Below the pieces are notes generated by a model. That model did no database searches, was not told the origin of the DNA, and was given only the letters and a program-made list of their open reading frames with translations. Position numbers and translations under genes: made by a program. From positions 196,567 through 260,566 of the forward strand of contig AWSN01000001.1 of NCBI GenBank assembly GCA_000505065.1: a stretch of DNA of 64,000 nucleotides. Direction: 5' to 3'. This document shows, piece by piece, positions 1 through 64,000 of the stretch (positions within the stretch are counted from its first letter, which is position 1; each line of letters opens with the position of its first letter). The stretch is from Parcubacteria bacterium RAAC4_OD1_1 (GTDB taxonomy: Bacteria > Patescibacteriota > Minisyncoccia > Phycocordibacterales > UBA9973).

Positions 1-1120
1 TCCATGTAGATGGAATAAATTGAGAAGGACCCATAGCTCCACCCCAGCCTGGTACACCCTCTATAGGGCAAGATACTCTTGTATTGTATGGATCAATTCC
101 TAATTTTTTAGTAATAGTTAAAAATGGGGGAACATCTCTTGTTGGGCTCATACCATTTTTAAATATTTTACCAGTATTCATTCCTCTACTTTCTCCGGTT
201 TGTGAATCATTTAGATAGCAAAGTCCAACATTTTTTCCAATTCCTGTTTCTTGTTTAAGTATTCCAAGAATAAAAGCAGTTCGGACTCCAGTTTTTGAAG
301 ATGCATATTCTGCATATTTAACAGCATCACCAAAAGGTATTCCTCCACCAGAAACTCCCCCAGCAAGCTCAAAAAGTCTCGCTCTTATTTTTGTGGCTTC
401 GGCTTGTCTTTCTGCTATAACCTTAGAATATTCTACTTCTTTGTTTTTGCTAATAGAAAGAAGTTTTTGTTTTTCAGCTTCGCTTAATTCAACTTTTTTC
501 TTTGCATTTTCTAATTCAACCTTTGTATCTGTTTCTTTATTTTTCTTTTCTTCTAAACTTTTTCTTTCTTCTTCAGTAAGAGTTTTGACACCCCTTATTT
601 CATCCATAGAATTTTGTATTCCTTCTTTAATAGATGAAAAAGTAGCAAGATCACTATAAGCTTCTGATACGGACTCTTGAGAAAGCATAATAGAAAAAAT
701 TGATTTATTATCAAGCAATCTTTCTTTTCTTATAAGTTGAGCCAAAGATTCTTTTTCTTTTTCTATTTTTGAATTTAGAGATTGAATTTGTTTACTTTTT
801 TCTGTTATTTCACCTCCTAGTTTTTTTATTGTTAGATTTTTTGCTTGTATATCTAGTTTTGCTTTGTTTATTTGAGTGGTAAGAATTGAAATATCTCTTG
901 ATAAAGACGCTGATTGTCCTTTTTGTCCAGCAAGCTCTTTTTCTTTTTGAACTATTTCTTTTTCAAGTTGAATAAGCTCTTTTTCAAGTTTGGCTTTATC
1001 TATCTCTGCTGTTTCCAGAGCTTGATTAGCAGCTTCAGTTTTTATGTTTAAAAACACAAAACCACTTAAAAAAACTATAAACAAAATAAAAAATAAATAT
1101 AATTTAAATTTATACTGCAT
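1..1120 (-). CDS. Partial CDS (C-terminus beyond window start): N-terminal TM + long coiled-coil + lytic murein transglycosylase (MltB-like) domain
   Basis: Minus-strand ATG at 1120..1118 with open frame to position 1. Translation MQYKFKLYLFFILFIVFLSGF... then coiled-coil. Near window start it reads ...IEGVPGWGGAMGPSQFIPSTW, matching the MltB-family motif (GAMG..QF.PSTW). Not in the ORF track because there is no in-window stop. Confidence 0.6.
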   Translation of the reverse strand, partial: MQYKFKLYLFFILFIVFLSGFVFLNIKTEAANQALETAEIDKAKLEKELIQLEKEIVQKEKELAGQKGQSASLSRDISILTTQINKAKLDIQAKNLTIKKLGGEITEKSKQIQSLNSKIEKEKESLAQLIRKERLLDNKSIFSIMLSQESVSEAYSDLATFSSIKEGIQNSMDEIRGVKTLTEEERKSLEEKKNKETDTKVELENAKKKVELSEAEKQKLLSISKNKEVEYSKVIAERQAEATKIRARLFELAGGVSGGGIPFGDAVKYAEYASSKTGVRTAFILGILKQETGIGKNVGLCYLNDSQTGESRGMNTGKIFKNGMSPTRDVPPFLTITKKLGIDPYNTRVSCPIEGVPGWGGAMGPSQFIPSTW

Positions 1121-1178
1121 TTTGATATTATAGCATATTGAAACCCCATTTGGTATAAATGGGGTTTCAATTGGTATT

Positions 1179-1829
1179 TTATTCTTCTTTTGTTTCTCCT
1201 CCTTCTTCTTCTTTTTTACCTTTCTTTTCTACTTCAATAGAAGATAAGTCAACTGCTACCTCTTCTTCTTTTTCTTCTTTGATTGTAGTAACGAGAGCTA
1301 CAACTTCATCTTCGTTTGTTATAAGTTTAACTCCAATTGGAAGTTTAATATCTTTTGCGTGTATTTGATCTTCGAGTGTTTCTAGTTTGGTCAAATCTAC
1401 TTCTAGGTTGTGAGGTATATCTTTTGGAAGAGCTTCAATTTCTAATTCGTGGAGAACTTTAGTAAGTACACCCAAACCATTTTTCTCTGCTCCTGCTATA
1501 CCGATAAATTCAAGTGGAACTGTGACTTCTATAGATTTGTTCATATCGATTGCTAAGAAGTCTATATGTATAGGAAAGTCTTTTATTGGATCTTTTTGAA
1601 TTTCGTGTATAAGTACATCTACTTTTATAGGTTTGTCTCCTTTTATTTCTAATACTATTGCACTAGTTTCCCCTGCTACCTTTAATAATTTTGAAAATTC
1701 GATGCTCGGTACGGAAATCAGGGTGTTTTCCACGCGAGCGCCATAGACAACAGCTGGAACCATACCGTTATTTCGTATAGCATCTAGCTTATTTGCCTTA
1801 CTTCGCTTTGTTGCGGTTAATATATTCAT
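1179..1829 (-). CDS. rplY: 50S ribosomal protein L25 / general stress protein Ctc
   Basis: MNILTATKRSKANKLDAIRNNGMVPAVVYG... is a typical L25 N-terminus with an acidic C-terminal tail. ATG at 1829; the ORF-track start at 1865 is a TTG further upstream. Confidence 0.85.
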   Translation of the reverse strand: MNILTATKRSKANKLDAIRNNGMVPAVVYGARVENTLISVPSIEFSKLLKVAGETSAIVLEIKGDKPIKVDVLIHEIQKDPIKDFPIHIDFLAIDMNKSIEVTVPLEFIGIAGAEKNGLGVLTKVLHELEIEALPKDIPHNLEVDLTKLETLEDQIHAKDIKLPIGVKLITNEDEVVALVTTIKEEKEEEVAVDLSSIEVEKKGKKEEEGGETKEE

Positions 1830-2299
1830 AGGACAAATATTAACACTAAAATCAAATATTTGCAATAGATAATAAAAGGTGGTAAGGTTTGTGTAAAATA
1901 ACTTAAAATCAAAAAATATGAATACACTTGAAAACTTGTCATTTTCGGAGTTGCTTGATCTTTTAATAGATGAAGAAACTACAGATATTGAAAAATAGAG
2001 AGTTAAGAAGTTTCTTCTTAATAATTTTTGTGAAAATCCAAGTTATGCCTATAATCAGGCGATGGAAAATTTAAAAAACATTTCCGATGACAATCTTGTT
2101 ATTGCAAATTCCAGGCTTTGTGCCCGGGATATTGAAGAATCTTTGTTGGAAAATATGGAAACAATGTCTTTTGATGCAATTGAAAATATTGTTGAAGAAA
2201 AAATTGTAATCGGGAAAAAACATTGTATAAGGTTTTAAAAAATGGGTTAAAACCCATTTTTTTATTTTGATGTAGCAAGAACCATTCTTGCTAGTCACT

Positions 2300-2327
2300 G
2301 CTCCCCACTTGGGACGAAGTGGGAACC
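2300..2327 (+). repeat. Hairpin repeat R1 (GCTCCCCACTTGGGACGAAGTGGGAACC)
   Basis: Stem CCCACTT/AAGTGGG with loop GGGACG. First of six same-orientation copies in 2300..6660. Confidence 0.8.
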
Positions 2328-2363
2328 TTTTTGAGTAATAAAGAAAATATTGAATCCCGCATA

Positions 2364-2391
2364 TTGACAAATTCTATAAATATTATAGAAT
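2364..2391 (+). promoter_or_regulatory. Sigma70-like promoter for the 2472 gene
   Basis: TTGACA-N16-TAGAAT, followed by the ACTATACTCCTT motif shared with the other island promoters. Confidence 0.5.
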
Positions 2392-2471
2392 GATGAAAAA
2401 TATAAATCAGGGACTATACTCCTTGTTTTACATCAGCTTAAAATTTCTTTCACATTTAAAAAAAATAAAAT

Positions 2472-3197
2472 ATGACAACATTTGATTTTAACGACAATCA
2501 ACCTGAGTTTAGAGCTCGAGTTTTTGATGGAGACAAAAGTGTAAAAACAGAAAGACCCTATGAAATTTTTGGTAAAACAAAAAAATCAAAAGGAACAACT
2601 TTTTTGGATATGGAATGTGCCTGCGGTGCAACTGATTGCGTAAGTAGGATAAGCTTTTACTATAGTGGATTAAATCACTATTGCAACTCAAGAAATCTTG
2701 GCAGTGATACACAGATTAATATTAATCCTTCTCATAAAGAAGAAAATGGTAGGGCAAATAATGTAATGTGGGATCCGACTGATGAAAATGTTTCTGAATT
2801 TATTAATTTTTCAGAAACTGTACGAGAAGCAATTGCTTTCAAACAAAAGTTACTAAATGGTCTTTACGCAGAGTTACAGGTAAGAATTAAGGGAATTGAT
2901 TATTATGGTGAAGTACAACTGATTGTTCGTAAGGATGAAACAGATATGCTTTTTTATCTTTTTGAGATTCCTAATGTTTTTCCAAAAGTTCCATTGCTTA
3001 ACGAGGCGAAAACTTATCTTGAATGTTTAGGATTGGTTGCTACGTTACCAGCTGAAATAGATACCAGTAAAATAAAAAATGATTACGCTGATATGGCAAA
3101 TCCTTTTTTTAAACCTATCATTGAATGGGTTAAGTTGCTTGGAGAAGAAAATCAGATGGAACTTCAGATCAAAAACATTTGGGTAATACCTGAATAG
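2472..3197 (+). CDS. Hypothetical protein (241 aa)
   Basis: Full ORF in a hairpin-repeat-flanked cassette. No recognisable motif. Confidence 0.5.
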   Translation: MTTFDFNDNQPEFRARVFDGDKSVKTERPYEIFGKTKKSKGTTFLDMECACGATDCVSRISFYYSGLNHYCNSRNLGSDTQININPSHKEENGRANNVMWDPTDENVSEFINFSETVREAIAFKQKLLNGLYAELQVRIKGIDYYGEVQLIVRKDETDMLFYLFEIPNVFPKVPLLNEAKTYLECLGLVATLPAEIDTSKIKNDYADMANPFFKPIIEWVKLLGEENQMELQIKNIWVIPE

Positions 3198-3300
3198 TTT
3201 AGCAAATACCTCCCTATCATTTTTTGATAAGGGGGTATTTTTGAAAATTAAAAATATTATTTTAATACAAAAATCCTTTTTTTAAAAGGAGAATTTATTT

Positions 3301-3328
3301 GCTCCGAACTTGGGACGATGTTGGAACC
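3301..3328 (+). repeat. Hairpin repeat R2 (degenerate copy)
   Basis: GCTCCGAACTTGGGACGATGTTGGAACC matches the R-family consensus with 5 mismatches that disrupt the stem. Confidence 0.6.
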
Positions 3329-3485
3329 AGAATAGGACAAATAGAAAACCGCTAGTGATAGAGGTTTTCTATGCAGCTAGCGGCTGATTTACCGTTTTTA
3401 ATTGTTGAATACTTGCTCCAAGGGTAAAAGACTTTTAATGGCTTTGATTTTCTCTTGCCACTTTAAATTAAATCATTTTTTTAAA

Positions 3486-3749
3486 TTATCTTCTTTCAAG
3501 GTTTTTTTTGAAAGACTCAGCAAGAGAAGGTTTTTCTTCTCCGTTTTCACTTAAACACCAAACAAATTCTACTTCTGAACTTCTTTTTAGCGAAATTTCA
3601 GAAATAAGTTTTGCTCTGGTTTGTTCGTTATCGGGACCATAGATCTTGTATACATTCCTGTTTTTGACAGGATAAGTATCATCATCTATTCCTTCACCAC
3701 CAACAAAACCAATTTTAAAGATTGAAACAATCCACCAATAATTTTTCAT
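3486..3749 (-). CDS. Hypothetical small protein (87 aa)
   Basis: ORF preceded on the minus strand by TTGACA-N17-TAATGT (3788..3816). Confidence 0.4.
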   Translation of the reverse strand: MKNYWWIVSIFKIGFVGGEGIDDDTYPVKNRNVYKIYGPDNEQTRAKLISEISLKRSSEVEFVWCLSENGEEKPSLAESFKKNLERR

Positions 3750-3787
3750 CTTTTATGAGTTTAAAATTGTTTATACTTTTTTTCTTC

Positions 3788-3816
3788 ACATTACATTTAA
3801 ATCACTATTTTGTCAA
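3788..3816 (-). promoter_or_regulatory. Sigma70-like promoter for the 3486..3749 gene
   Basis: Minus strand reads TTGACAAAATAGTGATTTAAATGTAATGT. Confidence 0.45.
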
Positions 3817-3851
3817 ATAAGAAATCCCCCTCTACTAGAGGGAATTTACTG

Positions 3852-3879
3852 GCTCCCCACTTGGGACGAAGTGGGAACC
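3852..3879 (+). repeat. Hairpin repeat R3
   Basis: GCTCCCCACTTGGGACGAAGTGGGAACC, a perfect 7-bp stem. Preceded by the palindrome CCCTCTAcTAGAGGG. Confidence 0.8.
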
Positions 3880-4000
3880 TTAATGGTTAATGATAAGGAT
3901 AAAATTAAAAATTAAGGCCCAAACTTGGAATAATATTCAAAAGTTGTTTAGCAACAAAAAAAATAGTCTTGAAAGTATAAATACCATCAAGACTATATTT

Positions 4001-4627
4001 TTAATTAATGATTACAACACCATAAGAATAGGTAGGAAATCCTGTATTAGAATAATCATATTTCCACACCATCTCTTTTTTATCCCAATAGATAACTGGA
4101 ACTTCAGTCCAAGCGGCATCAAAAGGACAATAACAGATAGTACCTAAAAAAAGTATGTATGAATATTCTTTCCACTCCTCAGGAATAAGATCGGGGTGAA
4201 CTAAGAGATATTCGGCAACTCTTGCGTTAGCTAAAGATTTATTTGATATCTTTTTATAAGATGGATATGATCCATCAAATTCATCACATAATTCTTTATA
4301 TAACTCACAAGGACGGTCAAACTCTTTTGATGCAAATAAACTAATCTTGCTTAAATCCCATTTCAATAAACCGTTAGAAATGTGATTCATTACTGCATGA
4401 TGTGTCGTTGATTTTGGTTTTGTTCGCGTATCTATAATATGAATAGCTGATAATTCTTCTTTGCTTATTACACACGAATTATCCCTTATCACATCAAGAA
4501 CACTGGTTAAAATATTCCCCTCAGACAATGTTTTAATATCTCCATTTGTCCAACCATTACGACGAAAAGCCATTTTTAATTCATGAGCCTGGCTAACATC
4601 GAGCATTAAATCATCATTTGTACTCAT
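4001..4627 (-). CDS. Hypothetical protein (208 aa)
   Basis: ORF with an AGGAGA Shine-Dalgarno 8 nt upstream of the ATG and its own promoter module. Confidence 0.5.
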   Translation of the reverse strand: MSTNDDLMLDVSQAHELKMAFRRNGWTNGDIKTLSEGNILTSVLDVIRDNSCVISKEELSAIHIIDTRTKPKSTTHHAVMNHISNGLLKWDLSKISLFASKEFDRPCELYKELCDEFDGSYPSYKKISNKSLANARVAEYLLVHPDLIPEEWKEYSYILFLGTICYCPFDAAWTEVPVIYWDKKEMVWKYDYSNTGFPTYSYGVVIIN

Positions 4628-4799
4628 TGTTAAATCTCCTATATTTTTGCAACATATTTCTTTATTTGTTTTTTAGAAAATTGTTGCGAGTTAGTGCTGT
4701 TCTCAAATCGTTGTTGATTCTGCCGCAGCTAATAATAATCAATAATTAATTACTATTAGCCGAGGCAGAAGAATTTTAAAGAACTATAATACTCCTTAC

Positions 4800-4828
4800 A
4801 GTATAGCATATTATAACCTATTTGTCAA
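4800..4828 (-). promoter_or_regulatory. Near-consensus sigma70 promoter plus palindromic operator-like module
   Basis: Minus strand reads TTGACA-N17-TATACT, then GTAAGGAGTATTATAGTTCTTT. The palindrome CTATAaTACT..AGTATAG overlaps the -10. Confidence 0.55.
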
Positions 4829-4835
4829 TGTTAAA

Positions 4836-4858
4836 TACCCTTATAAAATAAGGGTATT
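4836..4858. other. Inverted repeat ATACCCTTAT-AAAA-ATAAGGGTAT
   Basis: 10-bp perfect arms between promoter and hairpin repeat R4. Possible terminator or insulator. Confidence 0.4.
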
Positions 4859-4865
4859 ATTACTG

Positions 4866-4893
4866 GCTCCCCACATGGGACGAAGTGGGAACC
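4866..4893 (+). repeat. Hairpin repeat R4
   Basis: GCTCCCCACATGGGACGAAGTGGGAACC, flanked by TACTG..CTTACTGG. Confidence 0.8.
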
Positions 4894-4970
4894 TTACTGG
4901 GAGAGTATAAATAGAAAAATCCACCTCAGTATAATGAAGGGATTTCCCTTCCACTAAAGTGGATTAATTT

Positions 4971-5429
4971 TTAATCGCCAGAAAGATCAGTGTATCCGTA
5001 TTCTTTTATTTTTCTCTTAATAAAATTTGATCCTTTCCTTACGCAAACTTCAATTGGCTTTGCTTTGTCTCTTGCTGTCAATCTGAATTTTGTACCATCT
5101 TTAAACTCTAAGACAACAGATGGTTCACCGTGTGTTGTTATAGCTGGTAAGGATAATTTTTTATTAAAAGGAATTATTGCATCCCCGATAATAAAATTAC
5201 TTTCCTCAATGTGGCATTTGATCCACCACTGAAAATCAGCAAAACCAACCGCGGGGTTTTCGTTCCACCCAGATATCATTGGAATACAAACATCATCAAC
5301 ATTTGATTTTTGATTTGTTAGTGTTAGTGCAGCAATATGCATGCGTAATTCATTTCCTATAGGTAATTGAGGATAAAGATACTCGATGTTACCAATAAAA
5401 ATTTCCTTTTCTAAAATTTTTGTTTTCAT
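4971..5429 (-). CDS. Hypothetical protein (152 aa)
   Basis: Full ORF in a repeat-flanked cassette. Confidence 0.5.
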   Translation of the reverse strand: MKTKILEKEIFIGNIEYLYPQLPIGNELRMHIAALTLTNQKSNVDDVCIPMISGWNENPAVGFADFQWWIKCHIEESNFIIGDAIIPFNKKLSLPAITTHGEPSVVLEFKDGTKFRLTARDKAKPIEVCVRKGSNFIKRKIKEYGYTDLSGD

Positions 5430-5543
5430 CTTGTTATTATTTAATTTTGTTTAACATTTAGTGAATTATCTACACCTCCAACAAGAAGCAAAGATAATCC
5501 ACCAAATACAATTAAATAATCAAAATATCAAAGAACTATACTA

Positions 5544-5572
5544 CTCTTTATAGTATAGCATAATAGAACCTA
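5544..5572 (-). promoter_or_regulatory. Near-consensus sigma70 promoter plus palindromic module
   Basis: Minus strand reads TTGACA-N17-TATACT, then ATAAAGAGTAGTATAGTTCTTTG. The palindrome ACTATACT..AGTATAGT spans the -10 and +1. Confidence 0.55.
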
Positions 5573-5585
5573 TTTGTCAATATCT

Positions 5586-5613
5586 GCTCCCCACATGGGA
5601 CGAAGTGGGAACC
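5586..5613 (+). repeat. Hairpin repeat R5
   Basis: GCTCCCCACATGGGACGAAGTGGGAACC, identical to R4. Confidence 0.8.
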
Positions 5614-5640
5614 TTAATAAAGGATTATAAATGATGTATA

Positions 5641-6576
5641 ATGATAATTATGATTGAAGCCCATAATATAATAAAACTAGAAGGAAATTCATTTGAGAGA
5701 GCGATTCGAAACGATTTTGGTTTTGACATTAATAATTCAGAGAAAATACAAAAAGGATACCAAAGCCAAGTATATAAGGCAAACCTAGATAATGAAGTTG
5801 TCTTTATAAGAATAAATAAAGATCCAAATGTTTTTGAAGTTGAACAGTTGGCCTATAAAATCTTTGAAGAAAAAGGGGTACCAGTTCCAAAAATTATTTC
5901 TTACAAAGAAAAACCAACATCAATAGGACAACCAACTATAATTATGACCTCCGTTGTAGGTAAAACTATCAGTGAAGCTAATCCTTCTCAAGAACAAAAT
6001 GATGTTATCTACGAAAACTTAGGAGAAATATTAAGAAAAATTAACGAAACTAAATTAGAAGGTTTTGGAGAATTAACAGTAGAAAATAACACCTTGGTTG
6101 GGAAATTTCCAAGTTGGAATGAATATTGTAAATCACAAAATGAACGCCACATTAAAGCTCTTAATTTTTGTGTGGAAAATAATTTTATAAAAAATGAAGA
6201 TGCAGATAAGATAAAAAGTATTTATAAAGAAATTGAGCAATTAAATTTTGGAAAAGCATCTCTTTTGCATAAAGATATACATCAAGGTCATTTTTTTGTT
6301 CAAGGATCAGATGTTACAGGAGTTATTGATTTAGGGTCATTAATGGCTGGTGACCCACGATATGATATTGCGATGAGTTTAGTTTTCCAAAACAAAAGAC
6401 AACAAAAACATTTTTTAAAAGGTTATAATAGTGATTTAGCTTATGATCCTATGGTTAATAAATATCTGATAACTATATTAATCAGAAAATTATATTTTAG
6501 AAGTAAACAAGAAATTAAAGGTAATGTTGATATTTTACTTTCGCCTCTAAAAGATTTACTAATTAAATTAATATAA
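5641..6576 (+). CDS. Aminoglycoside/choline-kinase (APH) family phosphotransferase
   Basis: Kinase-like motifs: beta-3 Lys in FIRINKD, catalytic-loop HKDIHQGHFFV, DLG, and GDPRYDIAMSL resembling APH GDPxYDLA. Confidence 0.6.
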   Translation: MIIMIEAHNIIKLEGNSFERAIRNDFGFDINNSEKIQKGYQSQVYKANLDNEVVFIRINKDPNVFEVEQLAYKIFEEKGVPVPKIISYKEKPTSIGQPTIIMTSVVGKTISEANPSQEQNDVIYENLGEILRKINETKLEGFGELTVENNTLVGKFPSWNEYCKSQNERHIKALNFCVENNFIKNEDADKIKSIYKEIEQLNFGKASLLHKDIHQGHFFVQGSDVTGVIDLGSLMAGDPRYDIAMSLVFQNKRQQKHFLKGYNSDLAYDPMVNKYLITILIRKLYFRSKQEIKGNVDILLSPLKDLLIKLI

Positions 6577-6635
6577 ATTCTAATTTAAAGAAAGATAGTA
6601 AAAATAACCTTAATTAAATAAGGTTAAATTTACTG

Positions 6636-6660
6636 GCTCCCCTAACAGGGTTCGAACTTT
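6636..6660 (+). repeat. Hairpin repeat R6 (divergent/degenerate)
   Basis: TACTGGCTCCCCTAACAGGGTTCGAAC shares the TACTGGCTCCCC prefix with R3/R4 but diverges afterwards. Confidence 0.4.
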
Positions 6661-6667
6661 TTGGTTT

Positions 6668-7549
6668 TTATAGGTTATTAAACAACTTTAAACGGTTATA
6701 AACTACTTCTTCTATAGCACCTACTGCATCCTTAAGTATTTTATAAGGAGCGATTTCGTTGGGATTTTCTTTTATATATTTTTCTAAGGCTTCTTTATAA
6801 GCGACTCTGATTTCTGTATTGATATGAATTATAGATATACCAGCTAGAATTGCATTTTTAAAATCTTCATCACTAATACCTGATCCACCATGTAATACAA
6901 GTGGTACACCTGCACTTTGTCTTATTTCTTTAATTCTTTCTATGTTTAATTTTGGATTTCCACCTTTTACCATACCATGAATATTACCTACTGATGGTGC
7001 AAGTAAATTTATACCAGTGTGTTCGACAAAGTATTTTGCATCTTCTATTTTTGTCATAGTTTCTTCACTGACGCCTTCGGGAATTTCTTCTAAGAGTTTT
7101 GAGGATGTGCCAATGAATCCTATCTCAGCTTCTACGAGTACATCTCTACCCTCTTTTGCATTTATATCTCTCGCATACTCTACGCATTTTTTTGTAAGAG
7201 CTATATTTTCTTCTAATGGTAATTTTACAGCATCTATGATGACGGTATCGAATCCATCATCTATACAAGCTTTAATTGATTCAAAACTATAATGATGATC
7301 CGCATTTAAAAATATTGGGAAATTATCTTTCTCTCGTGCATTCTTTACAAGAGCAGATACTTCGTCTCTTCCAATAAATTCTTCTTCCCCTTCTGACACT
7401 CCTATGATAACTGGGACATTAAGTTTCTTAGCTGCATTATAAATACCATGAAAGGCCTCAATATTTGAAATATTAAAATGCCCAATTGCTATTTTTTTCT
7501 TTTCTGCTTCTTTTATATATTCTCTTAAGGTTTTTATAATCATATACAA
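6668..7549 (-). CDS. fba: Class II fructose/ketose-bisphosphate aldolase
   Basis: AIGHFNISNIE and LHGGSG motifs. 293 aa, class II FBA/TBP aldolase family. Confidence 0.85.
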   Translation of the reverse strand: MYMIIKTLREYIKEAEKKKIAIGHFNISNIEAFHGIYNAAKKLNVPVIIGVSEGEEEFIGRDEVSALVKNAREKDNFPIFLNADHHYSFESIKACIDDGFDTVIIDAVKLPLEENIALTKKCVEYARDINAKEGRDVLVEAEIGFIGTSSKLLEEIPEGVSEETMTKIEDAKYFVEHTGINLLAPSVGNIHGMVKGGNPKLNIERIKEIRQSAGVPLVLHGGSGISDEDFKNAILAGISIIHINTEIRVAYKEALEKYIKENPNEIAPYKILKDAVGAIEEVVYNRLKLFNNL

Positions 7550-7579
7550 ACATTATAACATATATGGTATAATAAAAAA

Positions 7580-8572
7580 ATGATGGATGAAAAAATTGAT
7601 TTATTAGCAATTGGAGATATTGCGACAGAACCTTTTATTAAAATTAAAGAAGCAAAAGAAGAATGTGAGCCTAATGGTCATTGCAATCTTTGTCTTTCTT
7701 TTAGAGATAAGATCCCCTATGAAGAAGCAACTATTTGTTATGCAGTTGGTAATAGCCCCAATGTTTCAATTGGAGCTAGTCGGCTTGGACTCAATACTTA
7801 TCTTGTTTCTTATGTGGGTAACGATAGAGATGGTAGTGAAAATATAAATTTTTTAATAAACGAAAATGTAAAGACTGATTATATTCATATCGCAGATGGA
7901 CTGTCCACAAATTATCATTATGTTTTGTGGTACAACAAAGATAGAACGATTCTTGTTAAACATACAGATTTTCCATATGTTTTGCCATCCGATCTAAAAG
8001 AGCCTAAATGGATGTATCTTTCTTCTTTATCATCAAATTCTATTGAATATCACAAAACTATATCTCTATATTTAAAGAATCACGAAGAAGTAAAATTTGC
8101 TTTTCAACCTGGGACTTTTCAAATAAAATTTGGTTATGAGGAATTAAAAGAAATATATGAAAGAACTGATGTATTTTTTTGTAATAAAGAAGAATATCAA
8201 AAAATTTTAGAAACAAAGGAATCTGATGAAGTAAAATTGATGAAAATGATGCATAAAATTGGTCCCAAAATGTTAATTCTGACAAATTCTAAAGATGGAG
8301 CCTGGGCATATAATGGAGAAAACATTTGGTATATTAAAGCTCTTCCAGGGGATCCATTTGAAATGACTGGTGCCGGAGATGCTTTTGCTTCTGGTTTTAT
8401 TTCTTCTCTTATTATGGGGAATAATATAGAAACATCACTTCTTTATGGTTCTATAAATGCTAGATCTGTTATCGAAGAGATAGGTCCACATGAGGGGCTT
8501 TTAACAAAAGAAGAAATTGAAGAAGCAATAGAGAAAATTCCTGTTAAATTTAAAGCTAATAAAATTAATTAA
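7580..8572 (+). CDS. PfkB-family carbohydrate/nucleoside kinase
   Basis: Ribokinase-like fold with C-terminal GAGDAFASGF motif. Extended -10 TGGTATAAT at 7565..7573. Confidence 0.75.
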   Translation: MMDEKIDLLAIGDIATEPFIKIKEAKEECEPNGHCNLCLSFRDKIPYEEATICYAVGNSPNVSIGASRLGLNTYLVSYVGNDRDGSENINFLINENVKTDYIHIADGLSTNYHYVLWYNKDRTILVKHTDFPYVLPSDLKEPKWMYLSSLSSNSIEYHKTISLYLKNHEEVKFAFQPGTFQIKFGYEELKEIYERTDVFFCNKEEYQKILETKESDEVKLMKMMHKIGPKMLILTNSKDGAWAYNGENIWYIKALPGDPFEMTGAGDAFASGFISSLIMGNNIETSLLYGSINARSVIEEIGPHEGLLTKEEIEEAIEKIPVKFKANKIN

Positions 8573-9569
8573 GAATTTTTCTTTTCTTGACTTTTTTTAC
8601 AGCATTTTCTATATGAGAGATACCTATTTCGTAATGTTCTATGAGCTCATCTTTCTTACCAGATTGGCCAAATTTATTTTTAATAGCAATAAATTCTATT
8701 GGCACTGGATAATTTTTTGATAAAAAAGAAGCTATCATACTTCCCATTCCACCTATTTCTCCATGATCTTCCACTGTCACGATTGCTTTAGTTTCTTTAG
8801 CAATAGAAAGTACCCCTTCTTCATCGAGAGGTTTAATAGTAGATAAATTCATAACCTTAACTTTAATCCCCTCTTTTTCTAAATTTTTAGCTGCGATAAG
8901 AGCTCTATATACAATTGTCCCTGTCGCTATTATTCCTATTTCTGCGATACCTTTTTCAGGATAAAATAATATTTGAGATTTACCTATTTCAAATGGAGTG
9001 TCTTCTGTGGTAATAAATGGTGTATTGTTCCTATCTAATCTTATATAAGTAGGAAGATTATTATTTGCACAAGCAATAGTTGCTTTTCGAGCTTCTATGT
9101 TATCACAAGGAGAGATAACAATCATATTTGGAAGAGATGTGGTTAAAGCTATGTCTTCTAAGGATTGATGGCTCCCCCCATCTTCTCCAACTGTAATACC
9201 AGAATGTGTACCAATTATTTTTACAGGTTGATTATTGTAACAAATTGTAGTTCTTATTTGTTCCCAATTTCTTCCAGGGTTAAAAATTGCAAAAGAAGTT
9301 ATATATGGTATTTTACCCATAGATGCTAGTCCACTAGCTACTCCTGCCATATTTTGTTCACTTATTCCTACTTGAATAAATCTATTTGGAAATTTTTCTT
9401 TGAATAAATGTGTGCGAGTAGATTCTGTAAGATCTGCAGATAAAGCCACTACCTTTTCATTTTTAGTTCCTATTTCCAGAAGCCCTACCCCAAACCCATC
9501 ACGAGTAGATTTATTTTCTATATTATTACTAAATATTTTTGTATTTAATTTTAAAGATTGATTTAACAT
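8565..9569 (-). CDS. Transketolase, C-terminal subunit
   Basis: Pyrimidine-binding and C-terminal domains (ISEQNMAGVASGLA). Overlaps the N-terminal subunit gene by 7 nt. Confidence 0.85.
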   Translation of the reverse strand: MLNQSLKLNTKIFSNNIENKSTRDGFGVGLLEIGTKNEKVVALSADLTESTRTHLFKEKFPNRFIQVGISEQNMAGVASGLASMGKIPYITSFAIFNPGRNWEQIRTTICYNNQPVKIIGTHSGITVGEDGGSHQSLEDIALTTSLPNMIVISPCDNIEARKATIACANNNLPTYIRLDRNNTPFITTEDTPFEIGKSQILFYPEKGIAEIGIIATGTIVYRALIAAKNLEKEGIKVKVMNLSTIKPLDEEGVLSIAKETKAIVTVEDHGEIGGMGSMIASFLSKNYPVPIEFIAIKNKFGQSGKKDELIEHYEIGISHIENAVKKVKKRKILN

Positions 9570-10402
9570 ATTTTTGATAATTCATTTATAGCTAATTCAT
9601 ATTCTTCTTTATTTGGAGCTTTACCATGCCATCTATAGTCTCTTTCCCATTCTTTTACCCCCTTACATGGTATTGTATTTGCAATAATTACACTTGGTTT
9701 ATCTTTTATTTCTTTAACTTTTTCTATTGCATTGTGTATTGCTACAAAGTCGTGCCCATCTACCTCTTCTGTGTGCCAATTAAAGGCTCCGAATTTTATT
9801 CGTAGATTATTAAGTGGCATTATATCCTCGGTATTTCCATCTAGTTGGATATTATTTCTATCTACTATTAAAGTTAAATTCCCAAGATTTTCTTTAGCTC
9901 CCAGCATAATAGCTTCCCAGTTTTGTCCTTCATTAAGCTCTCCATCTCCTACAATACAAAAAATATTTTTATTTACTCCATTGTCTATCTTTGTAGCTAT
10001 TGCCATTCCTACTGCTTGAGAAAGACCTTCTCCAAGTGGGCCTGATGAAGTTTCAAGTATTGGTAAGAATTCTCTATGTGGATGACCTTGAAGTTTCGAA
10101 CCAAATTTTCGAAGAGTCCAAAGTTCTTCTTTTTTTAAGTATCCAATTTCAGCAAATGTAGCATAAAGCACTGGACAAATATGGCCATTTGAAAGTACTA
10201 GCCTGTCTCTTTCTTCCCATTTAGGATTATTCTTGTCATATTTCATTCCTACAAAATATAAATATGTAAAAATATCAGCCATTCCAAGAGGTCCTGCTGT
10301 ATGCCCAGATTGAGATTTATACAACATTTCAATAATATTTTTGCGAATATTATTTGCTTTTATTTTTAGTTCTTTAATTTTTTCTAAAGATAAGTTTTGC
10401 AT
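9563..10402 (-). CDS. Transketolase, N-terminal (TPP-binding) subunit
   Basis: SGHTAGPLGMADIF..GDGELNEGQ thiamine-diphosphate binding motifs. Split tkt as in archaea and small-genome bacteria. Confidence 0.85.
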   Translation of the reverse strand: MQNLSLEKIKELKIKANNIRKNIIEMLYKSQSGHTAGPLGMADIFTYLYFVGMKYDKNNPKWEERDRLVLSNGHICPVLYATFAEIGYLKKEELWTLRKFGSKLQGHPHREFLPILETSSGPLGEGLSQAVGMAIATKIDNGVNKNIFCIVGDGELNEGQNWEAIMLGAKENLGNLTLIVDRNNIQLDGNTEDIMPLNNLRIKFGAFNWHTEEVDGHDFVAIHNAIEKVKEIKDKPSVIIANTIPCKGVKEWERDYRWHGKAPNKEEYELAINELSKIC

Positions 10403-10450
10403 TTTATCATAATTATTATAACAAAATTAAAAAACAAATACTATATAAAT

Positions 10451-11149
10451 TTATCTATTCTTATCCAGACTCTCTAATTCTTTTATAGTTTCTATTATGT
10501 CGAGTCTTCCATTTAAGTATGATCCAACAACAAGTCTATCTGCTCCAGCTTTTACTAAAGCACTTGATGTATTTTCATTAACACTCCCGTCAATACTTAT
10601 AATTATATCTTTGTATTTTTCTTTAATTTCTTTTATTTTAACCAAAACTCTTTCATCGAAAGGTTCTCCTTGATATCCGATTTCTTTAATTCCCATTAAT
10701 TGTATAAAATCTATGATGTTTATAAATTTATCAAGTTTTATTGTTTCTGTATCGTTTTTAATAGATAAACCTATCTCTACATTTTCTCTTATATATGGAT
10801 CCATAGATTCTATAAATTCTTTTAATTTATTTTCATCTTCTGCCTCTAAATGAAATACTACTCTTTTTGCTCCGAGTCTAGTAAAAAACTCAAAATGATC
10901 TATACCGTCTTTTATCATTAAATCAAATTCAAAATCAAAATAATTCCAAAATGGCATCCCCTCATCTTCATTTAAAATATTTAAAATTTCTTTCCTATCT
11001 CCTGTATTCATAGGCCAAGAATATGTAGGTACAAATTTACCATCGCAAACATCTATTTGGACAACTTTGGATGTATTTACAAATCTTCCTAGTTTAGATC
11101 TAAGATCATTTATATCTTTTGCAAGTATCGCTGGTATAATTTCCATCAT
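10451..11149 (-). CDS. rpe: Ribulose-phosphate 3-epimerase-like
   Basis: IIPAILAKDI and IDVCDGKFVPT match Rpe IAPSILSADF and HVDVMDGHFVPN. C-terminal DGSVN..AGAD..VVGS. Confidence 0.65.
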   Translation of the reverse strand: MMEIIPAILAKDINDLRSKLGRFVNTSKVVQIDVCDGKFVPTYSWPMNTGDRKEILNILNEDEGMPFWNYFDFEFDLMIKDGIDHFEFFTRLGAKRVVFHLEAEDENKLKEFIESMDPYIRENVEIGLSIKNDTETIKLDKFINIIDFIQLMGIKEIGYQGEPFDERVLVKIKEIKEKYKDIIISIDGSVNENTSSALVKAGADRLVVGSYLNGRLDIIETIKELESLDKNR

Positions 11150-11219
11150 TTGAATAGGTTATAATTTCTAGGTTCTAGTGAATAGTAAATACTAATCACT
11201 AAAAACTAAATATTAATCA

Positions 11220-11678
11220 CTAATTTATAATTTCTTGTTCTTTTATTTTATTAAGTCTCTTTATATGTCTTTCGTCATTTGAAAATGGTGTCTCAAGAAA
11301 TATTTTTACTGCTTCTTTAGCTTCATCTTCTGTTATAAATCTGGCTCCTAAGGAAAGGATATTTGCATTGTTGTGCTCCCTCCCAAGTCTGACAATTTCT
11401 AGATTACCACCATAATATTCTATCGCTCGTATACCGTCTACTTTATTTGCAGAGATTTGCTCTCCTTCACCAGAACCACCTAAGATAATTCCTAATGACT
11501 CACTATCATTTGCTACTGATTCTGCAACGGGAATTATATAGTCTGGGTAATCATCAGTAGGAATTAAAGAAAAAGCTCCCTTGTCACCAAACTCATAACC
11601 AAGTTCTTTTATATATTCTTTTAATTTTTCTTTGAGCTCATATCCCGCATGATCCGAGCCGATATATATTTTTTGCAT
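11220..11678 (-). CDS. rpiB: Ribose-5-phosphate isomerase B
   Basis: MQKIYIGSDHAGYELKEKL... RpiB/LacAB family, 152 aa. Confidence 0.8.
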   Translation of the reverse strand: MQKIYIGSDHAGYELKEKLKEYIKELGYEFGDKGAFSLIPTDDYPDYIIPVAESVANDSESLGIILGGSGEGEQISANKVDGIRAIEYYGGNLEIVRLGREHNNANILSLGARFITEDEAKEAVKIFLETPFSNDERHIKRLNKIKEQEIIN

Positions 11679-11679
11679 T

Positions 11680-12729
11680 TTATTTTATAGAGTTACCTGT
11701 TTTAATTACGTGGTCAACAAGTGTATAAGTATAACCCATTTCGTTATCGTACCAACCCATAACTTTTATGAGGTTACCTCCAACAACACGGGTCATTTCA
11801 AGATCTGCAATACAAGCATGACTCTCACCTAAGATATCAGATGAGACTATTGGGTCTTCTGTAATAGTAAATATTTTATCCCAATGAGGATCTTTTGAAG
11901 CATTTTTAAGAATTTCATTAACTTCTTCTTTTGTTGTTTCTTTTTTAGAAATAAAAGTTACATCCACAATAGATCCACAAATAACAGGCACACGAATTGA
12001 TATTCCATCAAAGAGACCTTTAAGCACCGGAAAGGCTTCTGTGACGGCAATAGCTGCCCCTGTAGAGCTCGGTATGATGTTTTGAGCTGCCGCACGGCCT
12101 TCTCTTAGATCTTTCTTACTTGGACCATCCACGATTGATTGAGTAGCAGTGTATCCATGAACAGTGTTGAGTATTGCTTTTTCTATTCCAAGACTTTCGT
12201 GAAGTATAGCAATAAGTGGTGAAGCTGCATTGGTGGTACAAGAAGCATTTGAAGTGATATCACAAGTCCCAAATTTATCTTCATTTACACCAAGGAGAAT
12301 AGTCTCGCCATGAGTTTCAGAATCTTTACCTTTAGATGGCGCAGATATTACTACTTTTTTTGCTCCACAATCTAAGTGGAATTTTGCTTTATCATAGGAA
12401 GTAAATACCCCAGTGGACTCTACAACAACATCAATATCTAAATCTTTCCAAGGAAGCTTTGTTGTATCTTTTTCTGAAATATATTTTATTTTTTTATCAT
12501 CAATTACAATAAAAGAATTTAATCCTGCTTCATCTTTTTCTATTTCAATCTTTTTACCCCATTTACCATAGACAGTGTCATACTCAAGGAGATAAGAAAG
12601 GCTATCAATAGAACCAAGATCATTAATAGCAATTATTTCAATTTCAGGTTTATTCCAAGCAACCTTTAAAACAGCTCTACCAATCCTCCCAAAACCATTT
12701 ATCGCAACTCTTATTTTTTTGTTTTCCAT
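11680..12729 (-). CDS. gap: Glyceraldehyde-3-phosphate dehydrogenase
   Basis: NGFGRIGR NAD-binding motif and the ASCTTN catalytic-Cys region. Confidence 0.85.
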   Translation of the reverse strand: MENKKIRVAINGFGRIGRAVLKVAWNKPEIEIIAINDLGSIDSLSYLLEYDTVYGKWGKKIEIEKDEAGLNSFIVIDDKKIKYISEKDTTKLPWKDLDIDVVVESTGVFTSYDKAKFHLDCGAKKVVISAPSKGKDSETHGETILLGVNEDKFGTCDITSNASCTTNAASPLIAILHESLGIEKAILNTVHGYTATQSIVDGPSKKDLREGRAAAQNIIPSSTGAAIAVTEAFPVLKGLFDGISIRVPVICGSIVDVTFISKKETTKEEVNEILKNASKDPHWDKIFTITEDPIVSSDILGESHACIADLEMTRVVGGNLIKVMGWYDNEMGYTYTLVDHVIKTGNSIK

Positions 12730-12762
12730 AGTATTTATATTATAACATTTTATTATTAATAA

Positions 12763-14064
12763 TTAAGCTTTATTATCTTCATTATTATAATTCCAATTTG
12801 GATTATAATAATTACCCTTTCCATCTTCATTTTCATTCATCGCTGTGTATTTCATGAGCTCATTTATTTGTTCATCTGATAAATCAATTTGTTTTAGTTG
12901 TTTATATTGATAATCTTCTTTTAGTAATGGGTAATCATTAATATTAAAATTATCTTCTAATTGATAATTATATTTTTGTTTCGCCATCATCCTTAAACTA
13001 TTAAGTCTAGCTTTTATTTCTGTTTTTTTTATTAAATATTTTCTAACCTCGTCAACAGTTTCAAAATACTTAATTTCTGCTGATTTAATATTATTTATTG
13101 TTTCAATATTTTGAACTATAAAATTTTTTCTATATTGTTTTTCTATTGTATTTATAATATTACTCACAGTATTTTCTTTAAAAATTTTATTAAGGTCATT
13201 ATTATATATATAATTTGAATCTTTTTGTAAATCTTGTAAATATTCTTTAAATTTAGGCTCCAATTTTTTCTTTATATTAACCATATTGTCATATAATAAT
13301 AAATCTTCTGCCTCTTTTAGATTAAAAGATTTTAAAATTCTAGAAAATCCATCATCTTTTATTTGATGATCATCAGGTCTAATTTCAACAGCATGTGAAA
13401 ATTCATGATTAAACGCATTTTCATTCACCCCTACTTCAATTTCATTCCATTCAGAATTAAACGATCCTTCAAAGGCTGAAATATTACTTTTAGTTAATAT
13501 ACTAACTTTTTCTGCTTGTTTTAATCTTTCTTCATATTCTTTATCAATCTCCTTTATCTCTTCCTCGTTTAAAGTTTTATCACCATACATTTCTTTTTTT
13601 AAACGTTCCTTATATGATGGATCTTTTATATATTCAATATATCTATTTCTCATTATTTTATTAAAATCCTCATTATTTTCAGGTCTATTTTGATCTTCAA
13701 AAAAAGAAAAGACTCCATCTTTTCCAAATATTTCTTTTCTTCTGTCTATGAAATCTTGATTTTCTAATTCTTTTTCTATTTCCTCTTTGTAATCTTTATT
13801 TTCTTTTGAAATTCCTAAATCATTTTCAATTTCTTTAATTTTTTCTAATCTAATTGAATCGGTTTGTTTTTTTATTGATTCTTTTTCATTCTGATTTTGT
13901 GTTGTATCAGACACTATTTCAGTCTCATTTAGTTCTTTTTCTTTTCGATCAGACTTAACTTCTTGTGCTTCTAAGCTACCCAAAGAAGCAGAAACTACTC
14001 CAGCTCCAATAGCTGTTTTTGTAGCCACTTTTTTAACTTTTTCAAAATCAAATTTCATAACCAT
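12763..14064 (-). CDS. Hypothetical highly charged protein with N-terminal hydrophobic segment and HExxH motif
   Basis: N-terminus VATKTAIGAGVVSASLGSLEA (signal/anchor). NAFNHEFSHAVEI is a possible Zn-metallopeptidase-like motif, DUF4157-style. 433 aa. Confidence 0.5.
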   Translation of the reverse strand: MVMKFDFEKVKKVATKTAIGAGVVSASLGSLEAQEVKSDRKEKELNETEIVSDTTQNQNEKESIKKQTDSIRLEKIKEIENDLGISKENKDYKEEIEKELENQDFIDRRKEIFGKDGVFSFFEDQNRPENNEDFNKIMRNRYIEYIKDPSYKERLKKEMYGDKTLNEEEIKEIDKEYEERLKQAEKVSILTKSNISAFEGSFNSEWNEIEVGVNENAFNHEFSHAVEIRPDDHQIKDDGFSRILKSFNLKEAEDLLLYDNMVNIKKKLEPKFKEYLQDLQKDSNYIYNNDLNKIFKENTVSNIINTIEKQYRKNFIVQNIETINNIKSAEIKYFETVDEVRKYLIKKTEIKARLNSLRMMAKQKYNYQLEDNFNINDYPLLKEDYQYKQLKQIDLSDEQINELMKYTAMNENEDGKGNYYNPNWNYNNEDNKA

Positions 14065-14101
14065 ATATTACCATATTATAAATCATAATAAAATTTAGAA
14101 A

Positions 14102-14122
14102 TTTAGTAGTCCGACTACTAAA
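14102..14122 (-). terminator. Hairpin terminator downstream of gatB
   Basis: TTTAGTAGTC-CGA/GG-ACTACTAAA followed by a T-rich run on the minus strand. Confidence 0.4.
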
Positions 14123-14157
14123 ATTTCGAAATGTGGTGTAATTAAGATATTAATTTT

Positions 14158-15582
14158 TTATTTAATTAATTCTTTTAATAATTTAATTACAAGTTGTGGA
14201 TTGGCGCTACCTTTTGACTCTTTGATGACAGCCCCCACTAAAGACATTATAGCATTTTCTTTACCTCCTTTATATGTTTCTACAACAGTTGGATTTGCAT
14301 CTATTATTTTTTGTACTATTTCTTTGAGAGCTTCCTCGTCATTATTTTGAAGTAAATTTTTTACTTCTGCTATTTTCATTGGTGAATTATCTTCTACTAC
14401 TATTATAGCAAGGATATCTTTGGCTCCACGAGAAGAAATTTTTCCTCCATTTACCATTTCTATAAGTTCTACAAAATTTTTAATATCAGGAAGTTTTATA
14501 TTTAGATTGTTCTTTTTTAATCCTAAATAATCTGAAGTAATATAATTCGAAGCAATTTGAATTTTTGTTTTTTCAGATAAAGAATCGGCTACTTTTTCAA
14601 ACCAATCCCCAAGTTCTTTATCAAGAATATAGCTTTCTATATCTTCATCTTTGATACCATAATTATTTCGATATCTAACTCTCCTTTCTTCTGGAAGTTC
14701 TGGTAATTCATTTTTCATTTTTTCTATATCAAAAATTTCATTTAAATAAAGTTTTGGTAAATCTGGATCAGGAAAATATCTATAATCATTTGCATTTTCT
14801 TTTTTCCTTTGTGAAAAGGTTATGCCTTTATTTTCATCCCATCCACGAGTTTCTTGGACTATTTCACCACCTTTTCCACCTTCTAAAAGATCAGTCATTC
14901 TTTTTATTTCAAATTCAGCAGCACGTTCCATTGCTCGAAATGAATTTATATTTTTAACTTCAACTTTTGTGCCAAGCTTATTTTCATCTTCTGATACAGA
15001 AATATTTAATTCTACTCTCATTTGTCCTTTTTCCATATTGGCAAGAGATACTCCAAGATATCTTAAGAGTAGTTGAAGTTCACGCCCAAAGTTCCCCGCT
15101 TTTTTAGCATCGTGTATTACCGGCTCTGTGACAAGCTCCATAAGTGGTACTCCTGCACGATTAAAATCAACCAAGCTATAATTTTTTGTAGTATTTTCTG
15201 GATGTTTAGACGTAGCTGTATCTTCTTCTAAATGAACACGAGTAATTTTTATTCCATTGAGTTCCCCTCCTTCTACAATAGGATATTTATATTGAGATAT
15301 CTGGTAAGCTTTCGGAATATCGGGATAAAAATAATTTTTCCTATCAAATTCAGTAAAATTTGCAATATTACCACCTAAGGCAAGCCCCACTCTTATGACG
15401 CTTTCTACTGCCTTTTTGTTTATAACAGGAAGGGTTCCTGGTTCGGCTATACAAACTGGGCAGATATTTTTGTTTGGAAATTCTTCTTCAGAATCATTCT
15501 TGCATCCACAAAACATCTTTGTATTTGTGTTTAATTCAGCATGTATTTCAAGACCAATGGTTGTATAATATTTTTTTGACAT
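14158..15582 (-). CDS. gatB: Asp/Glu-tRNA(Asn/Gln) amidotransferase subunit B
   Basis: MSKKYYTTIGLEIHAELNT... is a GatB N-terminus. ATG at 15582; the ORF-track start at 15627 is further upstream. Confidence 0.85.
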   Translation of the reverse strand: MSKKYYTTIGLEIHAELNTNTKMFCGCKNDSEEEFPNKNICPVCIAEPGTLPVINKKAVESVIRVGLALGGNIANFTEFDRKNYFYPDIPKAYQISQYKYPIVEGGELNGIKITRVHLEEDTATSKHPENTTKNYSLVDFNRAGVPLMELVTEPVIHDAKKAGNFGRELQLLLRYLGVSLANMEKGQMRVELNISVSEDENKLGTKVEVKNINSFRAMERAAEFEIKRMTDLLEGGKGGEIVQETRGWDENKGITFSQRKKENANDYRYFPDPDLPKLYLNEIFDIEKMKNELPELPEERRVRYRNNYGIKDEDIESYILDKELGDWFEKVADSLSEKTKIQIASNYITSDYLGLKKNNLNIKLPDIKNFVELIEMVNGGKISSRGAKDILAIIVVEDNSPMKIAEVKNLLQNNDEEALKEIVQKIIDANPTVVETYKGGKENAIMSLVGAVIKESKGSANPQLVIKLLKELIK

Positions 15583-15659
15583 ATAGACAGTATAACAAAA
15601 TTTGTAAAATTTTGTATTGGTATACATACAAGTATTATGATATAATATATCTATACCAT

Positions 15660-16145
15660 ATGAATAAAAAAAGAAAATGGACTGAAATACAATTAGAAAA
15701 AGCTGTGAAAAATTCTAAAAGTTACAGAAATGTAATTAATATTTTAGGATTAAAACCAACTGGTGGAAATTATGATCAAATTAAAAAATACATAAGACAA
15801 GGTAATTTAAATATAAAACATTTTACTGGTAAAGTTTGGAATAAAGGACTTAAATTCCCTAATAGAAATTATATCGAACTTAAGGATATTTTAATAAAGA
15901 ATAGTTCATACCAAAGCCATAAGTTGAAAAAAAGATTGTTTTCTGTTAAAATAAAAGAACCTAAATGTGAAATTTGTGGGTGGGCTAAATACTCTATTGA
16001 TGGTAGATTGCCATTAGAGCTTGACCATATTAATGGAGATAGACATGACAACAGGTTGGAAAATATTAGGATTTTATGTCCAAATTGTCACAGTCTACAA
16101 TTAACACATAGAGGTAAAAATATAAGAAATGCCCGAGTGGTGTAA
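15660..16145 (+). CDS. HNH homing-type endonuclease
   Basis: MNKKRKWTEIQLEKAV... C-terminal HNH motif CEICGW..DHINGDRHDNRLENIRILCPNCH. The 3' end overlaps tRNA-Leu by 15 nt. TATAAT at 15641..15646. Confidence 0.75.
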   Translation: MNKKRKWTEIQLEKAVKNSKSYRNVINILGLKPTGGNYDQIKKYIRQGNLNIKHFTGKVWNKGLKFPNRNYIELKDILIKNSSYQSHKLKKRLFSVKIKEPKCEICGWAKYSIDGRLPLELDHINGDRHDNRLENIRILCPNCHSLQLTHRGKNIRNARVV

Positions 16146-16215
16146 TTGGTAGCCACGAGAGACTTAAAATTTCTTGCCATTTATTGGCGTGTGGGTTCAA
16201 GTCCCACCTCGGGCA
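16131..16215 (+). tRNA. tRNA-Leu (anticodon UAA)
   Basis: Cloverleaf parsed by eye: acceptor GCCCGAG/CTCGGGC, D-arm, anticodon loop CTTAAAA (TAA), long variable arm, T-arm GTGGG-TTCAAGT-CCCAC, discriminator A. Confidence 0.8.
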
Positions 16216-16240
16216 CAAATAGAAATAAAAGTAATTTTAG

Positions 16241-17557
16241 TTACTTAAACATTTTACTATTTGTTTTTGGGAGATAAAATAAAGGATCTAGATGTGCATT
16301 AGATTTTGTTAATCTTGGTTGTGTAAGTATCTTACCTGGACAACTTTGACTTTCAAAAGATTCCACAGCTACCCCATCAGAAGCATAAACAGAAATATGT
16401 AAATGTGGACCAGTAGAAGAACCAGAACCAAATACCCCTTTTACTCCACCTGATAATCCTACTATATCTCCAGTTTTTATTTTCTGACCTTTTTCAACAG
16501 AAATTGCAGATAAGTGACCATAAGTACTCGAAAGACCATTATTGTATTTGATCAAAACCCATTTACCAAAAGAAGCACCTTTACAAGAAAGATCTGTGTT
16601 CCCTGTATCTATTACAACTCCTGTAGCCATTGATTTAACTGGAGTCCCTGTTGATGATCTAAAATCAATTCCATAATGGAAAGTTGAAATACTTGAATTG
16701 AAAGGATTAATTCTAATACCATATTTTGAAGTTATTAAAATACTATCAAGTGGCCATGCCAATACCTCTGATCCTTTTTTAGGTAGAAAACTTGGATTAA
16801 TAAGTAATTTTAATTGAGCCTCATAGTCTTCCATTTCTTTTTCAAAAACATCTTTTCTTTTTTCTGCTTCTTTTAATAATTTCTGATATTCAGCTTCTTT
16901 GTTTTTAGTTTGATTAAGAAGATTATCTTTTTCTTTTTTAGTACTTAATATAGCAGATTCTTGAGCTCTAAGAGTTTGTTTTAGATTTTTTAATTTTTCT
17001 TGTTCGTTCAATTTTTCAATTTTAGAATTTATTAAATCTACTTTTTTATTTACAAGTTCTTCTTTGTGTTCTTTTACACTATTATTTATTTCTAAAATAT
17101 CATAATATTCTCTACTTGCTTCCCATAAACCATTTTTTGAAAGCATTATTTCAAGTAAAGTGTTTTTATCTTTTTTATAAAGAGCATTTATCATCTCACT
17201 TAAAGATTTTTCTGATGTTCTTATTGATTCCTCTTTATCTCCTATATTATTTGTGAGTTCATCTATAACAAGTGATGCAGCTCCAATTTTTTTTTCTACC
17301 TGAGCTCTTTCTTTAAGAAGTTTATCTCTAGTTAGGGTAAGTTCTTTGATAACTTTTGCTAAAGATTCTTTTTCGGCACTAGTCTTCGTAATAGCATCTT
17401 GATATTTTGCTATTTCTTTATCTAAAGCTTTTATCTGGCTGTTTATATCATTTATTTGATTTTCTATTTCTTTTTTAGTATCAGCGAAAGTATAAAAAAA
17501 GGAAAAACAAAAAAATACAATCATTACAAGTGATAAAATTGTTAATTTTCTCTTCAT
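16241..17557 (-). CDS. M23 family metallopeptidase with N-terminal TM and coiled-coil (EnvC-like)
   Basis: C-terminal HYGIDFRS..GPHLHISV M23 motifs. Long coiled-coil N-terminal region. Confidence 0.8.
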   Translation of the reverse strand: MKRKLTILSLVMIVFFCFSFFYTFADTKKEIENQINDINSQIKALDKEIAKYQDAITKTSAEKESLAKVIKELTLTRDKLLKERAQVEKKIGAASLVIDELTNNIGDKEESIRTSEKSLSEMINALYKKDKNTLLEIMLSKNGLWEASREYYDILEINNSVKEHKEELVNKKVDLINSKIEKLNEQEKLKNLKQTLRAQESAILSTKKEKDNLLNQTKNKEAEYQKLLKEAEKRKDVFEKEMEDYEAQLKLLINPSFLPKKGSEVLAWPLDSILITSKYGIRINPFNSSISTFHYGIDFRSSTGTPVKSMATGVVIDTGNTDLSCKGASFGKWVLIKYNNGLSSTYGHLSAISVEKGQKIKTGDIVGLSGGVKGVFGSGSSTGPHLHISVYASDGVAVESFESQSCPGKILTQPRLTKSNAHLDPLFYLPKTNSKMFK

Positions 17558-17570
17558 ATTTTTATTATAA

Positions 17571-19010
17571 CTATAAATTCTCTAGTTTCAAAGTCGCAGA
17601 TTTTAATCTTTCTAGAGTTTCTTCTTTTCCTAATATAAAAGATATTATAAACGGGTCTGGAGATTTAGAAAGACCAGAAAGTGCATATCTTACAGGGTGA
17701 AGCACTTGGCCTCTGTTTTCCTTAGATTCACTTATTTTATTTAATATTTCTTTTATATTTTCAAATTCAAATTTTTCTAATTCATTAAATACTTTTATAA
17801 CCTCATTTAAATTATTTTCTATAATTTTTTTATTTGTATTTTTAAATAGAAGAAGACTTGGATCTATTTCTGGTTTTTTGTAAAAGAAATCAAGTTCACC
17901 ACTATCTACCATAATTTTTACATCACTCCATTTTGATATTCTTTCTCTTATTAAAGGGACAAGTTTTTCATTTTTTAAAAATTCAGGAAGCCATTTTAAA
18001 ATATTTTCTTTAACAATCTTTTCATTTAAAAGTTTTATGTGTTCCTTGTTTATCCAATCTAATTTTTCTTCATTAAATTTTCCTCCACTTATGTGGATCT
18101 TGTCTATATCAAAAAGTTCTATAAATTCTTTTTTAGAAATTACTTCTTTCTCTCCTCCTGGATTCCAGCCAATATAAGCCAAAAAATTTATCATAGCTTC
18201 TGGTAAATATCCTTCTTTTTCATAATCTAGTATATCTTTTGCCCCATCTCTTTTCCCTAATTTTTTCTTACCATCTGGTCCCATAATAGGTGGCAACATT
18301 ACAAATTCTGGCCTTTTTATTTCTAATGCATCATAAAGAGATAAAAATTTAGGAACAGAAGAAATAAATTCATCGCCACGCATAATATGAGTCACTCCCA
18401 TTTCCAGATCATCTATAATATGAGCAAAATTATAAGTAGGATACCCATCACTTTTTATAAGGATAAAATCATCAAGAGCTTCTTCTCCAGCTTTTAAGTG
18501 TCCTCTTACAAGATCATCCCATTCATAACTTTTTATTTGGGGTACTTTAAATCGAAGTGGCATAGAGCCATCCCACACAGGAGGATTCTCTGGTCTGTAT
18601 TCTCTATAGAGAAAAGGTTTTTTATCTGCTTCAGCTTTTTTTCTAAAAATTTCAACTTCTTCTTCAGTAAAAGGATCTGCATAAGCAAAACCTTTATCTA
18701 TTAAAATTTGTGCATATTTTTTATATGAATCCAATCTTTCAGATTGTTTATAGGGGGTATTAGGTCCACCTATGTCTGGTCCCTCATCCCATTCTACCCC
18801 TAGCCATTTAAGAGATTTCATTATGTGTTCTATTGAACCTTCTACTTCTCTTGCTTTATCTGTATCTTCAATACGAAGAATAAAAGTCCCGTTATTTTTA
18901 CGAGCATAAGCCCAAGCATAGAGTGCAGTTCGGACTCCACCTACATGCATAAATCCTGTTGGTGAGGGGGCAAAACGAGTAACAACTTTTTTGTTTTGAT
19001 TTGGTTCCAT
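17571..19010 (-). CDS. gltX: Glutamyl-tRNA synthetase
   Basis: RFAPSPTGFMHVGGVRTALY (HIGH region) and a KMSKS-like loop. 479 aa. Confidence 0.85.
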   Translation of the reverse strand: MEPNQNKKVVTRFAPSPTGFMHVGGVRTALYAWAYARKNNGTFILRIEDTDKAREVEGSIEHIMKSLKWLGVEWDEGPDIGGPNTPYKQSERLDSYKKYAQILIDKGFAYADPFTEEEVEIFRKKAEADKKPFLYREYRPENPPVWDGSMPLRFKVPQIKSYEWDDLVRGHLKAGEEALDDFILIKSDGYPTYNFAHIIDDLEMGVTHIMRGDEFISSVPKFLSLYDALEIKRPEFVMLPPIMGPDGKKKLGKRDGAKDILDYEKEGYLPEAMINFLAYIGWNPGGEKEVISKKEFIELFDIDKIHISGGKFNEEKLDWINKEHIKLLNEKIVKENILKWLPEFLKNEKLVPLIRERISKWSDVKIMVDSGELDFFYKKPEIDPSLLLFKNTNKKIIENNLNEVIKVFNELEKFEFENIKEILNKISESKENRGQVLHPVRYALSGLSKSPDPFIISFILGKEETLERLKSATLKLENL

Positions 19011-19023
19011 AATATAACTTATA

Positions 19024-20151
19024 CTACTCTTCGTGAGTTAATGCAATTTCTATGGCTTCCTTTGCTATCATAAGAGATGCATCAGGATTAGAAAAAGCTA
19101 AAGCTTTATTTTTCATTTCTTCTAATTTTTTTGTATCATTTAAAAGTCTATCAATTTCAGATATAAGAACATGCGGAGTTAAATTTTCTTCTTCAATAAC
19201 TTTAGAGGCACCAGTTCGAGCATAATTATACGCATTTTTCTTTTGATGATTTCCATTTGATTTAGTTATTGGTATAAGAATAGAAGGTATCCCCCATGAT
19301 GCAATTTCAAATATTGCCGAGCCTGCTCTAGAAATAATCAATTTTGATACACCAGCTGACATTTTTGTAGTATTTATATTTAGAAATGCTATAGGCACAT
19401 ATCTTTCTATGTATGGATTATTTTCCATTATAAGCTTTGCACGAGAAGAAACATCGATGATATTATTAGGTCCTGTTTGATGAATAATTTGGTATTTATT
19501 TAGAAGTTGAGGTAATGAATCTAATATTATATCATTAATCTTTTCTGCTCCTTGTGATCCACCTATAACGAGTATGGTGGGGATACTAGGAGATAGTTTG
19601 AAATATTCAAAAGCTCCATTCTGATCCCCTTTTAGTATCTCTTTTCTGATTGGTTGGCCAGTAAGTGCAGTTTTATCTTTAGGTAAATATTCAACAGCTT
19701 CAGGCCAAGAGACCGCTACTCTTCTTGCAAATTTAGAAGCCCATAGATTTGCTTTACCTGGGTAAGAATCTGATTCGTGTACAATAATAGGTATTCTTAA
19801 AATTATTGCCGACAAAACTGCAGGAAAAGAAGCATAACCTCCTTTTGATATAACTACATCAGGATAAATTTTAAACATTTTTAAAAATCCTTTATACACA
19901 CCAGAAATAGTTTTAAAAATATCCGAAATATTCTTAAAAGAAAAATACAATCTTATTTTACCAGTTTCCACTTTTATGAATTCTATCTTATTGTCAAATA
20001 GTGCACGTTCATCATACGGAGCATCAGACATATAATAAATTTTTAAATTTGCAATTTTTTCTTGATCTCCAACCTCATTTAATTTTTGTGCTATTGCAAT
20101 TAATGGGTAGAAATGTCCACCCGTCCCCCCACCTGTTAACATTATTTTCAT
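19024..20151 (-). CDS. murG: UDP-GlcNAc--MurNAc-pentapeptide-undecaprenol GlcNAc transferase
   Basis: MKIMLTGGGTGGHFYP.. N-terminus. Start chosen at ATG 20151; an upstream TTG at 20187 is possible. Confidence 0.8.
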   Translation of the reverse strand: MKIMLTGGGTGGHFYPLIAIAQKLNEVGDQEKIANLKIYYMSDAPYDERALFDNKIEFIKVETGKIRLYFSFKNISDIFKTISGVYKGFLKMFKIYPDVVISKGGYASFPAVLSAIILRIPIIVHESDSYPGKANLWASKFARRVAVSWPEAVEYLPKDKTALTGQPIRKEILKGDQNGAFEYFKLSPSIPTILVIGGSQGAEKINDIILDSLPQLLNKYQIIHQTGPNNIIDVSSRAKLIMENNPYIERYVPIAFLNINTTKMSAGVSKLIISRAGSAIFEIASWGIPSILIPITKSNGNHQKKNAYNYARTGASKVIEEENLTPHVLISEIDRLLNDTKKLEEMKNKALAFSNPDASLMIAKEAIEIALTHEE

Positions 20152-20190
20152 ATCAGTATTATATACTAATTTATATAAATTTTCCAAGAA

Positions 20191-20226
20191 AAAAGGCCGA
20201 CACGTGTGACGACGGCCAGCCTTTTG
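20191..20226 (-). terminator. GC-rich rho-independent terminator after ftsW
   Basis: Minus strand reads GGCTGGCCGTCGTCACACGTGTCGGCC followed by TTTTTT. Atypically GC-rich for this genome. Confidence 0.55.
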
Positions 20227-20344
20227 TAATCAGTTGAGTTGTATTCGGACGCTTAATATTGAATACTTTTCTCAACTGATTTATTATTTTATGATGAACT
20301 ATTATTAATTATATTATATCATATATAAATTTAAAAGTCAATAA

Positions 20345-21451
20345 CTAATTTATTTTTTTTCTAAATCTTGAAATATTGAGCACTATCCCCACCATACCCA
20401 AAGAAAGTAATAATGCCGTTCCCCCGTGTGAAATAAAGACCAATGGTACACCTGTCAACGGGAAAACTCCTATAATAGAAGCAATATTCATAAAAGATTG
20501 AAATGTTATTATTGTTATAATTCCTATTACTAAAAGTTTACTAAATGAATCTGGCGAAGAAGTAGCTATTCGATAACCTCTTAATGCAAAAGCAACATAA
20601 AGAAGAATAACAACAAAAGCTCCCATAAATCCAAGCTCTTCTCCTATAACAGCAAAAATAGAATCCCCCTGAGGCTCTGGTAAATAAACGAATTTTTGTA
20701 TACTTTGCCCTAATCCCCTACCCGAAATTCCTCCTGAACCAATAGCGATAAGAGATTGGCGCAATTGATAAGAAGCACCACTTATATCATGGTTCGGATT
20801 TATAAAAGTAGTCACTCTTTCCATAAGGTATGGTTTGAAAAATATTAAAATTCCAAAACCTATTAAAAATATAAAAGAAAGCCCTATGATGTATTTCCAT
20901 GGAAGCCCAGAAACAAAAAGCATTACCATCGCCGTTGAAGCTATAAGAATAAGACTTTTTGTATCTGGTTGATTAAGTAAAAGAGCTCCAATAATTCCAA
21001 GTAAAATAATGAGTGGTAAAATACTATATCTAAGGTCAGTAACTTTATTTTTTACCCAAGATATCCATGATGCAAAATAAATAATAAATCCAATTTTTAA
21101 AAATTCAACTGGTTGAAAAGAATATCCTAATATATCTACCCATCTTTTTGCTCCTCCGTGAGATTGCCCAAGACTAGGAATAAAAACTAAAGCTGTCAAA
21201 ATTATAGAAATTATAAATATTGGAAGAGAATATTGTTTCCAAAATTTATAAGGTATTCGTAATGCTACATATAAAGCTAAAAGTCCACCTAAAAGTCCAA
21301 AAATAAATTGACCAGATAAAACACTATAAAATTTGGAAACATTTTTAGCAAGTATACCCAAAGAGGCTGAGGTAAACATTATTACTCCCGTAAAAACAAG
21401 ACAACATACAATTATAAAAAATATTTTATCTATTTTTTCTCTTTTGTTCAT
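20345..21451 (-). CDS. ftsW: FtsW/RodA (SEDS) family peptidoglycan polymerase
   Basis: 10-TM protein with conserved SEDS motifs, in a dcw-cluster context (mraY-ftsW-murG). Confidence 0.8.
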   Translation of the reverse strand: MNKREKIDKIFFIIVCCLVFTGVIMFTSASLGILAKNVSKFYSVLSGQFIFGLLGGLLALYVALRIPYKFWKQYSLPIFIISIILTALVFIPSLGQSHGGAKRWVDILGYSFQPVEFLKIGFIIYFASWISWVKNKVTDLRYSILPLIILLGIIGALLLNQPDTKSLILIASTAMVMLFVSGLPWKYIIGLSFIFLIGFGILIFFKPYLMERVTTFINPNHDISGASYQLRQSLIAIGSGGISGRGLGQSIQKFVYLPEPQGDSIFAVIGEELGFMGAFVVILLYVAFALRGYRIATSSPDSFSKLLVIGIITIITFQSFMNIASIIGVFPLTGVPLVFISHGGTALLLSLGMVGIVLNISRFRKKIN

Positions 21452-21458
21452 AAATGAT

Positions 21459-22517
21459 TTAACTTATTAATGAAAGTATAACACCAAGAGATGAAGCCAT
21501 TATAGAAATAATCCAATATCTCATTGTCACTTTATATTTGGACCATCCAATAGCTTCAAAATGATGATGGAGTGGAGCTAGACGAAAAACTTTTTTACCA
21601 TTTCGTATTTTTTTTGAAGCCATTTGAATCATAACAGAAACAGAGGTTGCAAAAAGAGGTAATGCGATCAAAGGTAAAAGTATCACTGTGTCGGTAAGAA
21701 ATGCAATAACAGAAAGTGTAACGGTAAGTCCTATCATACCTGTTTCCCCCATATAAAATCTTGCAGGAGGTATGTTAAACCACAAGAAAGCAAGTATCCC
21801 CCCAGCGATAACAGCAGAAAATGCAGACAAATCTATTTGATTATTAAAAAGAGCAATAAGTGAATAAGCTCCAAAAATAGATGCGAGTACTCCACCTGAA
21901 AGTCCATCTACTCCATCAATAACAGAAGAAGACCATACTGATAGAACCATAAAAATAAAAAATGGAATAAAAATAAAACCTAAATGAAAATATCCATACC
22001 AAGGGATATAGACACTATTTATTCCAAGTTTAAAATAAAACCATAAAGAAATAAGGAGACCTATAAAAATAATAATACTTATTTTAATAAATCGAAGAAC
22101 TATTGGGTCTGTCGTCCACTTACCACGACCAAATATTTGAATAAAATCATCACTAAGCCCAATAAGTGAAGCAATAATAAAAGTAAAAAGTGGTATTAGC
22201 GTTTGATTTCTACTTATAAAATATAATTTATTTGTAATATTATTACCTAAAATTGTATCTAGTATGAATAATATAAAAATAGACACAATAACAGCCATAA
22301 GAATTATAATACCTCCTGTTCTTGGGGTTGACATTTCAGCTTTTTCATCATGCACACGAGAAAATTCTTGTACTTTGTCTTTTGGAATATTTTCATTTCG
22401 AGGAACCTTTCTCCACATTTTATATTTGAAAAAGAAATGAGTTGCAAGTGGAGTAATTAAAATCCCAATAATAAAACTAAGTATTGCTGGTAAAAATATT
22501 TTTATAAAATTAGCCAT
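21459..22517 (-). CDS. mraY: Phospho-N-acetylmuramoyl-pentapeptide transferase
   Basis: Polytopic membrane protein with MraY motifs (DDxxD-like GLSDDFIQIF, VIDGVDGL). Confidence 0.85.
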   Translation of the reverse strand: MANFIKIFLPAILSFIIGILITPLATHFFFKYKMWRKVPRNENIPKDKVQEFSRVHDEKAEMSTPRTGGIIILMAVIVSIFILFILDTILGNNITNKLYFISRNQTLIPLFTFIIASLIGLSDDFIQIFGRGKWTTDPIVLRFIKISIIIFIGLLISLWFYFKLGINSVYIPWYGYFHLGFIFIPFFIFMVLSVWSSSVIDGVDGLSGGVLASIFGAYSLIALFNNQIDLSAFSAVIAGGILAFLWFNIPPARFYMGETGMIGLTVTLSVIAFLTDTVILLPLIALPLFATSVSVMIQMASKKIRNGKKVFRLAPLHHHFEAIGWSKYKVTMRYWIISIMASSLGVILSLIS

Positions 22518-23055
22518 TATTTTTGTCTTCTTTTAGAACTTCTAGTAATTCTTCGACTACTTTTTCGTAATTAGGTAATTCTTCTATTTTAGATACCCCC
22601 ATATAAGATAATAAATCAAAAGTTGGTTTATAGATTGTACGCCTGTTATCATTTATATCAACACCTCTTTCTACAAGACCACGAACTTGCAAATTTCTAA
22701 GTATGAAACTTGAGTTTACTCCTCTTATGTAGTCTATCTCACTTCTTGTCACTCCATTTTTATACAAAACAATAGAAAGTGTTTCAAGGGAAGCCTTCGA
22801 AAGTTCTTTATTTAATTCTTCTTTCCTTATTGATTCAATAAATGGGGTCATTTCGCTATTTATACCTAAGTATACTTCATCATCTTTCTTCATAAGTACT
22901 AATCCGCGAGATGAAAGTGATGTTTTTAAATTATCTATAGATTCTCTTACTTCATTTTCACTTACTTTTAATAACTCTCCAATTTTTGAAATTGAAATAT
23001 TCTCACCTTTGTAAAAAAGCAACCCCTCTATTTTTGATTCTAAATTTAAAGACAT
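22510..23055 (-). CDS. scpB: Segregation and condensation protein B
   Basis: ScpB wHTH repeats (LEGLLFYKGENISI...). Adjacent to scpA. Confidence 0.75.
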   Translation of the reverse strand: MSLNLESKIEGLLFYKGENISISKIGELLKVSENEVRESIDNLKTSLSSRGLVLMKKDDEVYLGINSEMTPFIESIRKEELNKELSKASLETLSIVLYKNGVTRSEIDYIRGVNSSFILRNLQVRGLVERGVDINDNRRTIYKPTFDLLSYMGVSKIEELPNYEKVVEELLEVLKEDKNNG

Positions 23056-23073
23056 AATTTTATTTATTACCTT

Positions 23074-23850
23074 TTAATTATTTTTCGACTCCAAATTATT
23101 TTCTTTTAAAGAATTAATCTCTATATCAGTAAAATTACCGTTTTGCATAACTTCGATAATACCCTCTCTTACCAATTCTAGCATAGCAAGGAAGGACACA
23201 ATAACATTTACTTTTATTTCTTCTTTATTATTAGAATCTCTACTTTTTACAAAATCTTTAAAAGATAAATTTATCGCTTTTTCTATTCTCTCTGTAAGGC
23301 TATTTATGATTTCTTCTATATTAATAACCTTTTTTATACTTATTTCAGGTGATTCTTTTTCTTTTTTAGGAATAGAATTTATAACTTTAGATACCAAAGA
23401 CAACATACTATCCTTGGTAATGTTTTTATCTGGAGAAAATATCGGATCATCCCAAGTTTTAGACATAGGAGTAAAAATAATTTCTATTCCAAAATTATTT
23501 TTTATATCAATACTTGCATTTTTGACTATTTGATAAATTTTTAATCTTTTTTCTAAATCAATAATTTTTTTATTTTCTTCTTCTGTAAGATTTATGTTTG
23601 GAAGTAAAGATTTTGATTTAATAAGTATAAGTGTTGCTGCAATAAGTATGAAATATGAAGCATCAGAAATCTTTTCACTTTCGGGTCTATTTTTGAAAGA
23701 TTTAATATACTCTATGTAATCATTTGTAACTTGAGCTAAAGATATTTCATTTATAAAAAGTTTTCTTGCTTCTATTAAACCCAAAAGAACATCTAAAGGG
23801 CCTTCAAAAACCCCTTGACTTATTCTGTATTGTGATACAGTTTCTTCCAT
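23074..23850 (-). CDS. scpA: Segregation and condensation protein A
   Basis: FEGPLDVLLGLIEARKLFINEISLAQVT is the ScpA N-terminal motif. Confidence 0.75.
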   Translation of the reverse strand: MEETVSQYRISQGVFEGPLDVLLGLIEARKLFINEISLAQVTNDYIEYIKSFKNRPESEKISDASYFILIAATLILIKSKSLLPNINLTEEENKKIIDLEKRLKIYQIVKNASIDIKNNFGIEIIFTPMSKTWDDPIFSPDKNITKDSMLSLVSKVINSIPKKEKESPEISIKKVINIEEIINSLTERIEKAINLSFKDFVKSRDSNNKEEIKVNVIVSFLAMLELVREGIIEVMQNGNFTDIEINSLKENNLESKNN

Positions 23851-23854
23851 AGTT

Positions 23855-25276
23855 TTATTCTTTTTTAGTAAAACTTATACTAAGTTCTTTTAATTGTTTA
23901 GAAGAAACAGGAGATGGAGAATCCATCATTAAGTCTTTACCCTCACCTGTTTTAGGGAATGCTATAACTTCACGAATATTTGGTTCGTTCTCTAAAAGCA
24001 TAACTAATCTATCAAAACCCCAAGCAATACCCCCATGAGGAGGGGTTCCTACTTGAAAAGCGTTTAGCATATGACCAAAATTTTTATCAATATCTTCATC
24101 TTTATGTCCAATAATATTTAAAACTTTTCTTAATGTTTCAGCTTCGTGAGCTCTAATACTTCCTCCTCCTATTTCATACCCATTTAGAACAATATCGTAT
24201 TGAGATGTTAATACTTCTCCTATCTTTTCATTTTTCATCATTTGTTCTTTATGTTTTTTGATAGGTTCAGAAAATGGGTTGTGGGTAAATGTCCATTCAC
24301 CTTCTGTATTTGGATTATCTGATTTGTCTGTTCTCTCAAAAAATGGAAAATCTATTACCCAACAAAAAGCTAAAAGATTTGGATCTTCTTTATTCTCTCT
24401 TAAATCCGGTCTATCATTACCATATTTTTCTATTGCATCCTTATAAGAGATTCTAGGAAAAGGAATCTGTTGTATTTTTTTATCTGGATAAAGTTTCATC
24501 ACAAGTTCTATAAGTAATCTCTCATTGACATCCATAACATCTTCTCTTTCTACAAAACTCATTTCCATATCTATTTGTGTAAATTCAGGCTGGCGGTCAC
24601 CTCTTGTGTCTTCATCTCTCATACAACGAGCCACTTGGAAGTATCTCTCCATACCTCCTGCCATAAGAAGTTGTTTATATTGTTGTGGTGATTGAGGAAG
24701 AGCATAAAAATTTCCAGGATATAGTCTAGAAGGGACAATATAATCACGAGCTCCTTCTGGAGTAGATTTTGTCAAAATTGGAGTTTCGATTTCAATAAAA
24801 TTTTCTTTATCTAAAAAGTCTCTGACAAATTTCGCCATTTTATGTCTATTTCTAATATTTTTTTGCATTCTTGGACGTCTTAAATCTAAATATCTGTATT
24901 TTAATCTGTTGTCTTCTCCTATTTCTTTTCCATCACTAGTTACATCAAATGGCGGAGTAATAGATTTATTCAATACTTCTATTTCCATTATTTCAAGCTC
25001 TATATCACCATTTAGAATACCTTCTTTAATATTTCTTTCTGGTCTTTTATTTACTTTTCCTTTTACACTGACCACAAATTCATTTCTTAATGTTTTACCA
25101 ATTTCTAATGTTTCTACATAGTTGGGTAAAATAACACCTTGAATAATTCCAGTCATATCTCTAAAATCCAAGAAAATCATTTTTCCTTGATCGCGACGGA
25201 CATCTACCCATCCAGAAATAAAAACTTCACCTCCCACAAAATCTTTCAAATCTTTTATATAAATACGTTTTGACAT
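23855..25276 (-). CDS. aspS: Aspartyl-tRNA synthetase, short form lacking GAD insertion (likely non-discriminating)
   Basis: Class II motifs, including CMRDEDTRGDRQPEFTQIDMEMSF (compare AspRS FRDEDLRADRQPEFTQ). 473 aa. gatB present in the window. Confidence 0.8.
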   Translation of the reverse strand: MSKRIYIKDLKDFVGGEVFISGWVDVRRDQGKMIFLDFRDMTGIIQGVILPNYVETLEIGKTLRNEFVVSVKGKVNKRPERNIKEGILNGDIELEIMEIEVLNKSITPPFDVTSDGKEIGEDNRLKYRYLDLRRPRMQKNIRNRHKMAKFVRDFLDKENFIEIETPILTKSTPEGARDYIVPSRLYPGNFYALPQSPQQYKQLLMAGGMERYFQVARCMRDEDTRGDRQPEFTQIDMEMSFVEREDVMDVNERLLIELVMKLYPDKKIQQIPFPRISYKDAIEKYGNDRPDLRENKEDPNLLAFCWVIDFPFFERTDKSDNPNTEGEWTFTHNPFSEPIKKHKEQMMKNEKIGEVLTSQYDIVLNGYEIGGGSIRAHEAETLRKVLNIIGHKDEDIDKNFGHMLNAFQVGTPPHGGIAWGFDRLVMLLENEPNIREVIAFPKTGEGKDLMMDSPSPVSSKQLKELSISFTKKE

Positions 25277-25306
25277 AAAGATATCTTTTAATTAATTAAT
25301 AAATTA

Positions 25307-25519
25307 TTAATGTGCTAATTTTGCTAATTTATCACAAGGCCACCCAAAAATGAAAGTCAAAGCTACTAATATCCAGTAAAATGGAGCGAAAGCAAAATAG
25401 ATAACTTTATCTTCTTTCCACATTGGTAAATACCACTTTTGAACTCTAACATAAAGTAAATTAAGTGGAACTGCAATTATATTTAAAATTATAATAATTA
25501 ATGATGCTATGTATTTCAT
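25307..25519 (-). CDS. Small hypothetical membrane protein (70 aa)
   Basis: Two predicted TM helices. The stop overlaps the trpS start by 4 nt. Confidence 0.35.
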   Translation of the reverse strand: MKYIASLIIIILNIIAVPLNLLYVRVQKWYLPMWKEDKVIYFAFAPFYWILVALTFIFGWPCDKLAKLAH

Positions 25520-26490
25520 ATATTTACTCCTATTTTATTTCTGATAATATCCATTTTTTGAGTTATACCATTTTTAACAAAAGAAGCCCCTTCTTTCAAA
25601 ATATTTATTACTTCATCTTTATGGTTTTCATAATATATCCTTTTTTCTCTCATTGGTGATATAAAATTTATAATTTCATTTATAAGCATTTCTTTAGATT
25701 CTTTATATGAAAGTCCACCATCTTTATATCTTTTTTTCAAAGATAATAATTCTTCTCCTTTTAAGAATAATTTATGTAAAGTAAAAATATTACATTCTTC
25801 AGGGTCTTTAGGATCTTCTGGTCTTTTTGAATCAGTGACAATACTCATTACAGCTTTTTTAATTTCTTCATCTGTTCCAAAAAGTGGAATTGTATTTTTA
25901 TAACTTTTACTCATTTTTCTACCATCTATTCCAGGAACAATTGCAACTTCTTTAAGTATTAAAGCTTCTGGGAGTTTAAAAGTTTCTCCATAAATGTTGT
26001 TAAACTTTATTGCTATATCTCTGGCGTATTCTAAATGTTGTCTTTGGTCTTGGCCGACTGGGACTATATCTGCATCTTGTATTAGAATATCTGAAGCCAT
26101 AAGTACAGGGTAATCGAAAAGGCCAACATTTATTTCCTTTGCTTTTTGATATGCATCTTTATAAGCTGTAGCTCTTTCTAGAAATGGCATAGTTATTATA
26201 CAATTAAAATACCAGGTAAGCTCTGTGACTGAAGGTATGTCTGATTGTTTAAAAAGATGAACATTTTTAGGATCAAGACCACAAGCTAAATAGTCCATAG
26301 CAACATTTAAAATATTATTTGAAAGTTCTTTTTTGTTCTGAATAGTAGTCATTGCATGAAAATCTGCAATAAATATAAAAGCTTCATATGAATCTTGTAA
26401 ATCAACAAATTGCTTTATTGCTCCAAAATAGTTTCCTATATGGATAGTTCCTGAGGGTTGTATCCCTGATAATAATCTCTTTTTAGTCAT
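25516..26490 (-). CDS. trpS: Tryptophanyl-tRNA synthetase
   Basis: SGIQPSGTIHIGNYFGA (HIGH-like region) and KMSKS. 324 aa. Confidence 0.85.
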   Translation of the reverse strand: MTKKRLLSGIQPSGTIHIGNYFGAIKQFVDLQDSYEAFIFIADFHAMTTIQNKKELSNNILNVAMDYLACGLDPKNVHLFKQSDIPSVTELTWYFNCIITMPFLERATAYKDAYQKAKEINVGLFDYPVLMASDILIQDADIVPVGQDQRQHLEYARDIAIKFNNIYGETFKLPEALILKEVAIVPGIDGRKMSKSYKNTIPLFGTDEEIKKAVMSIVTDSKRPEDPKDPEECNIFTLHKLFLKGEELLSLKKRYKDGGLSYKESKEMLINEIINFISPMREKRIYYENHKDEVINILKEGASFVKNGITQKMDIIRNKIGVNI

Positions 26491-26527
26491 ATATCATATA
26501 ATACCAAAATATAAAAAGTTTTGCACA

Positions 26528-26618
26528 TTTTATCCCCACACCTATTTTATAAAAATGACTAATATATAAGATTTAAATGAAAAACATAAAATGGGTGTAG
26601 GGATTTATCCCCCATTTT
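26528..26618. promoter_or_regulatory. Inverted/direct repeats with DnaA-box-like TTATCCCCA motifs upstream of dnaB
   Basis: ATCCCCACACCTATTTTAT and its near-perfect inverse ATAAAATGGGTGTAGGGAT (17/19). A third TTTATCCCCCATTTTATA follows. Confidence 0.35.
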
Positions 26619-26633
26619 ATACAGAAATTCTGT

Positions 26634-26662
26634 TTGATACTAATCCTTGAACCTGATACAAT
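26634..26662 (+). promoter_or_regulatory. Sigma70-like promoter for dnaB
   Basis: TTGATA-N17-TACAAT. GGTGAG Shine-Dalgarno 6 nt before the ATG at 26674. Confidence 0.5.
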
Positions 26663-26673
26663 GGTGAGACATT

Positions 26674-28065
26674 ATGGCAAATAAAAATAATAACCTAAGA
26701 ATACCTCCACAAAACATAGATGCAGAAATGGCCGTGCTTGGATCTATTATGATTCGTCCAGGAGCAATATATGAAATAAACGACATAATAACTAAAGATT
26801 CTTTTTATGTCTCTAAACACAGAGAAATTTATAATATAATGCTTGAGCTTTCAAGTAAGGGTGAACCTATTGATATATTGTCTATATCTCATAAATTAGA
26901 AGAAAAAGGTATGCTTGAATCAATGGGTGGTAGTACTTACCTTACAGAGCTCACTAATGCAGTTCCCGCTTCAACATCTATTAAGTATTATGCTGAAATC
27001 GTAAACAAGAAACATTTACTTAGAAAAATAATCGAAGCCGGGAATGATATTTCTGAATTAGGTTTCAGAGAAGAAACTGAAGATGTTCTAGAGATTCTAG
27101 ACCAAGCTGAAAAAAGAATGATGGGTATAAATAATACCTCAGGTGGGCATATATTTGTATCTATGAAAGATAGCCTTCCTGAAGCTTGGGAGAGATTAGA
27201 AAAATTACATGAAAAGAAAGGAGAGCTTCGTGGTGTTTCCACTGGGTTCCATGACCTTGATCAATACCTTTCAGGTCTTCAAAAATCTGACCTAATAATT
27301 TTAGCCGCTCGTCCATCTGTTGGTAAAACCACTTTTGCCCTAGACATAGCAAGGCAAGCAGCTCTTCGCCATAATACTCCAACTGTGATATTTTCTCTTG
27401 AAATGAGTACTCAACAATTAGTAGATAGGATGCTTGCTGCTGAATCTCATGTAAATGCATGGAATCTTAGAACTGGAAATCTTTCTCAAGAAAATGAATT
27501 TGCAAAAATAAGAGATTCTTTAGATAGGTTATCCAAAGCACCTATCTTTATAGATGATCTAGCTGGTAATTCTATTGTCCGAATGAGATCTGTTTGTAGA
27601 AGAATAAAAGCAAATCATGGTATAGGTCTAATTATTGTGGACTATTTACAACTTATGTCTACTTCAAAAAATTATGACAATATGGTGAATCAAGTAACTG
27701 AGATATCTAGATCATTAAAAGGTTTAGCTAAAGAGTTTAATGTTCCTGTTATTGCACTTTCTCAGCTTTCTCGTGCTGTGGAGTCTCGTGGAGGTAAACC
27801 AAGACTTTCTGATCTTCGTGATTCTGGGTCTATCGAACAAGACGCGGACATTGTGATGTTTATACATAGAGAAGATAAAGGTAAAGATGAATCAGAAAAA
27901 ACAAATATTGCTGAAATTTTAATAGAAAAGCATAGAAATGGACCTGTAGGAAAGATTGATTTATATTTTGACGAAAAATCTACTACTTTTATGTCTATTG
28001 ATAAAAATTCTTCTTCTGGATTTGATAATATCGGAGGTGGAAGTAGCTCATTTGAAGAATTTTAG
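26674..28065 (+). CDS. dnaB: Replicative DNA helicase DnaB
   Basis: DnaB N-terminal domain, Walker A GKTTFAL, Walker B IIVDYLQLM. Confidence 0.9.
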   Translation: MANKNNNLRIPPQNIDAEMAVLGSIMIRPGAIYEINDIITKDSFYVSKHREIYNIMLELSSKGEPIDILSISHKLEEKGMLESMGGSTYLTELTNAVPASTSIKYYAEIVNKKHLLRKIIEAGNDISELGFREETEDVLEILDQAEKRMMGINNTSGGHIFVSMKDSLPEAWERLEKLHEKKGELRGVSTGFHDLDQYLSGLQKSDLIILAARPSVGKTTFALDIARQAALRHNTPTVIFSLEMSTQQLVDRMLAAESHVNAWNLRTGNLSQENEFAKIRDSLDRLSKAPIFIDDLAGNSIVRMRSVCRRIKANHGIGLIIVDYLQLMSTSKNYDNMVNQVTEISRSLKGLAKEFNVPVIALSQLSRAVESRGGKPRLSDLRDSGSIEQDADIVMFIHREDKGKDESEKTNIAEILIEKHRNGPVGKIDLYFDEKSTTFMSIDKNSSSGFDNIGGGSSSFEEF

Positions 28066-28075
28066 GGTAATATTT

Positions 28076-28690
28076 ATGGATAATATAGAAAAATTAACTC
28101 AAAAATTTAAAGAATTCCCAGGTATAGGAGAAAGACAAGCTAAAAGATTTGTGTATTTTTTGCTTCATAAAAATCCATCTTATGTAAAAGAATTAGGAGA
28201 TGAAATACTTTCTATAAAAAATAAAATCAAACAGTGTCCATCTTGTTATTTATTTTTTCAAAATGATAATTTTGATTTATGTGAAGTTTGTTCTTCGTCA
28301 AAAACTGATAAAACTTCCCTTCTTATTATCGAAAAAGATGCAGATATGGAGTCTATTAAGAAAAGTAAAACTTACAATGGAATGTATTTTATATTGGGAG
28401 GGCTTGTGCCTATCGTCACCAAAGATACTCCAACCTTTATAAGAATTAAAGAATTATTGAAAACAGTAGAAGAGAAAATAAAAAAAGATAATTTAAAAGA
28501 AATTGTAATTGCATTATCACTAAATCCCCAAGGGGAACATACAGATATGTATTTAAGAGAAATGTTATCTCCAATAATAAATAAATATCAAATAAAAATA
28601 GTTTCTTTAGGACGCGGACTCTCTACTGGTACAGAGCTTGAATATTCTGATTCTGAAACTATAAAGAATGCATTTAAGAATCGATCATAA
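28076..28690 (+). CDS. recR: Recombination protein RecR
   Basis: MDNIEKLTQKFKEFPGIGERQAKRF (HhH), C4 zinc finger CPSCYLF..CEVC, Toprim domain. ATG at 28076 inside the longer track ORF. Confidence 0.85.
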   Translation: MDNIEKLTQKFKEFPGIGERQAKRFVYFLLHKNPSYVKELGDEILSIKNKIKQCPSCYLFFQNDNFDLCEVCSSSKTDKTSLLIIEKDADMESIKKSKTYNGMYFILGGLVPIVTKDTPTFIRIKELLKTVEEKIKKDNLKEIVIALSLNPQGEHTDMYLREMLSPIINKYQIKIVSLGRGLSTGTELEYSDSETIKNAFKNRS

Positions 28691-28706
28691 TAATATAAAA
28701 ACAAAT

Positions 28707-28737
28707 CAGTCCTAAGCAAGACTTAGGACTGATTTTG
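28707..28737. terminator. Bidirectional rho-independent terminator
   Basis: AATCAGTCCTAAG-CAAGA-CTTAGGACTGATT, a 13-bp perfect stem flanked by T-runs on both strands. Lies between convergent recR and the NHL gene. Confidence 0.7.
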
Positions 28738-28755
28738 ACTCTCTTGGTTTTATTT

Positions 28756-30633
28756 CTACTTCATCACCCCCCTCGTCATTTTACCCACGATACCATCACC
28801 TACAAGATTATTTGCAAGTTGGAATTTAATAACTGCTTGTTTGGTTTTGAGACCAAAGTAGGTAGTTTCGTTGTTTAATGATCCTGGTCCAGTTAGAGAT
28901 ACAGGATAATTGTGAGTATTTAGATATGATTGTAATTCTTTGACATCATTACCTATCATTTTGTATTTAAGGGTTCTTGTTTTATATTTGATTGTATTAA
29001 TGGGGCTATCTTTTTGATTTGGTGTATTAAAAGAAGTTATTACTTGATTGATTTGATTTGGATATTGTTTTAATAAATCGTTTGCTGTTTCAGTTTTTCC
29101 GATTGAAATTAAATTAATGTATCGTGATGATACAGTTGAACCAGAAGAACGACGAGGTCGTGTGGTTGAACCATTTGTTATCTCTATTGTATAGGATTTA
29201 CTATCTGTGAATGGTTCGATTGTTGATTCATCTGTCCAAGTATCACTTGCTTTGATGGTGAAAGTGTATGTTCCTGCTGTTGTTGGTGTACCGGATAATG
29301 TATCACTTGTTAGAGTTAATCCGTCTGGTAATGAACCACTTCCAACTTCATATGTGACTACCCCTTGATATCCGCTTGATTCAAAAGTTTTAGAATAAGC
29401 AGTACCTATTTCTCCATCATCTAATGAATCAGTATCTATTTTGATGAGATCAAAAATCATTATACGATTATTGTTATCATCAGCTATATATAAACGATTA
29501 TTTACATAATCATAAGCAGTTCCAGATGGAAAATTAAAATTATTTTGAGTTGTTCCATAAATAGCAGTAGTAAAATTAATTTGTCCTAAAATATTAATTG
29601 CATATTCACCATTCTCAATTGTGGTTGTATCAAAAACTAAAACACGTCCTAGCCCATCAGTAACAAATAAACGTTTATTTTCTTGATCAAAAGTTAGCCC
29701 ATAAGGACTTTCTGTACTTAAATTATATTGTGTTGTTCCTGAATCTGTAGTAGTAAAGTTTAATTGTCCTAGTACATTAATAGCATTTTCTCCGTTTTCT
29801 ATGGTTGCCATATCAAAGACCATAATACGACTATTATCTGAATCTCCCACATAAAGATAATTTCTATCAGAATCATAAGACAAACCTCCATAAGGATTAT
29901 TTAATCCATTTTGATTTGTGTTATAAGTATTTGTTGTAAAATCAGGTTGACCAAGGACATATGATGCATTCATGCCATTTGTAATATTTGAAACATTAAA
30001 AATCATTATGCGATTATTATTATAATCTCCAGCGTAAAGGCGATTATTAATTGAGTCATAAGCAAGATTAGCTGGGCCATTGAGACCATTTTGAGATGTT
30101 GCACTAGTGTTTGAGGTAAAATCAGGTTGACCAAGGACATATGATGCATTCATGCCATTGGTTATAGTTAATGTATCAAAAACTAAAATACGATTATACT
30201 CAGCAACAAATAAACGATTGTTTACTGAATCATAAGCTAACCCCCAAGGATAAGACATTTTACTTTGTGTCGTTCCAAAATCTATCGTATCAAAATCAGG
30301 TTGACCAAGGACATAGTCTGCATTGTGGTCTACAAGAGTACCATCTGTATTTAAATTGAAAACTAAAACTCTGTTATTAGATGAATCATTTACAAATAAT
30401 CTATGATGTACTGTATCTACTGCCATATCACCCTCGGGGTCATTTATAGCATTTACCCCAATAATATTCTCTGCATTATTTGCACTGCTTGTGGTCCACA
30501 CTGGTGTACCATCTATTGTATTTTGTCCAATAACATCTACAGCATTGTAAACATTAGCAAAAACATTGCTTGCGAAAGTTAATAAAAAAATTGTTAATAA
30601 AATATTTAAACCTTTTATATGTTTTATCATCAT
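28756..30633 (-). CDS. Secreted NHL-repeat protein with Ig-like domain and C-terminal peptidoglycan-binding domain
   Basis: Signal peptide. Six ~48-aa repeats (YVLGQPDFT..NGLN.P.GLAYD..NNRLYV.D..NNRIMIF, NHL-like). LPDGLTLTSDTLSGTPTTAGTYTF Ig-like segment. C-terminal PG_binding_1-like ...VGDGIVGKMT. Confidence 0.7.
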   Translation of the reverse strand: MMIKHIKGLNILLTIFLLTFASNVFANVYNAVDVIGQNTIDGTPVWTTSSANNAENIIGVNAINDPEGDMAVDTVHHRLFVNDSSNNRVLVFNLNTDGTLVDHNADYVLGQPDFDTIDFGTTQSKMSYPWGLAYDSVNNRLFVAEYNRILVFDTLTITNGMNASYVLGQPDFTSNTSATSQNGLNGPANLAYDSINNRLYAGDYNNNRIMIFNVSNITNGMNASYVLGQPDFTTNTYNTNQNGLNNPYGGLSYDSDRNYLYVGDSDNSRIMVFDMATIENGENAINVLGQLNFTTTDSGTTQYNLSTESPYGLTFDQENKRLFVTDGLGRVLVFDTTTIENGEYAINILGQINFTTAIYGTTQNNFNFPSGTAYDYVNNRLYIADDNNNRIMIFDLIKIDTDSLDDGEIGTAYSKTFESSGYQGVVTYEVGSGSLPDGLTLTSDTLSGTPTTAGTYTFTIKASDTWTDESTIEPFTDSKSYTIEITNGSTTRPRRSSGSTVSSRYINLISIGKTETANDLLKQYPNQINQVITSFNTPNQKDSPINTIKYKTRTLKYKMIGNDVKELQSYLNTHNYPVSLTGPGSLNNETTYFGLKTKQAVIKFQLANNLVGDGIVGKMTRGVMK

Positions 30634-30660
30634 AAAATCATATCATAATATATTATAAAT

Positions 30661-30691
30661 AAAAAGGGTAAGGTCTTCCCTTACCCTTTTT
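30661..30691. terminator. Rho-independent terminator after rplU
   Basis: AAAAAGGGTAAGG-TCTTC-CCTTACCCTTTTT, a perfect 13-bp stem with flanking A/T runs. Confidence 0.7.
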
Positions 30692-30694
30692 CAT

Positions 30695-31072
30695 CTATTT
30701 AATTGCTGAAATTTTGACTTCCGTAAATGGTTGTCTATGCCCATTTCTTTTTAAATATCTACTTTTTTGTTTGTATTTAACCACCTTAACCGTTTTTCCT
30801 TTTGCTGTTTTTATAAAAATTGATTCTACTTTTGCATTTGTGATATATGGTGAGCCAATAGTTGTATCTACCCCATTGTCTACAAGTAAAATTTTATCAA
30901 AAATTATTTTATCTCCAGCTTTAAATTCCCCGTCTAGTTTTTCAATACGAATAACTTCTCCTACGGAGACTTTGTATTGCTTTCCACCAGTTGCTATAAC
31001 TGCGAATTCTTGATTTTCCACCTTATTTTCTTTTATTGTTTTTGTTTCTTTTTTAACCATATAAATATTCAT
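30695..31072 (-). CDS. rplU: 50S ribosomal protein L21 with N-terminal extension
   Basis: FAVIATGGKQYKVSVGEVIRIEKL... is the L21 core. The first ~22 aa are an extension, or the true start lies downstream. Confidence 0.75.
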   Translation of the reverse strand: MNIYMVKKETKTIKENKVENQEFAVIATGGKQYKVSVGEVIRIEKLDGEFKAGDKIIFDKILLVDNGVDTTIGSPYITNAKVESIFIKTAKGKTVKVVKYKQKSRYLKRNGHRQPFTEVKISAIK

Positions 31073-31164
31073 TATTTAAACAAGGCCTTATTCATAAAAG
31101 GCACTAGAAACAATAATACACAAAAATTTGGAAAAAAGCAAGTCTTTGAGCTATACTACTATAT

Positions 31165-31899
31165 ATGATATGGAAATATAAGCATGGAAACGTTCTAATT
31201 ATGGATTTGGAATCACCTACTCAAAATGAAGCTAAATATATAGAAGAAGAATATCAGATTCCTGAATATTTTAGTAAAAAAATAATAATTAAAGATTATA
31301 TGCCCATCTTAGAAAGTGGAGAGGGTTTTATTTTTATGTCTTTTATTGTGCCATTTATAAATGGTAATGTTGGATTAAGTTTCTTGTCCGGAGATAATAT
31401 TTTAGTGATATCTCATAAGAAAAAATTAGAACCAATCCTTAAATATTATCAAGATTTAGAAATAGATTTAAGTTTAAATAAAATAAATATAGATGGTGTC
31501 AATAGTGACAGAATAATGGTAAATCTAATTAGTAAAATTTTTGAACATAAAATAAAATATTTAGAAAAAATTAAATTTATTTTAAAAAATAATATGGAAA
31601 ATAAAAATGGATCATATATAGATTTATCAGATTTTTTAAATAAATATGAAATTAATTTATCTTTGAGCAAAGATATAATAAAAGAGCTTGGTTCTGTGCT
31701 TAAACTAGAAAAAGTGCTAGATATACATTCATCTATAGTTAAACTAGAAGAAGAAATAAAAGTATATAAAAAAATTAACACATCCATATATTTAGATCAA
31801 ATGAAAGAAAAATCAATAAAAAATAAAATCAAAAAAAATTTCCTAATCTTTGTTTTACTAGTTTTCATTATTATGTTAATTTATTTAATATGGCTATAA
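31165..31899 (+). CDS. Hypothetical protein with single C-terminal TM helix (244 aa)
   Basis: Soluble N-domain plus C-terminal FLIFVLLVFIIMLIYLIWL. No confident family assignment. Overlaps cysS by 10 nt. Confidence 0.45.
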   Translation: MIWKYKHGNVLIMDLESPTQNEAKYIEEEYQIPEYFSKKIIIKDYMPILESGEGFIFMSFIVPFINGNVGLSFLSGDNILVISHKKKLEPILKYYQDLEIDLSLNKINIDGVNSDRIMVNLISKIFEHKIKYLEKIKFILKNNMENKNGSYIDLSDFLNKYEINLSLSKDIIKELGSVLKLEKVLDIHSSIVKLEEEIKVYKKINTSIYLDQMKEKSIKNKIKKNFLIFVLLVFIIMLIYLIWL

Positions 31900-33254
31900 A
31901 ATTTTATAATACATTGCACAGAAAAAAAGAAGTATTTAAATCTATCAAAAATAAAAAGGTTGGGCTTTATACGTGTGGTCCGACTGTTTACGATCTGCCC
32001 CATATTGGTAATTTCCGAGCTTATATATTTAGTGACCTTGTAAAAAGATATTTATTGTGGAAAGGATATGATGTAAAGCACATAATGAATATTACAGATA
32101 TAGACGATAAAACAATCAAAAAATCTATAGAACAAAATAAAAAACTTAAGGATATTACTGAATTTTATATTACTGAATTTTATAAAGATTGCAACAGTTT
32201 GAATATTTTAAAAGCAGATAAATACACAAAAGCTACTTCTTATATAGAAGAAATGATAAAAATGATAAATAACTTAATGAAAAAAGGCTATGCTTATAAG
32301 GTAGATGGTGGCTCAATTTATTTTGATATTCATAAATTTAAAGATTATGGCAAACTTTCAAACTTTAAATTAAAAGATTTGAAAACAAACGCAAAAGGAA
32401 GACTTAACAATAAAGATGAATACGGAAAAGATGATGTTAGGGATTTTGCATTATGGAAATCTTACGACAAAGAAGATGGGGAGATATATTTCGAATCTCC
32501 TTTTGGTCGTGGGCGTCCTGGCTGGCATATAGAATGCTCTGCAATGAGTACATATGAGCTTGGTAAAAATTTTGATATACATACAGGCGGAGTAGACAAT
32601 ATTTTCCCTCATCATGAGAATGAAATAGCTCAATCTAAATGTGGAACGGGTGGTGATTTTGTAAAATATTGGATGCACAATGAACACCTGCTAGTAGATG
32701 GTAAAAAGATGTCTAAATCTTTAGGAAATTTTTATACTCTTAGAGATTTGAATGAAAAAGATATAGACCCTATTGCTTTTAGATATTTTATTTATGGAAG
32801 TCATTATAGAAATAAAATAAACTTCACTTTAAATGCTCTATCGGGAGCAGAGAATGCTTTAAAAAAATTAAGGGAATTCTATCAAAATCTTCCTGTTGTT
32901 TTAAATACTAAAAAAATAAATAAATCTTATGCGGATAAATTTACTAAAGTTATGGATGATGATTTAAATACTTCAAAGGCTTTGGCTGTTGTATGGAATT
33001 TGGTAAAAGATAAAAAGATAAATGATAGTTCTAAAAAAGCGACACTCTTTTACTTTGATAAAGTCTTAGGATTTGATTTAGATAAAAAAGTTGATGAAAT
33101 AATTCCAGAAGAAATCAAAAAGATTGCCGAAGAAAGAGAGCTTGCTCGTAAAAATAAAGATTGGAGTAAAAGTGATAATCTACGAGAAGAAATAGCTTCA
33201 TTGGGTTATGAAATCAAAGATACTCAAGACGGATATAAAATAAATAAAAAATAA
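31890..33254 (+). CDS. cysS: Cysteinyl-tRNA synthetase
   Basis: CGPTVYDLPHIGN (HIGH region) and KMSKSLGN. 454 aa. Confidence 0.9.
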   Translation: MAIKFYNTLHRKKEVFKSIKNKKVGLYTCGPTVYDLPHIGNFRAYIFSDLVKRYLLWKGYDVKHIMNITDIDDKTIKKSIEQNKKLKDITEFYITEFYKDCNSLNILKADKYTKATSYIEEMIKMINNLMKKGYAYKVDGGSIYFDIHKFKDYGKLSNFKLKDLKTNAKGRLNNKDEYGKDDVRDFALWKSYDKEDGEIYFESPFGRGRPGWHIECSAMSTYELGKNFDIHTGGVDNIFPHHENEIAQSKCGTGGDFVKYWMHNEHLLVDGKKMSKSLGNFYTLRDLNEKDIDPIAFRYFIYGSHYRNKINFTLNALSGAENALKKLREFYQNLPVVLNTKKINKSYADKFTKVMDDDLNTSKALAVVWNLVKDKKINDSSKKATLFYFDKVLGFDLDKKVDEIIPEEIKKIAEERELARKNKDWSKSDNLREEIASLGYEIKDTQDGYKINKK

Positions 33255-33255
33255 A

Positions 33256-33287
33256 AGCGCTTTGTATATTTCAACAAAGCGCACTTA
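33256..33287. terminator. Hairpin after cysS
   Basis: AAGCGCTTTGT-ATATTTCA-ACAAAGCGC inverted repeat between convergent genes. Confidence 0.45.
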
Positions 33288-33302
33288 TCTTATACACTAA
33301 AA

Positions 33303-33467
33303 CTAATTATAATTGGTTTTAGTTTTTAGATTCTTTTCCATTCCTTCATCTAGAATGGTAATTTTTGTGGAATCACCAACCTCAATTAGATGATAAATGA
33401 ATTCATCTACCTCTTCATCAGAGTGTAGAAAATTGATCTGCTGTAAAAACTGAAAATCTGGAATCAT
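33303..33467 (-). CDS. Small hypothetical ORF (54 aa), below ORF-track threshold
   Basis: ATG..TAG ORF MIPDFQFLQQINFLHSDEEVDEFIYHLIEVGDSTKITILDEGMEKNLKTKTNYN, driven by an island-type promoter at 33511..33540. Confidence 0.25.
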   Translation of the reverse strand: MIPDFQFLQQINFLHSDEEVDEFIYHLIEVGDSTKITILDEGMEKNLKTKTNYN

Positions 33468-33510
33468 ATGTTTAGAATTTAAAAATTAATTTCAAAAGAA
33501 CTATAGTTAT

Positions 33511-33540
33511 ATTATATCACACAAATAACCTATTTGTCAA
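33511..33540 (-). promoter_or_regulatory. Island-type promoter module (TTGACA-N18-TATAAT plus AACTATAGTTCTTT)
   Basis: Minus strand reads TTGACAAATAGGTTATTTGTGTGATATAATATAACTATAGTTCTTTTG. Same architecture as the promoters at 4800 and 5544. Confidence 0.5.
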
Positions 33541-33543
33541 TAC

Positions 33544-35232
33544 CTATTTTGCACTAGGTAACTCCACATAGAAAGTCGAGCCTTTATTCTCCCCTTCCGA
33601 TTCTACCCAAATCTTACCACTATGAGCTTTCACTATCTCCTTAGCAAGATAAAGTCCTAGACCTGAACCCCCAGTATTCATCCTAGCCCCTTCCCCCCTT
33701 TCAAATTTACTAAATAAATTATCTTTTTCTTTTTTATTTTTTATACCAATTCCAGTATCTTTCACATTAATTAAAATATGATCATCTCTATTTTCCATAA
33801 AAATATTTATTTCCCCTTCTTTAGTATATTTAATAGAATTATCTATAAGATTTATAAATACTTGCCTTATTTTATCTTTATCTCCATATGTATGATAATT
33901 TCCATTTAATTCTTTATTAAATGTTATTTTAAGTCCTTTTTTTTCCGCAGTAATACTTAAATCTTTAGAAACCTCTTCAAGAATGACCCCAATATCAAAA
34001 TTTTCTTTCTGATATTGCATACCACCAGATTCAATTTTAGAAACATTAAGTAAATCTTCAACTGTTATAACCAAGCTACTACTTGATTCTAATATTCTGT
34101 CTAATATTTCCTTTGTTTTATTATTTATCTTTCCATAATCCCCTTCAAGCACCATAGAAGCATATCCCTTTATTGCTGTGAGTGGACTCCTCAATTGATG
34201 TGAAGCAAGTGAAAGGAATTCTGTTTTTAATTTATCTAATTCTTTTAATCTATCATTTGCAATTTCTAAACTAAAATTTGATTCTTCTAATCTTCCTTTT
34301 GATTTTTCAAGCTGATCAGAAAGATTCTCAATATATATTCTTTGGTCAGATTCTTTTTTTAGATTTTTAAAAAGTATATAAATAAGAGCAGAAGAAAGTA
34401 TGAGTGTGACAAGGGTAAGTACCCTATCAGTTCCACTTGAAACAAAGAATAGCTGAACTGCCATTAAAATCACAAAACCAAAAACTGTAAAATAGGTACT
34501 AATAATTTTAAGATTAAAGATATCTAAACTAAAAATGGAATAAGTCATAACCATTAAAAATATTGGGGTGGCAAAAAGAGCATATAGATTAATTTCATAA
34601 AAAGCAGTTGTTGTTGCAAGATATGTACTAACACTAAAAATTAACAGAAATACAAACATTGATAGATTAACAAATAGATGTGATTTTCTATTAGAATTAA
34701 TTTTGTTTTTAAATAATGGTAATAATAAATAAAATAATATAAATAATAATGATGCTAATTCTAAATAAAATCTATAATTTAGTAAAAAATTATTATTTAA
34801 AGCTTCACAGACTGGATAATCAAACCCTATTAGTGATTTTTGAATAATAGTTATACTTGCTGGAATTAATGCTAATAAAAACAAGAGGATCTTGTAAAAA
34901 ATCTTAATATCTTGACCCTTATTAAGTACAATCACAAAATAAACACCTAATAAATAAAATACTATTTCTACATAATCAATAGGAGCCCACAAAGAATAAA
35001 CTAAAAAGTAATTATTAGATACCCATGTTACTAGGTCTAATATTAGCCAGATGGAAAATGTAACAGAAAATCCTAAAAATATTTTTGATAAAATATTTTT
35101 TTTAGATTTTAAAATAACTAAAATAGATAGTGATAATATAAAAAATATAGGGATTAGATGCGAATAATAAGCTATAGGTCTAGATACTTCTGTTGTTATA
35201 AAACAAGTATTGATTAAAGAGTTGAATTCCAT
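33544..35232 (-). CDS. Sensor histidine kinase with ~8-TM N-terminal receptor domain (orphan, no adjacent response regulator)
   Basis: HisKA H-box LASHQLRSPLTAIKGYASM. HATPase_c motifs DTGIGI and GGSGLGLYLAKEIV. Confidence 0.8.
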   Translation of the reverse strand: MEFNSLINTCFITTEVSRPIAYYSHLIPIFFILSLSILVILKSKKNILSKIFLGFSVTFSIWLILDLVTWVSNNYFLVYSLWAPIDYVEIVFYLLGVYFVIVLNKGQDIKIFYKILLFLLALIPASITIIQKSLIGFDYPVCEALNNNFLLNYRFYLELASLLFILFYLLLPLFKNKINSNRKSHLFVNLSMFVFLLIFSVSTYLATTTAFYEINLYALFATPIFLMVMTYSIFSLDIFNLKIISTYFTVFGFVILMAVQLFFVSSGTDRVLTLVTLILSSALIYILFKNLKKESDQRIYIENLSDQLEKSKGRLEESNFSLEIANDRLKELDKLKTEFLSLASHQLRSPLTAIKGYASMVLEGDYGKINNKTKEILDRILESSSSLVITVEDLLNVSKIESGGMQYQKENFDIGVILEEVSKDLSITAEKKGLKITFNKELNGNYHTYGDKDKIRQVFINLIDNSIKYTKEGEINIFMENRDDHILINVKDTGIGIKNKKEKDNLFSKFERGEGARMNTGGSGLGLYLAKEIVKAHSGKIWVESEGENKGSTFYVELPSAK

Positions 35233-35241
35233 TTTATTTTT

Positions 35242-36051
35242 TTAATTATTACTAATAAATGATTTAATCTTAATATCGTGAGAATGCCAATGAAAATCTT
35301 CTTCCACATCTAGATCCATTGGAGGGATTGGAATAATTAGTGGTTTTAGCCCTGTTAATTTAGAAACCTTTATAAAAGCAGGAATTAAAACATTTTTTGT
35401 AAACTCTCCTTCATTTTCTCCTAATAAAAAATTTTCAAAAAGAACACCGTGATAAATAAAAAGTAATAAAAAATTAGTATAATAATCAATTGCTTTTCCT
35501 CCATTTTTTTTAAACCAATCTGATGCTTCAAAAAATATATTATCATTAAAATGATAATTGTAATGATTAAAAAGTTTATGATGAAAATTAATTAAAGACT
35601 CGTTATTTTGAGTACTCACTTCTTTTAATTTTTTACCATTATATTTATTAAAATCTACTATAGTTACTTTCTCTTCTATGTTTTCACCATTTTTATTTGG
35701 TATATTTTTATGAAGTCTTAGTTGACCAAGTGAATGCTTATAACTATTATTAGATGTAAATTTATCATCCCCATATTCAAAGAATATTGGATTTAATTCA
35801 AAAATAGAACAAATATCAATAAATGATCTCATTTCGTAATTTGGTGTAGCCACCTGCCTAAACATAACAGCGTTATTTAAATTATTTCTTAATGGCTCTG
35901 GAATATTAAAATCTAAAATATTATTTATCTTTTCAGATAAAGTTTTATCTTCTTTTCTTTTTTTTAATTCAATTAAAGCCTCTGATAACGGAGTGTATAT
36001 CATCTTATGAAAAATTTCTCTATTTTTTATTATATGTTCAATATCCTCCAT
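35242..36051 (-). CDS. Hypothetical protein (269 aa)
   Basis: Full ORF, no recognisable motif. In a co-directional run with HK, EamA and polyamine genes. Confidence 0.45.
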   Translation of the reverse strand: MEDIEHIIKNREIFHKMIYTPLSEALIELKKRKEDKTLSEKINNILDFNIPEPLRNNLNNAVMFRQVATPNYEMRSFIDICSIFELNPIFFEYGDDKFTSNNSYKHSLGQLRLHKNIPNKNGENIEEKVTIVDFNKYNGKKLKEVSTQNNESLINFHHKLFNHYNYHFNDNIFFEASDWFKKNGGKAIDYYTNFLLLFIYHGVLFENFLLGENEGEFTKNVLIPAFIKVSKLTGLKPLIIPIPPMDLDVEEDFHWHSHDIKIKSFISNN

Positions 36052-36060
36052 ATATAATAT

Positions 36061-36444
36061 TTACTGAGTTATTATACTGCAAATTTCACCCATTTCTTCA
36101 TCTAAAATACAGTCTATTTTATTACATTCTATGAGTCCACCTTCACACATAAGCTTGCAGTCTTCATTTGGGCACTTATTGAAATCATAAGCTTTTAAAC
36201 TATACCTCTTGAAAGATTTAAGTTGATTGGGTGGACAATCATCAGGATTTGAACAATCTCTTATTGTGCAAATTTCTAAATTTGAATCACATGGTATCTC
36301 TATTATAAAATCAAAATCTTTTTTAAAATAAAAAAAATAAAAACCAGATAATATGACTATTAAAAATAGTAATATATTTATTAGAGTAAATATTGTTAAG
36401 AATTTCTTAGGTTTAACTTCTGAAACAGATATCTTATCTTCCAT
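36061..36444 (-). CDS. Membrane-anchored cysteine-rich small protein
   Basis: One TM helix followed by ~80 extracytoplasmic residues containing 14 Cys (CDSNLEICTIRDCSNPDDCPPNQ...). Confidence 0.45.
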   Translation of the reverse strand: MEDKISVSEVKPKKFLTIFTLINILLFLIVILSGFYFFYFKKDFDFIIEIPCDSNLEICTIRDCSNPDDCPPNQLKSFKRYSLKAYDFNKCPNEDCKLMCEGGLIECNKIDCILDEEMGEICSIITQ

Positions 36445-36461
36445 ATAAATATTGTATCATA

Positions 36462-37382
36462 TTACTTTAGTAATAAAAAGCTTCCGATTATCATAATAAC
36501 TATTGCAATTATTTTAGGAATAAGAACTTCTTTAGACAAATCTTCTTTTAATATTTTAGGAAAAAATTTTGTGGTAAAGATAGTTAACACTAAAAGAATT
36601 GCTGGCTGGAAGCTACTTACAAGATAAACCATAGTAATAGGTGCAAGCATTATGGCAAAATTAGTAAGGATATTTCCGGAGACACTCATAAGCTCACTTA
36701 CTATATTGATTATAAAAATCTTTTTTCCACCAGTTTTATTCATATAATTAAATTCATTTCTATATTTATGAGAAAAAAGATATATAAGAAGCCCCACAAA
36801 TCCTAAACTTAAATATTCCCAAAAAGATGATACCCAAAAATTACCATCTATTGTTACAAATTTAAATAAAAACCCGGCAATAGCAATAGCAAGTGAAGCA
36901 AAAAGCATATAAAAAGCAGGCTTCTTTTTAAACCTCCTCTTTCCTTCTTTAAAATCAAAAGAAATAATAATAGAACCAAGAAGTACAACAATAGACCCTA
37001 AAATTTGTCCACGAGTTAAAATTTCTCCAAGAAAAAAATAACCCAAGAAATAACCAAAAATAGGTACAGTAAGAAACCAAGGCACCACAGAAGACACATC
37101 TTCTATCTCAAGTGCATAAAGATAAAATACTATCCACACTATTGTGAGCCCTCCACAAATAAAAAGAATTAATTTATCTATATTGGGGATATCAAATATA
37201 CCTTTTATAAATATAAAAATAAAAAATGCTATAAATAACCCAATTAAACTAGAAAAAAGGACCAACCCTCCTGAGGTTCGCTCTTTTTCTTTTTGTGAAA
37301 ATCTTTGGACTAAATAATTATCTGCGACATTTACTACCGCCCAAAGTATTGGTGCCACAAGGGCAATCAAAAACCAATTCAT
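36462..37382 (-). CDS. EamA/DMT-superfamily transporter
   Basis: 10 predicted TM helices in a duplicated 5+5 EamA architecture. Confidence 0.75.
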   Translation of the reverse strand: MNWFLIALVAPILWAVVNVADNYLVQRFSQKEKERTSGGLVLFSSLIGLFIAFFIFIFIKGIFDIPNIDKLILFICGGLTIVWIVFYLYALEIEDVSSVVPWFLTVPIFGYFLGYFFLGEILTRGQILGSIVVLLGSIIISFDFKEGKRRFKKKPAFYMLFASLAIAIAGFLFKFVTIDGNFWVSSFWEYLSLGFVGLLIYLFSHKYRNEFNYMNKTGGKKIFIINIVSELMSVSGNILTNFAIMLAPITMVYLVSSFQPAILLVLTIFTTKFFPKILKEDLSKEVLIPKIIAIVIMIIGSFLLLK

Positions 37383-37427
37383 AATTTTATTGTGAGCTCA
37401 ATTTATTATATGGTAATTTATTCATAT

Positions 37428-37940
37428 CTATTTATTATCTTTAATCCAAATTTTTAAAAAATTAAATCTCTCTTTCCAAAACTTTTTCCAACCCATATCT
37501 TGATTTTCCATAATCTCTTGAAAATAAATATTATTTATAATTGTAAAAATTTCTTTAGCTTCTTCTATTTCTGTTTTTGGAAAATATTTATCTTTATAAA
37601 TACTTTTTCTAAACATAAAATGATTCGTCTCATGACAAATAGTCCTTATTGGTGTTTGAGTTGAAGCAGATATAGATATACCCTCTTCTATGTCCATAGA
37701 ATATGGAGTAGAATTTAAAAAACATTTAAAATTTTTAGGTAAATCTGCTTTAAAAATTTCACTCATTCTAGATATAAAAAATTTCTCAACCTCTGGTGTC
37801 CAGACTAATTCAAATTTACCAATAATTTCATTATCTACAGGAAAAATTCCAGTCTTTTTTTCTTGGTCAAAAATCAATTCACAAGCATTAATCTTTTCTT
37901 GGCATTTCTCATCTATTTTTTTATCATAAATAAACTCCAT
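37428..37940 (-). CDS. Hypothetical small protein with HExxH motif (putative metallopeptidase-like)
   Basis: RTICHETNHFMF contains HETNH. 170 aa, no signal peptide. Confidence 0.45.
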   Translation of the reverse strand: MEFIYDKKIDEKCQEKINACELIFDQEKKTGIFPVDNEIIGKFELVWTPEVEKFFISRMSEIFKADLPKNFKCFLNSTPYSMDIEEGISISASTQTPIRTICHETNHFMFRKSIYKDKYFPKTEIEEAKEIFTIINNIYFQEIMENQDMGWKKFWKERFNFLKIWIKDNK

Positions 37941-38004
37941 AACTTAATTATACATCAAATAAAAAGAGCAGCAAGGATTCAATATCTACATTCCTAGATT
38001 ATTT

Positions 38005-39057
38005 TTATATATAATCCTGCATTGTTAGGCAATGTATCGCTCCACCGCCTATTATTAATTGAGAACAATCAATGCCAATTACTTTATGTTTTTTAAATAA
38101 TGATTGGATTATCTTCATAGCTTTTTTGTCGTTTGGGTCATTAAAAACAGACATTAAAATTACAGAATTTCCAATATAAAAATTAGCATAAGACACTGGG
38201 GCCTTCTCTCCATTTTTATAATTCATATGAGGCATTGGAAGTTTGACTAATTTAAATTTTTTACCTTTTTCATTAGTGGCTTTTTTAAACCTATTATAAT
38301 TTTCTTTCAAAATATTATAATTTTCATCTTTTTTATTATTTTCATAGGCACAGACGATAGTATTTGAGTTCACAAATCGAGCTATTTCATCTATATGCCC
38401 ATCTGTATGATCATTTGTAAGTCCATCTTTGAGCCAAATTATATTTTCAGCCCCGAGATACGCCTTTAAATAAATCTCTGTACGACTTCGATCTAAATCA
38501 GGATTCCTATTTGGATTCAAAAGGCACTGTTCTGTAGTCATAATTGTTCCCTTACCATTTGATTCTACCGCTCCACCTTCTAAAATTATTTCGGGCTTAA
38601 AAACCTCATATTTAGATTTATCTAAAATATCATTGAAAACCTTATCGTCTTTTAATAAATCCGCAAAAAATGGATCATCACCCTTACCATAAGCATTATA
38701 ATTCCATTTTACAAAAGCCAATTTATCATTTTTTTTATTAAACAAAGTTATAGGAGCATAATCCCTTACCCAAACATCTGCATAATCAGGTTTTATATAA
38801 AAAGTAATATTTTTTATATTGATTCCATAATTGATAAACAATTTTGAAATTCTCTCTTTTTCAAATTCACTTAAGATAATTAATTTTATTTTTTCACTTA
38901 CTTCTATTTTTTTTATTATCTCACAATAAGTATCTTCAATTTCACTTAAAATATTAGGGAAAGTAATATCTCCATATGGCCAAGCAAGCCAAACAGCTGA
39001 ATGCTTTTCCCATTCTGCTGGCATATAGTATCCTAGTTCTTTTGGAATTATAATCAT
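38005..39057 (-). CDS. aguA: Agmatine deiminase
   Basis: PAD_porph family. MPAEWEKHSAVWLAWPY N-terminus and GGGAIHCLTMQ catalytic-Cys C-terminus. Confidence 0.85.
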   Translation of the reverse strand: MIIIPKELGYYMPAEWEKHSAVWLAWPYGDITFPNILSEIEDTYCEIIKKIEVSEKIKLIILSEFEKERISKLFINYGINIKNITFYIKPDYADVWVRDYAPITLFNKKNDKLAFVKWNYNAYGKGDDPFFADLLKDDKVFNDILDKSKYEVFKPEIILEGGAVESNGKGTIMTTEQCLLNPNRNPDLDRSRTEIYLKAYLGAENIIWLKDGLTNDHTDGHIDEIARFVNSNTIVCAYENNKKDENYNILKENYNRFKKATNEKGKKFKLVKLPMPHMNYKNGEKAPVSYANFYIGNSVILMSVFNDPNDKKAMKIIQSLFKKHKVIGIDCSQLIIGGGAIHCLTMQDYI

Positions 39058-39073
39058 ATTGTTCTAAAGGTGG

Positions 39074-39157
39074 AACAAATTATTTTATGAAAAAATGTCT
39101 GGCACTGGCTCCCGCCCCCCTCGTCCGAGAACTTTTTCAGAGAATTTAATTTGTGTA
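39074..39157 (-). repeat. MITE-like TIR element, copy A (in the 5' leader of aguA)
   Basis: Terminal inverted repeats AACAAATTATTTTATGAAAAAATGTC ... GACTTTTTCAGAGAATTTAATTTGTGT. Core GGCACTGGCTCCCGCCCCCCTCGTCC. Ends ~17 nt before the aguA ATG. Confidence 0.7.
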
Positions 39158-39172
39158 ACTTTTTTATATTAT

Positions 39173-40036
39173 CTATTTTATCTTATCTATTATTTTTTTA
39201 TAAGTATCAGGTCTTCGATTTCTCATAAATCCCCAATCTTCGGAGATAATATCATTCATGGATAAATCCAGTGTTTGTATTATTATCTCATCTTTTTTAG
39301 AATTAGCTCTTTTGAGAACTTTACCAAAAGCATCTGTCACAAAAGATTGCCCCCAGAAATTTAAATTACCTTCTTTACCTACTCTATTTACAGCGATAAC
39401 AGGAAGACTATTAGCAATAGAATGCCCTCTCATCACTGTTTCCCATGCATCATGCCAATCTCCATCTTTTGGTTTGTTCCCTATAATATTACCTATTGCG
39501 GTAGGATAAAATATCATTTCTGTGCCTGAAAGTTTAGAAACTCTAGCTGCTTCAGGAAACCATTGATCAAAACAGATAAGTACAGTATAAGATACATCTT
39601 TGTGTTTATATAAACTATACCCATTATCCCCTTCGGCAAAATAATCCTTTTCATAAAAGCTTGGATCATGAGGTATGTGTATTTTCCTATAAGACTTTCC
39701 AATTTCTCCTTTTTCATTCAAAACTACAACCGTATTAAAATATTTTCCTGCTTTAGTTTTTTCATAAATTGGTAGAATTATAGAGCAACCATATTTTTTA
39801 GAAATTACAGAAAATGCATTTGTAGATTCCCCAGGAATAGTCTCTAAATAATCTTTTATATCCACACCTTTTTCTCTAGGAAAATACGGGGTCTTATAAA
39901 GCTCTTGCAAGCAAATAATCTCTGCTCCCTTTTTAGCGGCAGTTTCTACCATCTTTAAAGTCTTTTCTAAATTTGATTTCAAATTATTAGAAACTGAACT
40001 TTGTATTAACCCAACTTTTATTAATTTTTTTGACAT
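39173..40036 (-). CDS. aguB: N-carbamoylputrescine amidohydrolase (CN-hydrolase family)
   Basis: Nitrilase-superfamily fold. Context with aguA. 287 aa. Confidence 0.8.
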   Translation of the reverse strand: MSKKLIKVGLIQSSVSNNLKSNLEKTLKMVETAAKKGAEIICLQELYKTPYFPREKGVDIKDYLETIPGESTNAFSVISKKYGCSIILPIYEKTKAGKYFNTVVVLNEKGEIGKSYRKIHIPHDPSFYEKDYFAEGDNGYSLYKHKDVSYTVLICFDQWFPEAARVSKLSGTEMIFYPTAIGNIIGNKPKDGDWHDAWETVMRGHSIANSLPVIAVNRVGKEGNLNFWGQSFVTDAFGKVLKRANSKKDEIIIQTLDLSMNDIISEDWGFMRNRRPDTYKKIIDKIK

Positions 40037-40055
40037 ATTGTTTCCAAAAGCGAAA

Positions 40056-40137
40056 TAAATTATTTTATGAAAAAATGTCTGGCACCGGCTCCCGTCCCCT
40101 AAATCCGAGGACTTTTTTCAGAATATAATTTGTGAAG
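40056..40137 (-). repeat. MITE-like TIR element, copy B (in the 5' leader of aguB)
   Basis: Same element, ~85% identical to copy A. Ends ~19 nt before the aguB ATG. Confidence 0.7.
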
Positions 40138-40146
40138 CTTTTTGTT

Positions 40147-41349
40147 TTACGACAACCTATTTTTAAAATCTTTATAATTAAACCTTTTTACAATTTTAAT
40201 CTTTTTATCTTTACCCATTATAGCAATATTTGGAAGGTTTATACCATTAAATGTATTATTCTTCACCATTGTATAAATAGCCATATTCATAAATACAACC
40301 CTGTCTCCTATTTTAAGAGGATTTTTAAAAGCATACTCACCTATAACATCACCAGTAAGGCAAGATGGCCCTACGAGCCTATAAACATTCTCATTATCTT
40401 CACTTGGGAGCTCAGCTCCCAAGATGGTTGGAAGATATGGCATCTCTATCACATCTGGCATATGGCAAGTAGGAGAAATATCCAAAACTGCAATATTTTT
40501 ACCATTTCTAAAGATATCTATCACGCTTCCCACCAAGACGCCAGCATTGAGTGCCACAGCCTCTCCAGGCTCAAGATACACCTCTAGGTGTGGATACCTA
40601 ACCTTAAAATCTTTAATAATCTTTTTAAGTAAATCTAAATCATAATCCTCTCTTGTGATATGATGCCCACCACCAAAATTTACCCATTTCATTTTTGCAA
40701 AAAATTTACCAAATTTTTCCTCAAAGACTTTAAGAGATCTTTCAAGTGCGTCAGCATTAAGCTCGCAAAGATTATGAAAATGAAGTCCTTCTATGCCATC
40801 TAAATTATCTTCCTCAAAATTTGCTCTTGTAACTCCAAATTGAGAATTAGGTCGTGATGGGTCATACATCTCAATCTCTGATTCACTATGTTCCAAGTTC
40901 ACACGGATACCACAAGAAACCCGCTTCTTAGATTTTTCAACAATTTTTTGAAATTTATTCCATTGTGAAAATGAATTAAAAACAAGATGATCAGAATATT
41001 TTATATAATCTTTTATGTTTTCTTCTGTATAAGAAGGAGAAAATGTGTGAACTTCCTTTTTAAATTCTTCATACCCTAGACGTGCTTCATTTACCGAGCT
41101 TGCTTCACTACCAGAAAGATACTTGCGAACCAAAGGAAAAGTAGAAAACATAGAAAAACCTTTCATAGCAAGAAGTATCTTGCAACCTGTTTCTTTTTGT
41201 ACTTCATTTAGAATCTTTAAATTCTTTTCAGTATGTGGCAAAGAAACTACATAGGTTGGTGTATCTTTTAACTTACTTAATTCTTTTTCACTCCAACCTT
41301 CTTCGTTTATCCAAGGCTCAACAAACGGTTCGTTACAATTTTTTGACAT
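40147..41349 (-). CDS. nspC: Carboxynorspermidine/carboxyspermidine decarboxylase
   Basis: Fold-III PLP decarboxylase of ~400 aa with CANSDC-like N-terminus. Adjacent to the CANSDH gene. Confidence 0.75.
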   Translation of the reverse strand: MSKNCNEPFVEPWINEEGWSEKELSKLKDTPTYVVSLPHTEKNLKILNEVQKETGCKILLAMKGFSMFSTFPLVRKYLSGSEASSVNEARLGYEEFKKEVHTFSPSYTEENIKDYIKYSDHLVFNSFSQWNKFQKIVEKSKKRVSCGIRVNLEHSESEIEMYDPSRPNSQFGVTRANFEEDNLDGIEGLHFHNLCELNADALERSLKVFEEKFGKFFAKMKWVNFGGGHHITREDYDLDLLKKIIKDFKVRYPHLEVYLEPGEAVALNAGVLVGSVIDIFRNGKNIAVLDISPTCHMPDVIEMPYLPTILGAELPSEDNENVYRLVGPSCLTGDVIGEYAFKNPLKIGDRVVFMNMAIYTMVKNNTFNGINLPNIAIMGKDKKIKIVKRFNYKDFKNRLS

Positions 41350-41376
41350 AATATTTAAATATATTAACTAATAATT

Positions 41377-43092
41377 TTAATAAATTTCATTCTGGTAGCA
41401 TTTTTCACAATATATAATCTCTGGTCTCTCTGGGGCGTAAGGGGTTTCAAATTCATTATTACATCCTTCTTTCATACACTTACGATGCCAAAGCTTAAAT
41501 GGATTCCTTTGAGATAATCTTTCATAATGCCTACAATTAGGGCAATATCTAGGCAGTGCTATATTATGACGCCTTAAAAAAGATAATTCTTCTGGCATTA
41601 TTCTATAAGCAAGGGTACATTGAGTCAATTCATTCCCGTTATTAGGGCAAGATATTATTTCATTGATAATTTCATCTTTTACATCCTTTATATGATCTGG
41701 TAAATCTTCACTTTTAATAGTTACATTGTAATTTCTTTCAATTGGTTTTCTATACAAATAACCTTCTTCAGAAATAGAATTCTTACTTTTAGGATAATAT
41801 TCTTGAGCTATGGTTTCATTGTAAGCAAATGGAGATAATTCGGGTGGAAAAAATTCACCATATTTATATACTCTACCTTTATTATCTATATATGGCATAT
41901 CTGACATATGGTCTATTATTTTGGGAATTAACTTCTCATATTCTTCTTTGGTGTATTGTTTGTTCAAGATACAATATTCACCCTTTCTAATTCCAATGCA
42001 ACCAAAAAGATTTTTTGAATTGTAACACATATAAGTATAATTTGTATCTATACTTCCATGATTTAAAACACAAAATAGATTATTAAAAGCCTTCAATCCA
42101 GAATCAACCCCTTCATACATTAAAGAAGTTCCTACTCCAAATCCATACATATCATAACTATCTTTAGCGTCGAAACCATGAATTAAATATTTTGAATCTT
42201 CTACAAGCCCATATATATCAAAACAATTTTTAATATTTTTAGAATTCAAAATAGCATCACCAACACAATCCACTGACTTTATAATCCCAGCATATTTATT
42301 TGGATAATTCAAAATAAAATTTTTATATTTATTTTTAAATTCATTCAATATCTTATAACTACCAAAATCTAGTTCCTTTTTTATTTTTTCATATTCTTCT
42401 TTTAAATATTGTTCATTTAATATACAAAATTTTTTATTTCTTAAATTTACACAACCAATACAATCTTGACAATTAATACATTCTTTAAGAAAAATAGAAT
42501 TTATTGATTGATCTGCACCAAAAGAAAAGAAAGTCTTATAAGATGAATCACAAAAAGAATCTTCATAACATTCTTCACATTTCTGAATTTTATATGTATC
42601 AAAACAATTTTTCAAACTAGAGGCACCAAGAGAATACATAGTATCTTCTGCTAAATAAGATGCGTAAACTAAATAGCAATTTTTTAAGTCTAAAGCATGA
42701 TTTACATAAGGTGAATTTATGCAATTATTATTACCTAAATTTTGAAGTGGTACTTTTGATATTAACTCTTTGAATTGCTCAAAAAATGGTTTAGAGAAAT
42801 CATATTCTTTTCCGTAATCTTTTGGATCCCATTTATCACTCCACCATATATCACGATCATAAACTTTAACATTAGCCTTTGGGTGAAACATAGTAATCAT
42901 ATTATTGCCACCAAAATCACAAATTCTCCTAAAAAGAGCTCTTTCATTTCTCCAAACCATTCTTCTTACCACCCTACACTCCGGGCAAAATGTCGGTGGA
43001 GAGACTTTTATTTTTTCATAAAATACAAAATCTTCCGGCTCAATAATAAAGTCATTTTTACAATTCTGACATTTTTTAATCTCATTTTGCAT
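41377..43092 (-). CDS. Cysteine-rich repeat protein of unknown family (571 aa) embedded in the polyamine operon
   Basis: N-terminal zinc-ribbon CQNC..x24..CPEC. Internal ~120-aa duplicated modules ending C(I/F)LN(E/K)QY(L/T)KEEYEK(I/L). C-terminal CPNC..C..GC..YCEKC. Paralog at 63034..64000. Confidence 0.6.
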   Translation of the reverse strand: MQNEIKKCQNCKNDFIIEPEDFVFYEKIKVSPPTFCPECRVVRRMVWRNERALFRRICDFGGNNMITMFHPKANVKVYDRDIWWSDKWDPKDYGKEYDFSKPFFEQFKELISKVPLQNLGNNNCINSPYVNHALDLKNCYLVYASYLAEDTMYSLGASSLKNCFDTYKIQKCEECYEDSFCDSSYKTFFSFGADQSINSIFLKECINCQDCIGCVNLRNKKFCILNEQYLKEEYEKIKKELDFGSYKILNEFKNKYKNFILNYPNKYAGIIKSVDCVGDAILNSKNIKNCFDIYGLVEDSKYLIHGFDAKDSYDMYGFGVGTSLMYEGVDSGLKAFNNLFCVLNHGSIDTNYTYMCYNSKNLFGCIGIRKGEYCILNKQYTKEEYEKLIPKIIDHMSDMPYIDNKGRVYKYGEFFPPELSPFAYNETIAQEYYPKSKNSISEEGYLYRKPIERNYNVTIKSEDLPDHIKDVKDEIINEIISCPNNGNELTQCTLAYRIMPEELSFLRRHNIALPRYCPNCRHYERLSQRNPFKLWHRKCMKEGCNNEFETPYAPERPEIIYCEKCYQNEIY

Positions 43093-43122
43093 TTTATTTT
43101 TATTTAGAAACTAAAATCTTTC

Positions 43123-44373
43123 TTAGTAATTCTTTTTTAATTCTTTTGGAATATCTTTTAGATTTTTGATTATTGTTTTGAGTCCTACTTTTTCCATTTC
43201 TTCTATAAACACTTTTGAATCAAGAGACTTATCTTCTGTGTTTTTAACTCCGACTCCTCCCCATTTACCTTCGAGGACTAATTTAGCTACAGTTACAGTC
43301 GGTATGGCTGTGGTATACCCTATGGCATTTCCGTTTGTTTCTTTGTATGCTTCATGGTGATCACAAACATTATAAATATATACATATTTATTCTTCTTAT
43401 TTTTCTTTCCAGCGATTATATTACCAATATTTGTCTTACCAACATATCCACTATTGAAATCTTCACCTTTTGGAAGTATTGCTTTTAAGAATTTAACTGG
43501 CACCACTTCTTTGCCATCATAATTTATTGGGTCAATTCTAGTTAAGCCGACATTATAAAGCACACGAAGATAAGTAAGATAATTCTTTGAGAATGTCATC
43601 CAAAAACGAATTCTCTTCAATCCTTTAATATGAGTAGGGATAGTTTCAAGTTCTTCGTGATACATTAGATAAGGAGTAAATTTACCAGCTTCTGGAAAAT
43701 TAAATTCAAAATAAGGAGCATCTTCATCAATAAGCTTACCCTTCTCTAGCCATTTACCATCTTTCCAATACTTAATTGGTAAAATAAGTTCACGTAGATT
43801 TATCTCTGGGTCAAAGTTTGGAGCAAATTTAATCTTTTCATCTTTTGATCCACCATTACAATCAAGTATGTCTATGGTATCTATCTGATCAAAAATATAA
43901 TCTCTTGCATAAGCAGAATAGATATTTGAAACACCTGGATCAAACCCAGCTCCTAAAATAGCAAGCAAACCTTTTTTCTTAAATGCTTCATTTTTAGCTA
44001 ATTGTTTCTCATAAGAGAATCCATAATGCTCTGGGTGCTCATAGCAAGCTGTATCTATATACCTTACCCCATATTCTAAACAAGCATCCATAACTACAAG
44101 ATTGTCATAAGGACTCCCCCAATTTACCACCAAATCAGGGCGTACCTCATTTAAAATATTTAGAAAATTTTTACCTGTACCCACATCTGTGATATGTATT
44201 TTTAGGTCTACTTTACCCTTAGACTTTTTCTTTACAGAATCTCTCACAGATTCGCACTTCTTCAAAGTCCTACCTACAACGTGAATCTCTCCAAAAACCT
44301 TTGGATATTGAGCCATCTTATGAAGTCCAACACTTCCTACATTTCCACATCCTATAACTAAAATTTTATTCAT
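43123..44373 (-). CDS. Carboxynorspermidine dehydrogenase/synthase (saccharopine dehydrogenase-like)
   Basis: MNKILVIGCGNVGSVGLHKMAQ Rossmann N-terminus. 416 aa, CANSDH family. Confidence 0.75.
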   Translation of the reverse strand: MNKILVIGCGNVGSVGLHKMAQYPKVFGEIHVVGRTLKKCESVRDSVKKKSKGKVDLKIHITDVGTGKNFLNILNEVRPDLVVNWGSPYDNLVVMDACLEYGVRYIDTACYEHPEHYGFSYEKQLAKNEAFKKKGLLAILGAGFDPGVSNIYSAYARDYIFDQIDTIDILDCNGGSKDEKIKFAPNFDPEINLRELILPIKYWKDGKWLEKGKLIDEDAPYFEFNFPEAGKFTPYLMYHEELETIPTHIKGLKRIRFWMTFSKNYLTYLRVLYNVGLTRIDPINYDGKEVVPVKFLKAILPKGEDFNSGYVGKTNIGNIIAGKKNKKNKYVYIYNVCDHHEAYKETNGNAIGYTTAIPTVTVAKLVLEGKWGGVGVKNTEDKSLDSKVFIEEMEKVGLKTIIKNLKDIPKELKKNY

Positions 44374-44519
44374 TTTATTTAAAGCATAATTAAAATAATA
44401 ACCTTTATATTTTACTACAAACCACTCAAAATAAAAAGCCTTGATTTTTGGTGTAAATACTATAAAATTAAAGAGTTTATAGTTAATACATCCACCAATT
44501 TTAAAAGGTGGTAAATAAA

Positions 44520-45857
44520 ATGTCTAAAACAATAATCGTCAATAAATTTGGTGGAGGAATTCTAAAGAAAGATTTTATTCCCCTAATATCAAAAAGATTA
44601 AAAGAACAACTTAAAAATGGTACGAGGCCCATTGCTGTTCTTTCTGCTATGCCAGGAGTCACAGATGAACTTCTTGCTTTTGTGGCAATAATTAGAGAAA
44701 ATAATACTAAAGAAAATGTAGAATCTCATATAGAGAACATAAAAAAGAAACATTTCGATATAATAGAATCTATCGATATTGATAAAAATCAAATCACTTA
44801 TTTAAAAAATGATATTCTTAATTCTTTAAACAAACTAAAGGATGACTTAAATAAAAACAAAAAATTTGATAATAAATTAGAAGATAAAATAGTTTCTTAT
44901 GGTGAGAGACTTTCTACTATAATAATGAGCTATTACTTCAAAAAAACAATTCCTGAAGTAGAGACATTGCTTGCCGAAGACATTCCTATAATTACAGATG
45001 ATAATTTCAAAAATGCTAATATAAATTATGAAGTATCTAAAAAGAATCTAATAGAAAAAATAAAAAATACAAAAGGGCTCGTTGTGATATCTGGATTCAC
45101 TGGTAAAACTAAAAACGGAGAGATCACTACACTCGGTCGTGGTGGGACAGATACGACAGCGTGCTTTGTGGGGTCTGTACTCAATGCATCTAAGGTAGTT
45201 CTATGGAAAGATGTAGGTGGAGTACTCTCTGCTGACCCTAGAATTATAAAAGATGCTAAAACTATACCTTTTATAGATTATTTTGAAGCAGAAGAAGCGG
45301 GTAAGATAATACACGACAAAGCTATACAATATATAAAAATAAATGAGATCCCAGTAGAAGTTTGCTCAATAATAAACCCTAAACAAAAAACAAAAATAGG
45401 AAAATCATCCAAAAGAACTTTTGGAGCTAAACTTGTAAGTATTAAAAAAGATTTAAATTTTATTTTAATTACAGATGAAAATAAAAAACTTAACGACTTA
45501 ACGCTTTTAGTATCTCAGATATTCAACAAATACAAACTAGAAATAACTTTAATAAGTAATTCCAAATATAGTCTTCAAATAATTTCAGATAATAAAAATG
45601 GAAATTTAGAAAAAGCATGTTTAGAGATAAAAGAAAAAGTGGAAGAAATAAATGTAACCAAAGCTGTGATGATCTTTGCTATAGGAATGTTTGAAGCTAA
45701 AGATGTAAGTACTTTTAATGATATAATACTAAAACAAAATGCAGATTTATTAATAAGTGCTTTCTATTATGAAGACTGTAGAAGGATAGAAGCTATAATA
45801 AATACAAGTGATACAAATAAAGTCGTAAAAGCAGTTTATAAAAAATTTATTAAATAA
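44520..45857 (+). CDS. lysC: Aspartate kinase
   Basis: VNKFGGGIL amino-acid-kinase motif plus C-terminal ACT-like region. AAGGTGG Shine-Dalgarno 8 nt upstream of ATG 44520. The ORF-track start at 44508 is GTG. Confidence 0.75.
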   Translation: MSKTIIVNKFGGGILKKDFIPLISKRLKEQLKNGTRPIAVLSAMPGVTDELLAFVAIIRENNTKENVESHIENIKKKHFDIIESIDIDKNQITYLKNDILNSLNKLKDDLNKNKKFDNKLEDKIVSYGERLSTIIMSYYFKKTIPEVETLLAEDIPIITDDNFKNANINYEVSKKNLIEKIKNTKGLVVISGFTGKTKNGEITTLGRGGTDTTACFVGSVLNASKVVLWKDVGGVLSADPRIIKDAKTIPFIDYFEAEEAGKIIHDKAIQYIKINEIPVEVCSIINPKQKTKIGKSSKRTFGAKLVSIKKDLNFILITDENKKLNDLTLLVSQIFNKYKLEITLISNSKYSLQIISDNKNGNLEKACLEIKEKVEEINVTKAVMIFAIGMFEAKDVSTFNDIILKQNADLLISAFYYEDCRRIEAIINTSDTNKVVKAVYKKFIK

Positions 45858-45863
45858 TTTAAA

Positions 45864-45945
45864 TATAAAAGTTACACAAATTATATTCTGAAAAAAGTCC
45901 TCAGACGAGGGGGACGGGAGCCGGTGCCAGACATTTTTTCATAAA
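45864..45945 (+). repeat. MITE-like TIR element, copy C (in the 5' leader of asd, inverted on the + strand)
   Basis: Reverse complement matches copies A/B/D. Same orientation relative to the downstream gene. Ends ~28 nt before the asd ATG. Confidence 0.7.
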
Positions 45946-45973
45946 ATAATTTGTTTCGCTTTAAAAATTAAAG

Positions 45974-47062
45974 ATGAAAAAAATTAAAGTTGGGATATTG
46001 GGTGCGACAGGAATGGTTGGGCAAAATTATATAAAACTATTAGAAAATCATCCTTGGTTTGATGTTGTGTACTTAGCTGCATCAACAAATTCTGCTGGAT
46101 TAAAATATACTGACGCTGTAAAGGGACGATGGCAGATGACTACCCCTATCCCTAAAAAAATAGAAAATATTAAAGTTGAAGATGTGTCTCAAATAGAAAA
46201 AGCAAAAGGTAAATGTAATTTTGTTTTCTCTGCATTTGAAATTAGTGATAAAAATATCGTAAAAGAAATAGAAGAAAAATATGCAGAAGCTGGCATCCCC
46301 GTAGTTTCTAACGCATCTGCAAATAGGTGGACCACCGATGTCCCTATGCTTATTCCTGAGATAAATGCCTCTCATACAGACATAATAACCACCCAAAAGA
46401 AGAATCATGGGTGGAAAGATGGATTCATTGCTGTAAAGCCTAATTGTAGCTTACAGAGCTATTTAACCCCTATCTATGCTCTAAATAAAGCTGGATTCCC
46501 TATCAAAAGGATATTTATAACAACCTTACAAGCAGTTTCCGGAGCCGGTTATCCTGGAGTACCAAGCCTAGATATGATAGATAATGTAGTTCCTTTTATA
46601 GGAGGAGAAGAAGAAAAAACAGAAAATGAACCACTTAAAATTCTAGGGGAAATTAAAAATGGTAAATTTGAAAAAAATAAAGAATTAAAAATTTCAGCTC
46701 AATGCATGAGAGTTCCCGTATCAGATGGTCATCTTGCTTGTGTTAGTATTTTATTTAAAAACAAAAAACCAACAAAAGAACAAATAATAAAAATCTGGAA
46801 TGAATTCGAGTCTGTTCCCCAAGATTTAAAATTACCATTTGCCCCAGTCCAACCAATAATATATACCGAAGAAGAAAATCGCCCTCAACCCAAAAAAGAC
46901 CGTAATAATGACAAGGCAATGGCTGTTACAGTCGGTAGGCTTCGAGAATGCAATATCTTTGATTATAAATTCGTGGCACTTTCACACAACACAGTTCGTG
47001 GAGCTGCTGGTGGTGGAATATTGAATGCTGAACTTTTGGTTAAAAAAGGATTAATAAAATAA
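45974..47062 (+). CDS. asd: Aspartate-semialdehyde dehydrogenase
   Basis: MKKIKVGILGATGMVGQ N-terminus and catalytic Cys region. 362 aa. Confidence 0.85.
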   Translation: MKKIKVGILGATGMVGQNYIKLLENHPWFDVVYLAASTNSAGLKYTDAVKGRWQMTTPIPKKIENIKVEDVSQIEKAKGKCNFVFSAFEISDKNIVKEIEEKYAEAGIPVVSNASANRWTTDVPMLIPEINASHTDIITTQKKNHGWKDGFIAVKPNCSLQSYLTPIYALNKAGFPIKRIFITTLQAVSGAGYPGVPSLDMIDNVVPFIGGEEEKTENEPLKILGEIKNGKFEKNKELKISAQCMRVPVSDGHLACVSILFKNKKPTKEQIIKIWNEFESVPQDLKLPFAPVQPIIYTEEENRPQPKKDRNNDKAMAVTVGRLRECNIFDYKFVALSHNTVRGAAGGGILNAELLVKKGLIK

Positions 47063-47752
47063 TTATCTCACTTCTAAAAAAATTTTAGGGTGATTATCAA
47101 GTATATTTGTTTTTATTTCAGGAAAAATTTCTCCTTTTTGTAATAGTCCAACAAATTCTGTTATCCTGGTTTTATAAGGGTAAACATATGCTTCAAATAA
47201 AACTCCACGGGCTTTAACTTGTACCATTAATTCTGGTAGTTCTTCTAAAATATATCTTCCAAATTTATTTATCTCATTATTATTAAATGTCCTTTTTTCT
47301 TTTGAAACCCATTCTTTTACAAAATTTTCTATATAATTTTTAAAATTAATATTTTTATCATATAAATTATATAAATATTTAACTTTCTCTTTATATTTAG
47401 AATCTGCAATATCTGACCATGTAGCATATATTATTTTTGCTTGTTCATCTTGACTAAAAGACAAACTAACCCTTTCTTTTATTTTAATAAAAAGATTCCT
47501 TCCGTACCTTATTGCAACCTCTTCTGCGTGACTATCAGACAATTTATTACGAACAGATAAATTAATCCCATGTATTGAGTCAGCAATATAAATTATTACA
47601 TACTCTTTAGTGTGCAATAATGACCATTTAACTAATTTTTCTATATTATCTATACTAAACCATTTATTACCCAAACTAATAGCTACCCCAATATTATATT
47701 TTTTGAGTTCTATATCATTTTTATGGCAACCTCTTATTTGATGTAATTCCAT
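47063..47752 (-). CDS. Cyclodipeptide synthase (CDPS) family protein
   Basis: Catalytic-Ser motif GVAISLGNKWFS (AlbC GISAGNSYFS, YvmC GISPFNSRFS). YILEELPEL (AlbC YVLAELPLF, catalytic Y/E). AYVYP..TRITEFVGLL (AlbC CYHIDTPITAFL). 229 aa. Confidence 0.6.
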   Translation of the reverse strand: MELHQIRGCHKNDIELKKYNIGVAISLGNKWFSIDNIEKLVKWSLLHTKEYVIIYIADSIHGINLSVRNKLSDSHAEEVAIRYGRNLFIKIKERVSLSFSQDEQAKIIYATWSDIADSKYKEKVKYLYNLYDKNINFKNYIENFVKEWVSKEKRTFNNNEINKFGRYILEELPELMVQVKARGVLFEAYVYPYKTRITEFVGLLQKGEIFPEIKTNILDNHPKIFLEVR

Positions 47753-47780
47753 AAATGTATTTTAATATAATTTTCTGTAA

Positions 47781-49157
47781 CTACCAACCAAATTCTTTAC
47801 CTACGTCTTCAGGAGATTCTCGTTTTCGTGCTACAACTATATGTCCATTTTCAGCAATTAATTTTAATGGAGAAGAAAGCATGCAATGATGTGATGCTAA
47901 AGCATCTTGATAAGCTCCCGTATCAAAAAATGCGACATAAAGAGTATCGTTGGGATCATAATTATAATCTGGTAAGACAACTGTATCATTAACTCCTGTG
48001 TAAATATCATCTGAATCACACGAAGAACCTGATATCCAAATATCATTTAATTTATTGTCAAATTTATTATTAACAGGAGCAACAAACCATTTTTGATTTA
48101 TACCCCAAACATCAGGTAAATCATTCATCAAGCTTCCATCTATTACATACCATTTTTTTGCTCCAACTTTTTTATTATTTATTATCTTAGTATCAATAAC
48201 TTTAAAAATTGTTATTTGAGCAGGAGCTACCATATACTTTCCCCATTCACAAATAAGATTTGGATGAGAAATTCCCCTCTTTTCTGATTCTTTTTTAAGA
48301 AGTTCAAAAAGTTTTTCTAATATTTTTTCAACAGAATATTTTTTATTTCTTTCAAAAGGAATAGGCATACCACCTCCAATATCTAAAGTATCTAGTGATG
48401 GATTTGTTTCTTTTAATTTAAAATATACATTGAGAGCATATTTGGTGGTTTCAACAAGATCAGATAATTTTTCAATTTTTCCAATTCTATAATGTAAAAC
48501 TTTTAAATTTCTAAAAGATGACATTTTAAGAAGTTCATTTCTGGAAAAACCAAATCTATCTATTTGTTTATTCCAATTTATTTTTGATTTTACTGGTATA
48601 TCAAGTCTAATTCCAACATCGTATTTGGAATTCTGAAAAGTTTTAAGCTCACTAGGACCCTCTATAATAGGTACAACTTTAAGTCCTCTGTGTTGAAGTT
48701 CATCAATAAGATTTATATATCTATCTGTCTTAGGTCCATTACATAAAATACGCATCTTTTCGTTAAAAGATTGCTGTTCTAGCATTTTTTTAACAATATA
48801 AAGTTCATTATAGGATGAAGTTTCAATATTTGCTCCTTCTCCCACCATAGCAAGTACTACTTCTTTTGTTTGACTTGCTTTCATGGGGTAGTGATAAAAA
48901 AACTTCCCCTGATATTTTAATTTTTTAATTAATGAATCAGATAAATCAAGTAGATCTTCAACTCTTTCCTCGATAATATAAGGAAAAAGAATTTCAAGTG
49001 ATGTCCCGAATTTTTCTGCTAGATATTTTATATTATAAACATTATTACCTTCCTTTGCGATAAGATCCCCATCTTTATTGTAATCGAAATATTGTGTATT
49101 AAAATCCTTTATACCAAGCTTCCAAAGTTTCTTAGAAGCAATTGAGCGTTTGGTCAT
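47781..49157 (-). CDS. Fold-III PLP-dependent decarboxylase, biosynthetic arginine decarboxylase (SpeA)-like
   Basis: YHYPMKASQTKEVVLAMVGEGANIETSSYNEL resembles SpeA YPIKVNQHRRVIESL..GLEAGSKAEL. LEILFPYIIEERV resembles LLIRFPQILQHRL. Would supply agmatine to aguA. A DAP-decarboxylase (lysA) role is not excluded. Confidence 0.65.
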   Translation of the reverse strand: MTKRSIASKKLWKLGIKDFNTQYFDYNKDGDLIAKEGNNVYNIKYLAEKFGTSLEILFPYIIEERVEDLLDLSDSLIKKLKYQGKFFYHYPMKASQTKEVVLAMVGEGANIETSSYNELYIVKKMLEQQSFNEKMRILCNGPKTDRYINLIDELQHRGLKVVPIIEGPSELKTFQNSKYDVGIRLDIPVKSKINWNKQIDRFGFSRNELLKMSSFRNLKVLHYRIGKIEKLSDLVETTKYALNVYFKLKETNPSLDTLDIGGGMPIPFERNKKYSVEKILEKLFELLKKESEKRGISHPNLICEWGKYMVAPAQITIFKVIDTKIINNKKVGAKKWYVIDGSLMNDLPDVWGINQKWFVAPVNNKFDNKLNDIWISGSSCDSDDIYTGVNDTVVLPDYNYDPNDTLYVAFFDTGAYQDALASHHCMLSSPLKLIAENGHIVVARKRESPEDVGKEFGW

Positions 49158-49246
49158 CTCATTACATAAGGCATCTTACACTTACCTTTAATAAATAATA
49201 TTAATAAAATATATTATACCAAAACTGAAAAATTTGTAAAGATAAA

Positions 49247-50332
49247 CTATAAACCTTCTTCTTTTAATTTTTCTATTAATTCTTTATTCTTTTTTGAAAG
49301 TTTAGGCATAGTAATATTTACTTTTACTATAATATCTCCTCTTCCATAATTATTTGGAACACCCTTACCTCGTACTCTTAATAATTCTCCATTATTTATT
49401 CCTTCTGGAATTTTTATTTCCAAATTTCCACCATCTAAAAGTTTAAGCTTATAAGTAGAACCTAAAAGTGCATCAGTAAGCTTGATTTTTATTTCTGTAA
49501 TTAGATTATCTCCATCTCTTTTATATATATCATTTGATTTTACTTTCAATCTAATAAATAAATCTCCAAATCTTCCACCTTGCACTCCATCTCCCTCTCC
49601 ATTCAATTTTAATCTTTGCCCATCTTCGACTCCACTAGGAATATTTATAGATATAACATCATCACTTTTGTTAATTCCTATTCCTTTACAATTAGAACAT
49701 TTTTCTTCAGGGATTTTTCCAGATCCGCTACATTCTCCACAAGCAGATACAGATTCAAAATTTCCAAGTATTGTTCTTTTAACTTCTCTTATTTTTCCAG
49801 CACCACCACATTTTTTACAATTATTTAATTTAGTACCCTTTTTTGCTCCAGTACCCTCACAAACTTTACAAGTTGAATTTCTATTAATGCGAATATCTTT
49901 TGAAACTCCAAAAATAGATTCCTCAAATGTTAAATCAAGAAGAACTTCTAGATCTCGCCCTTTTTTCTGGCCTCCTCTAGAACGACCACCCATTCCACCT
50001 CCAAAGAAGTCACCAAAAATATCTCCTAAATCTCCCATGTCAAATTCTACTCCACCATTCGCATTTCTGAAATCAAAACCACCAAAACCTCCAAACCCAG
50101 ACGTTCCAGGATTAAACCCACCCATATCTGCACTACCAAATTGATCATAGTTTGATCTTTTCTTATCATCAGAAAGGATCTGGTAAGCTTCATTTACTTC
50201 CTTGAACTTTGTATCATCACCCTTGTTTTTATCAGGATGGTAAGTGTGTGCAAGCTTATGAAAAGCTTTTTTAATTTCATCTTTTGATGCACCTTTATTT
50301 ACTCCCAAAATTTTATAATAGTCTTTGGACAT
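49247..50332 (-). CDS. dnaJ: Chaperone DnaJ
   Basis: J-domain with HPD, G/F-rich region, four CxxCxGxG repeats. Confidence 0.9.
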   Translation of the reverse strand: MSKDYYKILGVNKGASKDEIKKAFHKLAHTYHPDKNKGDDTKFKEVNEAYQILSDDKKRSNYDQFGSADMGGFNPGTSGFGGFGGFDFRNANGGVEFDMGDLGDIFGDFFGGGMGGRSRGGQKKGRDLEVLLDLTFEESIFGVSKDIRINRNSTCKVCEGTGAKKGTKLNNCKKCGGAGKIREVKRTILGNFESVSACGECSGSGKIPEEKCSNCKGIGINKSDDVISINIPSGVEDGQRLKLNGEGDGVQGGRFGDLFIRLKVKSNDIYKRDGDNLITEIKIKLTDALLGSTYKLKLLDGGNLEIKIPEGINNGELLRVRGKGVPNNYGRGDIIVKVNITMPKLSKKNKELIEKLKEEGL

Positions 50333-50361
50333 AATTTTTATATAATACCATAGTTTAATAA

Positions 50362-50476
50362 AAATTTCTGAAATAATTCTTATCGAGGGGGCGGTTGAGG
50401 CTGACGAGCCGAAACTTCAGCATAAATTTCAGTAGAAATTTTGCGGACCCGAGAGAAGAAGTTATTTCAGAAATTT
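50362..50476 (-). repeat. TIR-flanked structured element between dnaK and dnaJ
   Basis: 15-bp perfect terminal inverted repeats AAATTTCTGAAATAA / TTATTTCAGAAATTT. GC-richer core with nested hairpin AAATTTC-AGTA-GAAATTT and a GGCTCGTCAGCC..CCGCCCCCTCG segment resembling the MITE core. Confidence 0.55.
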
Positions 50477-50496
50477 TATCTATTATTTCTATTTTA

Positions 50497-52386
50497 TTAT
50501 TTACCCTCTTCTTTTACTTCTGCATCTTTTATTTCTGGTTCTTGTTCCTCTGGTGTAGGATTATTTCCTTCGGGTTGTGCGTTTCCTGCTTTACTCATAG
50601 CTTCACCTATTTTAGAAATTTCAGACGAAAGTTCTTCTGTAGATTTCTTAATAGCTTCGATATCATTTCCTTCTTTTACAGTTTTAAGAGAAGTTATCTT
50701 ACCTTCTACTTCTGTTTTTAAAGAAGAATCTATTTTATCTCCATAATCTTTCAAGGATTTTTCTGCAGTAAAGATCATCATATCGGCAGTATTTTTAATA
50801 TCTGCAATTTCTTTTTTCTTTGCATCTTCTTCAGCATGAGCTTCTGCATCTTCTTTCATTTTCTTTATATCTTGATCTGTAAGACCAGAGGAAGCTTCAA
50901 TACGAATAGATTGAACTTTTCCTGAAGCTTTATCCATAGCTTTAACATTAAGTATTCCATTTGCATCAACATCAAAAGAAACTTCAACTTGTGGTATACC
51001 ACGTGGAGCAGGAGGAATACCGTCTAAAATAAACCTTCCGAGAGATTTATTGTCTGTTGCCATTGGGCGCTCACCTTGAACAATATGAATTTCTACACTT
51101 GTTTGATTGTCAGCAGCAGTTGAAAAAACTTGTGATTTAGAAGTAGGAATTGTAGTATTTCTCTCTACAAGCTTTGTAGCAACACCTCCTAAAGTTTCAA
51201 TACCCAAAGATAATGGAATAACATCAAGAAGTAAAACATCACGGACATCCCCTTGAAGAACTCCCCCTTGTACAGCAGCACCAAGCGCTACAACTTCGTC
51301 TGGATTGATTGAACGATTTGGCTCTTTACCAAAAAGTTTTTTCACTTCTTCTACTATTTTTGGCATTCTTGTTTGACCTCCAACCATTATTATTTCATTA
51401 ATATCATCCATTTTAAAAGGACTTGCTTCCATTGCACGCTTTGTAATTTCTATTGAACGATTTATATATTCTTCAGCTAATGACTCTAGGGTTGCACGGG
51501 ACATCTTTATAAGTAAATGCTGAGGACCTTCTGCACCAGATGTTATAAATGGAATATTTACTTCTGTTTCCATTGTAGTTGAAAGTTCAATTTTTGCTTT
51601 TTCAGCTGCTTCATCAAGTCTTTGAAGGGCAAGAGGATCTTTGGTGACATCTATTCCTGATTGTTTCTTAAATTCATCTGCTAACCAATGAATTATTTTT
51701 TGATCAATATCACGACCCCCCATATGAGAATCTCCATCTGTTGACTTCACTTCAATGACATCATCTGAAACTTCAAGAACAGAAACATCAAATGTTCCAC
51801 CTCCAAAATCAAAAACTACAATCTTTTCATTTTTCTTATTATTAAACCCATAAGCAAGAGCAGCGGCGGTTGGTTCGTTTATAATTCTTTTAACATCAAG
51901 CCCAGCGATCATTCCTGCATCTTTTGTAGCTTTTCTTTGTGCATCATTAAAATAAGCAGGAACAGTAATTATCGCTTCTGTTATTTTTTCTCCAAGTTTT
52001 GCTTCGACATCGGCTTTAATTTTAGAAAGTATCATTGCAGAAATTTCTTCTGGACGAAACCATTTTTCACCAATATTTACTTCTGCCCCAGAATCTTTAC
52101 CTTTTTGAATTTTAAATGGGGCAGTCTTTGAAGTTTTCTGTATTTCAGGATCTTCAAACATATGACCCATAAATCTTTTAATACCATAAATTGTATTTTG
52201 TGGATTTGTCACAGACTGACGCTTTGCAAGAAGACCCACTAACCTATCACCATTTTTAGAAATAGCGACAATAGATGGAGTAGTTCTTCCACCTTCTATG
52301 TTCTCTATAATCTTTGGTTGACCACCTTCAATGATAGCAACCGCACTGTTTGTTGTACCCAAATCTATACCTATTATTTTTGACAT
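50497..52386 (-). CDS. dnaK: Chaperone DnaK (Hsp70)
   Basis: [18 protein letters not shown], and full Hsp70 architecture. 629 aa. Confidence 0.95.
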
Positions 52387-52400
52387 ATATTTTGTAGCAA

Positions 52401-52483
52401 AACAAATTATTTTATGAAAAAATGTCTGGCACTGGCTCCCGTCCCCTATAGCCCCTAGACTTTTTTCAGAATATAATTTGTGA
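52401..52483 (-). repeat. MITE-like TIR element, copy D (in the dnaK 5' UTR)
   Basis: Same element. Lies between the dnaK promoter (52533..52561) and the start codon, ending ~15 nt before the ATG. Confidence 0.7.
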
Positions 52484-52532
52484 AGCTAATTATTAAATTA
52501 ATAATGTTTTTATAATAAAATTATACAAACTA

Positions 52533-52561
52533 ATTATATACTAACGAAGTTATTTTGACAA
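52533..52561 (-). promoter_or_regulatory. Sigma70-like promoter for dnaK
   Basis: Minus strand reads TTGTCA-N17-TATAAT. The -35 overlaps the left arm of the palindromic operator. Confidence 0.55.
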
Positions 52562-52586
52562 GTATTTAGTGGTCACTAAATACTTG
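52559..52586. promoter_or_regulatory. Perfect palindromic operator (13 bp + GT + 13 bp) between divergent dnaK and regulator promoters
   Basis: CAAGTATTTAGTG-GT-CACTAAATACTTG. Overlaps the dnaK -35 and abuts the regulator -35. Confidence 0.6.
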
Positions 52587-52615
52587 TTGAATATTATATT
52601 TATATATGATATACT
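52587..52615 (+). promoter_or_regulatory. Sigma70-like promoter for the PaaX-like regulator gene
   Basis: TTGAAT-N17-TATACT, 9 nt before the ATG at 52625. Confidence 0.5.
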
Positions 52616-52624
52616 GTCAATAGT

Positions 52625-53155
52625 ATGAAAAAACGTGATTTTTCAAGGAAAATTATAAAAATGCTTTCTGAGAAGCCAGCTATTTCTCTATCTGAAATAG
52701 AAGAAAAGATACTAAATGATAAGTCTACAAAATATGCTTTAAATCGCTCTATAAAGGGTCTAAAAGACTCAGGGCTGATCGAAAACATAGATTCTGGTCA
52801 AAGTAAGTATGCAAAGCTTACAAAGGAAGGTAAGAAAAAGGCCCATAGTATTAAGCTTGAATGTGAGAATGCTGTAATAAGTAATACTTGGGATGGATTT
52901 TGGAGAATTATAATTTTAGATGTAGAAGAAGACAGAAAAAGTGAAAGAGAAGCAATTAGGTATCTACTTAAAAAAGCAGGATTTGTATCTGTAAAAAATT
53001 CTGTTTGGATTTCTATGTATCCTTTCGAATACCTGTTTACAAATATAAAAAATGATTTAGATCTTACAACAGAACTTATGATAATAGTCACAGATAAGAT
53101 CGACAAAAAAACAGAAAAAGAATTTTTATCTCTCTGTTTAACTAAAACAGAGTGA
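52625..53155 (+). CDS. PaaX-like winged-HTH transcriptional regulator (candidate dnaK-operon repressor)
   Basis: N-terminal wHTH. C-terminal WDGFWRIIILDVEEDRKSEREAIRYLLKKAGFVSVKNSVWISMYP matches the PaaX_C pattern WDG.W..v..D.pE..R..R..LR..L...GF..L.NSVWiSP. 176 aa. Confidence 0.6.
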   Translation: MKKRDFSRKIIKMLSEKPAISLSEIEEKILNDKSTKYALNRSIKGLKDSGLIENIDSGQSKYAKLTKEGKKKAHSIKLECENAVISNTWDGFWRIIILDVEEDRKSEREAIRYLLKKAGFVSVKNSVWISMYPFEYLFTNIKNDLDLTTELMIIVTDKIDKKTEKEFLSLCLTKTE

Positions 53156-53164
53156 GGCAAGACC

Positions 53165-53770
53165 TTACTCTGTTTTAAATTCAAAAATATTAACTTTGGC
53201 TGGACGTATTATTCTATGACCTATTTTGTATCCAGATTGTACTATTTTAGCTATATTATGATCGCTTTTTTTATCTTTTGTATCAATAATTTCTATCGAT
53301 TCATGAATAGATGGATCAAAAGGGATACCTACCCTATCTATTTTTTCTACGCCCGCGTCTTCAAGTCCTTTCATAAATTGTGTATAAATATATTCTACCC
53401 CCATACGCCAATTTTTATCTACCTTTTCCCAATTTTCTTTATTAGAAAAAGCCATATCAAAACTATCCAATGCTGGTAATAAATCATTCATAAATTTTTC
53501 TTTCGTCAAAATAGAACTTCTAATATGAGAATCACCATGCTCTTTTTGTAAATTTACATAATCAGCTTTCGCTCGTTGCCAACCAGTCAAATATTCATCA
53601 CGTTCATTTCGTAATTTTTTATTTTCTTCTCTTAATCTCTTAACTATATCTTTAGATGGTAAAGGTTCTCCATCCTCAGTACTATCAATAAATTCTACGT
53701 CATCTAAAACGTCTTCATTCTCAATATTTTTTTCTTTATTTTGATTTTTTATTTCTTCTTCTTTCATCAT
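53165..53770 (-). CDS. grpE: Nucleotide exchange factor GrpE
   Basis: GrpE coiled-coil plus C-terminal beta domain (VQSGYKIGHRIIRPAKV). Start set at MMKEEE (53770). The longer track ORF overlaps rpsI. Confidence 0.8.
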   Translation of the reverse strand: MMKEEEIKNQNKEKNIENEDVLDDVEFIDSTEDGEPLPSKDIVKRLREENKKLRNERDEYLTGWQRAKADYVNLQKEHGDSHIRSSILTKEKFMNDLLPALDSFDMAFSNKENWEKVDKNWRMGVEYIYTQFMKGLEDAGVEKIDRVGIPFDPSIHESIEIIDTKDKKSDHNIAKIVQSGYKIGHRIIRPAKVNIFEFKTE

Positions 53771-53864
53771 AATATTCTTATAATAATAAAAATTCCAGAC
53801 TTTTTCAAGTCTAGAATTTTTAATTTTAACGTTTAGACCTAAACACTCCATGTCGGTCGACGCT

Positions 53865-54278
53865 TTAGCGTTTAGACCATTGTGGAGCTTTACGAGCTTT
53901 CTTGAGTCCAAATTTTCTTCTTTCTTTCTGTCTTGGATCACGTTTTAACATTTTTGCTTTCTTAAGTGGAATTCTAAGCTCTTTATCTGAAGAAACAAGA
54001 GCTCTAGATATCCCATGACGAACCGCTTCTGCTTGAGAATGTATCCCCCCGCCTTTTGTAGTAATAATAACTTCAAACTTATCTGTTCCACCTGCTGCTT
54101 CAAAAGCACCTGTAACTATTTTTCTTAATTCAAGTGTTTTAAAATATTCATTTAAATCTTTCCCATTTATCGTATAAGAATTTTTACTTGCTTTTACAAG
54201 TTTTACAACAGCAGAAGAAGTCTTCCTTCGGCCAACTGCTCTTATGTATTCTTTTGTAGATGATTTTGTTGTTGCCAT
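53865..54278 (-). CDS. rpsI: 30S ribosomal protein S9
   Basis: C-terminal ...KKARKAPQWSKR and the GGG..QAEAVRHGI S9 signature. Confidence 0.9.
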   Translation of the reverse strand: MATTKSSTKEYIRAVGRRKTSSAVVKLVKASKNSYTINGKDLNEYFKTLELRKIVTGAFEAAGGTDKFEVIITTKGGGIHSQAEAVRHGISRALVSSDKELRIPLKKAKMLKRDPRQKERRKFGLKKARKAPQWSKR

Positions 54279-54303
54279 CTTAAATTTAATTAAATTATAA
54301 TAT

Positions 54304-54654
54304 TTAGTCTTTTATAACTAAAAGTTTCATCATTTTAGGTCTCAACTTATTTCCAGGAAGCATATTGTAAACTGCAAGCTCATAAAGCTTTTTCCAACCA
54401 TGTTTTTTTATTATTGTATCATTTGTAGCAAATTTAAGCCCACCTGGGTATCCTGAATATCTCTCATGTAAAGTTTCTTTCATTCTTGTTTCTGTCATTT
54501 TAGTTTTACTTGCATTCTCTATTATGACTTCTACATCCAAAACTTTATTTGGAGTATAATCTACACTTTTTTTACCCATAAGAGATTTAGCAGCTTCACT
54601 AGCTACTCTTCCCAATGTTTTACCTTCTGCGTTTATTGTATATACTGTTTTCAT
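54304..54654 (-). CDS. rplM: 50S ribosomal protein L13
   Basis: MKTVYTINAEGKTLGRVASEAAKSLMGK matches the L13 N-terminus. Start at ATG 54654. Confidence 0.85.
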   Translation of the reverse strand: MKTVYTINAEGKTLGRVASEAAKSLMGKKSVDYTPNKVLDVEVIIENASKTKMTETRMKETLHERYSGYPGGLKFATNDTIIKKHGWKKLYELAVYNMLPGNKLRPKMMKLLVIKD

Positions 54655-54661
54655 AAAATAA

Positions 54662-55015
54662 TTATACAAATTCAATTATTGCCATTTTACTTGCATCTCC
54701 TAATCTTCTTGGAAGTTTAGTTATGCGTGTATACCCCCCACTACGACCTTTGTATTTAGGAGCAATGACATCTATCAATTTATTTGCTTCACTTGTAAGA
54801 TTGTACAAACGAGATACTATCAAACGACGAGAAGCAAGAGTACCCATATTTGCTTTTGTTATAAGCTTCTCTATTTCTGGTCTTAATTCTTTTGCTTTTG
54901 CTTCTGTTGTTTCTATCTTTTCGTGAGATATCAATGCTAACATAAGCCCCTTAAGTAGTGCCTTTCTTTGATTTCTCTTTCTTCCAAATTTTCTAATGTT
55001 ATTGTGATGTCTCAT
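54662..55015 (-). CDS. rplQ: 50S ribosomal protein L17
   Basis: MRHHNNIRKFGRKRNQRKALLKGL is the L17 N-terminus. Confidence 0.9.
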   Translation of the reverse strand: MRHHNNIRKFGRKRNQRKALLKGLMLALISHEKIETTEAKAKELRPEIEKLITKANMGTLASRRLIVSRLYNLTSEANKLIDVIAPKYKGRSGGYTRITKLPRRLGDASKMAIIEFV

Positions 55016-55055
55016 ATATAAATTAATTACTAATTAATAATTACAAATTAAGATT

Positions 55056-56042
55056 TTACTTCAGTGTGATTCCATATTCTCCGAGAACCTTTTTAATCTC
55101 TTGAATCCCCTTATCTCCAATTCCTTCTATTTCAAGTAAATCTTCTTTTTTCTTGCGAGCAATACCTCCAATAGTCCTTATGTTTGCTCCTGTCAATGCA
55201 TTTAATGTACGAGTAGAAAGTGCTAATGAGTCAATTCTTGTTTTTAATGTATCTGTAAATTCTGTATTTTCTCCCTTCTTTTCTTCTTTTTCTTCATCAT
55301 CTGTTTTATCTTCTATTTGCTCTTCTATAATTTCTTTTTTTGTTCTAGATGCAATAGAATGTCCAATGATTGATTCTAATTGTTCTACCATTATAACAAT
55401 TGCTTTTTCAAGAGCTTCTCGAGGAGATAATGTGCCGTCTGTTTCGATGGTCACACGTAAACGATTGTGATTTGTTTTATCACCAACACGCATATTCTCA
55501 ACTTCATAAGAAACTCTACGGATAGGAGTAAAAATAGCATCTAATGATATCATACCTACTTCATTTTTAGTTTTTTGATGCATTTCTTTTGAAACAAAAC
55601 CAAGTCCTTTTTCAACTGTCATTTCAATTGAGAGATTAGCTTTACTTGTGATTTCAGTAATGTATAAATCTTTATTAAGAACTTCTACTTGACCAGAAGT
55701 TTCTATATCTTCGGCTGTAACCTTTTTAGGACCTTTAACATTTAATTTCACAACTTGAGGTTCATCTGTAAGTAATTTAAAGCGAACTTGCTTCAAATGA
55801 AGAAGAATAGTTATAACATCTTCTTTTACTCCATCCATAACTGAAAATTCATGATCTACCCCTTCTATTTTCAAAGAAGTAATAGCTGAACCTGTAAGAG
55901 AAGACAATATAATACGGCGAAGTGAATTACCTAAAGTATGCCCATACCCAGGGTAAAGGCCATCTATTTCATAAACACCCTTTGTGTCTACTTCTGTTAC
56001 TACAGATAATTTTGATGGTAATATTATATTTGAATCAGACAT
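55056..56042 (-). CDS. rpoA: DNA-directed RNA polymerase subunit alpha
   Basis: N-terminal dimerisation domain and C-terminal CTD (GIGDKGIQEIKKVL). 328 aa. Confidence 0.9.
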   Translation of the reverse strand: MSDSNIILPSKLSVVTEVDTKGVYEIDGLYPGYGHTLGNSLRRIILSSLTGSAITSLKIEGVDHEFSVMDGVKEDVITILLHLKQVRFKLLTDEPQVVKLNVKGPKKVTAEDIETSGQVEVLNKDLYITEITSKANLSIEMTVEKGLGFVSKEMHQKTKNEVGMISLDAIFTPIRRVSYEVENMRVGDKTNHNRLRVTIETDGTLSPREALEKAIVIMVEQLESIIGHSIASRTKKEIIEEQIEDKTDDEEKEEKKGENTEFTDTLKTRIDSLALSTRTLNALTGANIRTIGGIARKKKEDLLEIEGIGDKGIQEIKKVLGEYGITLK

Positions 56043-56107
56043 ATGATATTAATTTTGGAAAGCAAAAAGCTTTCATATTATTTATTAAAAACGAACCATA
56101 CGTACTA

Positions 56108-56716
56108 TTAACGACTATAAAATTCTAGAACTGTATTAAGATCGATAAACCCTTCGACGTTTTTAGGTTTACCTTCTACAATTCCAGATAGGCTATCTAT
56201 GTTAAATTTTAACCAATTAGGACAAGTATAATCCTTTAGTTTGTTTGCCATATCAGAGAAAAGTGAACTCTTAGAGCTTTGAGGTCTGACAGATATAGTA
56301 TCTCCTATTCGCACATGCATTGAAGGAACTGTTATTTTCTTGTTATTTACCAATATGTGTCCATGAGAAACAAGCTGTCTAGCAAGTCTTCTTGTGCTTG
56401 CAATACCAAGACGATAAACAATATTATCCAATCGATACTCAAGTAATTCAAAAAGATACTCGGTAGAAGAAACTCCTTTTTTAGCAACAGAATCTTTTAC
56501 ATAATTTGAAAATTGCTTTTCTGAAAGACCATACATAAAACGAACCTTTTGTTTTTCGATAAATTGAAGTCCGTAACCAGATAAAACTTTTGGTTTTTTA
56601 TTTTTTTTATTTTTTGCATGCTTCCCTTCAGAAACAACAAATTTAGTATTTTGACATTTTTCAAATACTCCAGGACCTAAGCGTCTACAAATTTTATATT
56701 TTTGAACTTTTTTCAT
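56108..56716 (-). CDS. rpsD: 30S ribosomal protein S4
   Basis: KICRRLGPGVFEKCQ zinc-finger-type N-terminus and S4 domain. Confidence 0.9.
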   Translation of the reverse strand: MKKVQKYKICRRLGPGVFEKCQNTKFVVSEGKHAKNKKNKKPKVLSGYGLQFIEKQKVRFMYGLSEKQFSNYVKDSVAKKGVSSTEYLFELLEYRLDNIVYRLGIASTRRLARQLVSHGHILVNNKKITVPSMHVRIGDTISVRPQSSKSSLFSDMANKLKDYTCPNWLKFNIDSLSGIVEGKPKNVEGFIDLNTVLEFYSR

Positions 56717-56726
56717 AAATTATTTA

Positions 56727-57179
56727 TTAAACACGACGAGGCTTTTTAGGCTTTGGGCCATTATGAGGCACTGGTGTTAAATCTTTAATACTTGTAATCT
56801 CTATATCAAATGCCATAAAAGCTCTGATTGTAGGCTCGCGACCACTTCCAACTCCTTTTACTTTTACATCAACTTCTTTTATTCCTAAAGCTTTTGCTTT
56901 TTCTCCTATAATAGAACCAGCTTTAGAGGCAGCAAATGGTGTACCCTTTTTTGCTCCTTTAAAACCTAATGCTCCAGCAGATGTGGAAAAAAGTGCATTA
57001 CCATCTTTATCAGTAAGAACCACTTTCGTATTATTAAAAGTAGCTTCAACATTTAAAATACCAGCAACAATCTTCTTCTTAGGAGATTTTGAACCTCCCT
57101 TAGGAGAATTTTCTATCTGTACTTCTTCTGTATTTTTTATTTCTTCTTCTTTTTTAGTTATTATTTTTACTTTTCCCAT
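56727..57179 (-). CDS. rpsK: 30S ribosomal protein S11
   Basis: ATFNNTKVVLTD..GNALFSTSAG..TPFAA S11 core. Start at MGKVK (57179). The longer track ORF runs through the intergenic tandem repeat. Confidence 0.85.
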   Translation of the reverse strand: MGKVKIITKKEEEIKNTEEVQIENSPKGGSKSPKKKIVAGILNVEATFNNTKVVLTDKDGNALFSTSAGALGFKGAKKGTPFAASKAGSIIGEKAKALGIKEVDVKVKGVGSGREPTIRAFMAFDIEITSIKDLTPVPHNGPKPKKPRRV

Positions 57180-57186
57180 ATGATTT

Positions 57187-57225
57187 AAGTTTATAAAGTT
57201 TATAAAGTTTGCAAAGTTTATAAAG
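57187..57225. repeat. Tandem 9-mer (AAGTTTATA)x4 immediately upstream of rpsK
   Basis: AAGTTTATAAAGTTTATAAAGTTTGCAAAGTTTATAAAG. Each unit forms the palindrome CTTTATAAAG. Confidence 0.7.
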
Positions 57226-57267
57226 TAAACACTTTCAACTTTATAACTTCCCACATAACTACTTATT

Positions 57268-57648
57268 TTAAGTCTTACTTTCTTTTCTTCTTCCGGACGC
57301 CATCGTCTTTCTGACATTACCTCTAATAGTTCTTGAATTTGTTTTTGTTCTTTGACCTCTCACTGGCAATCTTTTCATATGTCTAGTGCCCCTATATGAC
57401 TTTATATCTTTTAATCTTTTTACATTAGAAGCTATTTCACGCTTTAAAACACCTTCTATTGTCATACTCTCTATTATTTTACGAATAGCATTTTCTTGAT
57501 CAACGGTAAGAGTATCTGCTTTTAATGTTTTATCAACACCTGCTTCTTTTAATATTGTTCTAGCACGAGAAACCCCAATCCCATATAAAGATGTGAGTGC
57601 TATATCTAAATGTTTGTTGTTTGGAATATTTATACCTAGTATTCTCAT
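57268..57648 (-). CDS. rpsM: 30S ribosomal protein S13
   Basis: MRILGINIPNNKHLDIALTSLYGIG is the S13 N-terminus. Confidence 0.9.
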   Translation of the reverse strand: MRILGINIPNNKHLDIALTSLYGIGVSRARTILKEAGVDKTLKADTLTVDQENAIRKIIESMTIEGVLKREIASNVKRLKDIKSYRGTRHMKRLPVRGQRTKTNSRTIRGNVRKTMASGRRKESKT

Positions 57649-57654
57649 ATAAAA

Positions 57655-57765
57655 TTATTGTTTTTGCTTATGTTTAGGATTTGAACAAATAACACGAAGA
57701 TGACCATTTCGTTTAACTATTTTACATTTTGTACAAATTTTTTTAACAGATGCTTTTATTTTCAT
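57655..57765 (-). CDS. rpmJ: 50S ribosomal protein L36
   Basis: [36 protein letters not shown], 36 aa. Below the ORF-track size cutoff. Confidence 0.85.
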
Positions 57766-57925
57766 AAATTCTTTTATTCTTTTAAAAGCGAAAGAAAAAC
57801 ATAGGGCTAATACCCTCTTATTTTTACTTAAGCGTATATTTTTTTATATTACACTAATTTAATAAAAAACGCAAGCCCCCACCCCTGTACTTTTTAATAT
57901 GAGCAGAAGACAAGTCCTTATATCT

Positions 57926-58138
57926 CTACATTCTTTTGATAACGCGACCCTTGCCACCATATGGATCAAGTAATACTTCTACCCTATCTCCAACCAAAAC
58001 TTTTATTCTATTCATACGCATTTTACCAGAAAGATAGGAAATGATAATTTTATCATTTCCTATATCTACTCTAAAAAGAGTGTTGGGTAATGCTTCTGTC
58101 ACTATACCTGTTACAATATTTTCGTTGTCTTTTATCAT
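57926..58138 (-). CDS. infA: Translation initiation factor IF-1
   Basis: S1-like OB fold (GIVTEALPNTLFRVDIGNDKIIISYLSGKMR). 70 aa. Confidence 0.85.
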   Translation of the reverse strand: MIKDNENIVTGIVTEALPNTLFRVDIGNDKIIISYLSGKMRMNRIKVLVGDRVEVLLDPYGGKGRVIKRM

Positions 58139-58170
58139 TTAATATTTATAATAATAACAAAAATAAAATT

Positions 58171-59496
58171 TTAGTCAATGGTAATTTTTATTTTATCTTT
58201 ATCTTCTGGTAATAATTTTTTCCAAGGAGGAAAAACAGAAAGTGATGCATGAGACACACCTGGATCTAACAAAAAAACAGAATTGGCATCTATCTTTTTA
58301 AGATTTACTAATTTACTTTTTAAAAATGATATATCAGGATTCCACAAAAGATTAACATTACCATTTAAAAGAAATTCAACATTATTTATCTCTTTATGAA
58401 CCAATTGATCAGATTCGTAAAAATTAAATTTTAAATCCTTTATGTTTGTAATATCAATTTGATTTATTTCTTTATCTTTTATATCTACAGAAAACAATTT
58501 TATAAGATTATTTTTCAAATCTTTTTCTTCTATTAAAATAGCAGTAAGACTTCCTGATAATAGAACAGAAGCTTTTGGATCTTTAGAGTAACCAATAGTG
58601 TCAGTATTATAAGAAAAAGAACTTGCTCCTTGGTAATATATATATCCTTCTGGAATTTCTGCTTTTAATTTCTTTTCTAATACATTTTTAAGAGTAGAAT
58701 TTGCAAAAATTTTTAAATTATCTTCATTTACACTTCCTATTTTATAAGCTTCTCCAGAAATACCCCCAACAAGTGGAGATTTGAGATTAGCATATATTTT
58801 GCTATATTTATCCATTCCTTTAAATTCACTTATATAAAATTTTTTTGGACTGCCATTGTAGGACTCACCTGCAAGAAAAGAAGTGATGGGGGTAGAGACT
58901 TCTCCTAAAACTTTTTTACCATTTACTATTTTATACCCAGGGATGATTACAGTATTATCTGTTTTGTAAGTTTTACCATTTTCATCTACTAAGAAAGTTC
59001 CAGCTAAAAGCTTTTGTGAAGTTGTAGCAAATTCATTATAAAAAACTACTTCACCTTTAGCCTTAATGGATACATTTTCCTTTTCTGATAATTCAATATT
59101 TTTCTTTTCTTCTCCTGTCACAATCATAACTTCAAAATTTATTTTACTTTCGTCGTCTCCTGAAAGAATAAATTTTTTATCTTTCAATATTAAATTTTCA
59201 TTTCTTTTTGTTATATGAATACTCGCATTATAAAAATATTCAGAAGCCCAAAACATAATACCTAAGGAAAACATAAAAATAAAAAGTAAAGATAAGCTTT
59301 TGCTCAAACCACGTTTTTTTTCTTTTATCTCTGGAAAAGATTGAATCCTTTCTCTTTTTTTAATTTTTGATATATATTTATCTATTTTTATATCTTCATC
59401 ATTAATTTCTTTTTTATTATCTTTAATGATAATTTTTTTTGTTATTTTTTTAAATTTTAAATCCTCAAGTATAATTTTAGACATATTTTTTTTCAT
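58171..59496 (-). CDS. Hypothetical bitopic membrane protein (cytoplasmic N-terminus, 1 TM, large extracytoplasmic domain)
   Basis: TM LSLLFIFMFSLGIMFWA at ~aa 65-85. Overlaps the upstream actin-like ATPase gene by 20 nt. Possible PilN/O- or FtsQ-like partner. Confidence 0.5.
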   Translation of the reverse strand: MKKNMSKIILEDLKFKKITKKIIIKDNKKEINDEDIKIDKYISKIKKRERIQSFPEIKEKKRGLSKSLSLLFIFMFSLGIMFWASEYFYNASIHITKRNENLILKDKKFILSGDDESKINFEVMIVTGEEKKNIELSEKENVSIKAKGEVVFYNEFATTSQKLLAGTFLVDENGKTYKTDNTVIIPGYKIVNGKKVLGEVSTPITSFLAGESYNGSPKKFYISEFKGMDKYSKIYANLKSPLVGGISGEAYKIGSVNEDNLKIFANSTLKNVLEKKLKAEIPEGYIYYQGASSFSYNTDTIGYSKDPKASVLLSGSLTAILIEEKDLKNNLIKLFSVDIKDKEINQIDITNIKDLKFNFYESDQLVHKEINNVEFLLNGNVNLLWNPDISFLKSKLVNLKKIDANSVFLLDPGVSHASLSVFPPWKKLLPEDKDKIKITID

Positions 59497-60667
59497 TTTT
59501 TCTCATTACCGCTATTGCTTCGACCATAAGAAAAGGATCACAAGTCCCTTCTTCTACACTGCACATACTTAAGAATTCTGGACCATCCAGGGTGACGACA
59601 GAACACTTCCCTCCTTCTAATACTTTTTGTATATGTTCTTCTGTACGCAATACAGTGACAAACCATTCTTTTATATCATTATCTGCAGTTAAAAAAATTG
59701 TATTGGGTAAAACAAGATTCCTTGGTAATGTACTTACTGCTTCTATAAAAGCTTCACCCCAAGAATTTTCTATTGATTTAAGTAAGGGTGTAATTTCTTT
59801 TTTATAATTTTCAGAAATATCATTTTTGCAATAAAGACCAAATATTTCCTCGGCATCACGTAATTCTATTTCCATCTTTGTACACATATATTTAAAAAAT
59901 GTTTTCTTCCCAAAAGGAAAAGACAACGATGCTTTTAGTATTCCATTTAAAACTATACCCACATCTGTCATTTCTCCACTAATATCCAAAATAATATAAG
60001 AATTAGGATGTATGTATTTATCTCTTATTGCCACGTATGTATCCATCATAAATGAAGAGAATTTAATAGGTGATCTATAAAAATTTTTTTCTATTGTATT
60101 TTTAATTTTTTCAAGAAGAATAATTGGGGACATAGAAATAAACATATTAATTTCTACAGATTTTGTCATTTTGTTTATAGGGTTATCTACATAATAACCA
60201 TTCAGAGACATTCCCATTATATGATGCTCAATCATTTTTGGTTTGGTTCTTAATTTATCATAACGGATAGAAAAAGATTCATTTACTTTTAAAAGCTCTT
60301 CTTTGACAAGATCATCAGCCAGTTTTTGATTAAAATAAAAATATTTATCTTTAGTGTGTTTTATTAATCTAGTTTCAGAAATATACCAAGGAGAAGATAA
60401 AACACAATATATTTCATCTATTTTCCAATGACCCATTTTCTTAATTTCTATAGCAGAAAAAGTTATAGCATCTAGAGTTTCTCTTAAGAGTTTAGAAACA
60501 TTGTTATCTTTGTTTATTTTTATTTCAGACCTAGCAGATTTTATAATAGAAGGAATAAAATTATTATCAGCTGACATCTTTACAATACCTACTGTGACAC
60601 TACTAGAACCAATATCAAAAATAGCAACAACTTTATCTTTATTTTTTGTTTTAAACAAAAATCTCAT
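59477..60667 (-). CDS. Actin-like ATPase, FtsA/PilM family
   Basis: Phosphate-1 VVAIFDIGSSSVTVGIV and phosphate-2 ILDISGEMTDVGIV motifs. Confidence 0.6.
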   Translation of the reverse strand: MRFLFKTKNKDKVVAIFDIGSSSVTVGIVKMSADNNFIPSIIKSARSEIKINKDNNVSKLLRETLDAITFSAIEIKKMGHWKIDEIYCVLSSPWYISETRLIKHTKDKYFYFNQKLADDLVKEELLKVNESFSIRYDKLRTKPKMIEHHIMGMSLNGYYVDNPINKMTKSVEINMFISMSPIILLEKIKNTIEKNFYRSPIKFSSFMMDTYVAIRDKYIHPNSYIILDISGEMTDVGIVLNGILKASLSFPFGKKTFFKYMCTKMEIELRDAEEIFGLYCKNDISENYKKEITPLLKSIENSWGEAFIEAVSTLPRNLVLPNTIFLTADNDIKEWFVTVLRTEEHIQKVLEGGKCSVVTLDGPEFLSMCSVEEGTCDPFLMVEAIAVMRKNEKKYV

Positions 60668-60706
60668 ATAAGATATTATATCATATCTAAAAACAAAAGT
60701 ATTTTA

Positions 60707-62452
60707 TTATTCCAATACAGCCTTTATTCGGCGGACTCCAGCGGAGGAAGCTTCTTCTTTCTGGATTTTAAATACTCCCAATTCGGAAGTATTCGTAATA
60801 TGAGGACCCCCACAGAATTCTTTAGATATGGCTTCCCCCTTCTCATCCTCTACAAAGTATAATGATACAATATCAGGATATTTCGCTCCAAATTCCATCT
60901 CAGCTCCAATCTTTTCTGCTTCAAGTAAAGGCATTTCTTTTCTAACTACATTTAAACCCCTTTGTATTTTATCATTTACCCAGTCCTCTACCTTTTTCTT
61001 TTCTTCATCTGTAAGCTTTCTATCAAACATAAAATCCATACGAAGTCTTTCCTCGGTAATATTACTTCCTCTTTGTTTAATATTTTTATCAATTACATTT
61101 TGAAGCCCTGCAAGAAGTAAATGATGCGCGGTATGAAGTTTTATTGTTTTTTCATTATGATTTGCAAGCCCACCCTTAAACATTCCCGCAGATGCAGTTT
61201 GTGAAAGCTTTTGATGTTCTTCCATTTTTTTATTAAAACCAACTCTATCTATTTTTACACCTTTCTCTTTTGCAAGTTCTTCTGTAAGTTCTATTGGAAA
61301 TCCATAGGTGGTAAATAAAACAAATGGATCAGTCCCTTTTTCAAATTCTTTCAATCCTCTTTCTAATGTTTCTCTAAATTTACTTTCTTCTTTTTCTATT
61401 TCTATTTTAATTAAATTTTTATTCTTATCTAATTCAGAATAAGCGACACTATAATTTGCAATTACAATATCTGAAAGCAATAACAAATCTTTTTCTTTCA
61501 TTCCAATTTTATCTCCAAACCTTATCGCTCGGCGAATTATCCTTCTAAGCACATATCCAGCACCTGCATTAGAAGGTATTGCACCGTCTCCTATCATAAA
61601 TACAGTAGTACGAATATGATCCGCGATTATTCTTTCTATTTTTTCATCTCTCACATTTGAAAGTTCTTTAATTTTTTCTAAAATTGACACAAACAAATCT
61701 GTATCAAATACAGTTTTTACACCTTGCTTTACCATCACAATTCTTTCAAGCCCCATTCCTGTATCTACATTATGTTGTGCAAGCTTTCCAACTACTATGC
61801 CACTCTTCTTTTCATACTGCATAAAAACATTATTCCAGATCTCTATCACTCTACCCTCATCATCCGCCTTTACAAATTCGTCATGAGTTATATCTCCAAG
61901 AGGAGTTTCATTAGGATCATAAAATATTTCTGTATCTGGTCCACATGGGCCATTATCCCCTGCACTCCACCAATTATTCTTCGCAGGTAAAAAATAAATT
62001 CTATTTTCTGGCAAATACTTTTTCCAGATATTAAAAGCCTCTTCATCCCTTGGAGCATTTTCATCTCCTTCGAAAACCGTCACATATATTCTATCTTTAT
62101 TTAAACCAAGTCCAACTTTTTCATCAGTTAAAAATTGAAATGAATATAGAATTGCTTCTTCTTTAAAATAATCACCGAGTGACCAGTTCCCAAGCATTTC
62201 AAAAAATGTAAGGTGTCTATTATCCCCCACATCATCTATATCTCCAGTTCTGACGCACTTCTGTGCATCACAAAGCCTAGTTCCCATAGGATGCTTTTGA
62301 CCAAGTAAATAAGGAACAAGTGGTTGCATCCCTGCCGTATTAAAAAGAACCGAAGGATCATTCTCAGGTATAAGAGAAGCACTAGGTATTATCTTGTGAT
62401 CTTTAGACTTAAAAAAATCTAAAAACTTTTGTCTGATTTCGTTTGGTGTCAT
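60707..62452 (-). CDS. alaS: Alanyl-tRNA synthetase, short form (no C-terminal C-Ala domain)
   Basis: AlaRS catalytic core (FNTAGMQPLVPY), tRNA-recognition and editing domains (HTAHHLL..CGGPHITNTSE). 581 aa against ~870 typical. Confidence 0.85.
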   Translation of the reverse strand: MTPNEIRQKFLDFFKSKDHKIIPSASLIPENDPSVLFNTAGMQPLVPYLLGQKHPMGTRLCDAQKCVRTGDIDDVGDNRHLTFFEMLGNWSLGDYFKEEAILYSFQFLTDEKVGLGLNKDRIYVTVFEGDENAPRDEEAFNIWKKYLPENRIYFLPAKNNWWSAGDNGPCGPDTEIFYDPNETPLGDITHDEFVKADDEGRVIEIWNNVFMQYEKKSGIVVGKLAQHNVDTGMGLERIVMVKQGVKTVFDTDLFVSILEKIKELSNVRDEKIERIIADHIRTTVFMIGDGAIPSNAGAGYVLRRIIRRAIRFGDKIGMKEKDLLLLSDIVIANYSVAYSELDKNKNLIKIEIEKEESKFRETLERGLKEFEKGTDPFVLFTTYGFPIELTEELAKEKGVKIDRVGFNKKMEEHQKLSQTASAGMFKGGLANHNEKTIKLHTAHHLLLAGLQNVIDKNIKQRGSNITEERLRMDFMFDRKLTDEEKKKVEDWVNDKIQRGLNVVRKEMPLLEAEKIGAEMEFGAKYPDIVSLYFVEDEKGEAISKEFCGGPHITNTSELGVFKIQKEEASSAGVRRIKAVLE

Positions 62453-62486
62453 ATAAGATATATTATACTAAAAAAGTTAAAGAGAA

Positions 62487-62519
62487 AAGCCCCGCCCAGA
62501 CACAGTCAGAGCGGGGCTT
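62487..62519. terminator. Rho-independent terminator after the mgtC-family gene
   Basis: AAGCCCCGC-N15-GCGGGGCTT, a 9-bp GC stem followed by TTTTCTCTTT on the minus strand. Confidence 0.65.
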
Positions 62520-62526
62520 AATTTAA

Positions 62527-63018
62527 TTAATGTAAATCTTCATGACTTTCTTCATTAAAAAATTTTGTTTTCTTAATTTGCTCTTCTACAAACCATAAAA
62601 CCACAAATATAAATAAAGTAAGAAAAGTAGAAACAATTGCAATATTAAAAAGTCCAAAACCTGTTGCCATACCGATACCAGCAGCAACCCAAAGCCCCGT
62701 CGCAGTAGTAAGACCCATTACCTTTGAATCTTTAGAAAAAATAAGCCCAGTACCAAGGAATCCTACTCCAACAACAATCTGTGCCACAATCATAAGAGGA
62801 TTCATCCCGAGGTATGAAGCATAAGAATTTACCATTTCATTAGAGATAATTACAAACAAAGCTGAACCCATAGACACAAGCGCATAAGTCCTCATTCCCG
62901 CTGTTTTATGAGCCCAAACTCTCTCTACTCCAATAATCATACCAAGGAAAAGAGCTACTAATAATTTAACTATGATATCTATAGTCACTTGATCTAAAAA
63001 ATTATTTAACATAAACAT
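62527..63018 (-). CDS. mgtC: MgtC/SapB family membrane protein
   Basis: LGMIIGVERVWAHKTAGMRTYALVSMGSALF is the MgtC signature. 163 aa. Confidence 0.75.
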   Translation of the reverse strand: MFMLNNFLDQVTIDIIVKLLVALFLGMIIGVERVWAHKTAGMRTYALVSMGSALFVIISNEMVNSYASYLGMNPLMIVAQIVVGVGFLGTGLIFSKDSKVMGLTTATGLWVAAGIGMATGFGLFNIAIVSTFLTLFIFVVLWFVEEQIKKTKFFNEESHEDLH

Positions 63019-63033
63019 ATTATAACATATCTT

Positions 63034-64000
63034 TTAATAAACTTCATTCTGATAGCACCTCTCACAATAAACTATTTCAGGTCTATCAGGAGAATATGAA
63101 GTCTCAAAAGTATTAGTACAGCCTTCTTTCATACAGGATCTATGCCAGAGTTTAAGAGGGTTTCTTTGTGAGAGTCTTTCATAGTGTCTACAGTTAGGAC
63201 AGAGTCTTGGGATGGGGAGATTCATACGGCGGTAGAACTGGTATTCTTCGGGGATAATTTTGAATGCTTCTGTGCATTGATGATTACAGTCTTTGTGTAA
63301 ACATTCTATGACTTTACCTACTATGGATTCATCTGTATCATTTATATCATCTGGTATATCACTATTCTTGATATCTATAGTATAGTTTCTTTCTTCTTTA
63401 TCTTTCCATTTGTATCCTTGCTCTTGTGCTTCTTCTTTAGTTAATGGATAGTATTCTTGAGCTATTGTTTCGTTATATGCAAAGGGAGAGAGTTCAGATG
63501 GGAAGAATTCACCGTATTTATATACTCTACCTTTACTATCTATATAGGGCATATCTGACATGTGTTGGATAATTTTAGGGACTAATTCTTCGTATTGTTC
63601 TTTGGTGTATTGGCGGTTGAGGATGCAGTATGATTTGTTTTTAAGACCGATGCAGGCAAAACAGTTGGAGCAATTAATACAAAGATGGACTAATTCAGTA
63701 TTTTTATTTCCTTTAGAGTGAGAAAAAAATTTAGTTAAATAACCTCCGTCAGCAGCAAGAGAAGACTCATAACATAATTCATTATTTAAACCACCATTTA
63801 TATCATAACTATCTTTCAGTCCATCAAATATCCGCCAACAATTTTTTGCATTTTCTGATTTAGTAACAATAAAAGAATTTTTAACATTTTTTGAATTTAA
63901 AATATCATCACCATAAGAATCAACACTATTAACAATATGAGCAAATTTATGAATACTATTTTTAATTAAAGCATAAAACTCTATTTTCAATTTTAATAAA
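63034..64000 (-). CDS. Cysteine-rich repeat protein, paralog of 41377..43092 (partial, N-terminus beyond window end)
   Basis: C-terminal ~200 aa are highly similar to the first copy (YTKEQYEELVPKIIQHMSDMPYIDSKGRVYKYGEFFP..PRLCPNCRHYERLSQRNPLKLWHRSC..YCERCYQNEVY). ~70% nucleotide identity. No stop upstream of 64000. Confidence 0.55.
   Translation of the reverse strand, partial: LLKLKIEFYALIKNSIHKFAHIVNSVDSYGDDILNSKNVKNSFIVTKSENAKNCWRIFDGLKDSYDINGGLNNELCYESSLAADGGYLTKFFSHSKGNKNTELVHLCINCSNCFACIGLKNKSYCILNRQYTKEQYEELVPKIIQHMSDMPYIDSKGRVYKYGEFFPSELSPFAYNETIAQEYYPLTKEEAQEQGYKWKDKEERNYTIDIKNSDIPDDINDTDESIVGKVIECLHKDCNHQCTEAFKIIPEEYQFYRRMNLPIPRLCPNCRHYERLSQRNPLKLWHRSCMKEGCTNTFETSYSPDRPEIVYCERCYQNEVY

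Follow-up and report, generated by a model that had tools for sequence, protein, structure and literature searches.

ParcuCDPS, a previously characterised cyclodipeptide synthase of Parcubacteria bacterium RAAC4_OD1_1, behaves as a stand-alone accessory gene beside a polyamine gene set

The window (the whole 64,000-nucleotide stretch of Parcubacteria bacterium RAAC4_OD1_1 DNA analysed here) carries, on its minus strand, a single ATG-to-stop ORF that encodes a tRNA-dependent cyclodipeptide synthase (CDPS), ParcuCDPS (Table 1; the stop codon is counted within the coordinates of this ORF). Immediately upstream on the same strand lies the gene for a compact SpeA-like fold-III decarboxylase, separated from the CDPS gene by the 28 nucleotides that an earlier note, made from the sequence alone, had counted. 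At its other end the CDPS gene is convergent with asd, such that the two stop codons abut at 47062/47063 with a 0-nt gap. The earlier note had also placed the CDPS gene beside asd/lysC and polyamine genes, with no classic tailoring enzyme adjacent, and both statements held: homologues of asd, lysC, nspC, CANSDH, aguA and aguB are all present in the window, and no gene for a CDO, P450, methyltransferase or prenyltransferase was found within ~10 kb on either side of the CDPS gene. On the decarboxylase side the flanking genes are dnaJ, dnaK, one with a PaaX_M domain, grpE, and those for ribosomal proteins S9, L13, L17, S4 and S11 and for RpoA.

Table 1. Features around the CDPS gene, in window coordinates.
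Feature	Coordinates	Strand	Details
ParcuCDPS gene	47063..47752	minus	229 aa; XYP-subfamily tRNA-dependent cyclodipeptide synthase
Decarboxylase–CDPS spacer	47753..47780	minus	exactly 28 nt, decarboxylase TAG to CDPS ATG; reads TTACAGAAAATTATATTAAAATACATTT
SpeA-like fold-III PLP decarboxylase, compact	47781..49157	minus	458 aa; PF02784, 63.1 bits
Best sigma-70-like promoter match	49213..49240	minus	in the dnaJ–decarboxylase spacer; candidate for a decarboxylase–CDPS transcript
asd, aspartate-semialdehyde dehydrogenase	45974..47062	plus	NF006416, 478.9 bits (cut-off 232)
lysC, aspartate kinase	44508..45857	plus	TIGR00657, 233.1 bits (cut-off 208.7)
Carboxy(nor)spermidine synthase/dehydrogenase (CANSDH) homologue	43123..44373	minus	PF16653, PF03435
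nspC, carboxy(nor)spermidine decarboxylase	40147..41349	minus	TIGR01047, 484 bits (cut-off 409)
aguB-like N-carbamoylputrescine amidase	39173..40036	minus	TIGR03381, 252.3 bits (below cut-off 410)
aguA-like agmatine deiminase	38005..39057	minus	NF010070, 295.5 bits, and TIGR03380, 284.9 bits (both below cut-off)

An exact-sequence look-up identified the ORF, at 100%, as GenBank ETB63777.1 (locus tag O210_OD1C00001G0241, Parcubacteria bacterium RAAC4_OD1_1, encoded on a contig of 693,530 bp), and a search of the PDB returned chain 7QB8_A ('Cyclodipeptide synthase') at 100% identity over residues 1–229 (E = 1.4e-150). Six more PDB entries (7QAQ, 7QAT, 7QAU, 7QAW, 7QAX and 7QAY) differ from the ORF by one residue and are point mutants, and the crystallised constructs, at 230 or 236 aa, carry one to seven extra residues. 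The non-self PDB matches were weak (best E = 1e-6 to 1e-3). Both curated profile cut-offs were exceeded, with 32.1 bits for Pfam PF16715 (CDPS; cut-off 27) and 54.3 bits for NCBIfam TIGR04539 (cut-off 45), which, together with the PDB identity, goes far past what chance would give and bears out the earlier assignment of the protein as a CDPS homologue, and the fold needed no prediction, as the identical sequence has been solved at 1.9 Å as a Rossmann-fold CDPS (PDB 7QB8; PMC7613923). Sediment metagenome PRJNA167727 also includes a contig that encodes the identical protein, with the same genes around it.

The enzyme had been listed as CDPS 90, a member of the XYP subfamily, by Gondry et al. in Frontiers in Microbiology in 2018 (PMC5816076), and ETB63777.1 was then studied under the name ParcuCDPS by Sutherland, Harding and Czekster in Communications Chemistry in 2022 (PMC7613923). 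In E. coli, CDPS 90 produced cyclo(His-Pro) (cHP, 44%) and cyclo(His-Glu) (cHE, 56%) at low yields, with 0.4 mg/L for cHP (PMC5816076), and both products of ParcuCDPS were confirmed in vitro with purified components (PMC7613923). The formation of a diketopiperazine by an aminoacyl-tRNA-dependent reaction is thus published for the identical sequence. Two remarks of the earlier note are overtaken by this literature: the product, which it called unknown, is on record as cHP and cHE, and a CDPS in a small-genome bacterium, which it thought unexpected, has been reported for this very organism since 2018. Because the exact protein has already been expressed, assayed, crystallised and engineered (it entered the literature in 2018, and its structure and engineered variants followed in 2022), there is no new discovery here: the enzyme and its fold, products and mechanism class were all known before.

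The residues that carry this chemistry are all in place in the window ORF. GVAISLGNKWFS is present and contains S26 (local sequence GVAISLGN), YILEELPEL holds Y167 and E171, and AYVYP holds Y189, Y191 and P192; the published residues S26, D58, Y167, E171, Y191, Y55 and E174 all fall at matching positions. In the published structure–function work, S26, Y167, E171 and Y191 form the active site, with S26 named as the catalytic serine, and by that paper's numbering these residues correspond to S37, Y178, E182 and Y202 of AlbC, respectively (PMC7613923). The four active-site residues (Ser, Tyr, Glu, Tyr) are therefore where the earlier note had predicted them, with one adjustment to its assignment of AYVYP to the AlbC Y202 region: the motif is present as stated, and the exact equivalent of Y202 is its second tyrosine, Y191, which is followed by P192, not Y189, a separate residue that was mutated by Sutherland et al. 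(structure 7QAW; PMC7613923). D58 is the hydrogen-bond partner of S26, and the D58A and D58N substitutions each cost more than 90% of the activity. Pocket P1, which was examined with regard to the selection of histidine, contains Y55 and E174, and these two residues give it a negatively charged microenvironment; pocket P2 is large, positively lined and solvent-exposed (PMC7613923). The XYP signature consists of X40, Y202 and P203 in AlbC numbering (the NYH signature being N40, Y202 and H203), and both papers classify ParcuCDPS as XYP (PMC5816076, PMC7613923), in agreement with the Y191-P192 pair of the ORF.

A protein search yielded 37 clusters of ParcuCDPS relatives at 31–86% identity, several of which are named in their source as Parcubacteria proteins. 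In an alignment of these 37 relatives, S26, D58, Y167 and E171 were invariant, as was the whole stretch I25-S26-L27-G28-N29-K30, and E174, Y191 and P192 were at least 90% conserved. Y55 was kept in most of the relatives, with Cys-Pro in its place in a small subgroup (P0014, P0019, P0021 and P0035). For the window gene compared with its relatives, dN/dS was 0.15–0.25 (0.04 for the adjoining decarboxylase gene), which indicates that the CDPS gene is under purifying selection, although laxer selection than that on its neighbour.

The chemistry is established by publications on the identical sequence and on the CDPS family. In the narrow pocket P1, Ser26 receives histidine from His-tRNA(His), with D58 within hydrogen-bonding distance of Ser26 and with Y55 and E174 making the pocket negatively charged; a second aminoacyl-tRNA, carrying Pro or Glu, then enters the larger, positively lined P2, and the resulting dipeptidyl-enzyme intermediate cyclises to cyclo(His-Pro) and cyclo(His-Glu). 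Every published product assay relied on E. coli material, either whole cells or tRNA pools with synthetases. Because the products were measured in this setting, and at low yields, we infer the native product from them, and we expect the same His-containing diketopiperazines in the native host because the P1 residues are intrinsic to the protein and because, across the clade, conservation of E174 is at least 90%.

The specificity of CDPSs is also governed partly by features of the tRNA, and the tRNAs of Parcubacteria differ from those of E. coli, such that the product in the native host might differ from cHP and cHE. We regard this as unlikely, although it is the alternative that fares best. 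It draws on this reliance of every assay on E. coli material, and on the fact that the two products were made in about equal amounts, from which P2 would be promiscuous; P2 is described as large and solvent-exposed (PMC7613923). Against it stand Y55 and E174, which belong to the protein rather than to the host's tRNAs and are mostly conserved and at least 90% conserved, respectively, so that the first substrate, histidine, is likely to be the same in the native host. A tRNA scan of the 64-kb window detected no tRNA-His, tRNA-Pro or tRNA-Glu gene; the sole tRNA gene in the window was a tRNA-Leu at 16131–16216.

We turn from the enzyme to its neighbour. The best NCBIfam matches of the decarboxylase were NF003763 (163.5 bits, cut-off 369) and TIGR01273 speA (148.5 bits, cut-off 624), and its best PDB match was 3nzq, a biosynthetic arginine decarboxylase (E = 2.3e-22). 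It does not qualify as a SpeA equivalog, matching only profile positions ~11–366 and measuring 458 aa as against ~630 aa for the full-length protein, and it possesses the motifs PMKAS, GGGMP and SSCDS. Judging from this homology and from the aguA/aguB context, it is probably an arginine decarboxylase that would catalyse the entry step of a local polyamine pathway. LysC and Asd are predicted to provide the aspartate semialdehyde for the carboxy(nor)spermidine route, in which the CANSDH homologue scored 337.6 bits against NF043000 (below the equivalog cut-off of 800), and as annotated the gene set of the window is complete from arginine through agmatine, N-carbamoylputrescine, putrescine and carboxyspermidine to spermidine. 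An aguB–aguA pair also lies downstream of the decarboxylase orthologue, on the same strand, at eight other loci (L001, L022, L040, L046, L048, L054, L055 and L056), at a distance of ~1.1–1.3 kb in seven of the eight and at a greater one in L001. The complete polyamine set and this recurring context would give the decarboxylase a sufficient role of its own, as the probable arginine decarboxylase.

The region around the junction was scanned for transcription signals. No terminator-like hairpin was predicted across 46800–49400, a region that includes the spacer, and the spacer shows no obvious GGAGG Shine-Dalgarno sequence. The best sigma-70-like promoter match lies upstream of the decarboxylase gene and comprises TTTACA, a 16-nt spacer and a TG-extended TATAAT, matching 11 of 12 positions; it is a match to the consensus only, and in the scan around the junctions the total of promoter-like sites equalled the shuffle expectation. 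A weaker site (9/12, 47787–47759) extends over the stop codon of the decarboxylase gene and the spacer. Co-transcription of the CDPS gene with the decarboxylase gene is plausible. The base composition of the CDPS gene (25.1% GC, compared with 29.8% for the window and 27.5% for lysC) presents no clear anomaly that would mark a horizontal acquisition.

This arrangement might be read as a functional two-gene pathway, in which the cyclodipeptide is an input to amine metabolism, a regulator of it or a substrate modified by it, and in which the two genes would be co-transcribed on that account, a link that the earlier note had raised. The 28-nt spacer, the shared strand, the lack of a predicted terminator and the position of the strongest promoter-like site upstream of the decarboxylase gene would all suit such a pathway. 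So would the recurrence of the decarboxylase–CDPS–asd order at loci whose CDPSs are merely 70–71% identical to ParcuCDPS (L001/L002 and L093), which share the arrangement dnaK–dnaJ–decarboxylase–CDPS, asd–lysC and CANSDH. Because the position has been kept in three lineages at this level of protein identity and no terminator intervenes, there may be some co-regulation with the decarboxylase. The comparative context nonetheless argues against a pathway. In a scan with one genome per species we found 224 relatives of the decarboxylase and examined the best 80 (50–98% identity): of these 80 loci a single one had a CDPS gene, and that locus (L012), the closest entry in the scan, belongs to a near-identical strain (the decarboxylases are 98% and the CDPSs 96% identical). 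Conversely, a decarboxylase gene neighboured the CDPS gene in only three of 59 dereplicated ParcuCDPS-like lineages, and it was absent from all seven loci that we examined individually among CDPS relatives at 44–52% identity, most of which lie downstream of a prfB–ftsE–ftsX–pyrG–DUF1761 block and are followed by variable genes.

The junction itself tells the same story. Among the 20 decarboxylase–asd junctions that we measured, 18 lacked a CDPS gene, 13 of them being empty (35–172 nt) and five holding ORFs unrelated to it (a small membrane protein, by itself or next to a TrpB-like ORF; a radical-SAM-like ORF; or two other ORFs), so that in sister lineages the slot is either empty or filled by an unrelated gene. 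When the decarboxylases were placed on a neighbour-joining tree, the window and L012 were sister to a group without a CDPS (L013–L022), and L001 was sister to another such group (L060/L061/L063). This split of the CDPS-bearing lineages implies a patchy distribution, arising either from an old insertion that was lost repeatedly or from repeated transfer into the same junction. The decarboxylase, for its part, is fully explained as the way into the complete agmatine-to-spermidine gene set. We know of no fold-III decarboxylase that acts on diketopiperazines, whose ring has no free carboxylate; cHE does have a side-chain carboxylate, and that the decarboxylase might act on it is pure speculation. 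A pathway joining the two genes is thus very improbable, and the adjacency, which should not be taken as one, is peculiar to a few lineages at a variable intergenic slot and not a conserved partnership.

If the decarboxylase is not a conserved partner, another neighbour might be. We surveyed the neighbours within four genes of the CDPS gene at 72 loci, dereplicated to 59 lineages, using simple ORF calling and BLAST clustering. No neighbour family occurred in more than four of the 59 lineages, a count that comes from short metagenomic contigs, in which distant or non-adjacent partners could be missed. The commonest family was a GNAT acetyltransferase (4/59), followed, at three lineages each, by the decarboxylase, asd, DUF1761, a Peptidase_S51-like protein, a SET-domain protein, a P-type ATPase and an adenylate-kinase-like protein; a SAM methyltransferase occurred in two. 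The locus does not have the makeup of a CDPS biosynthetic gene cluster, as no tailoring enzyme was adjacent here or conserved across the 59 lineages, and our search for a conserved tailoring or partner gene within four genes of the CDPS likewise returned nothing above 4/59. Because no neighbour family exceeds this number, the genes of the ParcuCDPS-type clade behave in Patescibacteria as stand-alone accessory genes.

Some loci of distant relatives do contain metal-homeostasis genes, which would be explained if the His-diketopiperazine were used in the handling of copper or zinc: the CDPS gene of one lineage (L007) is directly followed by genes for a repressor resembling CsoR and an ATPase of the CopA type, those of others have Fur–ZnuABC (L003), Fur–Zip (L005) or, 4 kb away, CsoR–CopA (L097), all within 1.5–7 kb, and in a crude count metal-gene matches appeared in eight of 28 CDPS lineages and in none of 65 decarboxylase control loci. 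We consider this reading very improbable, however. Synteny among most of the control loci makes them non-independent, and once the loci from which the idea arose are set aside, three of 23 are left (two of them generic P-type ATPases with 26–37% identity to CopA). Within four genes of the CDPS gene, each metal gene family is confined to three lineages at most, and no metal gene lies near the CDPS gene in the window.

We conclude with high confidence that the window ORF is the ParcuCDPS characterised earlier and that it is a stand-alone accessory gene with no functional tie to polyamine synthesis. It would be a dispensable accessory gene occupying a variable slot between the gene for a probable arginine decarboxylase and the convergent asd; its diketopiperazine product would receive no tailoring from any neighbouring gene, and its expression may piggy-back on the promoter or transcript of the decarboxylase. 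One could extend this picture to a Patescibacteria-wide family, spanning at least 59 lineages, that has no conserved tailoring partner and whose untailored His-diketopiperazines have a direct action, such as signalling to the host cells on which these episymbionts live or binding Cu/Zn as a ligand, with production in RAAC4_OD1_1 wired to the decarboxylase promoter; we think this distinctly unlikely. If it were true, the location of that promoter downstream of dnaK–dnaJ would put production under stress or polyamine regulation.

With respect to known systems, the closest is ParcuCDPS itself (ETB63777.1, 7QB8, CDPS 90): the window ORF has the same 229 residues, from the same organism, with the same catalytic and pocket residues, and there is no difference at the protein level. 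The other XYP CDPSs of known structure to which we compared it, Nbra-CDPS (5MLQ), Rgry-CDPS (5MLP) and Fdum-CDPS (5OCD), have in common with ParcuCDPS the Rossmann fold and the Ser/Tyr/Glu/Tyr site, the Y-P signature (here Y191-P192) and the ping-pong aminoacyl-enzyme mechanism; ParcuCDPS superposes on other XYP-family CDPSs with an RMSD of 2.7–2.9 Å (PMC7613923). They differ in substrate, as ParcuCDPS uses His whereas the substrates of these three are residues such as Gly, Ala and Leu. The catalytic positions of AlbC from Streptomyces noursei also correspond to those of ParcuCDPS, but AlbC is the archetype of the NYH subfamily and is clustered with the cyclodipeptide oxidase AlbA/AlbB in the albonoursin cluster, whereas ParcuCDPS belongs to the XYP subfamily and has no adjacent tailoring enzyme. 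The only other validated CDPS that accepts His-tRNA(His) is ParaCDPS from Parabacteroides sp. 20_3, which makes cyclo(His-Phe) (PMC7613923); likened here by its description, it shares the use of histidine with ParcuCDPS and differs from it in organism and in second substrate.

The decarboxylase and asd genes converge, and the junction where they meet, occupied by the CDPS gene in the window, varies in content. In 13 species it is empty, with 35–172 nt between the two genes. Among the non-empty junctions, some hold a CDPS, one (locus L017) holds a ~100-aa membrane protein alone, another (L015) holds a ~100-aa membrane protein together with a TrpB-like ORF, a third (L016) holds a radical-SAM-like ORF, and those of L041 and L070 hold two other ORFs. 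The stop codon of the CDPS gene abuts that of the convergent asd at 47062/47063 with a 0-nt gap (1 nt in L001, a relative's locus), and no terminator-like structure was predicted at this boundary.

Comparing window positions 43123–52386 with L012, the closest strain, revealed a mosaic of divergence. Identity was high for the decarboxylase (98%), CANSDH, the carboxy(nor)spermidine synthase homologue (98%), CDPS (96%) and DnaK (95%), and low for Asd (80%), LysC (86%) and DnaJ (75%), while dS was 0.07 for CDPS versus 0.26 for the decarboxylase. This pattern suggests recombination within the locus.

Coordinates of the features discussed
Feature	Location	Strand	Remarks
Variable slot	decarboxylase/asd junction, L013–L070; window equivalent 47063–47780		convergent genes
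SpeA-like decarboxylase, 458 aa	window 47781–49157	-	relatives in loci L012–L091
Cys-rich ORF, 571 aa	window 41377–43092	-	many CxxC pairs at both ends
PaaX_M (Cas2-like) domain ORF, 176 aa	window 52625–53155	+	opposite strand, between dnaK and grpE
Metal-homeostasis gene sites	L007 8768–12771; L097 9850–10687; L003 9155–12181; L005 15294–16449
Peptidase_S51-like ORF, ~190 aa	L005/L006 8744–9328; L009 4786–5355		just downstream of CDPS

Within the CDPS family, four clusters of relatives (P0014, P0019, P0021 and P0035) have V-C-P-A-D-D where the window protein has I-Y-I-A-D-S (alignment A1, columns for residues 54–57), which replaces Tyr55 of pocket P1 with Cys. The subgroup may differ in its first-substrate specificity.

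Several distant homologues of the window CDPS lie near metal-homeostasis genes (CsoR–CopA–HMA–cupredoxin, Fur–ZnuABC or Fur–Zip), an arrangement found in 8 of 28 lineages versus 0 of 65 control loci, a control that is not independent. Because His-diketopiperazines can bind metals, we count this proximity as a lead, albeit a weak one. In three lineages the CDPS is adjoined by a Peptidase_S51-like ORF, which matches Pfam at 30.4 bits and belongs with the dipeptidase E/cyanophycinase family. This ORF could be a candidate for a role in dipeptide or diketopiperazine turnover; at three lineages it is too rare to be called a CDPS partner.

The Cys-rich ORF, flanked by CANSDH and nspC, matched no Pfam or NCBIfam profile. 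Homologues with 43–56% identity occupy the same place after CANSDH in L012, L013 and L041, and in L001, L033, L047 and L053 CANSDH is followed directly by nspC. The PaaX_M-domain ORF, whose N terminus is possibly a winged helix, is also conserved in L001 at the corresponding position; it may regulate the chaperone genes instead of HrcA.

Paceibacteria and Nomurabacteria widely carry the SpeA-like decarboxylase (224 relatives in the scan, the best 80 of which, at 50–98% identity, were used for comparison), and aguB–aguA often lies near its relatives in the loci compared. The protein falls well short of the equivalog cut-offs of the NCBIfam speA models. Of the ~630 positions in the SpeA profiles it matches only the first ~360, and it may represent a compact arginine decarboxylase subfamily outside the reach of current equivalog models.

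Follow-up and report, generated by a model that had tools for sequence, protein, structure and literature searches.

A foldback repeat between dnaK and dnaJ belongs to an uncatalogued repeat family of Patescibacteria

Extragenic palindromes of the REP/BIME and REPIN type lie after genes, stabilise the upstream mRNA, and often occur as inverted pairs. REPs are simple hairpins of 20-40 nt that are mobilised by RAYT transposases, and REP/BIME sequences bind gyrase and IHF. A structured sequence is also found between dnaK and dnaJ in E. coli, where the small RNA tpke11 is annotated in the spacer; to our knowledge, this RNA occurs only in enterobacteria and does not belong to a dispersed repeat family. 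The Correia elements (CREE/NEMIS) of Neisseria are co-transcribed foldbacks of 100-150 bp whose arms are cut by RNase III, and they can affect expression (PMC10969869). ERIC elements (also IRU), which are found in Enterobacteriaceae and Vibrionaceae, are imperfect palindromes of approximately 127 bp that occupy transcribed intergenic regions in either orientation; their copy number is very variable among genomes, and copies at 3' ends can alter mRNA decay (PMC10969869). SPRITE elements are small, AT-rich interspersed repeats with the fold of an over-long intrinsic terminator, in which an A-run and a T-run (AAAA/TTTT ends) are the sole terminal repeat (PMC3049150; reviewed in PMC10969869). They consist of a simple 18-bp duplex and a U-rich tract, are confined to S. 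pneumoniae and S. mitis, and are enriched near gene 3' ends; target-site duplication is not established for them, and they have been proposed to be co-opted terminators (PMC3049150).

The window considered here is the whole 64-kb stretch of DNA that was analysed, with a G+C content of 29.8%. On its minus strand it encodes DnaK (50497-52386; HSP70) and DnaJ (49247-50332), both identified by Pfam domains. An identical DnaJ is encoded on an aquifer-sediment metagenome contig of 171.7 kb, where grpE and a divergent PaaX_M-domain gene adjoin dnaK, and the relatives of this DnaJ are labelled Patescibacteria, Paceibacterota or Nomurabacteria. The dnaK-dnaJ spacer holds a foldback element at 50361-50477, described here on the minus strand, which is the sense strand of both genes. 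Its arms, AAAATTTCTGAAATAA (50361-50376) and TTATTTCAGAAATTTT (50462-50477), are 16 nt long, 100% complementary and separated by a gap of 85 nt, so that the perfect inverted repeat described in an earlier note on this DNA is real and one base longer than the 15 nt claimed. It is the sole perfect inverted repeat of at least 16 nt with a gap of at most 150 nt in the window, and none was found in 30 dinucleotide-preserving shuffles of the window. The element folds far better than its shuffles on the minus (dnaK-sense) strand (z = -5.7) and on the plus strand (z = -6.3), and none of 200 shuffles matched its stability on either strand.

On the sense strand, the 5' outer arm AAAAUUUCUGAAAUAA (50462-50477) starts with an A-run, and the 3' outer arm UUAUUUCAGAAAUUUU (50361-50376) ends in a U-run that extends as UUUUUAUU (plus-strand 50357-50364). 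Within these arms, in both the MFE and the centroid structure, the 5' strand of an inner P1 stem (CUUCUUCUCUCGGGUCC, 50445-50461) is predicted to pair imperfectly with 50377-50398; by fold and consensus, the latter segment (UCAACCGCCCCCUCGAUAAGAA) supplies the 3' strand of the stem and the junction. The inner P1 stem corresponds to helices 2-3 of the family consensus described below, which contain covarying pairs. The tip carries two hairpins. P2 (50420-50444) is the AU-rich hairpin GCA-AAAUUUC-UACU-GAAAUUU-A-UGC, and it includes the nested hairpin AAATTTC-AGTA-GAAATTT that had been noticed earlier and is indeed present at 50424-50441. P3 (50399-50410; GGCTGACGAGCC) is the GC hairpin GGCU-CGUC-AGCC. 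The P2 loop UACU is of the family-typical URCU form, the P3 loop is of the family-typical CGWC form, and UUUCG stands ahead of P3, the final UCG being the conserved one.

The element begins close to the end of dnaK, with its outer arm starting 19 nt downstream of the stop codon (50497-50499, minus strand). On its other side lies an extended -10-like box, TGGTATTAT (50342-50350, minus strand), whose 3' end is 9 nt upstream of the dnaJ ATG (50330-50332) and which is a putative dnaJ promoter. In many first genes of the window a TGnTAnnAT box lies 5-13 nt ahead of the ATG, with no Shine-Dalgarno sequence, and equivalent boxes precede dnaJ in close relatives. It is therefore probable that dnaJ is transcribed from a promoter of its own just beyond the element. 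Lying between the end of dnaK and this probable promoter, the element occupies the position of a dnaK terminator. Given such a promoter, it would not lie inside an obligatory bicistronic dnaK-dnaJ message, and the earlier suggestion of a structured intercistronic RNA within a dnaK-dnaJ operon is correspondingly weakened, though processing or attenuation may occur there. Canonical short G+C-rich terminators are also present in the window. A consensus terminator scan of the window did not call the long AT-rich dnaK-dnaJ hairpin.

No second copy of the core or arms of the element was found within the 64-kb window; further copies came from other genomes. In the closest relative for which a contig was available (L003; DnaJ 75% identical), the dnaK-dnaJ spacer has the same architecture with a different sequence, and the dnaK leaders of L003 and of a further relative, L005, hold the same kind of element. 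From these four sequences (the window copy and three from relatives), a consensus was obtained in which a long stem is capped by a three-way junction, with compensatory changes in 20 of 39 pairs, and a covariance model (R1) was built. A search with R1 of the DNA surrounding dnaJ in 85 Patescibacteria (0.97 Mb in all) returned 16 strong non-redundant copies, and relatives outside the training set scored 41-100 bits. Additionally, a metagenome scan with a pattern taken from P2 and P3 found at least 120 stretches at no fewer than 80 loci, and R1 recognised at least approximately 90 further copies on the metagenome loci listed. Overall, the family comprises at least approximately 100 further copies on contigs of Patescibacteria (Paceibacteria) with 26-67% GC, many of which may come from related genomes, so that these counts are not counts of independent events. 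The window copy scores 113.7 bits with R1 (E = 2.6e-24) and, with filters off, 90.5 bits (E = 7.5e-20) with R2, a model built from 83 copies; E-values from these models, which were built in the course of the analysis, are rough, and the R2 score is partly so by construction because the window copy is among the 83. On the minus strand, the stretch that aligns with the model runs from 50352 to 50480.

The conserved structure is best judged from the dnaJ-centred set, which is the unbiased one; the metagenome set was selected with a single P3 sequence, and core conservation is inflated there. Among the 16 copies of the dnaJ-centred set, 93.4% of the cells in paired columns can pair; shuffled alignments gave 66.7%, and displacing the partners by 1-3 columns gave 42-54%. 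Double-sided changes occur in 35 of the 39 pairs. Across the family, the element measures 100-130 nt (approximately 125 nt). P2 is AU-rich with a URCU loop, and in the G+C-rich L023, L024 and L084 the stem turns G+C-rich while the loop is kept. The junction has UC after P2 and UCG before P3; P3 is G+C-rich, has a CGWC loop and is followed by CU. These loops and the junction are kept from 26% to 67% GC. The core also contains short inverted repeats (TTTTC-TGCT-GAAAA and GGCT-CGTC-AGCC). Paired cells include 48 G-U and 77 A-C combinations, and with no excess of G-U they give no sign that selection acts specifically on the sense RNA, nor can a strand be assigned by this comparison. The pairing could be maintained at the DNA level, on both strands, or, on general grounds, by palindrome-correcting template switching. 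No Rfam 15 family matched at its gathering score, the only matches at E up to 10 being chance-level miRNA and snoRNA families; the GC-rich copies likewise had no Rfam match, and a literature search on Patescibacteria repeats and RNA motifs yielded no relevant work. The element is a member of a foldback repeat family of the Patescibacteria class Paceibacteria that had not been catalogued before.

A second repeat family, D3, is present in the window. Its four copies (39062-39167, 40042-40146, 45860-45967 and 52389-52494) each take up an intergenic spacer and point the same way relative to the downstream gene. The last of them lies on the minus strand in the dnaK leader, between a TTGTCA-17-TATAAT promoter (52561-52533) and the dnaK ATG. 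The earlier note had likened the dnaK-dnaJ element to this MITE family and had therefore counted two such elements at dnaK. The leader repeat at 52389 is there, and the likeness holds for the AU-rich outer arms, but it does not extend to the core. R2 scores the D3 copies at 22-28 bits, with only the arms aligning; the 57-position family core is replaced in D3 by an unrelated G+C-rich insert of 38-39 nt (...TGTCTGGCACYGGCTCCCGYCCCC...), which shares no block with the dnaK-dnaJ element in a MAFFT alignment. A single family was thus rejected, and D3 is a separate family that has only the style of its foldback arms in common with the present one. A small peptide encoded in D3 was also considered and rejected, as it is not conserved between copies.

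Comparisons between relatives show that copies turn over. For instance, L011 and L057 have DnaJ proteins that are 96% identical and DNA that is 85% identical over 8.4 kb, and yet L057 carries a copy, where grpE and the PaaX gene end convergently, that L011 cleanly lacks. This indel of approximately 155 nt takes in the outer arms, and there is no hairpin at the empty L011 site. No clear direct repeat was seen at this sole filled/empty pair, where the site overlaps two gene ends. The unique paired arms and the A- and T-runs of the copies had suggested that the core is inserted into pre-existing terminator loops; this idea is unproven, and it is contradicted in the L057/L011 case, where the whole unit is gained or lost. 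The dnaK-dnaJ spacers of the same two genomes hold different subtypes with different arms, and the L011 spacer copy is 85% identical to the copy at the L057 grpE site. Similarly, in five genomes the element follows orthologues of an xerC-like gene (59-67% identical), with different subtypes and one inversion. Two copies on contig L094 (at 9456 and 10348) have a near-identical core, unrelated arms and a two-base-pair compensatory flip in P2. The three copies on contig L143 are visibly diverged throughout, as judged by eye from the alignment, and all still fold, which is more like long-term maintenance than recent bursts. The unit is thus gained, lost and exchanged, while the fold persists for long periods.

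Several contigs carry more than one copy (four in 12 kb of L012, and three each in L143, L127 and L136), compared with one in the 64-kb window. The proposal that the element belongs to a MITE-like family consequently stands in part: the family is dispersed, structured, multi-copy and variable in presence or absence between relatives, but the 15-16-nt "terminal inverted repeats" differ between copies. Because the outer arms vary, even within L094, while the core is conserved, they are not established as transposase-type terminal repeats. Arms of the form AAAUAG...CUAUUU are common to only some subfamilies. Among 106 proteins flanking the listed loci there was no transposase, and the sole recombinase was a single orthologous xerC-like gene. 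A phage origin was rejected, with no match to the family pattern in 2.9 million viral contigs.

All copies are intergenic, and 71 of the 86 with both neighbours called (by a simple ORF caller) abut at least one gene end, the other 15 lying between divergent genes; most start from -25 to +20 nt relative to a stop codon. Between co-directional genes, 36 copies are in sense and 16 in antisense orientation, a bias that is mild (26 and 15) outside dnaK-dnaJ. When the dnaK-dnaJ spacers of relatives were compared, approximately 12 of 58 genomes carried a family copy, which was in sense orientation in 11 of the 12 and ended 2 to 44 nt from the dnaJ start. A plain long hairpin directly after dnaK was present in approximately 15 of 57 such spacers, and the remaining ones were very short or had other inserts. 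Within the dnaJ-centred loci, copies are enriched at this site, since approximately 900 other intergenic regions held three strong extra copies; the dnaK-dnaJ spacer is occupied approximately 40-fold more often. Elsewhere, the neighbours are different. Among the matches listed, neither dnaK nor dnaJ occurred at any of the 80 family-bearing metagenome loci, and the neighbours listed were unrelated housekeeping genes, among them those for EPSP synthase, exonuclease III, methionine aminopeptidase, RecA, DprA, MnmA, KsgA, gyrase, L28 and the xerC-like recombinase. This, too, weakens the reading as an intercistronic RNA of a dnaK-dnaJ operon.

The ends of the copies also have a polarity. On model-aligned ends (RNAfold on padded sequences over-extended the outermost stems), an A-run of at least 4 nt was found in the 5' arm region of 60 of 94 copies, with a T-run there in 17, and a T-run of at least 4 nt in the 3' arm region of 68, with the reverse, an A-run, in 19. 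Convergent and co-directional sites show this asymmetry most strongly, and it is weak where the genes diverge. Judged by sequence, A-run, stem and T-run together are arranged as in a bidirectional intrinsic terminator. On the dnaK strand, the window copy follows this arrangement (AUAAAA-UUUCUG...CAGAAA-UUUUUAUU), and its sense strand ends in ...CAGAAAUUUUUAUU, that is, a hairpin and then a U-tract 3' of a stop codon.

These observations are brought together, with moderate confidence, in the reading that the element is a terminator-like foldback repeat, mobile or turned over by recombination, that forms the 3' hairpin of dnaK, with dnaJ independently promoted. Most likely, it acts as, or mimics, the dnaK terminator and is not a dnaJ-specific regulator. 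The element would be transcribed with dnaK and become the 3'-terminal hairpin of its mRNA, where it may stop or partly stop transcription, protect the 3' end and insulate dnaK from dnaJ. The stem of approximately 27 bp would, provided that both arms are transcribed, also be a plausible RNase III substrate. The family may move, or be exchanged, as an entire unit from one intergenic site to another, in the manner of MITEs, and its three-way-junction core is probably recognised by whatever propagates or binds the element. Termination is inferred here from anatomy, and part of the anatomy speaks against it. The hairpin is far longer and more AT-rich than canonical terminators, which have a short G+C-rich stem (about 5-14 bp) and a small loop; it is 117 nt long and branched, with only two G-C pairs in its basal 16 bp. 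Additionally, the copies in the dnaK 5' leaders of L003 and L005 are in sense orientation, where an efficient terminator would be harmful, and the copies between divergent genes and the weak orientation bias outside dnaK-dnaJ are not what terminators would lead one to expect.

A bolder proposal, which must be regarded as tentative and rather doubtful, is that the three-way-junction core is a new Patescibacteria module. A lineage-specific factor would read it as RNA or as folded single-stranded DNA, and it would mark the ends of housekeeping units by termination, processing or end protection, with dnaK-dnaJ as the most conserved site. This proposal draws on the retention of loops and junction across the whole GC range, on the compensatory P2 flips between paralogous copies of one genome whose cores are otherwise invariant, and on the arrangement of adjacent copies, which always form "+ then -" pairs (8 to 0), whatever the orientation of the genes.

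Four other explanations were weighed against the terminator-like reading; in decreasing order of likelihood they are a selfish element, a heat-shock regulator, a DNA-level site and a processed small RNA. According to the first, the element is a purely selfish, non-autonomous MITE that prefers or tolerates gene-end DNA and has no host role at dnaK, and its fold serves its own mobilisation, for example by a transposase that recognises folded single-stranded DNA. The multi-copy contigs, the occurrence of both orientations, the gain, loss and replacement between close relatives and the near-identical cores in unrelated gene contexts are all as such an element would have them, and the lack of a G-U excess fits pairing at the DNA level. 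The pneumococcal repeats, which are likewise enriched at gene ends, have been read as parasitic (PMC3049150). Nevertheless, neither conserved terminal repeats nor a target-site duplication nor a neighbouring transposase was found at the copies and loci examined. Neutrality predicts neither the A-run/T-run polarity nor the 11:1 sense bias at dnaK-dnaJ, the excess occupancy of that spacer over other intergenic regions also counts against a purely selfish element, and old, diverged copies retain their fold. A purely selfish nature is therefore considered unlikely.

The second explanation is less probable still. It holds that the element is a dedicated heat-shock cis-regulatory RNA that sets the DnaK:DnaJ stoichiometry by attenuation, processing or thermal melting, the other copies being secondary. 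Its appeal lies in the recurrence of the element at this locus (the spacers described above and three dnaK leaders, mostly sense, in genomes of 30-67% GC with DnaJ proteins 50-75% identical) and in its covarying stems and conserved loops and junction. The metagenome loci, with their unrelated housekeeping neighbours, led to the rejection of a heat-shock-specific element, and several features of the dnaK-dnaJ copies themselves point the same way. The distance to dnaJ is such that the start region lies outside the fold, dnaJ is apparently self-promoted, and close relatives have different subtypes in this spacer, with an inverted copy in one genome.

A DNA-level site, that is, a cruciform or single-strand hairpin for a recombinase or for a nucleoid or replication-associated protein, with transcription irrelevant, is quite improbable. 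The almost purely Watson-Crick pairing, the presence of both orientations, the strict "+ then -" pairs and the short inverted repeats in the core would suit it, whereas the polarity of the A- and T-runs and the proximity to stop codons point to transcription. The apparent link to a tyrosine recombinase (5 of 59 neighbours) was rejected, since all five represent one orthologous xerC-like locus, and we know of no protein that binds the family, which also counts against such a site. Integron attC sites were rejected as well; these have conserved ends (RYYYAAC...GTTRRRY, R''/R') around a variable centre and lie in cassette arrays next to intI, and the present family has the opposite pattern, with a conserved centre and variable ends, and neighbours that are housekeeping genes and form no arrays.

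Least likely by far is an independent small RNA or ribozyme, in which a two-hairpin core of approximately 65 nt would be freed from a long processing stem, for although the conserved core is flanked by variable, perfectly paired stems of a length suited to RNase III, and CUGACGAG...GAAAC on the plus strand resembles a hammerhead core at first sight, there was no match to an Rfam ribozyme or small-RNA family at E up to 10, a conserved promoter was not observed, and orientation to neighbouring genes is mixed. On the same Rfam result, hammerhead and twister ribozymes (CUGACGAG...GAAAC and GAGGGGGCGG, plus strand) were rejected; CUGACGA makes up loop and arm of P3, which precludes a hammerhead stem II.

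The genomes of Patescibacteria (the candidate phyla radiation) are very small and streamlined, and transcription punctuation and the tolerance of repeats in them are almost uncharted. Here, an abundant and structurally constrained family that is absent from Rfam is found, and covariance models of the R1/R2 type are ready for annotating the intergenic DNA of these bacteria. The family is a candidate for the definition of gene ends, including those of dnaK and dnaJ, in hosts that seemingly use leaderless-type promoters without Shine-Dalgarno sequences, and it is a tractable system in which to ask whether repeats that resemble terminators are parasitic or have been co-opted. The family also carries a warning that a hairpin between dnaK and dnaJ should not be taken as a heat-shock-specific regulator.

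Among the known systems, tpke11 resembles the window element in its equivalent intergenic position and in being structured, and an Rfam scan of the element gave no match. REP/BIME sequences have inverted pairs in common with the family, where these are of the "+ then -" kind, but no RAYT-like gene lies near any copy examined. Correia elements differ by their conserved 26-bp terminal repeats, TA duplication and IHF site, none of which was seen in the family. The ERIC consensus is conserved over its full length, including the terminal repeats, whereas this family conserves only its branched core, and the two have no sequence similarity. The nearest described analogue is the pneumococcal SPRITE, from which the family is set apart by its conserved three-way-junction tip, its covarying stems, and its class-level spread in Patescibacteria of 26-67% GC.

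Adjacent copies of the three-way-junction family, the foldback repeats that include the window element between dnaK and dnaJ, are arranged as '+ then -' in eight cases and as '- then +' in none. The pairs are found at L143:7676-7929, L145:2-299, L105:1433-1686, L106:1084-1382, L111:4282-4529, L125:5672-5917, L093:1771-2032, and L122:1107-1324 (L-numbers denote contigs or loci of Patescibacteria relatives or metagenomes), of which those of L143 and L145 are orthologous. The 3' ends of the paired copies face each other, their order does not depend on which way the neighbouring genes point, and each pair combines two different subtypes. Additionally, a family copy is present 3' of an orthologous xerC-like tyrosine recombinase gene in five genomes (L094:10464-11234, L147:10737-11654, L118:2037-2861, L134:2733-3668, and L131:239-1264), with subtypes that differ between genomes and one inversion. 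Beside dnaK-dnaJ, this locus is a second recurrently occupied site. In the dnaK-dnaJ spacer of L015 (5868-6000), dnaK is followed by a long perfect hairpin; because its tip holds a different structured insert (GAGGTCTTCGGTTCGCTCGTGCAATATCG...), further tip modules on hairpins of the same kind are hinted at.

Other repeats were observed in the window. One, GGCTCCCCAC(T/A)TGGGACGAAGTGGGAACC, has four copies inside 3.4 kb (2294-2352, 3846-3904, 4860-4918, and 5580-5638), two of which are preceded by another repeat of approximately 58 nt (4772-4829 and 5524-5581) that reads on the minus strand as a TTGACA-17-TATACT promoter. A 225-nt direct repeat with 77% identity (41783-42007 and 63437-63661) lies inside the ORFs 41377-43092 and 63034-63990, and presumably represents paralogous gene segments.

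Many window ORFs have an extended -10 box (TGnTAnnAT) whose 3' end is just 5-13 nt ahead of the ATG, for instance those at 7580, 11680-12729, 16241-17557, 25516-26490, 36061-36444, 37428-37940, and 59477-60667. Because Shine-Dalgarno sequences are also nearly absent ahead of window genes, the sequence suggests that leaderless or near-leaderless mRNAs would predominate in this genome.

The intergenic region that dnaK shares with the divergent PaaX_M-domain gene (52625-53155) holds a 28-bp palindrome, CAAGTATTTAGTGGTCACTAAATACTTG (52559-52586), which overlaps both promoters and is kept upstream of dnaK in the relatives L003, L005, and L006. These organisms have no obvious CIRCE element. The palindrome and the PaaX_M-domain protein may be their heat-shock operator/repressor pair.

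A separate foldback repeat family, D3 (approximately 105 nt, core TGTCTGGCACYGGCTCCCGYCCCC), has window copies at 39062-39167 (+), 40042-40146 (+), 45860-45967 (-), and 52389-52494 (+), the last situated in the dnaK leader. Each of the four fills its spacer and ends 3-7 nt before the downstream start codon, and all share one orientation with respect to the downstream gene. A D3-like match in L003 (8114-8218) occupies the orthologous site. L004 encodes a DnaJ 98% identical to that of the window and has an identical dnaK-dnaJ spacer, yet upstream of its dnaK, at a distance of 113 nt, stands another gene that runs in the same direction as dnaK, whereas the window has the divergent PaaX_M gene there. 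Comparison of L004 1-1000 with window 52387-52625 places a D3 repeat at the point of divergence, and therefore the difference may reflect rearrangement at this repeat. The arms of D3 are like those of the three-way-junction family, but its core is unrelated.

Follow-up and report, generated by a model that had tools for sequence, protein, structure and literature searches.

What controls expression of the dnaK chaperone operon in Parcubacteria, and does the small gene that lies beside dnaK encode the responsible factor? In many bacteria, the HrcA protein represses the dnaK and groESL operons through a conserved inverted repeat called CIRCE, and hrcA usually resides upstream of grpE–dnaK. In the window, meaning the entire 64,000-nucleotide stretch of DNA that was analyzed, roughly that place is occupied by a gene encoding a member of another protein family. 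Specifically, a 176-aa open reading frame, hereafter called the regulator gene (52625-53155, plus strand), sits between grpE (53165 to about 53770, minus strand; Pfam GrpE, E = 1.2e-34) and dnaK (50497-52386, minus strand), oppositely oriented to both, just as the sequence-only reading of this DNA had reported. Thus arranged, grpE and the regulator gene are convergent, while dnaK, the predicted target, and the regulator gene diverge from a 238-bp intergenic region. Ribosomal protein genes lie beyond grpE, and dnaJ (49247-50332, minus strand) follows dnaK. The 164-nt gap between dnaK and dnaJ contains no terminator-like and no strong promoter-like site, and dnaJ is probably cotranscribed with dnaK. 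The DNA is AT-rich, and its nearest relatives are metagenome-assembled genomes of Paceibacteria/Nomurabacteria (Parcubacteria, CPR).

The regulator is composed of an N-terminal winged helix (about residues 6-79) followed by a Cas2-like ferredoxin-fold domain (about residues 87-173). The second domain is identified by Pfam PaaX_M (PF20803, "PaaX central Cas2-like domain"), which matches residues 87-166 with an E value of 2.9e-18 and a score of 66.2 bits (cutoff, 24). The N terminus draws only weak helix-turn-helix matches from Pfam. PaaX_C (PF08223) has no match in the protein at E<=10, and the C terminus lies approximately 10 residues past PaaX_M, where PaaX_C would start. The PaaX-related winged helix-turn-helix proposed from the sequence is therefore retained, but the C-terminal pattern, which had been ascribed to PaaX_C, belongs to PaaX_M. 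An AF2 model of the regulator (pLDDT 77.5) has as its top Foldseek match the PaaX protein of E. coli W (8a39; 174 columns, E = 1.9e-5), in an alignment that spans both domains. PaaX is reached by this fold comparison only: a search of PDB chain sequences with the family profile returned nothing significant, and PaaX did not appear at E<1. Homologs of the regulator number more than 1000 at E<=1e-3; among the 120 matches listed, identity ranges from 55 to 100%, and all possess PF20803. In an alignment of 18 orthologs that are 60-78% identical, residues 89-160 contain 39 invariant columns and residues 1-80 contain 15, making the Cas2-like domain the most conserved portion of the protein. In the recognition helix, Y37, R41, S42, and K44 are invariant across the orthologous group. 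Residues 5-12 are also conserved, which supports the assigned start at 52625.

How close is this protein to PaaX itself? PaaX represses transcription by steric hindrance of RNA polymerase at divergent promoters and also regulates its own expression (PMC9493321). Its C-terminal domain binds phenylacetyl-CoA, and its operator, the PaaX box, is TGATTC-N27-GAATCA (PMC9493321). The regulator resembles PaaX (E. coli W, PDB 8A39; Jannaschia, 3L09) in possessing the family's N-terminal winged-helix DNA-binding domain followed by a Cas2-like dimerization domain. Unlike PaaX proteins, which are approximately 305-316 aa in length, the 176-aa regulator lacks the whole C-terminal effector-binding domain, and it scores 35 bits against the PaaX equivalog model TIGR02277 (PaaX_trns_reg), below the cutoff of 264.55. 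Moreover, PaaX is linked to paa catabolic genes, whereas no paa genes lie near the regulator gene, whose predicted target is dnaK. The operators likewise differ, the PaaX box having widely spaced half-sites and the regulator a predicted compact 14-2-14 palindrome, and a likeness between the two that we had considered was dropped on the basis of the published box (PMC9493321). By domain content, then, we assign the regulator to the PaaX superfamily and not to PaaX proper, from which its C terminus, equivalog score, operator, and genomic linkage all depart. The domain architecture marks it as a predicted PaaX-family transcription factor that ends after the dimerization domain, without the effector-binding C-terminal domain.

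The DNA that such a factor could bind is apparent in the dnaK–regulator intergenic region. The sequence-only reading drew attention to a 13-2-13 palindrome, CAAGTATTTAGTG-GT-CACTAAATACTTG, which we confirmed without a mismatch at 52559-52586. One further base pair on each side matches as well, giving a perfect 14-2-14 palindrome, ACAAGTATTTAGTG-GT-CACTAAATACTTGT, at 52558-52587. We call the extended form the predicted operator. No other perfect short-loop inverted repeat in the 64 kb is as long, the palindrome occurs in a single copy in the window, and shuffles of the window never reproduced it.

Three promoter-like elements surround the palindrome, and all their start sites are hexamer-match predictions in an AT-rich genome, in which the local scan returned 17 matches versus 8.7 expected. 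The two elements named earlier were both recovered. P1 (TTGTCA-N17-TATAAT, 52561-52533, minus strand, 11/12) faces dnaK, overlaps the left end of the palindrome with its -35 hexamer, and has a predicted start near 52526. Preg (TTGAAT-N17-TGnTATACT, 52587-52615, plus strand), in which the -10 hexamer carries a TG extension, faces the regulator gene; its predicted start, near 52622, precedes the ATG by 3 nt, which would make the regulator mRNA effectively leaderless. The local scan revealed another element that was missing from the earlier list. This element, P2 (TTGACA-N16-TATAAT, 52620-52593, minus strand), is a 12/12 match on the dnaK strand, and transcription from it is predicted to begin near 52586, where the palindrome has its right edge. 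P2 mirrors Preg across a common stretch of approximately 34 bp, on opposite strands, with the -35 hexamer of each lying at the start point of the other, and the two must therefore compete for polymerase.

Is this arrangement peculiar to one genome? We scanned GTDB with one genome per species, found at least 462 genomes with a relative of the regulator, and kept the best 80 loci. A divergent dnaK, 73-87% identical, lies upstream of the regulator gene in 78 of these 80 loci, and in the remaining 2 the upstream sequence is missing. Exactly one copy of the palindrome is present in each of the 72 intergenic regions with definable boundaries, as well as in 8 loci with intervening genes. The consensus across the GTDB loci is aCAAGTATTTCGyG-ry-CrCGAAATACTTGT, in which the inner TTTCGYG blocks of the two arms are spaced 9 bp from center to center. 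The true sites score 27-48 bits against the corresponding PWM, and the 760 kb of GTDB loci scanned contain no further match at >=12 bits. An independent search of metagenome contigs for exact matches to a strict 20-mer yielded 120 loci, 47 encoding the regulator and 73 unrelated. Wherever a metagenome locus contains both genes, the site lies between the divergent regulator gene and dnaK (38/38). The 73 unrelated occurrences come from mostly GC-rich sequences (median GC 0.53) and usually have GATC or GGCC centers, and they lie within genes or in gene-poor DNA; the sole chaperone-linked one is L124. Regulator, operator, and dnaK are a conserved triad across the class-level Paceibacteria clade. 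The regulator gene and the palindrome recur together in hundreds of genomes of uncultivated Paceibacteria, and the triad is found in more than 100 species-level genomes.

Loci that have acquired additional genes are informative about which side the site belongs to. Extra minus-strand open reading frames often lie between the site and dnaK (L002, L003, L017, L022, L036, L064, and L065), an arrangement that places the site at the head of an operon ending in dnaK. Other insertions split the site from the regulator gene, and the site remains before the dnaK operon (L079, L072, and L025), in L079 at a distance of 3.7 kb from the regulator gene. In L062, a transposase-like open reading frame has inserted ahead of the regulator gene. 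Thus, where insertions part the two genes, the site usually continues to head the dnaK operon.

The promoter-like elements differ in how well they are conserved alongside the palindrome. P2 is the best conserved of the three: it scores at least 10/12 in 82% of the 72 loci versus 1.4% of shuffles, and its predicted start falls between -2 and +3 nt relative to the edge of the palindrome. Part of this conservation may reflect coding constraint, given that the -35 hexamer of P2 (TTGACA) is, in most loci, the reverse complement of the regulator start region ATGTCAA; GTCAA is kept without the preceding ATG in the window and in L007, L008, and L066. P1 scores at least 10/12 at the same position in 53% of the 72 loci. 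It is absent from a clade in which dnaK starts 31-60 nt from the palindrome, leaving P2 as the sole good candidate there. Preg is the weakest element (mean 8.9/12; at least 10/12 in 25% of the 72 loci), and its predicted start lies at +31 to +35 from the palindrome in 68 of the 72.

These distances bear on what a bound protein would do. The sequence-only reading saw in the locus the classic geometry of an autoregulated repressor. That claim does not follow from the two promoters then named: the palindrome lies upstream of both -35 hexamers, reaches 1-6 bp into them, and is centered at about -47 relative to P1 and about -50 relative to Preg, positions that by themselves do not distinguish repression from activation. 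It is P2 that recovers the claim, because the palindrome covers about +1 to +30 of the transcript predicted to start there, which favors repression. As in autoregulated divergent pairs, the palindrome overlaps the predicted promoters of both the regulator gene and dnaK, and it is co-conserved with the regulator.

The reach of the predicted regulon appears to be short. We found no copy of the palindrome upstream of grpE (56 loci) or dnaJ (30 regions); in the window, grpE has a promoter-like element of its own (53808-53780, minus strand). Nor did the Paceibacteria loci that were searched contain a second site, in DNA that holds no groEL, clpB, or similar gene. The absence of another copy from the DNA examined points to a local regulator of the dnaK operon rather than a general heat-shock regulator, and the predicted regulon comprises the dnaK(-dnaJ) operon and the regulator itself. 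Hence, of the suggestion that the protein is an alternative heat-shock regulator, comparative genomics upholds a conserved regulator–operator pair for the dnaK operon but not a general role, as grpE and dnaJ lack the site.

The operators of familiar heat-shock regulators were also sought. The earlier statement that CIRCE is missing holds for the whole window, which has 0 matches with up to 3 mismatches. In 129 loci, no CIRCE element (TTAGCACTC-N9-GAGTGCTAA, up to 4 mismatches) precedes dnaK, grpE, or dnaJ; the sole match in the 1.08 Mb that these loci comprise has 4 mismatches and lies in L052, far from all three genes. In the same 1.08 Mb, HAIR (CTTGAGT-N7-ACTCAAG) yielded scattered chance strings with 2 mismatches only and no conserved site at the dnaK or regulator promoters, and the CtsR box was not found. 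A single-motif, and thus crude, check for the HrcA-like N-terminal motif QPVGS[RK] detected no occurrence in six-frame translations of the window and 200 loci.

The regulator belongs to a large family of winged-helix plus PaaX_M proteins of approximately 175-200 aa, here termed mini-PaaX proteins, with 1027 cluster representatives at E<1e-10 and 3489 at E<1e-3 (clusters at 50% identity). The dnaK-linked regulators form one tight orthologous group within it (21 cluster representatives at E<1e-30). We considered whether paralogous mini-PaaX genes likewise lie beside chaperone genes, and rejected the idea: the Berkelbacteria relatives adjoin AmmeMemoRadiSam or other genes. Their loci showed no palindrome either. 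With neither dnaK nor the palindrome at these Berkelbacteria paralogs, a role in dnaK control would be a trait of the orthologous group, not of the whole family. One paralog, in L157, shows a weak similarity to Cas2 (PF09827, 1.1e-4).

Could the palindrome act as a nucleic-acid structure, or could another factor bind it? If P2 is real, the palindrome constitutes the first 30 nt of its RNA and could form a 5'-terminal hairpin that affects transcript stability or senses temperature; it might also form a cruciform or terminate transcription in both directions, and our consensus scan does call the palindrome terminator-like on the plus strand. Between divergent genes, however, a terminator has nothing to terminate, and the substitution pattern argues against pairing of any kind. 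Across 75 sites, Watson–Crick pairs at operator positions 11/20 number 33 versus 31.6 expected, and at positions 13/18 they number 48 versus 37.4 expected, that is, 33-48 of 75 at the variable positions, which is chance level. Many loci carry several mismatched pairs, and what is conserved at the invariant G/C positions and at the GT/AC step in the center is the sequence, not the pairing. Little or no variation is seen at C2/G29, T9/A22, G12/C19, and G14/C17. Symmetric positions thus vary independently of each other, as would two protein half-sites read by a dimer and not a selected hairpin. With no covariation in the arms and only noise from Rfam, we rejected the RNA and terminator interpretations, and we regard a structural function of any sort as extremely unlikely. 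Alternatively, another factor could bind the palindrome while the mini-PaaX protein performs an unrelated job, for instance at other genes or, by way of its Cas2-like domain, as a nuclease or as part of a toxin–antitoxin pair, its adjacency to dnaK being mere conserved gene order. The size of the family, the unrelated neighborhoods of the Berkelbacteria paralogs, and the concentration of invariant columns in the Cas2-like domain would all suit such a scenario. Yet similarity to Cas2 itself is weak (TIGR01573, E = 0.074), the neighbors are dnaK and grpE, and no cas genes or toxin partner were seen flanking the regulator gene. In most loci, moreover, the site is fixed 32-39 nt from the regulator ATG, most commonly 34, and overlaps the predicted -35 hexamer, which is the usual signature of autoregulation, and the invariant residues of the recognition helix parallel the invariant operator positions. 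A separate binding factor is accordingly a very unlikely explanation.

If the regulator does bind the palindrome, it could still do so as an activator that recruits polymerase at P1 or Preg, or as a directional switch that blocks P2 in favor of its own gene. The placement of the site upstream of the P1 and Preg -35 hexamers would permit this, Preg is weak enough to gain from activation, and the competition between P2 and Preg would lend itself to switching. But promoters near consensus typically need a repressor, not an activator, and with P1 at 11/12 and P2 at 12/12, a repressor is the more suitable partner. In the clade devoid of P1, furthermore, the only good dnaK-strand promoter is P2, and the site is at its start point, a repressing position. 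Of the transcription factors known to act on bacterial chaperone operons, most repress them. PaaX is likewise a repressor (PMC9493321). Activation or switching consequently strikes us as unlikely, and repression is the interpretation that we carry forward.

We infer, with confidence declining in this order, that the site is bound by this protein, that binding represses transcription, and that heat or unfolded protein provides the signal. Binding of the palindrome by the regulator, with control of dnaK and/or of the regulator gene itself, appears highly likely. An autoregulated dnaK-dnaJ repressor derived from a truncated PaaX lineage is, repression included, the best explanation of the full set of observations, and we consider it likely. 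For heat or unfolded protein as the signal, we judge the chances to be even. The proposed mechanism is as follows. The regulator keeps the winged helix and the Cas2-like dimerization domain, and the dimer would bind the 30-bp palindrome. The bound site would cover the P2 start and overlap the -35 boxes of P1 and Preg; occupancy would thus shut off dnaK-dnaJ and the regulator gene together. Proteotoxic or heat stress would free the operator, derepressing dnaK-dnaJ along with the regulator.

How might stress be sensed by a protein that has no recognizable sensor or ligand domain? One option is that the dimer, or its binding to DNA, is intrinsically heat-labile, as in RheA, CtsR, and Phr. Another is that DnaK acts on the regulator, through titration, and that the amount of free DnaK determines how strong the repression is, as in the case of HspR or sigma-32. 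A conserved protein–protein contact would be in keeping with how strongly the Cas2-like domain is conserved. One can go further and imagine that proteostasis in Paceibacteria is governed mainly by this orthologous group, an independent invention of chaperone-operon control from a PaaX scaffold devoid of its ligand domain, in which the Cas2-fold domain is the sensor (thermolabile or a DnaK client) and occupancy flips polymerase between P2 and Preg. We offer this extended version tentatively, and as a whole it is doubtful.

Several chaperone-control systems provide precedents. In Streptomyces, Helicobacter, and Mycobacterium, the gene for HspR, a regulator of the MerR family, lies within the dnaK operon; HspR is autoregulated, acts at HAIR, an inverted-repeat operator at the dnaK promoter, and offers a plausible model of feedback by way of DnaK. 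The likeness to the Paceibacteria system is a dedicated regulator beside the dnaK operon, an inverted-repeat operator at the dnaK promoter, and (for the Paceibacteria protein, predicted) autoregulation; the folds differ, however, MerR versus winged helix plus Cas2-like, and the operators are unrelated. With HrcA, whose activity depends on GroEL in the systems studied, the regulator has in common the approximate place of its gene and an inverted repeat near the promoter, but the protein family is another, and the newly predicted operator leaves grpE uncovered. Phr of Pyrococcus, CtsR, and RheA are small dimeric helix-turn-helix repressors of chaperone genes that have no small-molecule domain and lose DNA binding on heat. 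Only the winged helix is in common with the regulator; otherwise, there is no kinship in sequence or domains. Thus, to judge from its sequence features, the system would resemble HrcA/CIRCE or HspR/HAIR in its working and is a member of neither family.

The regulator is very probably a dedicated and previously undescribed regulator of the dnaK operon. Our literature search returned no paper linking a PaaX-like protein to dnaK and none describing heat-shock regulation in Parcubacteria. CPR/Patescibacteria represent a large share of bacterial diversity, and, to our knowledge, almost nothing is known of gene regulation in these organisms. The present locus yields, for CPR bacteria, a transcription factor, a probable 30-bp operator, and a target operon, a combination that is open to testing in vitro without culturing, by means of a single purified 20-kDa protein and a single oligonucleotide. 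If the proposal is correct, a new protein family joins HrcA, HspR, CtsR, RheA, and sigma-32 among the regulators of chaperone operons. It would likewise furnish the first function for a large family, the small winged-helix plus Cas2-like proteins, which make up about 1000-3500 clusters at 50% identity.

Finally, the dnaK transcript may be subject to additional regulation. Rfam contains no match to a long, GC-rich hairpin that lies in the dnaK 5' leader (52402-52481, minus strand) and ends approximately 19 nt before the AUG. Its minimum free energy is -30.9 kcal/mol (z = -3.8 versus shuffles), and related leaders exist in L002 and L020. This hairpin may be a second control element, one that operates at the RNA level.

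Transcription of the regulator, a 176-aa mini-PaaX protein, and of dnaK is predicted to begin from overlapping sequences. Specifically, the dnaK-strand promoter-like element P2 (−) and the regulator's promoter-like element Preg (+) form a mirror-symmetric pair sharing ~34 bp (window 52587-52620), in which each −35 coincides with the other's predicted start. This mirror-symmetric layout is conserved across the comparison loci. The gene grpE has what appears to be its own promoter-like element (53808-53780, − strand; 10/12 match), with a predicted start ~3 nt ahead of the ATG. That element overlaps a terminator-like hairpin (53822-53787) located after rpsI. Judged from these predicted starts, the regulator and grpE mRNAs both look leaderless. 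Nor can a Shine-Dalgarno sequence be seen ahead of dnaK in the window.

Conserved structured RNA is present in the 5′ leader of dnaK. In the window, the leader contains a long GC-tipped hairpin (52402-52481, − strand; z = −3.8), and hairpins of this type are also present in the dnaK leaders of L002 and L020. Ten other dnaK leaders (L016, L027, L041, L042, L053, L055, L058, L066, L069, and L076) have in common a multi-stem motif, ctgctcgg.ccgtcg.cctg.gcaaggc, and across these 10 loci compensatory changes occur at 13 of its 18 predicted pairs. The dnaK-leader structures match no Rfam family. We suggest that the structured leader may provide a second control of dnaK, at the RNA level.

Hairpins of another kind, resembling MITEs, have inserted repeatedly right at start codons. 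Members of this family possess conserved ends, (C/T)CCCGT(T)AGA...TCTAACGGG(G/A), and are accompanied by 4-5 bp duplications (TCAA, ATGAA). In L020, L023, L027, L034, L040, and L041, and likewise in L047, L053, L055, L068, and L069, the element lies directly past the regulator's ATGTCAA. Additional copies exist in L026 and L124, the latter including one at the dnaJ start (L124 6130-6250); the window harbors none.

L124 is a related CPR contig with the order grpE-dnaK-dnaJ, a dnaK of 71% identity, and no regulator gene within 9.6 kb. It carries a perfect 30-bp palindrome that shares the core of the predicted operator (CAACTTATTTCGCG-GT-CGCGAAATAAGTTG when read along the dnaK/dnaJ strand) and is placed after a dnaK terminator, between dnaK and dnaJ (L124 6406-6425). 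Paralogous mini-PaaX proteins are encoded in Berkelbacteria-like contigs (L157 55-617; L201, L202; PaaX_M 1.1e-23), and one of these paralogues has a similar palindrome, AACACTATTTAGCGGTCGCTAAATAGTGTT, directly 3′ of its stop codon. One relative adjoins Memo/AMMECR1/radical-SAM genes and another unrelated genes, and the palindrome is absent at both.

The metagenome contigs also revealed a distinct palindrome, TTATTTAGYGATCRCTAAATAA, that recurs in ~55% GC contigs of unrelated organisms (L085-L087, L090, L100, L104, L114, L120, L126, L153, L181, L184, and L200) and whose CA..TG flanks are conserved. A different regulator probably uses this palindrome as its operator. At one contig end, TTTTATTTCGCGACCGCGAAATAAAATC is present in four tandem copies with a 43-bp period (L192 4-160).

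In L002, L003, L036, and L065, a small ORF (~87-100 aa) with weak similarity to DUF3467 lies between the promoter region/operator and dnaK, and other loci have different small minus-strand ORFs in this interval. Thus, the predicted operator-controlled operon varies in content. Just downstream of dnaJ in the window sits a cyclodipeptide-synthase (CDPS)-like gene (47063-47752, −; Pfam CDPS 1.2e-7), which seems unexpected in so small a genome, together with an adjoining gene resembling PLP-dependent Orn/Arg/DAP decarboxylases (47781-49157, −).
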